Virus record (IMG/VR): IMGVR_UViG_3300021091_000002
Strand: one strand, 5' to 3'
Length of the DNA stretch: 31,427 nucleotides
Origin: an uncultured virus (IMG/VR IMGVR_UViG_3300021091_000002)
Taxonomy: Duplodnaviria; Heunggongvirae; Uroviricota; Caudoviricetes
Of the stretch, positions 1-31,427 are shown piece by piece. Position numbers and translations under genes: made by a program. Numbering within the stretch: position 1 is the stretch's first letter; each line of letters begins with the position of its first letter. A model generated the notes under the pieces. The model made no database searches, had not been told where the DNA came from, and was given only the letters and a program-made list of their open reading frames with translations.

Positions 1-387
1 ACAGCTATTAGTAACACAAAAAAGCTGTATTACGACGGGATATCATCGAAAGTTGAAAATATTAATCCAAGATGGGTCGGCCCAGCTATAAACTTTAGAG
101 GAGCGGTTGGAATGCCGCAAGAGGTATACCTAATAACGACAGAGAGTGGTGGAGATAGGCTAGACTCTCTACTACAGTTAGTAGACAACGTACATGGATT
201 AAGTACTAAGTACTTTGCAATCGTAGTTGACGCAGTAATTACGTATGAAATCGAAACAGCAGCTGGTGTCTATAAAAAGGCTTCTCCAGGTGGAGTTAGA
301 AACACCGCAGTTAAATCAGGTGGTGACTTTGGTTTTACAACTTCATTGAACTTGGGCTGGGGAGGGTTGGCTCTTTTGCCAATATAA
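1..387 (+). CDS. 5'-truncated tail/baseplate-region protein, function unknown
   Basis: Frame 1 is open from base 1 (ACA GCT ATT...) to TAA at 385-387, so the track's 112 start is probably internal. It lies directly upstream of the baseplate genes. Confidence 0.6.
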   Translation, partial: TAISNTKKLYYDGISSKVENINPRWVGPAINFRGAVGMPQEVYLITTESGGDRLDSLLQLVDNVHGLSTKYFAIVVDAVITYEIETAAGVYKKASPGGVRNTAVKSGGDFGFTTSLNLGWGGLALLPI

Positions 388-390
388 ACT

Positions 391-636
391 ATGAAGACAA
401 AATACTTTTCCACTGATAGATACTCATTAGATAGCTCCGGGCAAACTGCTTCAAGAACCCGGTTTGTTGCAAGTGGGTACTCTGTGTACACATCCGTTGC
501 TGGAGATACCTTTATGTCCTTAAGTATCAGATTTTTAGGGGATCAATCTCGTTATTGGGAAATTGCAGATATTAACCCTCAAGTTGAATGGCCCGATAGA
601 ATACCAATTGGTACCACACTGAGGATTCCAATATGA
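391..636 (+). CDS. LysM-like baseplate protein (P2 gpX / T4 gp53-like)
   Basis: Pattern YTSVAGDTFMSLSIRFLGDQSRYWEIADINP...IPIGTTLRIP is typical of tail LysM-like proteins. It overlaps the hub gene by ATGA. Confidence 0.85.
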   Translation: MKTKYFSTDRYSLDSSGQTASRTRFVASGYSVYTSVAGDTFMSLSIRFLGDQSRYWEIADINPQVEWPDRIPIGTTLRIPI

Positions 637-1796
637 TTGGCCCTTCTATAAACAAGTTTTCTGCAAGCTGCAGATTCCAAATACACGGAGTACCCCTAGA
701 CCACACGTCTATTATTGAATACGAACTTTCATTGTCCGAGAACAAACACGATTTACTAATCGTAACTATGGCTGGCGTTCCAGCAGCCGCAGTAACTGAC
801 TACATAGGAGTACCAGTAACTTTTTCCCTTGGGGAGGGTGTGGGGACATCACAACAGTTTGTTGGGTATGTTTCGTATGTTGAGCCAATGCACAACGCAA
901 GAGACGGTCTAATAAACAAAAGCCCAATACAGCTAGCGAAAGTGTACTGCATTGGGGCATCAATGATTATGAAAGAAGTAAGATCAAAAGTATGGGAAAC
1001 CCCATCACTTACAGAGATCGTTACTTTTATATCAGACACTCATGGATTTAGTGTTGATTACCCTAAGGATTCTTATAAGCCTATTCGGCTGGTTCAATCA
1101 AGTGAAAGCGATTGGTCGTTTTTAAACAGAGTCTGTAAGAAGTTTGGTTTGGCTTTTTCACTACACGGAACACACCTTCATCTATGGGACAGAAGCAAGT
1201 TTACTGGTCGAGCCTCGTCATACCATAGAGCTATGACTAGCAATAGGACTCAAGAAAATAGACCGTTCTACGTGCTTAATTTTGAAGCAACCCTAGGAAA
1301 AATCTCGTCTTCGGGAGACCGAAGTCGAAATGTAGTTACTGTTTTGGATTCACAAAATAACATACATGTAGTATTGGACGAAACCTCTGAGTATTTTCCC
1401 GGATCTACTGACTCACCCAAACTATTTAAAAAACCTCTTACTCTATCTCTTAACTCTTTAGAAGAGGGTGTTAGAACTATAGATTCATACGACAAGTACA
1501 ACTCAATTTACAATGCAAAACTTAACGTAATGTATGGCGGAGGGGCTGTTCCTGGTGGCATACTTTACCTTGATGGATTTGACTCAAAGTTCGACGGGTT
1601 CTGGTATATATCTGATGTAACTCATTTTGTTAAATCAGAGAACTATGTAACAGAGTTAATCCTGGCAAAATCAGAGGAATTTAATCAGGTTGTTGACACT
1701 TCTAATGTCACTACATTTCAAACACCACAGGAGTACAAGATGAGTTTTAATGAAGAGTGGATTGCTAGCACAGCTAGGGTGTATGAGTATGCCTAG
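633..1796 (+). CDS. Baseplate hub protein (P2 gpD / T4 gp27 / VgrG N-terminal-like)
   Basis: Motifs Q-SSESDWSFLNRV and PGGILYLDGFDSKFDGFWYISDVTH; position between the LysM and spike genes. Confidence 0.85.
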   Translation: MIGPSINKFSASCRFQIHGVPLDHTSIIEYELSLSENKHDLLIVTMAGVPAAAVTDYIGVPVTFSLGEGVGTSQQFVGYVSYVEPMHNARDGLINKSPIQLAKVYCIGASMIMKEVRSKVWETPSLTEIVTFISDTHGFSVDYPKDSYKPIRLVQSSESDWSFLNRVCKKFGLAFSLHGTHLHLWDRSKFTGRASSYHRAMTSNRTQENRPFYVLNFEATLGKISSSGDRSRNVVTVLDSQNNIHVVLDETSEYFPGSTDSPKLFKKPLTLSLNSLEEGVRTIDSYDKYNSIYNAKLNVMYGGGAVPGGILYLDGFDSKFDGFWYISDVTHFVKSENYVTELILAKSEEFNQVVDTSNVTTFQTPQEYKMSFNEEWIASTARVYEYA

Positions 1797-2022
1797 CTCA
1801 GATATAACCCTGCATAGGGCCCTGGTGGTTCGGGTATCTGGTAACAGCGTGTATGTAAAGATACCCAGCGTTCTTGGGTCAAATGAGTCAATAGCATTAC
1901 ACACCCCTAAGAACCCAGCAGCTAATTGGCCACCTGTTGATGGTAACCAGTTAATTGTTGCAGTTGAAGGTGAGAACTTTAATAAAGTTTACGCTATAGC
2001 AAATATCGATATTGGTATATAG
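1783..2022 (+). CDS. Short baseplate spike protein, gp5/gpV N-terminal OB-fold-like (start 1783 or 1789)
   Basis: HRALVVRV..VYVKIPSVLG...WPPVDGNQLIVAVEGENFNKVYAI resembles the gp5/gpV OB fold; it sits between hub and gp25. Confidence 0.65.
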   Translation: MSMPSSDITLHRALVVRVSGNSVYVKIPSVLGSNESIALHTPKNPAANWPPVDGNQLIVAVEGENFNKVYAIANIDIGI

Positions 2023-2034
2023 TTTGGAGTAGCC

Positions 2035-2433
2035 ATGAAATCTATAAAGATTCCGTTCTCGTTCGTAGGTGGAAAAGTAAACTCCACAACGGACGAGGGT
2101 ACTATCGCCAACCAAAAAATAGAGGCTGTGTTAACCACAATTCGTGGCGAACGAATCTTAAACCAAACGTTTGGCAGCGACATCAAGCTACTTGTAAATG
2201 ATACACCTAATGAAATTATTTTAGCTGATGCTAAAATAGAGGCTATACATGACTTAAAAGGCCAGGTGTCGGGTGCTCAAATAATTGATATGAACTTTGA
2301 CCTTGATTCACTGACTAGTGATGACCCAACTTTAAATGTATATGTTACATATAGACTACCATTAGGAAACTATAGGACTGGGAGAGTTAAACTGGCTGTT
2401 CCTGGGTTAATTACAGAAGATACGATCGTGTAG
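2035..2433 (+). CDS. Baseplate wedge / sheath initiator, gp25/gpW family
   Basis: IKIPFSF...VLTTIRGERILNQTFGSDI signature; GGAG RBS upstream. Confidence 0.9.
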   Translation: MKSIKIPFSFVGGKVNSTTDEGTIANQKIEAVLTTIRGERILNQTFGSDIKLLVNDTPNEIILADAKIEAIHDLKGQVSGAQIIDMNFDLDSLTSDDPTLNVYVTYRLPLGNYRTGRVKLAVPGLITEDTIV

Positions 2434-2440
2434 GTAACTT

Positions 2441-3913
2441 ATGCCATCTGACCAAACATTTAATTACGCAAGTAGAACCTACGGTACTATTCGCCAAGAC
2501 TTGCTTGCTAGAGCTTCTACGGTAGCACCAGACTGGACTGACAGAGACACGTCTGACTTTGGTATGTTATTTGTAGATCTATGGTCGTATATCGGGGACA
2601 TAGTTCACTACTACATTGACCGCACCGGTAGGGAGTCTTTCATATCCACAGCAACACAAAGAGAGAGCTTACTAGCATATGCCAATATGTTTGGATACAA
2701 GCCAAGTGGGCGTGAGTCTGCAAGAGGTTCTGTATACATAGCAAACACTTCCAGTGCTTCTGCGTATACACTACCTATTAATTCTCAACTTCGTGCAAAC
2801 TTTGACAATGTTAACTATAATTTTTATACCACAAACGCTATAACTATAGCTCCAGGAGCTACAGAAGAAGTTGAAGTCGTTGAAGGAAAAATAGTTACCA
2901 ACGACGTGCTAACCACCTCATCCTCCGGTTCTCCCAATCAGGCGTATATCCTAACTACTACTGATCCAGCAATCTCTTCAATAGAGCTAACAGTAACAGA
3001 AGACGGTATAGGTGTACCCTACCTACAGTACCCTGACATATCCGACATGTCTAGCGGATCTAGAGGGTTCACAGTTAAACTAACGTCTTCTGGAACAGTT
3101 CAAGTTAGCCTTGGTAACCGTATTAACGGATTTGTTCCACCAGCTGGATCTGTAATAACGGCTTCCTACACTCGAAGCTCTGGGGTTAGTGGCAATTTAG
3201 GAGCTAACCTAATTTCTTCGTTTGTAGAAAGCCACCCAAGTTACATTAATATCTCATCGTCTACAGCCACAACCAGTGGTACAAATGGTGAGACCGCAGA
3301 AAGCTTAAAGTCAAATATTGTCTCATCAATACGCGCACAGGATAGAGCTGTGACTCTACAGGACTACGCAGACCTTGCTAAAACGGTTTCTGGTGTATAT
3401 AAAGCTATCTCTTCGTATACCCCGTCTGCCTCCGGCAGCTCAGCTGGAGCGTCGGTAACAATCTACGCACTACCGTTTGTAAGTGACTTCTTAACTACCA
3501 CCAGTTACTCAATAACTGTTCCAACAACTTTAAAAAATGACATTATAGAAAAGTTGACCCCAAGAAGTATGATTGGTGTAACACCTGTAGCAGCTAGTAC
3601 TGTAACTTTAAAACGATTAGACATAGCTGCGTCTATACAAGTTTCCGAAGGGTTCGTCCGTAGCTGGGTTGAAGCAACCGTTAGAAACGCCATTGATGGG
3701 TTATTTACATTTGATAATGCAGACTTTGGAAAAGAGATCCGTAAGGGAGATGTATACAAATTGCTGATGAATCTTACAGGGGTTGACTACATCGAAATAT
3801 CTGATTTTTCGATAAAAGGTAGTAATAATGTAGTAAACTCGGTGCTTGACCCTACACATATTCTCAGAAAGGGCAATATAACATTGACGTTTGCTGGAGG
3901 GATGGGTAGCTAA
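2441..3913 (+). CDS. Baseplate wedge protein, gpJ / T4 gp6 family
   Basis: NYASRTYGTIRQDL..PDWTDRDTSDFGMLFVDLWSY, ESFISTATQRESL and DRAVTLQDY motifs. Confidence 0.92.
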   Translation: MPSDQTFNYASRTYGTIRQDLLARASTVAPDWTDRDTSDFGMLFVDLWSYIGDIVHYYIDRTGRESFISTATQRESLLAYANMFGYKPSGRESARGSVYIANTSSASAYTLPINSQLRANFDNVNYNFYTTNAITIAPGATEEVEVVEGKIVTNDVLTTSSSGSPNQAYILTTTDPAISSIELTVTEDGIGVPYLQYPDISDMSSGSRGFTVKLTSSGTVQVSLGNRINGFVPPAGSVITASYTRSSGVSGNLGANLISSFVESHPSYINISSSTATTSGTNGETAESLKSNIVSSIRAQDRAVTLQDYADLAKTVSGVYKAISSYTPSASGSSAGASVTIYALPFVSDFLTTTSYSITVPTTLKNDIIEKLTPRSMIGVTPVAASTVTLKRLDIAASIQVSEGFVRSWVEATVRNAIDGLFTFDNADFGKEIRKGDVYKLLMNLTGVDYIEISDFSIKGSNNVVNSVLDPTHILRKGNITLTFAGGMGS

Positions 3914-3916
3914 GTA

Positions 3917-5713
3917 ATGGCCCGCAAATCCTTCGTAATACGCAGCTCTGCACCAAGTGGTGGTTCTTATCTACAGTATTATCCAGGTGGTATTGGAGCA
4001 TCACTGGGATCTGCTAGTGCTACGGGTTCTGCTTCAGCAGCATACATACGTGGTGACAGAGTTCAAGATAGACCAACACTTGGTACAGCTGTACCTGTTG
4101 GTAACGTTCTGTATAACGCAGCGTACTTTGAAGCAGTGGCATCTAACTATCAGGAAACCACCCTTACGTGGGATCTTACTTTGTATGATACAGACGCAGA
4201 AAATCCAAATTTAGTAAAACCGTATTCTGTTTTAATTGTGTACTCTAATTACGGGTGCCCAGACACTATCTCAGAGGGTATTGTTCTAGTTGAAACTAGA
4301 GATTCAAAAAAGCATGTGCATACACCAGTATTTGGTAGCTGGGCGTACTACTCAATGTTTATTAGGTACCGCTCACATGATGGTGATGACTACTATGAGA
4401 TCGTGTCAAAGATCCCAGTACTTCTACCGGTTGACCAAGATTCTTTGGAAGATCTTTACTCAAAAATTCCTGAGCACTATCGAGCTTTGGATGAGAACAG
4501 TTCTGGGGATCTTCGCAAGTTTCTGTCTGTATTTAGTTGGGACTTAGACAAAATAAAGTCAACTCTTAGACATTCCCTATCGATGCGAGACCCGTTAGTA
4601 GCGGATGAGGAATTACTAAACTATGTCGCTCAGGATCTAGGAGTTACCCTACGAACTAATGACATTGGATCTCAGAGACTTAGAGACTATTTGGTTAACT
4701 TCTCTAAACTAAAAAAGAGAGCGGGGTCTAAGTCTTCGGTAGAAGCACACCTCGAAGCCCTGTGTGGGGCTGACGTTCAAATAAACGATACCTTAAAGAC
4801 TATTAGTGTTTACCCTCAAAGGGCTAACCTTCTTTATGACCCAGCATTTGTAAATGGGATTGCGTCGGGTATTGATGGTGGTGAGCCCACCGTTGGTAAC
4901 AGCGCAATCTCGTATGATTCTGGTGTAGTGGGTCAAACCCAAACTGTTACTTATGACGGTGGAGCCACGCCCACAGCTACTCTGAGCTCTGGAACAGCCA
5001 CGACAGAGCGATGGGTAAGCTTTCCAGATCCTACCAATGCTCTCTACTCTTATTTAGAAACAGCTTCTACTGCTTCTCCGGGAAGCCCCAAATACATAAA
5101 AGTAACAGGTGGGGACATCCTATACTTCTCAATCTCAGTGCCAGCAGAAAGTAATGTTGCTGACTACGTAGAAGATTCTATTCTGTCAGTAGCGCTATAC
5201 GCTGCAGGAGGGGCATCGGGTGGGTCAGCCAACTTGATAACCACCGACACTACTTCTCAGGAATATGCTGGAAAGAAATACTGGAGATTAGAAGTTCCAA
5301 GCAGTGTTACTACCTACACAAACGCCGTTCTTAGTATTAAATTTGAAAATATCGTTGGTAGCTTTTCCATATCGTACTCTGACTTCCAATACGCTCTTCT
5401 TGAAAGAAACATAATTGGTGAATACTTTGATGGTAACACCGTACGGGGCGGATGGTTAATTGGTTCTACTGGGTCGATATCTGACTACAGATGGAAAGGC
5501 ACCCCGAATGATTCTCAGTCAGTCTTCTCGTCAAACTGGGCAAAAACACAGAACGTTATAGACAGACTTCTGCAGTATATTATCCCTGTTACAGAGTCCA
5601 TATCGTCTGGAACCTTGTATAGTAATGGGTACTACGCAAACAATGCTGGTTATGTAACAAAGATACCGACTTACAAGTACACTTTTACATACGACAAACT
5701 ACCAGGAGAATGA
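3917..5713 (+). CDS. Baseplate/tail protein with P2 gpI / gp7-like domain and beta-rich C-terminal region
   Basis: LYSKIPEHYRALD..DLRKFLSVFSWDLD..LLNYVAQDLG..KKRAGS is gpI-like; EYFDG near the C-terminus; follows gpJ. Confidence 0.75.
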   Translation: MARKSFVIRSSAPSGGSYLQYYPGGIGASLGSASATGSASAAYIRGDRVQDRPTLGTAVPVGNVLYNAAYFEAVASNYQETTLTWDLTLYDTDAENPNLVKPYSVLIVYSNYGCPDTISEGIVLVETRDSKKHVHTPVFGSWAYYSMFIRYRSHDGDDYYEIVSKIPVLLPVDQDSLEDLYSKIPEHYRALDENSSGDLRKFLSVFSWDLDKIKSTLRHSLSMRDPLVADEELLNYVAQDLGVTLRTNDIGSQRLRDYLVNFSKLKKRAGSKSSVEAHLEALCGADVQINDTLKTISVYPQRANLLYDPAFVNGIASGIDGGEPTVGNSAISYDSGVVGQTQTVTYDGGATPTATLSSGTATTERWVSFPDPTNALYSYLETASTASPGSPKYIKVTGGDILYFSISVPAESNVADYVEDSILSVALYAAGGASGGSANLITTDTTSQEYAGKKYWRLEVPSSVTTYTNAVLSIKFENIVGSFSISYSDFQYALLERNIIGEYFDGNTVRGGWLIGSTGSISDYRWKGTPNDSQSVFSSNWAKTQNVIDRLLQYIIPVTESISSGTLYSNGYYANNAGYVTKIPTYKYTFTYDKLPGE

Positions 5714-5714
5714 T

Positions 5715-5969
5715 ATGGAGTTACTCATAACTAGTTTAGCTGTGTACAAGATATTGCAGTTTATTGATTCTTTGCTTCCCAAAGAGGCAATGCCATGGGT
5801 GAAGCTCTTAGCCTCCCTAGTGCTTTCGTATGGTGTATGTGTAGTAATGAAAGTAGAGAATATTTTTGTAAGTGGTGCTGCAGTAGCTGCCCTATCTGGT
5901 ACAGTTCACTCAGTTCTCCGATTACTAACGCTTCTTGGAGACTCCACTTACAGAAAAAACATTAGATAG
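5715..5969 (+). CDS. Small membrane protein, holin-like
   Basis: 84 aa with 2-3 hydrophobic segments and a basic C-terminus (YRKNIR); GGAG RBS; at the end of the tail module. Confidence 0.5.
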   Translation: MELLITSLAVYKILQFIDSLLPKEAMPWVKLLASLVLSYGVCVVMKVENIFVSGAAVAALSGTVHSVLRLLTLLGDSTYRKNIR

Positions 5970-5977
5970 GAGCTAAC

Positions 5978-6781
5978 TTGAGTAAGAGTTCGACTTACGG
6001 GATTTTAGGAACGTCAGATGTTCCTCGAGAAGTCATCGTGGCGTCACTGTCAGACAGTGGTAACGCACAGTACATCATTCCTTGGTACGGCACCAAAAAG
6101 ATATCGCCAGCTCTTGAGCATGTGTATGACTGGATGATTGACAATAAAGCTAACTACCGAGTAGTTGAGTCTACGGAAGGACGCCCATTACCAAATGCAA
6201 TTAAAAAGCTAGCCACGGAAATAATTCAGGCCGATGCGGTAGACATAGAGATCATGCTGTGCCTTACAAAACATGAGGACAGCGCTGCGCTCATCATGTG
6301 GGATGAGGAGAACCCTCAGAGATCCTTGTTCCTTGCCTCAACAGCAATTAGCATGGGCATTCAATCATTGGAGCTTACAAACGGGCTGGTTCCCATCGTT
6401 GTTGAGGACTCCGACTTAATTGTGTCTTCAAACAACAACGACGACACATCAAAAATGCAAATTATTACAAAGAGTAATGCAGAAGCGCACATTGACACTC
6501 TTCTAGATCTAGACACGAGAAGTTTTGACAGAGAAACTTTAGAAGTGATGCCAGCAGTGTCGGTTAAGCGTATGGCAGCAAATGCTGGGTTTGATGTGAA
6601 GACTAAAGAAGAAGCTATCAATGCCCTAACAGGGGGTGTTGTTAAGGAACCAAACTCAAAGTTTGATGTTGGCACAGTTCTACTGATGTTCAACGATGGA
6701 ACAGAACTTGGGTTCTCTATGAATAGAGAGCTTCTAAAGCAGATCATGGATGTAGTTTTAGAGCATCAATCAAACTTGTAA
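5978..6781 (+). CDS. Hypothetical protein with alpha/beta N-terminal domain and possible Rho-N/HeH-like motif
   Basis: TTG start with AGGAG RBS. ETLEVMPAVSVKRMAANAGFDVKTKEEAINAL resembles a helix-extension-helix motif. Confidence 0.6.
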   Translation: MSKSSTYGILGTSDVPREVIVASLSDSGNAQYIIPWYGTKKISPALEHVYDWMIDNKANYRVVESTEGRPLPNAIKKLATEIIQADAVDIEIMLCLTKHEDSAALIMWDEENPQRSLFLASTAISMGIQSLELTNGLVPIVVEDSDLIVSSNNNDDTSKMQIITKSNAEAHIDTLLDLDTRSFDRETLEVMPAVSVKRMAANAGFDVKTKEEAINALTGGVVKEPNSKFDVGTVLLMFNDGTELGFSMNRELLKQIMDVVLEHQSNL

Positions 6782-6800
6782 AAGTTTCTGACACAAAGAG

Positions 6801-6835
6801 AAAAGCCCCAGGGGTTTCCTGGGGCTTTTTCTTTT
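6801..6835. terminator. Bidirectional intrinsic terminator
   Basis: AAAAGCCCCAGG-GGTTT-CCTGGGGCTTTT hairpin with an A-tract before and T-tract after, between convergent gene blocks. Confidence 0.9.
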
Positions 6836-6847
6836 ACCTACAACTGC

Positions 6848-7008
6848 AGGTAACTAGTGACTTCACTTCTTCTTGGTAGCTGCCTTCTTGGCAGGTGCTG
6901 GCTTCTTGGAAGGTGCTGACTTCTTACCCTTGGCGGGACCCTTTCCAAAACCAGGGTCTTTCTTGTCTTTAAGTCCACATCCACATGTTGCACACATACT
7001 AGTTACCT
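6848..7008. repeat. 11-bp perfect inverted repeat flanking the 44-aa gene
   Basis: AGGTAACTAGT at 6848-6858 and ACTAGTTACCT at 6998-7008. Confidence 0.7.
6863..6997 (-). CDS. 44-aa Lys/Ala/Pro-rich peptide with N-terminal CxxCGC motif (not in ORF track)
   Basis: Hand translation MCATCGCGLKDKKDPGFGKGPAKGKKSAPSKKPAPAKKAATKKK*. GGAGG RBS 8 nt upstream; starts 1 nt after the previous stop. Confidence 0.85.
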   Translation of the reverse strand: MCATCGCGLKDKKDPGFGKGPAKGKKSAPSKKPAPAKKAATKKK

Positions 7009-7247
7009 CCCTTCCGGTACTTGCTGGTCTTCTTTGCAATCTTATCGGGTTGCTTTACGAATTGCTTACCCTCAGAGTTACCTTTTGCTTTAGCACGGTT
7101 GGTAGCCGCTTTCTCTGATGGTGACAATGAATCCCAAGCCTTGTCAGGTAGGTAGCGCTTCTTGCCTTTGGATTCGGAGCCGTCAGAAGTGCGCCACTTT
7201 TCCTTGGTCCATTTATCTAAGTTTTTCTGAGATTCTTTTTTTGCCAT
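6999..7247 (-). CDS. Small basic protein (DUF5872-like, tentative)
   Basis: SQKNLDKWTKEKWRT..RYLPDKAWDSLSPSEKAATNRAK..GKQFVKQP; TGATG coupling to the upstream gene. Confidence 0.75.
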   Translation of the reverse strand: MAKKESQKNLDKWTKEKWRTSDGSESKGKKRYLPDKAWDSLSPSEKAATNRAKAKGNSEGKQFVKQPDKIAKKTSKYRKGGN

Positions 7248-7438
7248 CAGTCTTTGTAACCCCCACCACGCTTCTTATACTCAGACGCAAGAAGTTGTGC
7301 TTTACGAGCAGACCACTCACCTGGGTCGCCACCCTTTGAGCCAGCTTTGATTTCATTGAACAGGCGCTTGCGCAGAGCAGGCTTGGTGTAGTTACCAGCC
7401 TCATTGACCTTTGATTCGGCCTTCTTTTTAGCAGCCAT
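7247..7438 (-). CDS. Small basic protein (NYTKP...WSARKAQ family)
   Basis: ATG at 7438 overlaps the upstream TGA. Motif NYTKPALRKRLFNEIKAGSKGGDPGEWSARKAQLLASEYKKRGGGY. Confidence 0.8.
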   Translation of the reverse strand: MAAKKKAESKVNEAGNYTKPALRKRLFNEIKAGSKGGDPGEWSARKAQLLASEYKKRGGGYKD

Positions 7439-7707
7439 CAGCAATCCCACTTACGAAGTGACTTGTTGATGCGCGAGTCGGGGTCGTTTGCGGTCTTCTT
7501 CGAAGTGTTCTTTTTCTTCATACCCTCCATGCGGGCACAGAAAGACTCACGACGAGCAGCATCCTTCTTGGACTTTGCTGCTCTCTCTTTTGATACGGGA
7601 GGCTTCAGGTTGTGGCCTTCCTTTTTGGCTGAGGCTCGGCCCTTGGCGTTTAAACCTCCCTCAGGGTTCTTACCTTCTTTACGTTGCCATGCTGGACTTT
7701 TTGCCAT
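7438..7707 (-). CDS. Small basic phage protein (DUF6321-like, tentative)
   Basis: ATG 7707 with GAGGT RBS; MAKSPAWQRKEGKNPEGGLNAKGRAS...RRESFCARM...SRINKSLRKWDC. Confidence 0.8.
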   Translation of the reverse strand: MAKSPAWQRKEGKNPEGGLNAKGRASAKKEGHNLKPPVSKERAAKSKKDAARRESFCARMEGMKKKNTSKKTANDPDSRINKSLRKWDC

Positions 7708-7714
7708 AAATACC

Positions 7715-8149
7715 TCACTTAGTCGAGGCGCGGAGTTGCCACGCCCATTTTTGGTGCATATCAATACGACCGGAAATATAATCAGCTATACCCTGCTGAT
7801 CTGCTTTGGTGGCTTTTTTAAAAACATCGTTTAGAGTTTTAATGACCGACTCATTGGCAGTGAGCAAAGCTTTGGCCATAGCTTTTGGATTAGGTTCTAC
7901 ATCTTTAAACGTTACAGTGGTAAGTTCATTAAACTTCTTTAGGCTAAATGGCGCGTAGTCATCCAGCTTCCTAACGTTCTCGGCAATCGGGTCGATTGAA
8001 CCGTAAGCATCCTCGTAGATCTTGGAAAACAGTTTGTGGTACTGGCTGAAGTCTTGCCCCTCCACGTTCCAGTGGTACCCATGAGCCATGAAGTAGAACG
8101 TAACCACGTCAGACATGAGTACTTTTAAAGCTTTAATTAATTCTTCCAT
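7715..8149 (-). CDS. dps: Dps family DNA-protection / mini-ferritin protein
   Basis: HGYHWNVEG..F...HKLF...Y....IDPIAENVRKL and C-terminal HQKWAWQL. Ferroxidase His/His/Asp/Glu ligands are present. ATG 8149 with GGGAG RBS. Confidence 0.93.
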   Translation of the reverse strand: MEELIKALKVLMSDVVTFYFMAHGYHWNVEGQDFSQYHKLFSKIYEDAYGSIDPIAENVRKLDDYAPFSLKKFNELTTVTFKDVEPNPKAMAKALLTANESVIKTLNDVFKKATKADQQGIADYISGRIDMHQKWAWQLRASTK

Positions 8150-8177
8150 TGTGCTCCCAGCCAAACGGTCACCACAA

Positions 8178-8186
8178 ATAATACCA
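8178..8186 (-). promoter_or_regulatory. Putative extended -10 promoter (TGgTATTAT) for the dps cassette
   Basis: Minus strand reads GTGGTATTAT about 30 nt upstream of the dps ATG; no clear -35. Confidence 0.5.
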
Positions 8187-8198
8187 CCTCAATAATCG

Positions 8199-8227
8199 TT
8201 GCGGATTGCAAATCCACCCGCTACGAT
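8199..8227 (+). promoter_or_regulatory. Putative sigma70-type promoter of the replication operon
   Basis: TTGCGG (8199-8204) - 17 bp - TACGAT (8222-8227), 10 nt before ATG 8238, which has no SD. Confidence 0.55.
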
Positions 8228-8237
8228 TCCAAGTCCA

Positions 8238-9491
8238 ATGGGAACTAGCAACGTATTTGGTGGGCGATTTATAGCCGTGCCAGAGTGGGCCTTGGCCTAC
8301 ATAAATGAGCATGGGCAACCCCGCGATCTGCAGGTTCTGACTTGTATTGTGTCAATGATACACTTGCACGATAAGTCGGTAACTGTGTCTGTGGTAGACC
8401 TAGCAAAGGTCGCCCGCACTTCAAAAGAAACTGTAAAGAGATCACTCAAGTGGTTGTCCGATAATTTTGTAATCGGTGTTACGGTTGGCAAAAAGCCAAG
8501 CCCAAACACGTATACGGTACACTACACACAGCAAGTAATGGGGTCATCAGTGACCCCATATAGGGTCATGGATGACCCATTGATGGGCACACCGGTGACC
8601 CCATTTGGGGTAGGGGATGGGGTCACACATGACCCTATCAAAACGATTGAAATTCCAGCGTGCGATGAGTTTTCTGAAACTCCTAGAGTAATACTACTAT
8701 TAAATAGAGAAAATACAAAATCTATAAAGAGGGCCGAGGGCCGGGATGGTATGGTTGTAGACATGATTATAGGTGCAGATCCAAATGAAATTTCTAAGGT
8801 TGAGGAACCGGCCAAACGCAAACCGCGTCCAGAGGTAAACAGCTTAGTAACCTACTTCGTATACCATCCACGATCAGTAATGAGCTGCTCCTACACTTTT
8901 CAAGAAACTCAAATACTTAGAAGAACAATACGGTTGCTGCTTGACTCAGGATTGACACGGGCATCCATCGCAAAAATGATCGATAAGTTCTTCAGCACAG
9001 ACCGAATGCGGTCAGCAGACTCACCAGTACATATGTTCTCTAGCAAATCTGTACAACAGTCATTAATGGAAAAGGTTGAAACTGAGCTAGATAGCGATAC
9101 CAGCCCGGTGCTTACGTTGATGCTCAATGATTTTAACAGAGACAATGTACAGCTACCGTGGGACTCATCATCAGACAAACACCTGCGAAACACCGTGATT
9201 ATGACTGCGATAGACGCGTGTTATAGATACCCGGAAGTAGTTGCTAGAGTTATTGAGTCAACGGTTGACTTTTCAATCCCAGAGTTTAAAAATAAACTTT
9301 TAGCTCTTAACTCACTGGTTAAATGGCATCTTAATACAGAGGATTGCGATAGAGATGAACTTATTAGCACCCTCTCCGGTATCACACTTCCAAAAGAATT
9401 GCTTGCTAAAACACGTTCATCCCTGAGACCAGCTGCTGATACTATTGTGTCAGCAATTTACAATTATAGAAGAGGTTCTCATGGGGTATGA
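8238..9491 (+). CDS. Putative replication initiator with N-terminal winged HTH
   Basis: SVVDLAKVARTSKETVKRSLKWLSDNFVIGV...PNTYTV is a wHTH pattern. It contains internal iterons and lies upstream of the DnaC-like and DnaB genes. Confidence 0.7.
   Translation: MGTSNVFGGRFIAVPEWALAYINEHGQPRDLQVLTCIVSMIHLHDKSVTVSVVDLAKVARTSKETVKRSLKWLSDNFVIGVTVGKKPSPNTYTVHYTQQVMGSSVTPYRVMDDPLMGTPVTPFGVGDGVTHDPIKTIEIPACDEFSETPRVILLLNRENTKSIKRAEGRDGMVVDMIIGADPNEISKVEEPAKRKPRPEVNSLVTYFVYHPRSVMSCSYTFQETQILRRTIRLLLDSGLTRASIAKMIDKFFSTDRMRSADSPVHMFSSKSVQQSLMEKVETELDSDTSPVLTLMLNDFNRDNVQLPWDSSSDKHLRNTVIMTAIDACYRYPEVVARVIESTVDFSIPEFKNKLLALNSLVKWHLNTEDCDRDELISTLSGITLPKELLAKTRSSLRPAADTIVSAIYNYRRGSHGV
8538..8635. repeat. Four palindromic iterons GGGTCA-N4-TGACCC (probable replication origin)
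   Basis: Copies at 8541-8556, 8563-8578, 8586-8601 (left half degenerate, GGCACA) and 8620-8635. AT-rich tract at about 8688-8728. Confidence 0.85.
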
Positions 9492-9696
9492 CGGTATATT
9501 TGCATTCACAAACTTTGAAGACCTTGTTCACTTTGTGAATTGGGTCACAGAATCCTTTAATGACCCACAGGAGTTCACAGACTGGATAAAGTCACGGACT
9601 CTCGACTGTGCAGAAATCGACAACCAATTTTGGAGCATAATTGAAAATGGCTATTATTCGGAAAGCAACGGCTCAGACCTTCCCAGTTCCGACTGA
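9481..9696 (+). CDS. Small acidic hypothetical protein
   Basis: ATG 9481 with GAGG RBS; overlaps both neighbours. Confidence 0.55.
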   Translation: MGYDGIFAFTNFEDLVHFVNWVTESFNDPQEFTDWIKSRTLDCAEIDNQFWSIIENGYYSESNGSDLPSSD

Positions 9697-10276
9697 TTGG
9701 AAATCAGAAAAATGGTGGCGTAATCGTTCAACTGACGAGCGCCTGTTTCACACCCGCATACCTACTAGGTGGTTGTCCTTTACTCTAGACAACTTAGAAG
9801 TCAGTGATTCAACAAAGTCTGGCGTTTCAAATTGGATTGCAAACTACCAACCAGGAGACAGCCTGTTCTTGCATGGCAAGTCTGGTTGTGGCAAGAGCGT
9901 TGTTGCTCAAGCCGCTCTGTCTCAAATAATCGCAAACAATGAGCTGTCTGGGAGATTTGTTAGCAGTGATCGGTACATCGACATGCTGAAAGATACTTTT
10001 GAACAGGACGGTGGGTTGCTACCAGAGATGTACTCTATGCCCTACTTACTGAAATACATTCAGGGTGTGTTTGACATTGTGATGCTTGATGGTGTTGGGC
10101 AGGAACGAGAGACAGAATTTTCAACACACGAGATAGGTAGCCTGATTAGACGCAGATACGAAGACACTAGATCCATGATCATCACAACAACCATGGGAGT
10201 AATGGACTTTAATCGTCGGTACGGTGATCGTGTGAAGGTAGCTACAACGGAGATGACCGAGATTAGGGTTTCGTAA
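9647..10276 (+). CDS. DnaC/IstB-like AAA+ ATPase (helicase loader)
   Basis: Walker A LFLHGKSGCGKS, Walker B-like IVMLDGVGQE, LIRRRYE..RSMIITT. Confidence 0.85.
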   Translation: MAIIRKATAQTFPVPTDWKSEKWWRNRSTDERLFHTRIPTRWLSFTLDNLEVSDSTKSGVSNWIANYQPGDSLFLHGKSGCGKSVVAQAALSQIIANNELSGRFVSSDRYIDMLKDTFEQDGGLLPEMYSMPYLLKYIQGVFDIVMLDGVGQERETEFSTHEIGSLIRRRYEDTRSMIITTTMGVMDFNRRYGDRVKVATTEMTEIRVS

Positions 10277-10719
10277 TGGAGCGTGGGGATATATCCGATT
10301 ATACAACGACTAGCCAATCGTGTATATGGGAAGGGGTTTTGGCAAACCCACCTAAAGGGTTCTCTTTAAAAACTCGTTATCTTTTGTACGAACGGGCCAA
10401 CAATTGGGAGTCAGCTATACCAATGTGGAAGCCAAACGACCTATCGGTTCGTTCAATTGCAGATTGTACAAACAGGCTCCACATCAGTACTGATGTAATC
10501 ACGTTTATTTCACAGGGCGCCGTAGATCCAATATACAACTGGCTTCTCCGCAAAGGAATTACCACAACCGTGTTGTATTACCCATCGCCTAAAGAGTATG
10601 CTTTTGACCTGCGCTACAACCGGGGAATAAAAACTGTATACGTTGCCAACGACGATGATGCTTTTACGATAGGGTTACGAGCCCACGTCGTGCAACCAAA
10701 CACCGCTTGGAGAATTTGA
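10276..10719 (+). CDS. Hypothetical protein
   Basis: 147-aa ORF translationally coupled on both sides (TAATG, TGATG). Confidence 0.7.
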   Translation: MERGDISDYTTTSQSCIWEGVLANPPKGFSLKTRYLLYERANNWESAIPMWKPNDLSVRSIADCTNRLHISTDVITFISQGAVDPIYNWLLRKGITTTVLYYPSPKEYAFDLRYNRGIKTVYVANDDDAFTIGLRAHVVQPNTAWRI

Positions 10720-11972
10720 TGGCTTCCAGTGAGCTGTATCTCATTTCAAAAATCATTCAAGAAAAAGATATGACGACGCCAGTGCGAGCAGGTCTAAAGC
10801 CTGATCACTTCACTGGATCGTGGGTAGGGGTTTGGTCTTGGCTACTTGACTTTCAAAGAACACATGGAGCAGTACCGACTGAGAGGGTGTTCTCACAAGA
10901 GTTTGGTGACATCCATTTGGAGGATGCATCCGGAGAAACATTCTCTAGATTGATCGATGAGGTTCTGTCTGCTTATCGGCAGAGAACCATCATGGATTCT
11001 TTGTCTCACGCTATACCAGCAATCAACAGCAATAACATTGCCGACGCAATGGCCGCGCTTGCGGCTGGTCTACAGAAAGCGTCAGTGGAATCGTCAAGAC
11101 TTCGTGACATTGACATCATTCAAAACTGGGAAAACCGCGTGTCTCGTTACGAAGAGATGCGCAACACACCAAACGCCTTGCGTGGTATACCAACAGGGTT
11201 TCATGGTCTTGACAGAATTACTCATGGACTACGCCCACAGCAGTTCATTGTCTTTGCTGGAGAGCCCAAGCGAGGTAAGTCTTTGTTTGCCTTGATCTTG
11301 GCTAACTCAGCGCACATACACGGCAAGAGACCCTTGTTTGTTTCGTTTGAGATGAGTATTGAGGAACAGGAAGCTAGATACGACTCACTTATTTCCAGAG
11401 TTCCCTACACACGGATTCTCTCAGGAGATTTGTCAAATGCTGACATGGCAAAGATCAAGCGCGCATTGAGTCTCCGAAAAAACATGCAACCGTTTGTGTT
11501 TAGCGAAGACACATCCTCCCTAACTACTGTCACAGCTTTGGCTGGCAAGGTGCAAGAGTACCAACCAGACTTGCTTGTTGTAGATGGTGTGTACTTGATG
11601 GACGATGAAGAGGGTGAAGCCAAAGGTTCCCCACAAGCGCTTACCAACATCACTAGAGCACTCAAGCGACTTGCCCAACGGTTTGACATTCCCGTCGTAG
11701 CCACCACTCAGGTTCTCTCTTGGAAGCTACATAACCGAAAAACAAGAGCAGTTACAGCTGACGCAATTGGGTACACTTCATCGTTTGCACAGGACGCTGA
11801 CTTGATCCTTGGTGTGGAGCGCAACCCAGACGTTGATGATCAAGCAATTATCAGAGTTGTCCTAGCAAGAACTGCACCTACTGGAGAAGTGCATGTAAAG
11901 TGGGACTGGTCTACTATGGAGTTTGAGGAAGTAAACGACTATGACAACCACATCAACCCCTCATTCGATTAA
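10719..11972 (+). CDS. dnaB: Replicative DNA helicase, DnaB family
   Basis: GIPTGFHGLD, Walker A GEPKRGKS, FVSFEMS, LLVVDGVYLM, SFAQDADLIL. Confidence 0.95.
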   Translation: MASSELYLISKIIQEKDMTTPVRAGLKPDHFTGSWVGVWSWLLDFQRTHGAVPTERVFSQEFGDIHLEDASGETFSRLIDEVLSAYRQRTIMDSLSHAIPAINSNNIADAMAALAAGLQKASVESSRLRDIDIIQNWENRVSRYEEMRNTPNALRGIPTGFHGLDRITHGLRPQQFIVFAGEPKRGKSLFALILANSAHIHGKRPLFVSFEMSIEEQEARYDSLISRVPYTRILSGDLSNADMAKIKRALSLRKNMQPFVFSEDTSSLTTVTALAGKVQEYQPDLLVVDGVYLMDDEEGEAKGSPQALTNITRALKRLAQRFDIPVVATTQVLSWKLHNRKTRAVTADAIGYTSSFAQDADLILGVERNPDVDDQAIIRVVLARTAPTGEVHVKWDWSTMEFEEVNDYDNHINPSFD

Positions 11973-12858
11973 CATCGCTAGACTCCTTGAGTCAGTGGGC
12001 GTAGAGATTAAACGAGTTGGTGAACGAGAGATCACCGGTAAGTGCCCGGTCCACATTAGGACGGTTGGGAGACATGACAATTCCCCATCATGGAGCATGA
12101 ATGCCAACACCGGACTATGGATTTGCTTTTCCTGCGGAGCCAGAGGATCTTTGTCCTCACTTCTGTACGAATTGACTGGTGGAGTCAACTCTATTGACAT
12201 GCAGAAGATGCTGGTTGAGTCTTCTTTTGAAGCCCTAAAAGCACCAAAGATTACACAAGAAGAAACTTACGTAGATCGAGATGCGTTCTTTGGGTTTGTA
12301 AGAGTTCCTGAAACTTTGTGTGAGTCAAGAAACCTTGATCCAGAACTAACTCATAAGCACGGCGTTAGATGGAATAAAGATCACAGAGCATGGGCCATCC
12401 CGATAATGTCGCCAACAGGCCGCTTAGAGGGTTGGCAAGAGAAGAAGCATGGTAGTGTGCTGAACTACCCAAACGGGGTAAAAAAGTCCAAGACTTTATT
12501 TGGCATCGAACGTTTTAGAAGCACTACAGCTGTGCTTGTTGAATCTCCATTAGATGTAGTTCGGTTTGCCTCTCTTGGGTTAGACGCTCAGGCATTAGGC
12601 ACGTTTGGTGCATATGTATCTGATGAACAGCTAAGATTAACTTTGTATGTAGCTGATCGAATTGTTGTAGCTATGGACAACGATGACGCTGGGATTGCTT
12701 CTAGTAAAAAGATTTACAAAACAATAGGTACACCAAGAGCAGGGCTTTTGTGGTGGAACTACAGTGGTTCAAACTGCAAGGACATAGGTGACATGGAAGA
12801 CGAAGAAATTAAGGTAGGATTAGATACCGCAACTGTCCTACCACCTTGGATTATCTAA
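11941..12858 (+). CDS. dnaG: DNA primase (CHC2 zinc finger + TOPRIM)
   Basis: CPVH...SPSWSMN..GLWICFSCGARG, LVESPLDV and VAMDNDDAG. Confidence 0.9.
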   Translation: MTTTSTPHSINIARLLESVGVEIKRVGEREITGKCPVHIRTVGRHDNSPSWSMNANTGLWICFSCGARGSLSSLLYELTGGVNSIDMQKMLVESSFEALKAPKITQEETYVDRDAFFGFVRVPETLCESRNLDPELTHKHGVRWNKDHRAWAIPIMSPTGRLEGWQEKKHGSVLNYPNGVKKSKTLFGIERFRSTTAVLVESPLDVVRFASLGLDAQALGTFGAYVSDEQLRLTLYVADRIVVAMDNDDAGIASSKKIYKTIGTPRAGLLWWNYSGSNCKDIGDMEDEEIKVGLDTATVLPPWII

Positions 12859-12859
12859 A

Positions 12860-14407
12860 ATGTTTACAGGATCTCTATACCCATACCAAGAAGAGTCTGT
12901 CGAAAAAATGCTTGACAGGGGCCAAGTGCTACTCGGGCTTGTGATGGGCGCCGGCAAAACCGTAACCGCTATTGCCGCCATAGAATTCCTTTTTGAGAGT
13001 AACGAAGTAGATCGTTGCTTAGTCGTTACCCCAGCGTCGCTAAAGTACCAGTGGAAGCGTGAGATTGAAAGGTTTACAAACTCACGTGTAGTTGTAATTG
13101 ATGGCACTGTCAAAGCACGCGAACGCTGTTGGAAATCAGCATTATCAGCTCGATATATCATCGTAAACCCTGAGTGTCTATTGCGAGATCTTACCTTGTT
13201 TAAAAAGGTAGATTGTCAGGCAATTGTGGTTGACGAAGCAACTATGCTTAAGTCACGGGTTAGCAAGAGATCAAAGTTAGTTAAAAAGATTGCCAAACCG
13301 ATGTTGTACCGCTATGCCCTTACCGGACAGCCTATTGAAAACAAACCAGAAGAACTGTTTTCAATAATGGAGTTCGTAGATCCAACGGTGCTCGGCCCTT
13401 TTACAGATTTTGACCGCACATTCATTGTGCGTGATCACTGGGGTAAACCCTTAAGGTACAGAAACTTAACGGAGCTACACAACTCCTTGTCACACTGCAT
13501 GATCAGAAAAACTCGTGAAGACATAGCTGATCAACTTCCTGAGATTATTCACCAAGTAATCCCTGTGCCATTTGATGAGGCTGGGGCTTCTCTCTATAGA
13601 TCAATCGCAAAAGACTTGTTGTACCATCTACAACAGGCTATGTCTAAACATGGTGGGTCTTTTAACCTATGGAAACACTACAACGATCCTGAGTCTAACG
13701 AAGCCCAGGGACAGATTATGTCTAGGTTAACGGTGCTAAGGATGCTGTGTGATAACCCACAACTAGTGATTAGATCCTCAGAAATTTACTCCGATCCAAA
13801 TAGGCCAGACGAAGGCAGCGCTTATGCTCATAATATCTATTCTAGAGGGCTAATGTCTAAGGTTACGGAGTCTCCAAAATTAGATGCAGTGATCGAGTAT
13901 ATCGAGGAAGTTCTCTCCGCCTATCCCAAAAACAAAGTAGTTTTGTTTTCCTTCTTTAAGGAGAACCTTCGACTGATTCAACAAGCAACTTCAAAGTTAA
14001 CAAACAGCGTTCTGTTTATGGGTGGTATGAGCGCTGAGGAAAAAGACAAGGCAAAGCAGCTATTTGGAAACGACCCAAACACGCGGTTGTTCTTATCATC
14101 AGATGCTGGAGGATACGGAGTAGACTTGCCTATGGCAAACTACCTGATATCTTATGATCTCCCGTGGAGCAGCGGTAAGTTAGAACAAAGAGAGGCAAGA
14201 ATAATTCGATTATCTTCACAATTTCCCCACGTAACTATTGCAACTTTTGTTATGCAGGGTAGCATTGAAGAAAGACAGTATGAGATGCTGCAACAAAAGC
14301 GTTCAATTAATGAAGCGTTTGTTGATGGTAAACACCACGACCACAAGGGTGGGTTTGACATTACATTGGGTAGCCTCTCAAACTTCTTAAAACAATCACA
14401 CGTATAG
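12860..14407 (+). CDS. SNF2-family (SF2) helicase
   Basis: LYPYQ, MGAGKT, VVDEA, LTGQPIENK, SSDAGGYGVDL, LEQREARIIR. Confidence 0.93.
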   Translation: MFTGSLYPYQEESVEKMLDRGQVLLGLVMGAGKTVTAIAAIEFLFESNEVDRCLVVTPASLKYQWKREIERFTNSRVVVIDGTVKARERCWKSALSARYIIVNPECLLRDLTLFKKVDCQAIVVDEATMLKSRVSKRSKLVKKIAKPMLYRYALTGQPIENKPEELFSIMEFVDPTVLGPFTDFDRTFIVRDHWGKPLRYRNLTELHNSLSHCMIRKTREDIADQLPEIIHQVIPVPFDEAGASLYRSIAKDLLYHLQQAMSKHGGSFNLWKHYNDPESNEAQGQIMSRLTVLRMLCDNPQLVIRSSEIYSDPNRPDEGSAYAHNIYSRGLMSKVTESPKLDAVIEYIEEVLSAYPKNKVVLFSFFKENLRLIQQATSKLTNSVLFMGGMSAEEKDKAKQLFGNDPNTRLFLSSDAGGYGVDLPMANYLISYDLPWSSGKLEQREARIIRLSSQFPHVTIATFVMQGSIEERQYEMLQQKRSINEAFVDGKHHDHKGGFDITLGSLSNFLKQSHV

Positions 14408-14414
14408 GAGAGAC

Positions 14415-14855
14415 ATGGAAAAGGTTGTTAAGACTACCCGTAGGTACCCTTCTCAGGAATTAGCCCTGATCAGTAAGGAATATAGTGACCTTAAGAGTTT
14501 GATTGATAAGTACCAGGTCAGACTAGATCAACTAAAGAAAGAGCTAACTGACCAAGCAGACACCTTTGGTGACGAGGATGACAAAGGACATAAGTGGCTG
14601 AGAGCCGGAGACTTCCAGATCAAAAGAGAACGACGAGTTTCGGTTAACTTAGATTCTAGGGAAGCTGAAGCATGGGCCAAAGATAACAACATTTGGGATG
14701 ATGTGTCTGAAGTAGTTAGAGTACTAGATGAAGATAAGCTTCTTGGCAAGGTATGGGAAAACCCAGAGCTAAAGCCAGCCCTAGACAACTTGTATGTAAA
14801 AAAAGAAACATGGGCTTTTAAGTTCTCAGAAAGCAAGAGTTATGACGACGAATGA
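14415..14855 (+). CDS. Hypothetical protein with N-terminal coiled coil
   Basis: AGGAG RBS; 146 aa inside the replication operon. Confidence 0.7.
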   Translation: MEKVVKTTRRYPSQELALISKEYSDLKSLIDKYQVRLDQLKKELTDQADTFGDEDDKGHKWLRAGDFQIKRERRVSVNLDSREAEAWAKDNNIWDDVSEVVRVLDEDKLLGKVWENPELKPALDNLYVKKETWAFKFSESKSYDDE

Positions 14856-15024
14856 AATTTACGAATGGTTAAAAGAACACGCTGTTGTGCACACTGAATC
14901 TGGTGAAACTTACGACATCTTCCGCTTTAAACAGGCAGTATCTTTGATTGAGTTTTTGATGGAAGAACGTGACTATTGGAAGAACGCCTACATGGAGGCA
15001 ACTAGTGCCCCGCGATCCACTTGA
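14842..15024 (+). CDS. Small hypothetical protein
   Basis: 60-aa ORF filling the gap, overlapping both neighbours. Confidence 0.55.
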   Translation: MTTNEIYEWLKEHAVVHTESGETYDIFRFKQAVSLIEFLMEERDYWKNAYMEATSAPRST

Positions 15025-15439
15025 CTTTTTTAATGATCTACCAGACTTCCCTGGAAAGACCCCACCAAAGAATCGCTCTTCAAAGAAATCTGACAATAGA
15101 CTTGACGACCGGTTCAACGGAGCAAAAGGTAAGGTCTTTAGAATTAGCGGTGAAGAGAGAGTGTTCTACACAGTAGGAGAACTCGCAAAGTGCTTGCATC
15201 GTAAGCCAGTCACGATTAGGATGTGGGAGCAACAGGGGTGGATACCCAAAGCCACCTACAGAACCCCCACACCAAGAGGCGAACAAATTCCTGGAAAAAC
15301 TTTGAAAGGTCGTAGACTTTACAGTTTGGAGCAGGTAGAGTTCTTGATGGATGCTCTTGAGCATTTCAAGATAGACGATCCCAACAAGGCCAATTGGGAT
15401 GGTTTCAGAAAACACATAAAAAACAAGTGGCCCAACTAA
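15005..15439 (+). CDS. MerR-like HTH DNA-binding protein
   Basis: GTG 15005 with GGAGG RBS; FYTVGELAKCLHRKPVTIRMWEQQGWIP...RRLYSLEQV. Confidence 0.85.
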   Translation: MPRDPLDFFNDLPDFPGKTPPKNRSSKKSDNRLDDRFNGAKGKVFRISGEERVFYTVGELAKCLHRKPVTIRMWEQQGWIPKATYRTPTPRGEQIPGKTLKGRRLYSLEQVEFLMDALEHFKIDDPNKANWDGFRKHIKNKWPN

Positions 15440-15457
15440 CACGAGAAAAGAGAAATT

Positions 15458-16147
15458 ATGTCAAGATACGACGACGACGACGACACCGAAGTGCTGGAAG
15501 AAGCAACTTCGGTACGCCGACAGACAAAAGTAGTGACCGACGACGCGGCACCTGTTAGTGCCGCGAGCGCTATCCGCCGGGGATGGGGAGCAGTGGAGCA
15601 GGCAAAATCTGCAGACTCGCCGTACGCCCAACGCCTCCGTGTTAGCGAAGAACCAATCATCATCAAGTTCCTTGAAGATGAGCCTTACGCTACTTACAGA
15701 CAGCACTGGGTTGAGCGTTCAGGGCAGAAGTCATTCACCTGTATTGCCGACCTCGACCCTAAGGGTTGCCCACTATGCGATGCCGGTAGCCGTCCATCAA
15801 CACGGTTTGCGTTCAACGTTGTCTTGCTGTCTCCTGATTCAGAGCCAGTTCTTAAGTCCTATGAGGTTGGTCCTAGAGCCATTGATCAACTCAAAAACTT
15901 CCACGTTGACCCACGTCAAGGGCCCCTGTCCAAACACTTCTGGGCCGTAAGCCGCTCCGGTAAGGGTGCTACCTCCGCAACCAACCACCAGCTGGTCAAG
16001 GAGCGGGACCTAGAAGAGTGGAACATCGATATCCTCACTGAGACAGACTTCAAGGTCATGCGCAAATCTGCGTACACCTCCGATATCATCCAGATCCCGT
16101 CCCGCAAGGATCTCATTCAGATTGCATTAGAAGACTTGTCTGACTGA
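15458..16147 (+). CDS. Single-stranded DNA-binding protein, gp32-like
   Basis: IIKFLEDEP...YRQHWV...FTC...GCPLC...RFAFNV...VSRSGKG pattern; directly upstream of the polymerase. Confidence 0.7.
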   Translation: MSRYDDDDDTEVLEEATSVRRQTKVVTDDAAPVSAASAIRRGWGAVEQAKSADSPYAQRLRVSEEPIIIKFLEDEPYATYRQHWVERSGQKSFTCIADLDPKGCPLCDAGSRPSTRFAFNVVLLSPDSEPVLKSYEVGPRAIDQLKNFHVDPRQGPLSKHFWAVSRSGKGATSATNHQLVKERDLEEWNIDILTETDFKVMRKSAYTSDIIQIPSRKDLIQIALEDLSD

Positions 16148-16148
16148 T

Positions 16149-18236
16149 ATGCCGCAACGCAACAACTACGTAGGGGGTCACATGGCCCCCTACGTAGTAT
16201 CTTCAATTGAAGAGCTTCACGAAATTGTTCAACACATTCAAAGTGCTGGCGCTTTTGCCTTTGACGTAGAAACACGCGGCAACGTAGAACGCCACAGTGA
16301 TGTTATTGCGTGGATCGAACAAGAGTGGAAGCAGCACGAAAGCACCCTTAAAACAACATCTGAAGATGTGTTGGCTAGGTCTAAAGAGGCCATCGTTACT
16401 AGGTGGCAAAACACTTTAGCTCTAGATCCAATGAGAAACGAAGTCTTTTGGATTGGTTTAGCAACAGAGGGTAAGTCATGGGCCATACCCATGGGCCACC
16501 CAAATGGTGAAATACTCGTACCAGAAGAACGTGGTGACGGTACAACCATACCACCCCCTGGTTACCGCAAAGTTTTAGCAAATGGCAAAGAGTCTGAGGC
16601 AAAAGCTAGGTACTACATACCGGCTGAGTACTCAGCAGCTCCTGAGCAACTTTCACGTACTGACGTGTTTAAAGTCTTGGAACCAATATTCTTTAGTGAT
16701 GTTGTCAAGGTTGGTCACAACATCAAGTTTGACGCCAGATCAATTCGCAAGTACTACAACGACCGCTTACCAGACGGACCGTTCATCGACACGATGATTA
16801 TACAGCACATTCTCAATGAGAACCTTTCTGAGTACAGCCTTGACAAACTAATTGCCCACAATTTTGGTGGCTTTAACCCCTATCACATGGACGGAAAGCT
16901 TGGCGCAATAATCACTCAGGTGCCCTTCTCCAAGGCGGTTAGGTACGTGCACCTAGACGTAAAGTGGACGTGGCATCTATACAAAGTCTTGTGTCAAAAG
17001 ATTCAAAATAAAGAGCAGTTGCTGTCTTGCCTTCGACAAGACATGGAAGTTATCCGTGTATTGATGGACATGGAAGACAACGGGATACCTGTAGACCATC
17101 GATCTATGACTAAGCTTGGCAAAGAGTTAGACACCCATCTAAATGGGTTACTACTTGGGATGATGGATTACGCACCCCCCGGGTTTAACCCAGACAGTAC
17201 AAAGCACAAACAACAACTTCTGTTTAGTAAGAAGGACGAGGGTGGTCTTGGGCTGAAGCCAACCAAATACACCGACAAGGGTTCAGCATCGGTTGATGAA
17301 GAAGCTCTTCGCAATCTTGAAAGCAAACATCCTGTAGTACCACTGCTCATAGATTGGGCAGAAACTAAAAAGGTTAAGTCAACCTATGTTGATGGTCTAC
17401 TTACCAAACTATACAAAGGTTCTCTGCACCCATCGTTCCACCTGCATAGAACAGCTACTGGAAGACTTTCCTCCAGCAACCCCAATCTGCAGAACATTCC
17501 AAGAGACAGTAGCGTCCGTGGTTTATTCGTAGCTAACCCCGGCCATGTACTGCTAGTCGCTGACTACGACCAGATCGAGCTCCGTGTTATGTGTATGTTC
17601 TCCGAAGACAAAAAGATGAGCGAGTTTTTCTTGAACAACGAAGACATCCACGCTGGCGCTGCCGCCCTGATTCTAGGTAAGGATGTATCTGAGGTTACCT
17701 CAGAAGAACGCCAGCTTGGTAAGGGTGTTAACTTCCTTACGGCCTATGGTGGTGGCCCACAAAAGTTGGCAAGAACCACAGGAGTTGACGTAGAGCACGC
17801 ACGCTCCGTCATCGATCAGTACTACAAGCAGTTCTCTGGCATCACTAAATGGAAAAAGAGTGTTATTGAAGCAGGTATCAAGAATGGGTACGTTGAAACC
17901 CTCTCAGGAAGACGACGTAGATTGCCAGATCTGCGCTCTGATGACAGCATGTTGAAGGCCAGAGCAGAGAGACAGGCAGTCAACGCGGTGGTACAAGGTT
18001 CTGCTGCTGACATATGCAAGAAAGCCATGATTGATGTAAACAATATACTAACTGGGACAGGCTCAAAGATCCTAGTACAGGTACATGACGAACTAGTGGC
18101 TATGGTTCCAGATCAGATAGTTGACGAGTTACAGCAAAAGGTTGTGTTATCTATGGGAGATGGTAACATTATTAATGGTATTCCGTTAAAAGTTTCATGC
18201 CACTCAGCGTATAATTGGTCGGAGGCGAAAGGGTGA
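16149..18236 (+). CDS. polA: Family A DNA polymerase with 3'-5' exonuclease, no 5'-3' nuclease domain
   Basis: FDVET, GHNIKFD, TATGRLSSSNPNLQNIP, ADYDQIELR, RQLGKGVNF..AYG, VQGSAAD, QVHDE. Confidence 0.96.
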   Translation: MPQRNNYVGGHMAPYVVSSIEELHEIVQHIQSAGAFAFDVETRGNVERHSDVIAWIEQEWKQHESTLKTTSEDVLARSKEAIVTRWQNTLALDPMRNEVFWIGLATEGKSWAIPMGHPNGEILVPEERGDGTTIPPPGYRKVLANGKESEAKARYYIPAEYSAAPEQLSRTDVFKVLEPIFFSDVVKVGHNIKFDARSIRKYYNDRLPDGPFIDTMIIQHILNENLSEYSLDKLIAHNFGGFNPYHMDGKLGAIITQVPFSKAVRYVHLDVKWTWHLYKVLCQKIQNKEQLLSCLRQDMEVIRVLMDMEDNGIPVDHRSMTKLGKELDTHLNGLLLGMMDYAPPGFNPDSTKHKQQLLFSKKDEGGLGLKPTKYTDKGSASVDEEALRNLESKHPVVPLLIDWAETKKVKSTYVDGLLTKLYKGSLHPSFHLHRTATGRLSSSNPNLQNIPRDSSVRGLFVANPGHVLLVADYDQIELRVMCMFSEDKKMSEFFLNNEDIHAGAAALILGKDVSEVTSEERQLGKGVNFLTAYGGGPQKLARTTGVDVEHARSVIDQYYKQFSGITKWKKSVIEAGIKNGYVETLSGRRRRLPDLRSDDSMLKARAERQAVNAVVQGSAADICKKAMIDVNNILTGTGSKILVQVHDELVAMVPDQIVDELQQKVVLSMGDGNIINGIPLKVSCHSAYNWSEAKG

Positions 18237-18691
18237 TGATGGCGTCAAGTCCAGTTGAAGAGCGTAACTTTTACCTCACCCTATCTATACTTGAAGGCCA
18301 GAAGCTGGCGCATGCTGCAGGGTTCGCTGTACCATCTGCAGAAGTCCAAGAACACGAAATCATGGACATAATGCAAAAATGGTTTACTTTATCTCACGCA
18401 GGTATTCTAGACAGCGTAAAAGAATGCGCAAATTGGATGGTAAACGTCCTGCGGGATACCGCCGGTCTAGACGAAGACACCATTGTTTCTACAGAGAATA
18501 TTATTACAGCCTTTGGTATAGCAGCTGTAGCTCACCTAATTGACCAGGAGATGCTGAGCATTGTTGAACCTGAAAAGTATGACTCATCTTTAGTTGAAAC
18601 TAATATTGTGTCGCTGCTAGAATTCATGTTATCATCAGCACTGTCAGATGACGACTGCGACTTAGAGGAGGGTGACGAGGATGAGCAGTGA
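18236..18691 (+). CDS. Acidic hypothetical protein
   Basis: TGATG coupling to the polymerase stop; 151 aa. Confidence 0.7.
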   Translation: MMASSPVEERNFYLTLSILEGQKLAHAAGFAVPSAEVQEHEIMDIMQKWFTLSHAGILDSVKECANWMVNVLRDTAGLDEDTIVSTENIITAFGIAAVAHLIDQEMLSIVEPEKYDSSLVETNIVSLLEFMLSSALSDDDCDLEEGDEDEQ

Positions 18692-19103
18692 TTGGTGGGC
18701 TAAGAAGCTTAGTGGTAATCCAACCACTTCTGCTAGACCCACAACTTCATCTATGCCACCAACTACAATCCCTATACGCCTACCGTCTGGGCTGACTCAC
18801 TCTAATCCTCAGCCATACAAAGACACCCCACTACCTCAACCTGTATCAAACGAACCCATTACCAGAGGGCCAGGATGGTTGGGTGAAGCACTAAGACAAC
18901 CGCATCTATGGGAAGGTCGAGGAGAAGCTGCTAAGAAGCAGGGAAATCTAACCTGCCCAGAGTGTGGTAGTGGCAACGTGTTTATACGCACAGCTAAAGG
19001 TGGAAACACAACAATCAACGGTAACAGCCCAGCACCGCGATGCTTTGAATGCGGTTGGAATGGTATGTACGACCAAGCCTCCCAAGCTTCTTGGGTAGTA
19101 TAA
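18681..19103 (+). CDS. Zinc-ribbon hypothetical protein
   Basis: CPECGSGN...RCFECGW and a Pro/Thr-rich N-terminal half. Confidence 0.75.
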   Translation: MSSDWWAKKLSGNPTTSARPTTSSMPPTTIPIRLPSGLTHSNPQPYKDTPLPQPVSNEPITRGPGWLGEALRQPHLWEGRGEAAKKQGNLTCPECGSGNVFIRTAKGGNTTINGNSPAPRCFECGWNGMYDQASQASWVV

Positions 19104-19117
19104 CAACAAGGAAAACA

Positions 19118-20137
19118 ATGAAAAGTGAAACTGGCCGTGAGAGCCTTGAATCCATTATTTCTTCTATTAACAAGAAATATGGAGATCAAGTTATTGTCCA
19201 AGGAAACAAAGTAAAAGAAGAAGTTCCACGTATTACAACAGGCGTACTAGCTTTTGACCTTATGCTTGGAGGCGGGTGGCCGATGAACCAATGGTCTGAA
19301 ATCATTGGTGACGAGTCATCAGGAAAAACAGCCTTGGCTTACAAGACCATAGCTGCTAACCAAGCTGCTGATCCAGAGTGGGTGGCTATGTGGATTGCCG
19401 CCGAAGAGTTTGTTCCAGACTACGCCAAGGCAATTGGTGTAGACCTCGACCGACTTTGGGTAGTTGAGACCAACGTAATGGAACAGGTCTACGACCTGAT
19501 TATTCGTGCAATGGAGAATAGGGCAGTTGACTGTATTGTCCTAGATTCACTTCCGGCACTAGTCCCAGGTGATGAAGCTGAGAAGATGATGGATGAGTTC
19601 TCGATGGGTCTAGGAGCCAGACTGACTGGAAAGTTTTTCCGTAAGAGCAGTAAGGCGCAAAAGAGGTCGTTGATTGACGAGGATCGCGGGTGCACTGGTT
19701 TGATCATCAACCAATGGCGAGAGAAGATTGGCGTGATGTATGGAGACCCACGCACCACACCAGGCGGTAAAGCCAAGAACTTTCATTACTTTGTAAGACT
19801 AGAAGTAAAACGAGATGAGTGGTTGAAGTTTAAGGATGAGCCAGTAGGTCAGACCATTAAAGCCAGAACTCTAAAGAATAAAACGTACAGACCACAGCAG
19901 GTTGCTGTTGTTGACTTCTACTTTGCCAATTGCCAACCATTCAAACTAGGTGATTTTGATGTGATCAAAGACATTGTTAACATCTGTATTGCAACAGACA
20001 TAATCACAAGAGCTGGAGCCTACTACAACTACAAAGACCAAAAGTGGCAAGGAAAAGATGCCCTGTTGCTTGGGGTTCGCGAAGACTTGGAACTACAATC
20101 TGAACTCAAAGAGAAAGCAAAGGAGTATTTCCTATGA
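19118..20137 (+). CDS. recA: RecA-family recombinase
   Basis: TTGVLAFDLMLGGG, GDESSGKT, IVLDSLPALVP, INQWREKIGVMYGDPRTTPGGKA, AGAYYNY. Confidence 0.95.
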   Translation: MKSETGRESLESIISSINKKYGDQVIVQGNKVKEEVPRITTGVLAFDLMLGGGWPMNQWSEIIGDESSGKTALAYKTIAANQAADPEWVAMWIAAEEFVPDYAKAIGVDLDRLWVVETNVMEQVYDLIIRAMENRAVDCIVLDSLPALVPGDEAEKMMDEFSMGLGARLTGKFFRKSSKAQKRSLIDEDRGCTGLIINQWREKIGVMYGDPRTTPGGKAKNFHYFVRLEVKRDEWLKFKDEPVGQTIKARTLKNKTYRPQQVAVVDFYFANCQPFKLGDFDVIKDIVNICIATDIITRAGAYYNYKDQKWQGKDALLLGVREDLELQSELKEKAKEYFL

Positions 20138-20487
20138 TATTCGGTAAAGAAAACAGAGCAGATCAACAGCGTGAAACTATGAGAGCTTCCAAGAAGCAGG
20201 AGAAGCGTTCTGCCAAGATGTATAGAGGCAGTAGGAACGCAGGATCTGGGTCTGGTTGGCTTAGAAAGAACGACGTGCGCACTCACGAGCTTCTTATTGA
20301 GAACAAGCTTACAAACAATCTAAAGTCTTACTCAATTAAGGCTAGTGAGTTGGCTGACCTTACTCAACGCGGTGTCCTTGAAGATCGGCTTCCCGTACTT
20401 CAGTTTGACCTTGGGGGCAGACACTACGTAATTCTTAACGAGGCTGACTTCCAAATGTTGGTAGGAGTAGACGGGGATCGCTTGTGA
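20134..20487 (+). CDS. PD-(D/E)XK nuclease, Holliday-junction resolvase-like
   Basis: SKKQEKR...AGSGS...KNDV...LIENK..KSYSIK. Confidence 0.7.
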   Translation: MIFGKENRADQQRETMRASKKQEKRSAKMYRGSRNAGSGSGWLRKNDVRTHELLIENKLTNNLKSYSIKASELADLTQRGVLEDRLPVLQFDLGGRHYVILNEADFQMLVGVDGDRL

Positions 20488-21353
20488 CAGAGGCGCCTTG
20501 GTACGCCAAGACTTACAAAGAATCAATAAAGTCCAAAGGTCGTATACTACCAGTAATCCAAGAGCGTCTTGTGATAAACAACCGCGAGAGAAACAAACAC
20601 AGAGACACTGACCATTTGCACCCTTCTGAGCTTTCAAAAAAAGATTGGTGTGCTAGAGCCGCGTGGTATAAAATTAACAAGTATCCTGCCTTAGATGAGT
20701 CATATAATATGACTAGGTTGAACGTGTTTGAGGAGGGCCATGCGATTCATGCAAAGTGGCAAAAGTGGATGCACCAAGCTGGGATACTTGGTGGCAAATG
20801 GGAATGTGCGTCGTGTTCTGAAGTATGGTACGGGGTTTCTCCTAGCCATTGCCACCAGTGCAATTCTAGTAATGTCATTTATCGCGAGGTACCTGTACGT
20901 GACGATGGGTTTCGCATACTCGGTCACGCGGATGGAGAGTTGGTTGATGGAGAAGGCAAAGCTCTTATTGAAATAAAGAGCGTTGGTCTGGGCACTGTTC
21001 GGTGGGATCACCCAAACTTGTACAAAGCATACTCAAGTGGCGAGCTAACACTTGATGGTCTTTGGAAAAACATAAAAAAGCCATTTGCTTCCCATGTCCG
21101 CCAGGGCCACATCTACATGCACTGTACAGGCCACGACAAGATGGTGTTTATCTATGAGTGGAAGCCCACCCAGGAGGTAAAAGAGTTTACCGTTATCTTT
21201 CAAAAAGAAATAATTCAACCAATTCTTGACAACTGCAGCAAAGTTATCGCACACTTAGAGGACAACACTGAGCCCGAACACCCAGTTTGGGCAACTGATA
21301 GTAAAGCCACCGGTTGTAAATACTGCCCATACCAGAAAGTTTGTTGGAATTGA
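20484..21353 (+). CDS. Cas4/RecB-like PD-(D/E)XK exonuclease
   Basis: LHPSEL..WCAR, GHAIH, GHADG...IEIKS, Q..IYM, C-terminal CKYCPYQKVC; extra internal CxxC/CxxC. Confidence 0.88.
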   Translation: MTEAPWYAKTYKESIKSKGRILPVIQERLVINNRERNKHRDTDHLHPSELSKKDWCARAAWYKINKYPALDESYNMTRLNVFEEGHAIHAKWQKWMHQAGILGGKWECASCSEVWYGVSPSHCHQCNSSNVIYREVPVRDDGFRILGHADGELVDGEGKALIEIKSVGLGTVRWDHPNLYKAYSSGELTLDGLWKNIKKPFASHVRQGHIYMHCTGHDKMVFIYEWKPTQEVKEFTVIFQKEIIQPILDNCSKVIAHLEDNTEPEHPVWATDSKATGCKYCPYQKVCWN

Positions 21354-21844
21354 GAGTAATACCAAAAGACTACGGAGACCCAGCTCTCTCTAAATTTAAT
21401 AGTAAGTTCTCTCTGCCTGCTAGACCGTCGGATAATCCACCAGAACTACCGGACCACCTAGACGACCTAGACGACAGCGACCTCATGGACTTGTATACAG
21501 AGTATATGTCTTGGGTATCTTACACAAAAGGACAGCTAGTGCAAGCTGAAATTGATGAAGATAGGGATGGCAACCTCTGTAGAATCACAGAAGCAAAAGT
21601 ACTGATTGAGCAGTGGGGGTCTGACGTTAAAGGTGATCGGGTAACTATTGCTAAGGCACGTCGAGATACAGACCACAGGGTTGTTGCTCAGCAAGAGAAG
21701 TACCAAGTTTCTAGAGCTTATCGTAAACTAGTTGAAGCTGTATTTGAATCCTGTGAACGCGGGGCCCAGTTGCTTTCTCGAGAGTTAAGTCGTAGGATAG
21801 GTCTGCACGGAAAAGACCAACGTACATCAAGATTTGGAGCATGA
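21341..21844 (+). CDS. Helical hypothetical protein (possible recombination mediator)
   Basis: Helical/coiled-coil composition ending LSRELSRR; within the recombination cluster. The start is uncertain. Confidence 0.6.
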   Translation: MLELRVIPKDYGDPALSKFNSKFSLPARPSDNPPELPDHLDDLDDSDLMDLYTEYMSWVSYTKGQLVQAEIDEDRDGNLCRITEAKVLIEQWGSDVKGDRVTIAKARRDTDHRVVAQQEKYQVSRAYRKLVEAVFESCERGAQLLSRELSRRIGLHGKDQRTSRFGA

Positions 21845-21845
21845 C

Positions 21846-22025
21846 ATGTCAGACCCCTACGGATACCAGGCAGCCAAGGAAGCCAACCAGGCACTAAATC
21901 GCCAGCGTGAGGCTTACCGGTCCACAACAGAGCCCCTGTTGAAGGTCAACGATACTCTTGTTGAGATCCTTAATGAACTTCGTAAGATCAGCAAGGCGGT
22001 GAGCGGTGATGTCAAACAGGGCTAA
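21846..22025 (+). CDS. Small coiled-coil hypothetical protein
   Basis: ATG 21846 with GGAG RBS. Confidence 0.6.
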   Translation: MSDPYGYQAAKEANQALNRQREAYRSTTEPLLKVNDTLVEILNELRKISKAVSGDVKQG

Positions 22026-22374
22026 ACAAAAAGGTACATCGTTTGAAACATCTATCAAACGTTACCTCAACGCTAACGGCTTTCTAAAAGCAGCCCGTAC
22101 CGTACTCAAAGGTAGTGAGGACACTGGGGATATCAACGGCATCAGAAACCACATTGCCGAAAGAGAGCTTGCGATACAGTGTAAAAACCAACGTAAGCTA
22201 AACCTAAGTGGTTGGTTAGACGCAACTGTTGAGCAAGCGTCTAAACTTGGCAAGTCAATGCCAGCTTTAGTTGTTAAGAGGGCTGGTAAAGGTGAAAAAG
22301 CACTAGGTGATACCTACGTTGTGATGCGGTTAGATGACTTTGTTACTCTGCTGAAAGAGGGCGGTTACTCGTAA
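22009..22374 (+). CDS. Holliday-junction resolvase, Hjc-like PD-(D/E)XK
   Basis: MSNRAKQKGTSFE...DTGDI...IQCKN...W...A...PALVVKR...YVVMRLDDF. Confidence 0.85.
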   Translation: MSNRAKQKGTSFETSIKRYLNANGFLKAARTVLKGSEDTGDINGIRNHIAERELAIQCKNQRKLNLSGWLDATVEQASKLGKSMPALVVKRAGKGEKALGDTYVVMRLDDFVTLLKEGGYS

Positions 22375-22418
22375 AATTATAGGGTTGATAACAACCTTTT
22401 AAACATACGGAGTAAACT

Positions 22419-22700
22419 ATGTCTCAAGAACCGGTAGACGATATTGTAAAAGTATCAGGTGGAAGCAACCCACAAAGCGTAGGGTCAATTGTAGCCAGGT
22501 CAGTGATTGCTGGACAGTCCCCTAAAATGCGCGCAATAGGAGCCAGCGCTGTTAACCAAGCAGTTAAAGCTTGCGCTATTGCTAGAGGATTCGTGGCACC
22601 AAGAGGGGTCGATTTGTGTTTCATCATAGGGTTTGATGACATACCCGGAGACAACGGAGAGACAATTTCCGCCATCTCTTTTAAGCCTGTTACTAGGTAA
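22419..22700 (+). CDS. spoVS: SpoVS-family protein
   Basis: VKVSGGSNPQSV...RAIGASAVNQAVKACAIARGFVAPRGVDL...F...ISAISF matches the SpoVS consensus; GGAG RBS. Confidence 0.93.
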   Translation: MSQEPVDDIVKVSGGSNPQSVGSIVARSVIAGQSPKMRAIGASAVNQAVKACAIARGFVAPRGVDLCFIIGFDDIPGDNGETISAISFKPVTR

Positions 22701-22717
22701 TGCACACCACTATAAAG

Positions 22718-22726
22718 TGGTAACAT
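22718..22726 (+). promoter_or_regulatory. Putative extended -10 promoter (TGgTAACAT) for the giant gene
   Basis: GTGGTAACAT about 40 nt upstream of ATG 22766; resembles the dps element. Confidence 0.4.
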
Positions 22727-22765
22727 TGTTGATATTTCCCATTGATGTACTGGAGTTAACTGACA

Positions 22766-25700
22766 ATGGCAAAGAACCCCAAGAAAAAAATTGAAGGTTT
22801 AATTTCTAAGTCAATTGAAGAAGCAAGAGAAGATGATGCTAGAGTAAACTCTAAAAAAGATGACGCTCCAAAATCGGACGACGCTTCAACACGCTCACGC
22901 CCAGACAAGCCACTGCTCACAGGTAGTCCTAAAAAGCCAATTCCTCCTCCACCTCCACCCAAGGGGCCAAAGCAGGTAACTAGCACTGAGCTAACTGACG
23001 AAGATAGAGAAATAATTGAAGAGACACTAAAGTTACCTAAAGAAAAGGCTCCAGGTGAGGTACAAAGTCCTTATGATCAACGTCTAGCGGAACTTCCTCC
23101 GCACGTTAGGCGTGAGATTATGAAAGAAGACCCAGGTAGAAACCGGGCTAGAGACCGAGCTCGTAAAGCTGCTGAAAGAAACACCCCAGAAGATAAAAAG
23201 CGCAAAGGTCACACCACTGGAGAAACTCGTAAAGGTGACATAAAACGAGCACGAAATAAAAAAACAAACGAAGAACGATCTCGTGAACTATCCGAAAAAG
23301 CTAAAGCTAAGGCTTTAAAATTCTCCACTGAAGCCGAAATCGCGGATATGAAATACGACAAAGCCGCTGCTTATGATGCTGAACTTCTTGCACCAGGAAG
23401 CCCAGGGGCGCCTGACTTGCCCTCGGCGCTACAAGGCATCCCAGAATTCCTACGGACGTACACCACTGGTGGGTTGCCTGGTATTTCCTACGACCCTAAG
23501 AGCCCCTACGCAGATAAACACGGATACGTTAGCTCAAGGGATGGGAAAACCCCAACAGAACAGGATCTAGTAGCTCACATAATATTCTTGGGTGGTATAC
23601 CCGGAGTTGATGATTTAGATGACGTAGAGTTGATGAGTAATAAAGGCCCGGTTAACATAGCAGAGCTGTACCAGGCAACCGGTGACATTGACTCTGAGGG
23701 TATGCCCGAGTTTGATCTAGGGGTAATGAACCCCGTAGATCTAACTGTTACAGACGCTGCAAGACAGGCTGCATCTAAGGCTAGCTCTGCCAAATCAGAG
23801 ATGGTTCAAGACACAGAGAGACGTCGTGCTGAGGCTGAATTTGCCGAATCTAACGAAGCAGTTTATGGGGTAGGACCAACCACAGCCAGGCAAAGATTGG
23901 ACCAGGACATAGAGGTTGACCCAGATCTTGCACAATCTAGACTTGGCCCAGATGGTACACCGTCTAATCGTGGTCCTATACCGCAAGCTACTACTAGAGA
24001 ACAACGCGAGGCCGCTAGATTAGGGTATACACGTAGGTTGCTCACTAGAGCGCTTAACTACCGTGATAAATTTCGCGACATGGAAAAAAGTGACAACACT
24101 TTTGATACATTTTCATCCACAGAGCCGCAGAGAGGCTCTTATGGAAGAGGAAAAGAAGGGGATAGAGCCTATCAACAAGACCTTGTTCTTTATAATCTTT
24201 CCTTTGGAAAAAAGACTCAACTGCAAGAGTCTATGGAGCGTGAACAACGCAACGTTAGGATAAAAGCGGCAAAAGAGCACCTAACAGCTGTTGCAGAAAA
24301 CGACCCAACGGTCGCTTACTTTTTAAAAAATGTTGGTCATGAAAGAGTCGCAGAATCATTACTATCTCCTGGGTCTTACACAGAAACGTTTGGGCCAGAT
24401 GGTTTTACGTTTGAAGGGGAAGAACAAGGACTAACACACTCAGAATTCCAAGACGCGTTTGGGTTTGACAAAGACGTAAGAAATGAATTTATTCGTCAAA
24501 CTAGCACAGCTTATCCAAATTCAGGTAGGCAGACAACTGAAGTTCACGACCCAGTAACAGGTCAAGTAATCTCTGTCATTACGCGACCTGGGCTTCGTAA
24601 AGATGTTGTTGAAGACCAACTGTCTAAATTTGGCGGTTCGGTTAGATCTCGACCCGCTGATGCACGAGGGGGTCCTGCATACCTTTATCGTGACACCGCC
24701 CCAGGTCCAAAGGACTACCTATACAGCCATATATTTGATCTACAAGAGTCACTTCCAAAACAACCAGCCGGTACTGTTCTCCCTTCCCAAAAGAGAGAGG
24801 GTGACCCCGGATCAAAAAGAATTACCGGTAGTGGTCTAACTAGATCCCAGCTACAGGTTGTTAATGAGTTCCGTAAGCAGGGTAAATTAGGAAGTATTAG
24901 ATCAAACGAAATATTCAGCGAAGGGGTGCAAGACCCAACCTTAAACCCGCTTTTATTTAAGGTAGACCCAGTTACAAAAGTTGAAACAGCTAAAGATGCA
25001 CATGGTAAATTTACTAGATCCGCTGCTAAAAGAGTCAAACAAAGAGCCTTAGAATCTGGAACCCTAGCACCCAGAGCTTTAGTATACGAAACACGCTTAA
25101 GTGACCAGACAGAAGACGTACAAGTACCTGTTATTGAAAATGACGAAACGGGTAATCCAACAGTAACTGGAATGCGTACCGAAAAGAGACGCAAAACAGT
25201 TCAATCTCCGGTTATGGAAGACTACCAAGAAGTTGACGATAAAGGAAAACTAAAGTTTCAAAGAAAACAAAAAGTTGATGATGCTGGAAACCCAGTGTAC
25301 GATGAGAACAACAAACCAGTAATGAAAAACATACCCGTTATGGGTAAGAGGCAAAAAACTGCTCCTGTTGGAGTTGACGCTTCTGGAATAAGACTTGGAG
25401 TATTCCAAAGACAACCAAAAACAGTAACGGGTGGTAAAGACCTAGAAACCGGAGAACCTTTAACAGAAACTGCACTTGGTGTTTCTCAGCAAATCACTGG
25501 GTATGGTGAAGTAGCTGCACGTGCAATTCAACAAGCAGCTAATCGTGGGACCCTTTCACCAGAGCTTAGGGTGCAGTTTGGTTTGACATCTACTAAAGAT
25601 GCAGAAAAACTCATACGTACCGCAGAAAGACTTGAAGAAAAAGATGCAACTGATGAGGAATACGCAAAAGCATTAGGAAAGTCTGCAGAAGCTTTTAATT

Positions 25701-28612
25701 TAAGAAGTATACACATAGCTTCTGCTTTAAAAGACCTGGAAGAAGCTAGAAGATTACGAAGAAGCGCCGAAGAACAAACAAGAAAAGATATAGAAGCAGG
25801 CACGCACACTAAATTAAACGCAGCCGGTGAAGAAGTTGAAGGTATGTCACCTCCTGGTGACCCTCCAGATAGATTTTCCTACGCCATGGACGATAAAGGT
25901 TTAGAAGAATACGAGGCTGAAAAAAGAAGACATAGTGCAAAACGTGGGCAGGTAACACGGGAAATTAAAGACGCAGGTAGAAAAGCCGTTGAACGGCACA
26001 TTCAGAGGATAAGAAACCAGTCAGAGCTTGAGTTCGACGTAAGGACTAGTGATTTTGTCTATGAAGAAATAGATGTAGGCGGAGAAACAGTAAGAAGACC
26101 AAAACTTAAGGAAGATTCGGCAGGAGATAAAGGTACTGCAAGAGTTAGCAACGAAATACGAGCAACCATACTTGAACGTTTACTTGGAACCCCCCCATCT
26201 GCTGAGAAAAGGACAATCAAACGACGTGTGTACGGGGGTAAATACTACACAACCGAAAACCGTGAGGTAAATGGGCGCAAAATATTCCCTGCGGGACTGT
26301 CGTGGGCTGGCGTCGAAGACGTAATTGGTATGGAAGTTGAGGATATTGGAGATGTAGAATACACCCATAACCCCTCAGAGAGAGAAAAAAAGGATTGGGA
26401 AAAATATAACGACTACACTCGTAATAAGGACCTACCAGCAGAAATAGCCATAAATAACATACTTAGTAGTTTTCCAAAGCTTGATGAATCAGGTCAAGTT
26501 GTATATTCTGACGATGAAAAAAAGATACCTGAAAAAATGTTCCCAGAAGCTCCACCTGAGATGGGATCCCTTTTACAGGAGATGGGGCTAACTGATAAAG
26601 CAGAACGAATTGCAAGACTTAGTAGAGGAGACTTCACTCCAGAAGACGCAGCTTATGCCCGCGCTGTTAGACAACGTGGTTACAAAGCTACAGCTTCTGG
26701 TATTACTCCAAGATCCGAATCGCAAGAACGGAGACTTCAAGATGCAAAAGAAGGTAAGACTGATAAAGTAGCTGACGCACTTAACGAAAGGTACAGAGAA
26801 GCGGAACGCCATCAAAAAGAAGCACAAGCACTAGCAAAAGCAAAACTTACCGAACCACTCTCACCTTTGTCCGCACCAGCTGGTGTGTCTGGTTATGCAG
26901 CACTACCATTTTTGCCCCAAAGACGTAAAAAGATAATAAATGATGATGGTAGCATTAGGTACGGCGCAACAACAGGAATTCCCGTAACCGGCAACCAGTT
27001 TGCAGGTGTAGACCCATTACGCAGATATGCAAAAAATAGAATGGGAGATATAGTTACTGAAAATGAAGACAGCCCATTGATAGATCCAATGAACCTTGCC
27101 TTTCAGGAAGAACAACCTGGAACCTATAACTATCCAATTGCGTCTAACGATCTCCAAGATAGGCAACGCAAAGGCCGCAACTGGCTCATTTCTAAACAAA
27201 CGAAGATGGATGACAGTGGCATCGTTAAGTATACAAGCATAAACCCAATTGATAAGGTCGTCCAAGCACCTACCGCTGATAGTAGTACAGCATCTGTTGG
27301 ATCAAGTAGTGGTAGTGTGCCGTCTGTTGGTTCACGTGCGGGTACTGGCGAACATCAACTAACTACATATGACTTCAAAGATATACAAAGCCAGCTTCAG
27401 GAACTAAAAACAACTGGTCGGCAAAAAATAGCTGATCAGCTAGCTGAATCTGCAGCTTTCGGAGACTTGAGAGAAAACGCCGAACACGTAGCTAATCTTG
27501 CTGAGCAAACAAGGCATGAATCCAGAATTAGTGAACTAGAGCACAAACTAGATAACCATACTATTATAGATCCATTTGCTACACCAGGAGTTGGTCCAGG
27601 TAAGCACGTTACATTAGAGCTAAATGGTATAACACAAACGTATGAAATACCTACAGGTGAAAAATCATCCGTTGGAAAACACCCACGATTGTCATCAAAA
27701 TCACCGATAGGTGCAGCCATCGTAGGAAAAGACGTGGGGCACACCTTTGAAGTGACAACGCCAGGTGGACGTGTTTCTGGAACGGTAAAAGGGGTTGAAG
27801 TCGCGCAAAAAGAAACAGTAGCTAAAGGTAACCCCAACACACAGTCGAAAACCGCACCTGAAACACTAGGCGATAAGGCTAAAGATAAAGATGAAAAACC
27901 AAAATGGACACGGAGAGGAACGATGCGTTCTACAGGAAACATGGTGCGATTTGGAAACATGGTTAGAGGTATCCCTCAAAAGGTCAAACCACAACCCCGA
28001 GATACTGCTCCTGTGTCAGATTCTACTAAGTTAGCTTCTATTTTAGAATCTCTTCCAGACTCCTATGCTATTTCAGGACAGGTTAGACAAAATATTGGAA
28101 AAGCCATTGACGCAAACATGCCGATAGGACCAGGATTTGAAACGCCAGACTTTCTAGACAGATTTGTTGAAGATGAGCTAAGGTCTAGACAGCCTGGGCC
28201 ACCTATTGTTGTCAACAACCAACCAATCAGTGGTTCTACGAGGACTAATGTCCGTTCCGGTTCAGTAAGATTCCCCATAAACGTTGGTAGCGAAGGTCCT
28301 GATACTATGACGCCAGGGAGGACAAATAAAGAACTTCCAGTTGGTACTAGTTCTGTTGTTTTGCCGGAAGCAAAGATATCAGAAATTCAGGAATCAACAG
28401 AGTCGGCGCAGGCTAGACGTGCAACTCCTAAGTTTGTGAAAGAAGATGCTATATCACAAGCTGCTAAATATCCAGTTCCGGTAACAAATCCAAACCCAAG
28501 CCGTCCTAAACCACTAACAAAATTTCAAATGGATAAAAAATTATCACCACAATTTGACAATACTCCTAATATTTCTGGAAATACTTCGCAAATAGACCCA
28601 GATAACCAGTAG
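22766..28612 (+). CDS. 1948-aa hydrophilic, cysteine-free protein with embedded GreA/GreB domain (probable virion-internal/multidomain protein)
   Basis: Long uninterrupted ORF with GGAG RBS. Highly charged and Pro-rich, no Cys by manual scan, Gre-like region at aa about 1530-1678. Confidence 0.85.
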   Translation: MAKNPKKKIEGLISKSIEEAREDDARVNSKKDDAPKSDDASTRSRPDKPLLTGSPKKPIPPPPPPKGPKQVTSTELTDEDREIIEETLKLPKEKAPGEVQSPYDQRLAELPPHVRREIMKEDPGRNRARDRARKAAERNTPEDKKRKGHTTGETRKGDIKRARNKKTNEERSRELSEKAKAKALKFSTEAEIADMKYDKAAAYDAELLAPGSPGAPDLPSALQGIPEFLRTYTTGGLPGISYDPKSPYADKHGYVSSRDGKTPTEQDLVAHIIFLGGIPGVDDLDDVELMSNKGPVNIAELYQATGDIDSEGMPEFDLGVMNPVDLTVTDAARQAASKASSAKSEMVQDTERRRAEAEFAESNEAVYGVGPTTARQRLDQDIEVDPDLAQSRLGPDGTPSNRGPIPQATTREQREAARLGYTRRLLTRALNYRDKFRDMEKSDNTFDTFSSTEPQRGSYGRGKEGDRAYQQDLVLYNLSFGKKTQLQESMEREQRNVRIKAAKEHLTAVAENDPTVAYFLKNVGHERVAESLLSPGSYTETFGPDGFTFEGEEQGLTHSEFQDAFGFDKDVRNEFIRQTSTAYPNSGRQTTEVHDPVTGQVISVITRPGLRKDVVEDQLSKFGGSVRSRPADARGGPAYLYRDTAPGPKDYLYSHIFDLQESLPKQPAGTVLPSQKREGDPGSKRITGSGLTRSQLQVVNEFRKQGKLGSIRSNEIFSEGVQDPTLNPLLFKVDPVTKVETAKDAHGKFTRSAAKRVKQRALESGTLAPRALVYETRLSDQTEDVQVPVIENDETGNPTVTGMRTEKRRKTVQSPVMEDYQEVDDKGKLKFQRKQKVDDAGNPVYDENNKPVMKNIPVMGKRQKTAPVGVDASGIRLGVFQRQPKTVTGGKDLETGEPLTETALGVSQQITGYGEVAARAIQQAANRGTLSPELRVQFGLTSTKDAEKLIRTAERLEEKDATDEEYAKALGKSAEAFNLRSIHIASALKDLEEARRLRRSAEEQTRKDIEAGTHTKLNAAGEEVEGMSPPGDPPDRFSYAMDDKGLEEYEAEKRRHSAKRGQVTREIKDAGRKAVERHIQRIRNQSELEFDVRTSDFVYEEIDVGGETVRRPKLKEDSAGDKGTARVSNEIRATILERLLGTPPSAEKRTIKRRVYGGKYYTTENREVNGRKIFPAGLSWAGVEDVIGMEVEDIGDVEYTHNPSEREKKDWEKYNDYTRNKDLPAEIAINNILSSFPKLDESGQVVYSDDEKKIPEKMFPEAPPEMGSLLQEMGLTDKAERIARLSRGDFTPEDAAYARAVRQRGYKATASGITPRSESQERRLQDAKEGKTDKVADALNERYREAERHQKEAQALAKAKLTEPLSPLSAPAGVSGYAALPFLPQRRKKIINDDGSIRYGATTGIPVTGNQFAGVDPLRRYAKNRMGDIVTENEDSPLIDPMNLAFQEEQPGTYNYPIASNDLQDRQRKGRNWLISKQTKMDDSGIVKYTSINPIDKVVQAPTADSSTASVGSSSGSVPSVGSRAGTGEHQLTTYDFKDIQSQLQELKTTGRQKIADQLAESAAFGDLRENAEHVANLAEQTRHESRISELEHKLDNHTIIDPFATPGVGPGKHVTLELNGITQTYEIPTGEKSSVGKHPRLSSKSPIGAAIVGKDVGHTFEVTTPGGRVSGTVKGVEVAQKETVAKGNPNTQSKTAPETLGDKAKDKDEKPKWTRRGTMRSTGNMVRFGNMVRGIPQKVKPQPRDTAPVSDSTKLASILESLPDSYAISGQVRQNIGKAIDANMPIGPGFETPDFLDRFVEDELRSRQPGPPIVVNNQPISGSTRTNVRSGSVRFPINVGSEGPDTMTPGRTNKELPVGTSSVVLPEAKISEIQESTESAQARRATPKFVKEDAISQAAKYPVPVTNPNPSRPKPLTKFQMDKKLSPQFDNTPNISGNTSQIDPDNQ
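27353..27799 (+). other. greA: GreA/GreB transcription elongation factor domain inside the giant protein
   Basis: LT...F..IQ.QL.ELK..GR.KIA..LAESAAFGDLRENAE....AEQ...E.RI.ELE.KL coiled coil, then V..G..VTL...TY.I...LSSKSPIGAAIVGKDVG.TFEV.TPGG C-terminal domain. Confidence 0.93.
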
Positions 28613-28637
28613 TATATGTTTAGAGGTAACACACAGT

Positions 28638-28799
28638 ATGCGTAAGTACAGCAACGATTATTGGCGTAAGCTAGCTAATTTACAAAACATAGACGACGTA
28701 TTTGACGAAGTGTACGAAGAACAAGAAAAGCTAGAGTACAAACAAAAACGTAAGGAAAAAGAGCGACATGTCCTCAAAGAAGACTTCTTCAACTTCTAA
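28638..28799 (+). CDS. 53-aa charged hypothetical protein (not in ORF track)
   Basis: Hand translation MRKYSNDYWRKLANLQNIDDVFDEVYEEQEKLEYKQKRKEKERHVLKEDFFNF*; GAGGT upstream. Confidence 0.55.
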   Translation: MRKYSNDYWRKLANLQNIDDVFDEVYEEQEKLEYKQKRKEKERHVLKEDFFNF

Positions 28800-28908
28800 A
28801 AAGAAGAAAACTGAAAAGAAACAGACTCCTAAACCTAAGCCAATTTCAAACGTTGGTGGTGGACAGGGCGGTATTCTAGGAGCTTTTGGAGGAACCCTTG
28901 GCCGCTAG
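28768..28908 (+). CDS. 46-aa Lys-rich/Gly-rich peptide (not in ORF track)
   Basis: Hand translation MSSKKTSSTSKKKKTEKKQTPKPKPISNVGGGQGGILGAFGGTLGR*; fills the gap and overlaps both neighbours. Confidence 0.5.
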   Translation: MSSKKTSSTSKKKKTEKKQTPKPKPISNVGGGQGGILGAFGGTLGR

Positions 28909-29401
28909 TCCAAATCAGCAGACGTTTACTGACTGGGGTGGAGGATACGATCCTTACGTACCAGAAAGCCAGCCTATGCTTGGCCCAACCCCATCGTTCA
29001 GGAACGCTAAGGACGCACGTTTAGCCGCATGGGGTGGTTACCCCGACACTCAATACCCGGACGGCTACCTGGGTACAATGTCTTCTAACCGTAGACAAGA
29101 CAAGATTGTAAACGCTGTTGCTAGAACCAACACTAGGCCCTATAGCCGAGGAGTTCACAAGGGTGAACGCATAAATACTGGCGATTACCTATGGCCAGAA
29201 GAGTTTAACCTTCAAACTGGCTTACTATATCAATCACAAGGCATGAAGTTTGCACCCCCAGGTGCTGCGCCAGTTCAGTTAACAAACGATGGTAAAGCTG
29301 GTCCAAGGGGTATACCAAGAGGTATAGGTAGACAGCAGCAAGAGGTAATTGACATGCAAAGACGGAGCCTTCTTAAAACGCTAGCTCCGCCGTGGAAATG
29401 A
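28898..29401 (+). CDS. Hypothetical phage protein (YPDGYLGT / RGVHKGERI motifs)
   Basis: TTG 28898 preceded by GGAGG; Gly/Pro-rich. Confidence 0.75.
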   Translation: MAASPNQQTFTDWGGGYDPYVPESQPMLGPTPSFRNAKDARLAAWGGYPDTQYPDGYLGTMSSNRRQDKIVNAVARTNTRPYSRGVHKGERINTGDYLWPEEFNLQTGLLYQSQGMKFAPPGAAPVQLTNDGKAGPRGIPRGIGRQQQEVIDMQRRSLLKTLAPPWK

Positions 29402-29429
29402 TAAACTATAGTTAGTAAAAGGAGGAAAT

Positions 29430-29852
29430 ATGATTGGTGGAACCCGTCCAGGAGGATACGGTGCAGGTCGTGGAGATAACCCCCATGGAGTTGCTTCAGG
29501 CAAACCGCGAGGTAGCTTTGGTACAAGTAACCCAAATGCGCCCGTGGGCAACTATGCACCAAATGTGATGGCATTTTCATCAAAAACTCGTAACGCCCCA
29601 GCTCCGACAAAAGAAGAAATCGCTGAGAATACAGCTCAAGGAAAGATCTCTCCAATTAGCAACAGTAGTCAAGCCGGGTACAGTGTGCCTGCAGGTAACA
29701 TGGGGTCCTTGAAGAGCAACTACAAGAAACTACGCAAGGAAAACCCAGGATTGGGACAAGACTGGGCTAGAAGTACTGCAATTGGTAAAGTTGGTGGCGC
29801 TAACATGGTACAAGATGCCTATGGTAACGCAACTGACGCCAGATACAAGTAG
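29430..29852 (+). CDS. Gly-rich low-complexity hypothetical protein
   Basis: AGGAGG RBS; 140 aa. Confidence 0.8.
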   Translation: MIGGTRPGGYGAGRGDNPHGVASGKPRGSFGTSNPNAPVGNYAPNVMAFSSKTRNAPAPTKEEIAENTAQGKISPISNSSQAGYSVPAGNMGSLKSNYKKLRKENPGLGQDWARSTAIGKVGGANMVQDAYGNATDARYK

Positions 29853-29888
29853 AGCTATATCCAATAACAAACAACACAGGAGAATACA

Positions 29889-30098
29889 ATGAGTGATGTA
29901 ACCACACCAAAAATTCAAGCACCACTAACCCTAGCAGATGCTTTGTATAAAATATATGTTGAGGGTATCAACCCTGGACTGACACTTGAACAAGCTCAAG
30001 AATTACACAAAAGCATTCAAGAACAGTACGAAGATGTTATAGCCAAGTCAAAAGCCCAAAGCACCACTTGGAATGGTGTTAGGGATAACTCAAAATAA
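29889..30098 (+). CDS. Small hypothetical protein
   Basis: AGGAG RBS; 69 aa. Confidence 0.75.
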   Translation: MSDVTTPKIQAPLTLADALYKIYVEGINPGLTLEQAQELHKSIQEQYEDVIAKSKAQSTTWNGVRDNSK

Positions 30099-30360
30099 AA
30101 AACTAGGCCCCAATTGGACGGGACCACGTAAGAAAAGAGCAAAAATGGGAATTAAGACAACATTTCGTGGAGGAATGGGCGGTTATCACGCCCATCATGG
30201 AGAGCTTCAAAAAATGCAAATGAACAGCCGCACCTCCATTGACGAAAACAGCTTGCCTATCTACCGTGAAGACGATGATGGTGCTTACGTAGAAGAAGAC
30301 ACATCTAGAGACCCCTACAAAGAGCTAGGAACCGCAAAGGAGATGGACAGTGGGTATTAA
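30073..30360 (+). CDS. Hypothetical protein (start 30073 or 30145)
   Basis: In-operon ORF; internal MGIKTTFRGG at 30145 resembles the start of the next gene. Confidence 0.65.
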   Translation: MVLGITQNKKLGPNWTGPRKKRAKMGIKTTFRGGMGGYHAHHGELQKMQMNSRTSIDENSLPIYREDDDGAYVEEDTSRDPYKELGTAKEMDSGY

Positions 30361-30790
30361 ATCAACCATTCGTGGTGGCCTTGCAGGTATAAAGAATTAC
30401 TGGGTTGGCCCATCAAGCAACCCAGGACCAGCTATTGACCCAATAATTGCTGACTCTGACAGAGTTGCAAATAAACAAAACAAGCGCGACCTTTACAGGC
30501 AAGCTAAATCCATCCAAGGTATACAAGGTAAAGATGAAGCAAATCCTTATGGGATTCCTCGTCCAACTACTGAGAAACCCAAAAATACTGAGAAACCCAA
30601 AAAGGACATAAGCAAGGGCACAAGCCGACCAAAAAGTATGCAAGGCAAAGAGAATATGAATCTACAGGGCTTTGACGTTCCCTACAGTAAGCCCTACTCT
30701 GAACCGGACCAAGCAGACCCACAAGGTATAAAGCGCCCCAATCTTAAACCCAAAAAGGGTATGAGCCAGTACGACGGTATAGGTCAGTAA
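30350..30790 (+). CDS. Lys/Pro-rich hypothetical protein
   Basis: GTG start overlapping the previous stop; 146 aa. Confidence 0.7.
   Translation: MGIKSTIRGGLAGIKNYWVGPSSNPGPAIDPIIADSDRVANKQNKRDLYRQAKSIQGIQGKDEANPYGIPRPTTEKPKNTEKPKKDISKGTSRPKSMQGKENMNLQGFDVPYSKPYSEPDQADPQGIKRPNLKPKKGMSQYDGIGQ
30568..30603 (+). repeat. 18-bp in-frame tandem duplication
   Basis: TACTGAGAAACCCAAAAA twice, encoding TEKPKN-TEKPKK. Confidence 0.85.
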
Positions 30791-30791
30791 C

Positions 30792-31085
30792 ATGGCAAAA
30801 CCATGGGGCACTCGTCAGGAGTTTCTTGTAGACCAGGCTCTACAAGCAGCTATCAGTGATCCTGAGACGATTAGACAAACACGCCCTGTGGTACCCCAAC
30901 AATTATTCCCACAAACTCGTGGCATGGCAAAGCAAGAACACAATCTAATGTCAGTTTTTTCTATGTCAAGATATGGGGTATCCTACAGGTCATGGGTGTC
31001 GGGTACTCCAGTTATGCCGGCTCTTATGACTGGTGATTTTGAGGGTACTGGAAGGTACTCAATGAACTCTTTGGGGAACGTGTAA
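30792..31085 (+). CDS. Hypothetical protein
   Basis: Starts 1 nt after the previous stop; 97 aa. Confidence 0.7.
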   Translation: MAKPWGTRQEFLVDQALQAAISDPETIRQTRPVVPQQLFPQTRGMAKQEHNLMSVFSMSRYGVSYRSWVSGTPVMPALMTGDFEGTGRYSMNSLGNV

Positions 31086-31086
31086 T

Positions 31087-31427
31087 ATGCCTTTTGACGG
31101 AAACTTTTATACAAATAATCCAGACCTGGCCCCAACTTTTGACTTCTACCAGGAACGTCTTAAACAGCAGGGAACCCTACCAGGTTCCTGGCAACTGCGT
31201 AATGCATACAGCTCAGGAATACCTGCATCCGGTAGTAACCCAAGTTCTCCCGGATTTGCGTCAAGCTACTCACGTGATATAAACACAGGCGGTAAGTCAC
31301 CAGGAACTGCCTATCAAGCTAGGTCAGTTTCAGGAACGATGCGTGCCCCTCAGGGCGGTACTGCCTACGGCCCCGGCTCAGAAGAGCAAACCGTAAAGAA
31401 CTTTTTTGGTAAAATGGGTAAATTAAA
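31087..31427 (+). CDS. 3'-truncated Gly/Ser/Pro-rich hypothetical protein (not in ORF track)
   Basis: ATG 31087, 1 nt after the previous stop. MPFDGNFYTNNPDLAPTFDFYQERL... stays open to the window end. Confidence 0.75.
   Translation, partial: MPFDGNFYTNNPDLAPTFDFYQERLKQQGTLPGSWQLRNAYSSGIPASGSNPSSPGFASSYSRDINTGGKSPGTAYQARSVSGTMRAPQGGTAYGPGSEEQTVKNFFGKMGKL

Follow-up and report, generated by a model that had tools for sequence, protein, structure and literature searches.

Organization of the locus

The stretch of DNA analyzed here (the window, 31,427 nt) comes from an uncultured virus of the Caudoviricetes (IMG/VR record IMGVR_UViG_3300021091_000002) and contains a giant open reading frame. 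This frame comes after a SpoVS-like gene and lies where the replication and recombination module ends. The encoded protein is hydrophilic and free of cysteine, and according to structure models it is probably largely disordered. The features of the locus are as follows.

22419..22700, plus strand: SpoVS-like ORF of 93 aa (Pfam SpoVS), a separate protein directly upstream of the giant gene
22766..28612, plus strand: giant ORF, 1948 aa (stop codon included), with GGAG 12 nt before the ATG
22766..23365, plus strand: N-terminal basic, very hydrophilic region, aa 1–200 (pI 9.7, GRAVY -1.5)
23072..26695, plus strand: body also present in P0009 and P0010, relatives without Gre, aa ~103–450 and ~585–1310 (BLASTP and exhaustive search)
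23438..23635, plus strand: small island with the highest conservation in the body, aa ~225–290, IPEFLRTY..GYVSS..GGIPGVDD
26966..27349, plus strand: variable linker preceding the Gre module, aa 1401–1528, with a Ser/Gly-rich end
27356..27565, plus strand: Gre N-terminal coiled-coil domain, aa 1531–1600 (Pfam PF03449)
27461..27484, plus strand: acidic tip GDLRENAE, aa 1566–1573 (alignment to 1grj)
27590..27799, plus strand: Gre C-terminal globular domain, aa 1609–1678 (Pfam PF01272)
27701..27730, plus strand: SPIGAAIVGK loop, aa 1646–1655, opposite SPIARGLIGK in the alignment to E. coli GreA
27803..28609, plus strand: fast-evolving basic tail, aa 1680–1948 (pI 9.6, pLDDT mostly <50)
27935..27976, plus strand: short conserved tail motif GNMVRFGNMVRGIP, aa 1724–1737
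28541..28567, plus strand: near-C-terminal motif LSPQFDNTP, aa 1926–1934

The upstream 93-aa ORF matches Pfam SpoVS with E = 3.7e-20 (71.9 bits, cut-off 24). A 93-aa ORF occupies the same place in record L006 (9656–9937; phrog_35646) and in record L064 (9654–9935), the latter matched by position and length. Genes for the giant protein family keep a constant genomic position across a limited set of freshwater myoviruses, whose genomes measure roughly 75–94 kb.

A complete GreA-type factor inside a giant phage protein

Positions 27353–27799 translate in the frame of the giant ORF to aa 1530–1678, where the preliminary description of this DNA had placed a whole Gre factor. A Pfam scan of the whole protein, a check of the kind proposed there, places GreA_GreB_N at aa 1531–1600 (profile positions 2–71 of 71, E = 1.5e-15, 57.5 bits, cut-off 24.5) and the GreA_GreB C-terminal domain at aa 1609–1678 (profile positions 6–76 of 77, E = 7.3e-10, 39.1 bits, cut-off 26.9). 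With the single protein as query, E. coli GreA (1grj, 3e-12) is the closest protein of solved structure at the sequence level; a profile of the module built from five sequences finds GreA 1grj at 5e-23, GreB at 4e-16, and Gfh1 at 2e-11. In the alignment to 1grj, D1567 and E1570 coincide with D41 and E44, which we take to be the functional acidic residues at the coiled-coil tip of E. coli GreA, and the correspondence described earlier is thus borne out. The tip G1566-D-L-R-E-N-x-E1573 is invariant in all six homologues compared, and in 5 of 5 in a further comparison. The same six homologues share S1646, P1647, I1648, G1649, A1651, I1652, G1654, and K1655 of the SPIG..GK loop (aa 1646–1655), which presumably has a role in docking on RNA polymerase (RNAP).

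The structure prediction leads to the same identification. The AF2 model has pLDDT values of ~80–93 over most of aa 1530–1679, falling to 56–71 near aa 1630–1649, and both flanks of the module lie below 50; aa ~1530–1679 are the only confident part of that model. Two long helices (model residues 135–164 and 173–198, corresponding to aa 1534–1563 and 1572–1597) are followed by strands, and the C-terminal domain is beta-rich with pLDDT ~71–87 apart from one block at 56. A Foldseek search returned 13 matches at E ≤ 0.001, of which ranks 1–11 belong to the Gre family (GreA, GreB, Gfh1, and proteins annotated as GreA/GreB); 1grj was matched with a TM-score of 0.67 and 9a7t_B with E = 5.7e-10. Four features of the GreA/GreB family are present, namely PF03449, PF01272, the acidic tip pair, and the fold of an antiparallel coiled-coil hairpin with a small beta-rich domain, and aa 1531–1678 are a complete GreA-type factor with both domains. 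The module is a divergent one: its identity to any cellular GreA found is 24–37%, and the whole protein scores below the NCBIfam GreA cut-offs (TIGR01462, 94.3 bits against 139; NF001263, 87.8 against 145), the excised module reaching 99.8 and 91.2 bits, respectively. The preliminary description had proposed a phylogeny against host GreA to find the donor of the module; the comparison with cellular sequences identified none.

Distribution and conservation of the module

Six homologues of 1948–2050 aa with 45–100% identity all carry both Gre domains, and in a seventh, in L064, the Gre N domain lies inside an open frame of 1955 aa. The fusion is thus present in seven distinct homologues, each with a continuous frame. 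A chimeric junction at the domain edges, which had been named as a possible objection, was not seen: contigs of the runs X15 and X18 each span 26800–28400 unbroken, with no joints and no indels, and pieces from the runs X16 and X20 bridge both domain edges. Seven homologues carry the fusion and contigs from other runs cross both edges, which rules out an artefact of assembly.

The survey of related phages also found three relatives without the module. These proteins of about 1530–1560 aa are encoded at the same syntenic position in related myoviruses, and two of them, P0009 and P0010, match the body of the giant protein by BLASTP with 7e-28 and 5e-20. In the records of the Gre-less 94-kb relative, rated 100% complete, the Gre N domain was found in neither of two, the control being positive in 9 of 14 genomes. 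Since orthologues at the same genomic spot lack it, the module is lineage-specific, and it is dispensable for the core role of the giant protein. The inserted look noted in the preliminary description holds up well, as the module resembles a bead between two variable linkers that are modelled without structure. The Gre-less orthologues fit an inserted module, and in this set of sequences, which has no outgroup, the difference may be a gain or a loss. Orthologues with and without the module provide a ready-made natural comparison.

The module is embedded in a variable linker modelled without structure and evolves as slowly as the core of the protein. Invariant columns number 58 of 151 in the module (38%) and 431 of 1200 in the body (36%), compared with 27 of 128 in the linker (21%) and 18 of 269 in the tail (7%). 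These values bear on the notion that the module was acquired a single time and is now a decaying or neutral passenger, inactive on any polymerase. Such a passenger would account for the sister-clade orthologues without the module and for the scores under the GreA equivalog cut-offs. However, the module is conserved like the core while its flanks drift, members with only 47% overall identity agree fully in the tip and the SPIG..GK loop, and no frame breaks occur in seven homologues, all of which makes the passenger scenario very improbable.

The sequences on both sides of the module are of the kind described earlier, with a Ser/Gly-rich linker before it (aa 1501–1528) and a charged stretch after it. 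The whole linker, aa 1401–1528, has pLDDT 29–48 and numerous indels, and both it and the tail, aa 1680–1948, are probably disordered, as judged from the models. Within the variable tail, G1724, R1728, G1730, R1734, G1735, and P1737 of the motif at aa 1724–1737 are invariant, and the motif at aa 1926–1934 reads LSPQFD or LSGQFD in 5 of 6 homologues, P0008 being without it. Flexible flanks could allow the giant ORF to serve as a precursor, from which linker proteolysis or internal initiation would release a free Gre protein of ~150 aa acting as a standalone GreA. The invariant boundary G-x-G-E-H just before the module, and a standalone 156-aa Gre ORF in one phage-collection match that was examined, agree with this idea. 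On the other hand, the 120 nt before the module contain no ATG and no clear Shine–Dalgarno sequence but only an in-frame GTG with no obvious ribosome site, neither a protease gene nor a cleavage motif came to light, and the frame is continuous in all seven Gre-bearing homologues. We consider release of a free factor improbable.

The remainder of the giant protein

The N-terminal region, aa 1–200, which lay outside both AF2 folds, has 85 of 200 columns invariant among six homologues. The AF2 model of the body has a mean pLDDT of 52.2, with 602 of 1200 residues below 50. Its most conserved small island (aa ~225–290) stands out with dense invariant columns in all eight sequences compared, Gre-less ones included, and with pLDDT 73–77; no family match to this island was found in Pfam. 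Outside the Gre pair, a Pfam search with the protein in four pieces gave nothing even at E ≤ 10, PHROGs gave no match, aa 1–1529 had no sequence match in the PDB, and the model of the body had no fold match in the PDB or BFVD.

Two identities considered for the giant protein were rejected. The protein is distinct from the tape measure protein, for which the complete relative G002 has a gene of its own (1009 aa, phrog_16823) located between the tube and hub genes; the giant gene follows the replication and recombination module. The other identity is a two-barrel RNA polymerase of very divergent sequence that contains its own Gre factor; it was suggested by a weak match of the tail (aa 1740–1831) to the RNAP beta/Rpb2 C-terminal core (E = 0.034 with the tail alone as query). 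This identity is extremely improbable and largely refuted, as neither the beta/Rpb2 core motifs nor the double-psi beta-barrel were found. No Pfam RNAP domain appears even at E ≤ 10, and P0007 and P0008 do not retain the matching tail motif. Conservation within the protein is lowest in the tail, for which the model shows no structure. No D-x-D-G-D motif was seen on reading the translation, and the body lacks a fold match.

Possible interaction with the host RNA polymerase

A WhiB-like gene is located downstream of the giant ORF, and because of this neighbor the host is probably actinobacterial. A relative carries a sigma-factor-like gene. The Rpb1 catalytic domain was found in none of four related records, with the control positive in 14 of 14. 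Given the absence of Rpb1 in these records and the WhiB-like and sigma-like genes, the phage appears to rely on the host polymerase throughout infection.

When the module was folded together with a stand-in partner, residues 480–1150 of the M. smegmatis beta' subunit, the docking score was weak (0.53, compared to 0.05 for the best control), and it may reflect likeness only, given that Gre–RNAP complexes have already been solved. Of 157 solved complexes, 116 reach the mark that this score passes, as do 2 of 215 mismatched pairs; the range up to 0.60 holds only 18 of the 157 solved complexes together with both mismatches that passed. Between the runs underlying this weak score, at least 85% of the contacts agree, and the pLDDT of the partner is at least 73.

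Gre factors, DksA/TraR, Gfh1, and HelD all use the secondary channel of RNA polymerase, which serves as a regulatory port. It seems fairly likely that the GreA-type module docks in this channel, tethers the giant protein there, and reactivates complexes of the host RNAP. Most likely, the globular domain of the module would dock at the rim of the channel and the coiled-coil hairpin would reach the active site with D1567 and E1570; the whole giant protein would thereby be tethered to the host polymerase, and complexes that had backtracked or paused on phage DNA would probably become active again. In the hairpin topology, the module begins and ends at the base, at a distance from the tip, so a Gre factor can be spliced into a linker without blocking the finger.

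Thermus Gfh1 keeps the acidic tip and yet inhibits the polymerase; hence, conservation of the tip cannot separate activation from inhibition. The docking evidence cited above applies equally to a plug of the Gfh1 type, which would occupy the secondary channel in order to inhibit transcription or exclude the host Gre factor during host takeover. Gfh1 structures are also among the significant sequence and fold matches, and the retained tip is shared with this inhibitor. We nevertheless regard a plug as rather unlikely: the module profile favors GreA (5e-23) far over Gfh1 (2e-11), and the phage appears to depend on the host polymerase, so a general inhibitor would also hurt the phage.

Returning to a docked GreA-type activator, we infer binding to the host RNAP and stimulation of transcript cleavage, as well as a purpose for the tether, which is a guess for a body without a family or fold match. 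We can only speculate, with considerable doubt, that the giant disordered protein is a hub built by the phage, with the Gre factor as its grappling hook. Such a hub could hold RNAP elongation complexes at the phage replication and recombination machinery or travel with the injected DNA, and it might free fast-replicating phage DNA of backtracked polymerases or link transcription with the entry of the genome. A conserved Gre factor in a phage protein of about 2000 residues would represent a new way to attach large cargo to an elongating polymerase, and the fusion suggests a route by which a phage could hook a large protein onto the host transcription machine. If the module merely works as an ordinary GreA, it would extend the known set of host-like phage genes only modestly. 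The module also offers a testable handle on giant, cysteine-free, probably disordered phage proteins, which come from abundant, mostly uncultured freshwater hosts.

Relationship to known systems

To our knowledge, the phage proteins that use the secondary channel are small TraR-like factors. TraR/DksA-like factors such as lambda Orf73 are encoded by phages and act through the RNAP secondary channel (PMC9239242). They comprise ~70 aa, belong to the DksA/TraR family and are unfused, whereas the module described here is a Gre factor within a giant protein.

HelD is a helicase-like RNAP-recycling factor of Gram-positive bacteria and actinobacteria, and we know of no canonical Gre C-terminal domain in it. 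In this larger protein a Gre-like coiled coil enters the RNAP secondary channel (10.1101/2020.07.20.211821). The HelD chain of the B. subtilis RNAP–HelD complex (6wvk_H) is among our Foldseek matches (8.4e-04). HelD has helicase-like ATPase domains, in contrast to the phage protein, which carries a full Gre factor and no recognizable enzyme domain.

Polyvalent proteins, known from phages and conjugative elements, are likewise very large phage proteins carrying a module aimed at a host machine; they contain 2–15 recognizable domains and are delivered with the DNA (Iyer et al. 2017, PMC5512222). Membership requires at least two recognizable effector domains, whereas the family searches of the giant protein yielded nothing besides the Gre pair. 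A word search of the main text of that paper did not find 'GreA', 'Gre', 'DksA', or 'secondary channel'.

Bacterial GreA (1grj; PF03449 and PF01272) has the same two domains in the same order and with the same fold, and shares the tip and the SPI(A/G)..G-K loop; the phage-encoded module differs in being embedded in a protein of 1948 aa with long flanks on both sides. The preliminary description had characterized Gre factors as standalone proteins of about 160 aa. That picture is incomplete, as long cellular fusions are catalogued in NCBIfam: NF011309/PRK14720 has 906 positions and NF004969/PRK06330 has 718, under the name 'transcript cleavage factor/unknown domain fusion protein'; these two models represent proteins of spirochaetes and chlamydiae. 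Both Gre Pfam domains also occur in many proteins of 326–923 aa, and there are 611-aa forms with PF27167. Gre fusions to long proteins are therefore already catalogued in bacteria. The literature search found no description of a phage Gre fusion in a giant protein, in agreement with the earlier statement that no characterized example was known.

The long cellular fusions, like the phage protein, join a complete Gre module to a long non-Gre part, and these non-Gre parts are unrelated to the phage body. The giant protein matches the two models over the Gre part only, with no full-length match (30.3 against a cut-off of 714 for NF011309 and 25.1 against 697 for NF004969). The position of the module differs as well: in the cellular fusions the Gre part forms the C-terminal end (757–902 of 906 and 570–702 of 718 positions), whereas in the phage protein 270 aa follow it.

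Identity of the Gre module

The largest open reading frame (ORF) of the window encodes a giant protein of 1948 aa, in which the preliminary description had recognized a Gre factor with both of its domains:

22766-28612, plus strand, giant protein (GGAG 12 nt 5' of the ATG)
27353-27799, same frame, Gre module (aa 1530-1678)

This reading was borne out by Pfam searches with the whole protein, where both Gre profiles were significant, and by a modelled Gre fold. GreA_GreB_N matched aa 1531-1600 nearly end to end (1.5e-15, 57.5 bits, cut-off 24.5) and the C-terminal GreA_GreB domain matched aa 1609-1678 (7.3e-10, 39.1 bits, cut-off 26.9). The NCBIfam cut-offs were not reached (94.3 bits vs 139 for TIGR01462, 87.8 vs 145 for NF001263), although the alignments span nearly the whole of each model. 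Among solved structures, E. coli GreA is the closest in sequence (1grj, 3e-12), and a profile of five module sequences matched the solved structures of GreA (5e-23), GreB (4e-16) and Gfh1 (2e-11). In the alignment to 1grj, D1567 and E1570 are paired with GreA D41 and E44, and SPIGAAIVGK (aa 1646-1655) with SPIARGLIGK, residues that have functional roles in GreA.

AlphaFold2, supplied with six aligned homologues, modelled aa 1400-1948 at a mean pLDDT of 50.3. The model contains a confidence island at aa 1530-1679 (model residues 131-280; pLDDT about 80-93 apart from a dip to 56-71), where two long antiparallel helices are predicted to be followed by a beta-rich domain, while the flanks on either side of the module are below 50. 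A Foldseek comparison with the PDB yielded 13 matches at E ≤ 0.001, with ranks 1-11 taken by GreA, GreB, Gfh1 or proteins annotated as GreA/GreB (9a7t_B, 5.7e-10; 1grj, TM 0.67); the chain for HelD in a B. subtilis RNA polymerase (RNAP) complex is also among the matches (8.4e-04). In the model, the module begins and ends at the base of the hairpin, away from the tip, so linkers attached there would not obstruct the finger. Both flanking stretches noted earlier, Ser/Gly-rich before the module and charged behind it, are present in the translation and in the alignment. The original observation is confirmed and its interpretation is supported with respect to architecture, function being a prediction.

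Continuity and conservation of the fusion

In 5.8 billion proteins, a word-indexed search with 7999 scored candidates returned 6 homologues at E ≤ 0.001 (1948-2050 aa, 45-100% identical to the giant protein), and all 6 contain both Gre Pfam domains. The viral contig L064 contributes a seventh distinct copy, with 83% identity to the homologue P0007; there, a single Gre N domain lies within a 1955-aa open frame. A 435-aa protein from a 2.8-kb contig (P0011) resembles the C-terminal part of another giant. The viral contigs searched contained no locus for the homologue P0008.

A chimeric junction at the domain edges, which the preliminary description had considered, was not seen. The interval 26800-28400 is covered without joints or indels by a single contig from sequencing run X15 (24.5 kb) and by another from X18 (14.7 kb), a run that belongs to a different coded study and year, and both domain edges are bridged by pieces from runs X16 and X20, which excludes the chimera scenario.

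Invariant alignment columns among the six giants
Region; invariant columns
N-terminal 200 aa; 85 of 200
Body; 431 of 1200
Linker before module; 27 of 128
Gre module; 58 of 151
Tail; 18 of 269

By the shares of invariant columns, the module is as constrained as the core of the protein while its flanks, which vary in both sequence and length among the homologues, drift. Invariant residues include the tip G-D-L-R-E-N-x-E as well as S1646, P1647, I1648, G1649, A1651, I1652, G1654 and K1655. The otherwise fast-evolving tail has two short conserved islands, GNMVRFGNMVRGIP (aa 1724-1737, window 27935-27976) and LSPQFDNTP near the C-terminus (window 28541-28567), which may be short linear binding motifs.

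Gene neighbourhood and relatives without the module

The giant gene follows a group of replication and recombination genes, and further genes lie past the end of the window on the same contig, in L004 coordinates (window 31427 corresponds to L004 18662):

Window 19049-20137, RecA/UvsX-like recombinase
Window 20134-20487, Holliday-junction resolvase-type gene (phrog_2002)
Window 20484-21353, Cas4-like exonuclease
Window 22006-22374, RusA-like resolvase (phrog_244)
Window 22419-22700, plus strand, SpoVS-family ORF of 93 aa, directly upstream of the giant gene (Pfam 3.7e-20)
L004 21322-22764, DpdA-like queuine tRNA-ribosyltransferase homologue
L004 23412-23786, WhiB-like regulator
L004 24886-25842, glycosyltransferase

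Two different Holliday-junction resolvase-type genes are thus found in the same module as the recombinase and the Cas4-like exonuclease. The DpdA-like gene suggests 7-deazaguanine DNA modification. ORFs without a Pfam or PHROG match are placed between the baseplate and replication modules (window 3917-5713, 598 aa; 5978-6781, 267 aa; 8199-9491, 430 aa) and downstream of the giant gene (L004 18322-20145, 607 aa). Neither promoter-like sites (6, vs 10.4 ± 3.5 in shuffles) nor terminator-like sites (14, vs 9.7 ± 3.0) around the giant gene were clearly above chance.

When 1.84 billion representatives were searched exhaustively with aa 200-1399 (HMMER), just four proteins reached E ≤ 0.001, namely the giants P0007 and P0008 and the shorter P0009 (1527 aa) and P0010 (1560 aa). 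The two shorter proteins match the giant over aa ~103-450 and ~585-1310 with 27-33% identity, and have no Pfam family whatever at E ≤ 0.1. A module remnant perceived by eye in these relatives was dropped, as a profile of the module and its flanks, searched with all filters off, found none in their C-terminal parts.

A protein 81% identical to P0009 is encoded at the same syntenic position in G002, a viral contig of 93,972 bp with a completeness rating of 100%. The gene order there, compared with that of the window's contig, is SNF2 helicase, SSB-like, family-A DNA polymerase, RecA/UvsX-like, Holliday junction resolvase, Cas4-like exonuclease, RusA-like, the 93-aa SpoVS-like ORF, the giant gene, several unknown ORFs, DpdA-like transglycosylase, WhiB-like and glycosyltransferase. 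A Gre N domain was detected in neither of the 2 records of this genome (the control was found in 9 of 14 genomes), so the module has not merely been relocated to a separate gene. The presence of a Gre-less orthologue at the same place indicates that the module is a lineage-specific part of a gene that is orthologous in other respects, either gained in one lineage or lost in the other. Being cellular in origin, the domain must once have been acquired. The survey of related phages proposed in the preliminary description accordingly separates seven homologues with the module from orthologues of the P0009/P0010 type, where it is absent.

The 93-aa ORF occupies the same place in the Gre-bearing L064 (9654-9935; known by position and length) and in Gre-less G002 (stretch L006, 9656-9937; phrog_35646), and the SpoVS-like protein may work together with the giant protein. 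In the window it overlaps with a spurious opposite-strand ORF of 100 aa. The sheath, portal, terminase and major head genes of G002 identify it as a myovirus, which also has a second SNF2-type helicase (stretch L069, 2848-4320).

The remainder of the giant protein

Outside the module the giant protein matched no known family or fold. The body had no match in PHROGs, the first two 500-aa pieces and the tail none in Pfam at E ≤ 10, and aa 1001-1529 only weak sub-threshold Pfam matches; aa 1-1529 matched nothing in the PDB by sequence, and the ESM Atlas held no usable match. Mean pLDDT of the model for the body is 52.2, with 602 of 1200 residues below 50 and confident parts limited to a small island (aa ~239-274) and helices (~499-579 and, long ones, ~979-1139). 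Because of this low confidence, its Foldseek blanks (best E 0.11 in the PDB; best 1.2e-3 with TM ≤ 0.07 in BFVD) say little. Self-BLAST revealed no internal repeats.

Residue composition of the giant protein and the 26 other window ORFs
Residue; giant protein; other ORFs
Cysteine; 0 of 1948; 59 of 7037 (0.84%)
Tryptophan; 0.21%; 1.65%
Hydrophobic residues; 23%; 33%

If cysteine were as frequent as in the other ORFs, a protein of 1948 residues would lack it with a probability of ~7.5e-8, and cysteine is absent from all 8 family members (the window's giant and P0004-P0010), which have 4-9 tryptophans per 1527-2050 residues. The giant protein is strongly hydrophilic and ends basic. Together with the low pLDDT, this composition suggests that most of the protein is extended or disordered.

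A tape measure reading was rejected because in the complete relative G002 this role falls to a separate gene, encoding 1009 aa and located between those for the tube and the hub. Another candidate, likewise rejected, was a divergent RNA polymerase with a built-in Gre factor, for which the lead was a weak resemblance of the tail (aa 1740-1831, window 27983-28258) to the RNAP beta/Rpb2 C-terminal core (E 0.54 with the whole protein, 0.034 with the tail alone). Pfam gives no RNAP domain at E ≤ 10, the motif is not kept in P0007 and P0008, and the tail is the least conserved region and is modelled without structure; the resemblance is probably due to chance. A complete, constrained GreA-type module is a physical part of a probably largely disordered giant protein.

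Host polymerase and a possible role

The stretch was found in 20 runs labelled as lake-water or freshwater metagenome, with no RNA run listed among the sequencing runs, and its GC content is 41-47%. Downstream of the giant gene, at a distance of ~8 kb, the contig carries the WhiB-like gene (Pfam 3.6e-15; PHROGs agrees), which suggests an actinobacterial host; whiB serves to recognize actinophages in freshwater data sets (PMC10914622). An Rpb1-type catalytic domain was found in 0 of 4 related records (control 14 of 14); the single-subunit RNAP family PF00940 had no match in these 4 either, but its control was likewise found in 0 of 14 genomes. G002 encodes a sigma-factor-like protein of 183 aa (stretch L068, 10431-10982, minus strand; phrog_351, 1.4e-11). 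With the Rpb1 domain absent from these records, a WhiB-like gene on the contig and a sigma-like gene in the relative, the phage most likely transcribes via the host RNAP core, so that host RNAP is the natural target for the module.

In a docking prediction, the module (alignment A4) was folded with residues 480-1150 of M. smegmatis beta' as a stand-in polymerase fragment. The score was 0.53 compared to 0.05 for the best control, which the tool rates as 'weak support'; this pass may show likeness only, since Gre-RNAP and Gfh1-RNAP complexes are already solved. Of 157 solved complexes 116 reach the docking mark, as do 2 of 215 mismatched pairs, and scores ≤ 0.60 comprise only 18 of those 157 complexes plus both passing mismatches. 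The runs agree in at least 85% of contacts, with partner pLDDT of at least 73.

In the most likely mechanism, the C-domain would dock at the rim of the secondary channel and the coiled coil would reach the polymerase active site, where the tip acids would promote cleavage of backtracked RNA; the giant protein would thereby be held on the host polymerase. Cleavage is the weakest step, as Gfh1 keeps the acidic tip and yet inhibits. The fixed place of the gene at the end of the replication/recombination module weakly suggests a role in clearing polymerases from replicating phage DNA.

Comparison with known Gre proteins

Known phage secondary-channel factors are small TraR-like proteins (PMC9239242), and HelD is a larger protein that uses a Gre-like coiled coil (10.1101/2020.07.20.211821). 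Like the preliminary description, which knew of no characterized full Gre domain in a giant phage protein, we found no such description in the literature searched, which covered sources other than subscription journals, nor by searching the paper on polyvalent proteins (PMC5512222) for words. Megablast found no close relatives among deposited phages. By tblastn, 11 of 50,697 phage-collection records match, all over the Gre part only, and at least some of them are bacterial or prophage-like.

A word-based search for a donor of the module among near-length relatives gave 34 candidates, none significant. A genome scan, whose sample is biased by the search patterns, identified 55 GreA loci 24-34% identical to the module, mostly in Deltaproteobacteria and Thermodesulfobacteriota MAGs.

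Long Gre proteins are known, with non-Gre parts unrelated to those of the phage giant. In the two long GreA forms of NCBIfam (906 and 718 positions) the Gre part is terminal, and 27 further listed proteins of 326-923 aa carry both Gre Pfam domains. The listed proteins include many of ~611 aa with PF27167, others of ~725 or ~400 aa, and one of 900 aa that has TPR repeats. Two long Gre proteins, P0012 and P0013, are Ala/Arg-rich, ~400 aa long and unrelated to the giant, and combine an unknown N-terminal domain of ~230 aa with a C-terminal GreA.
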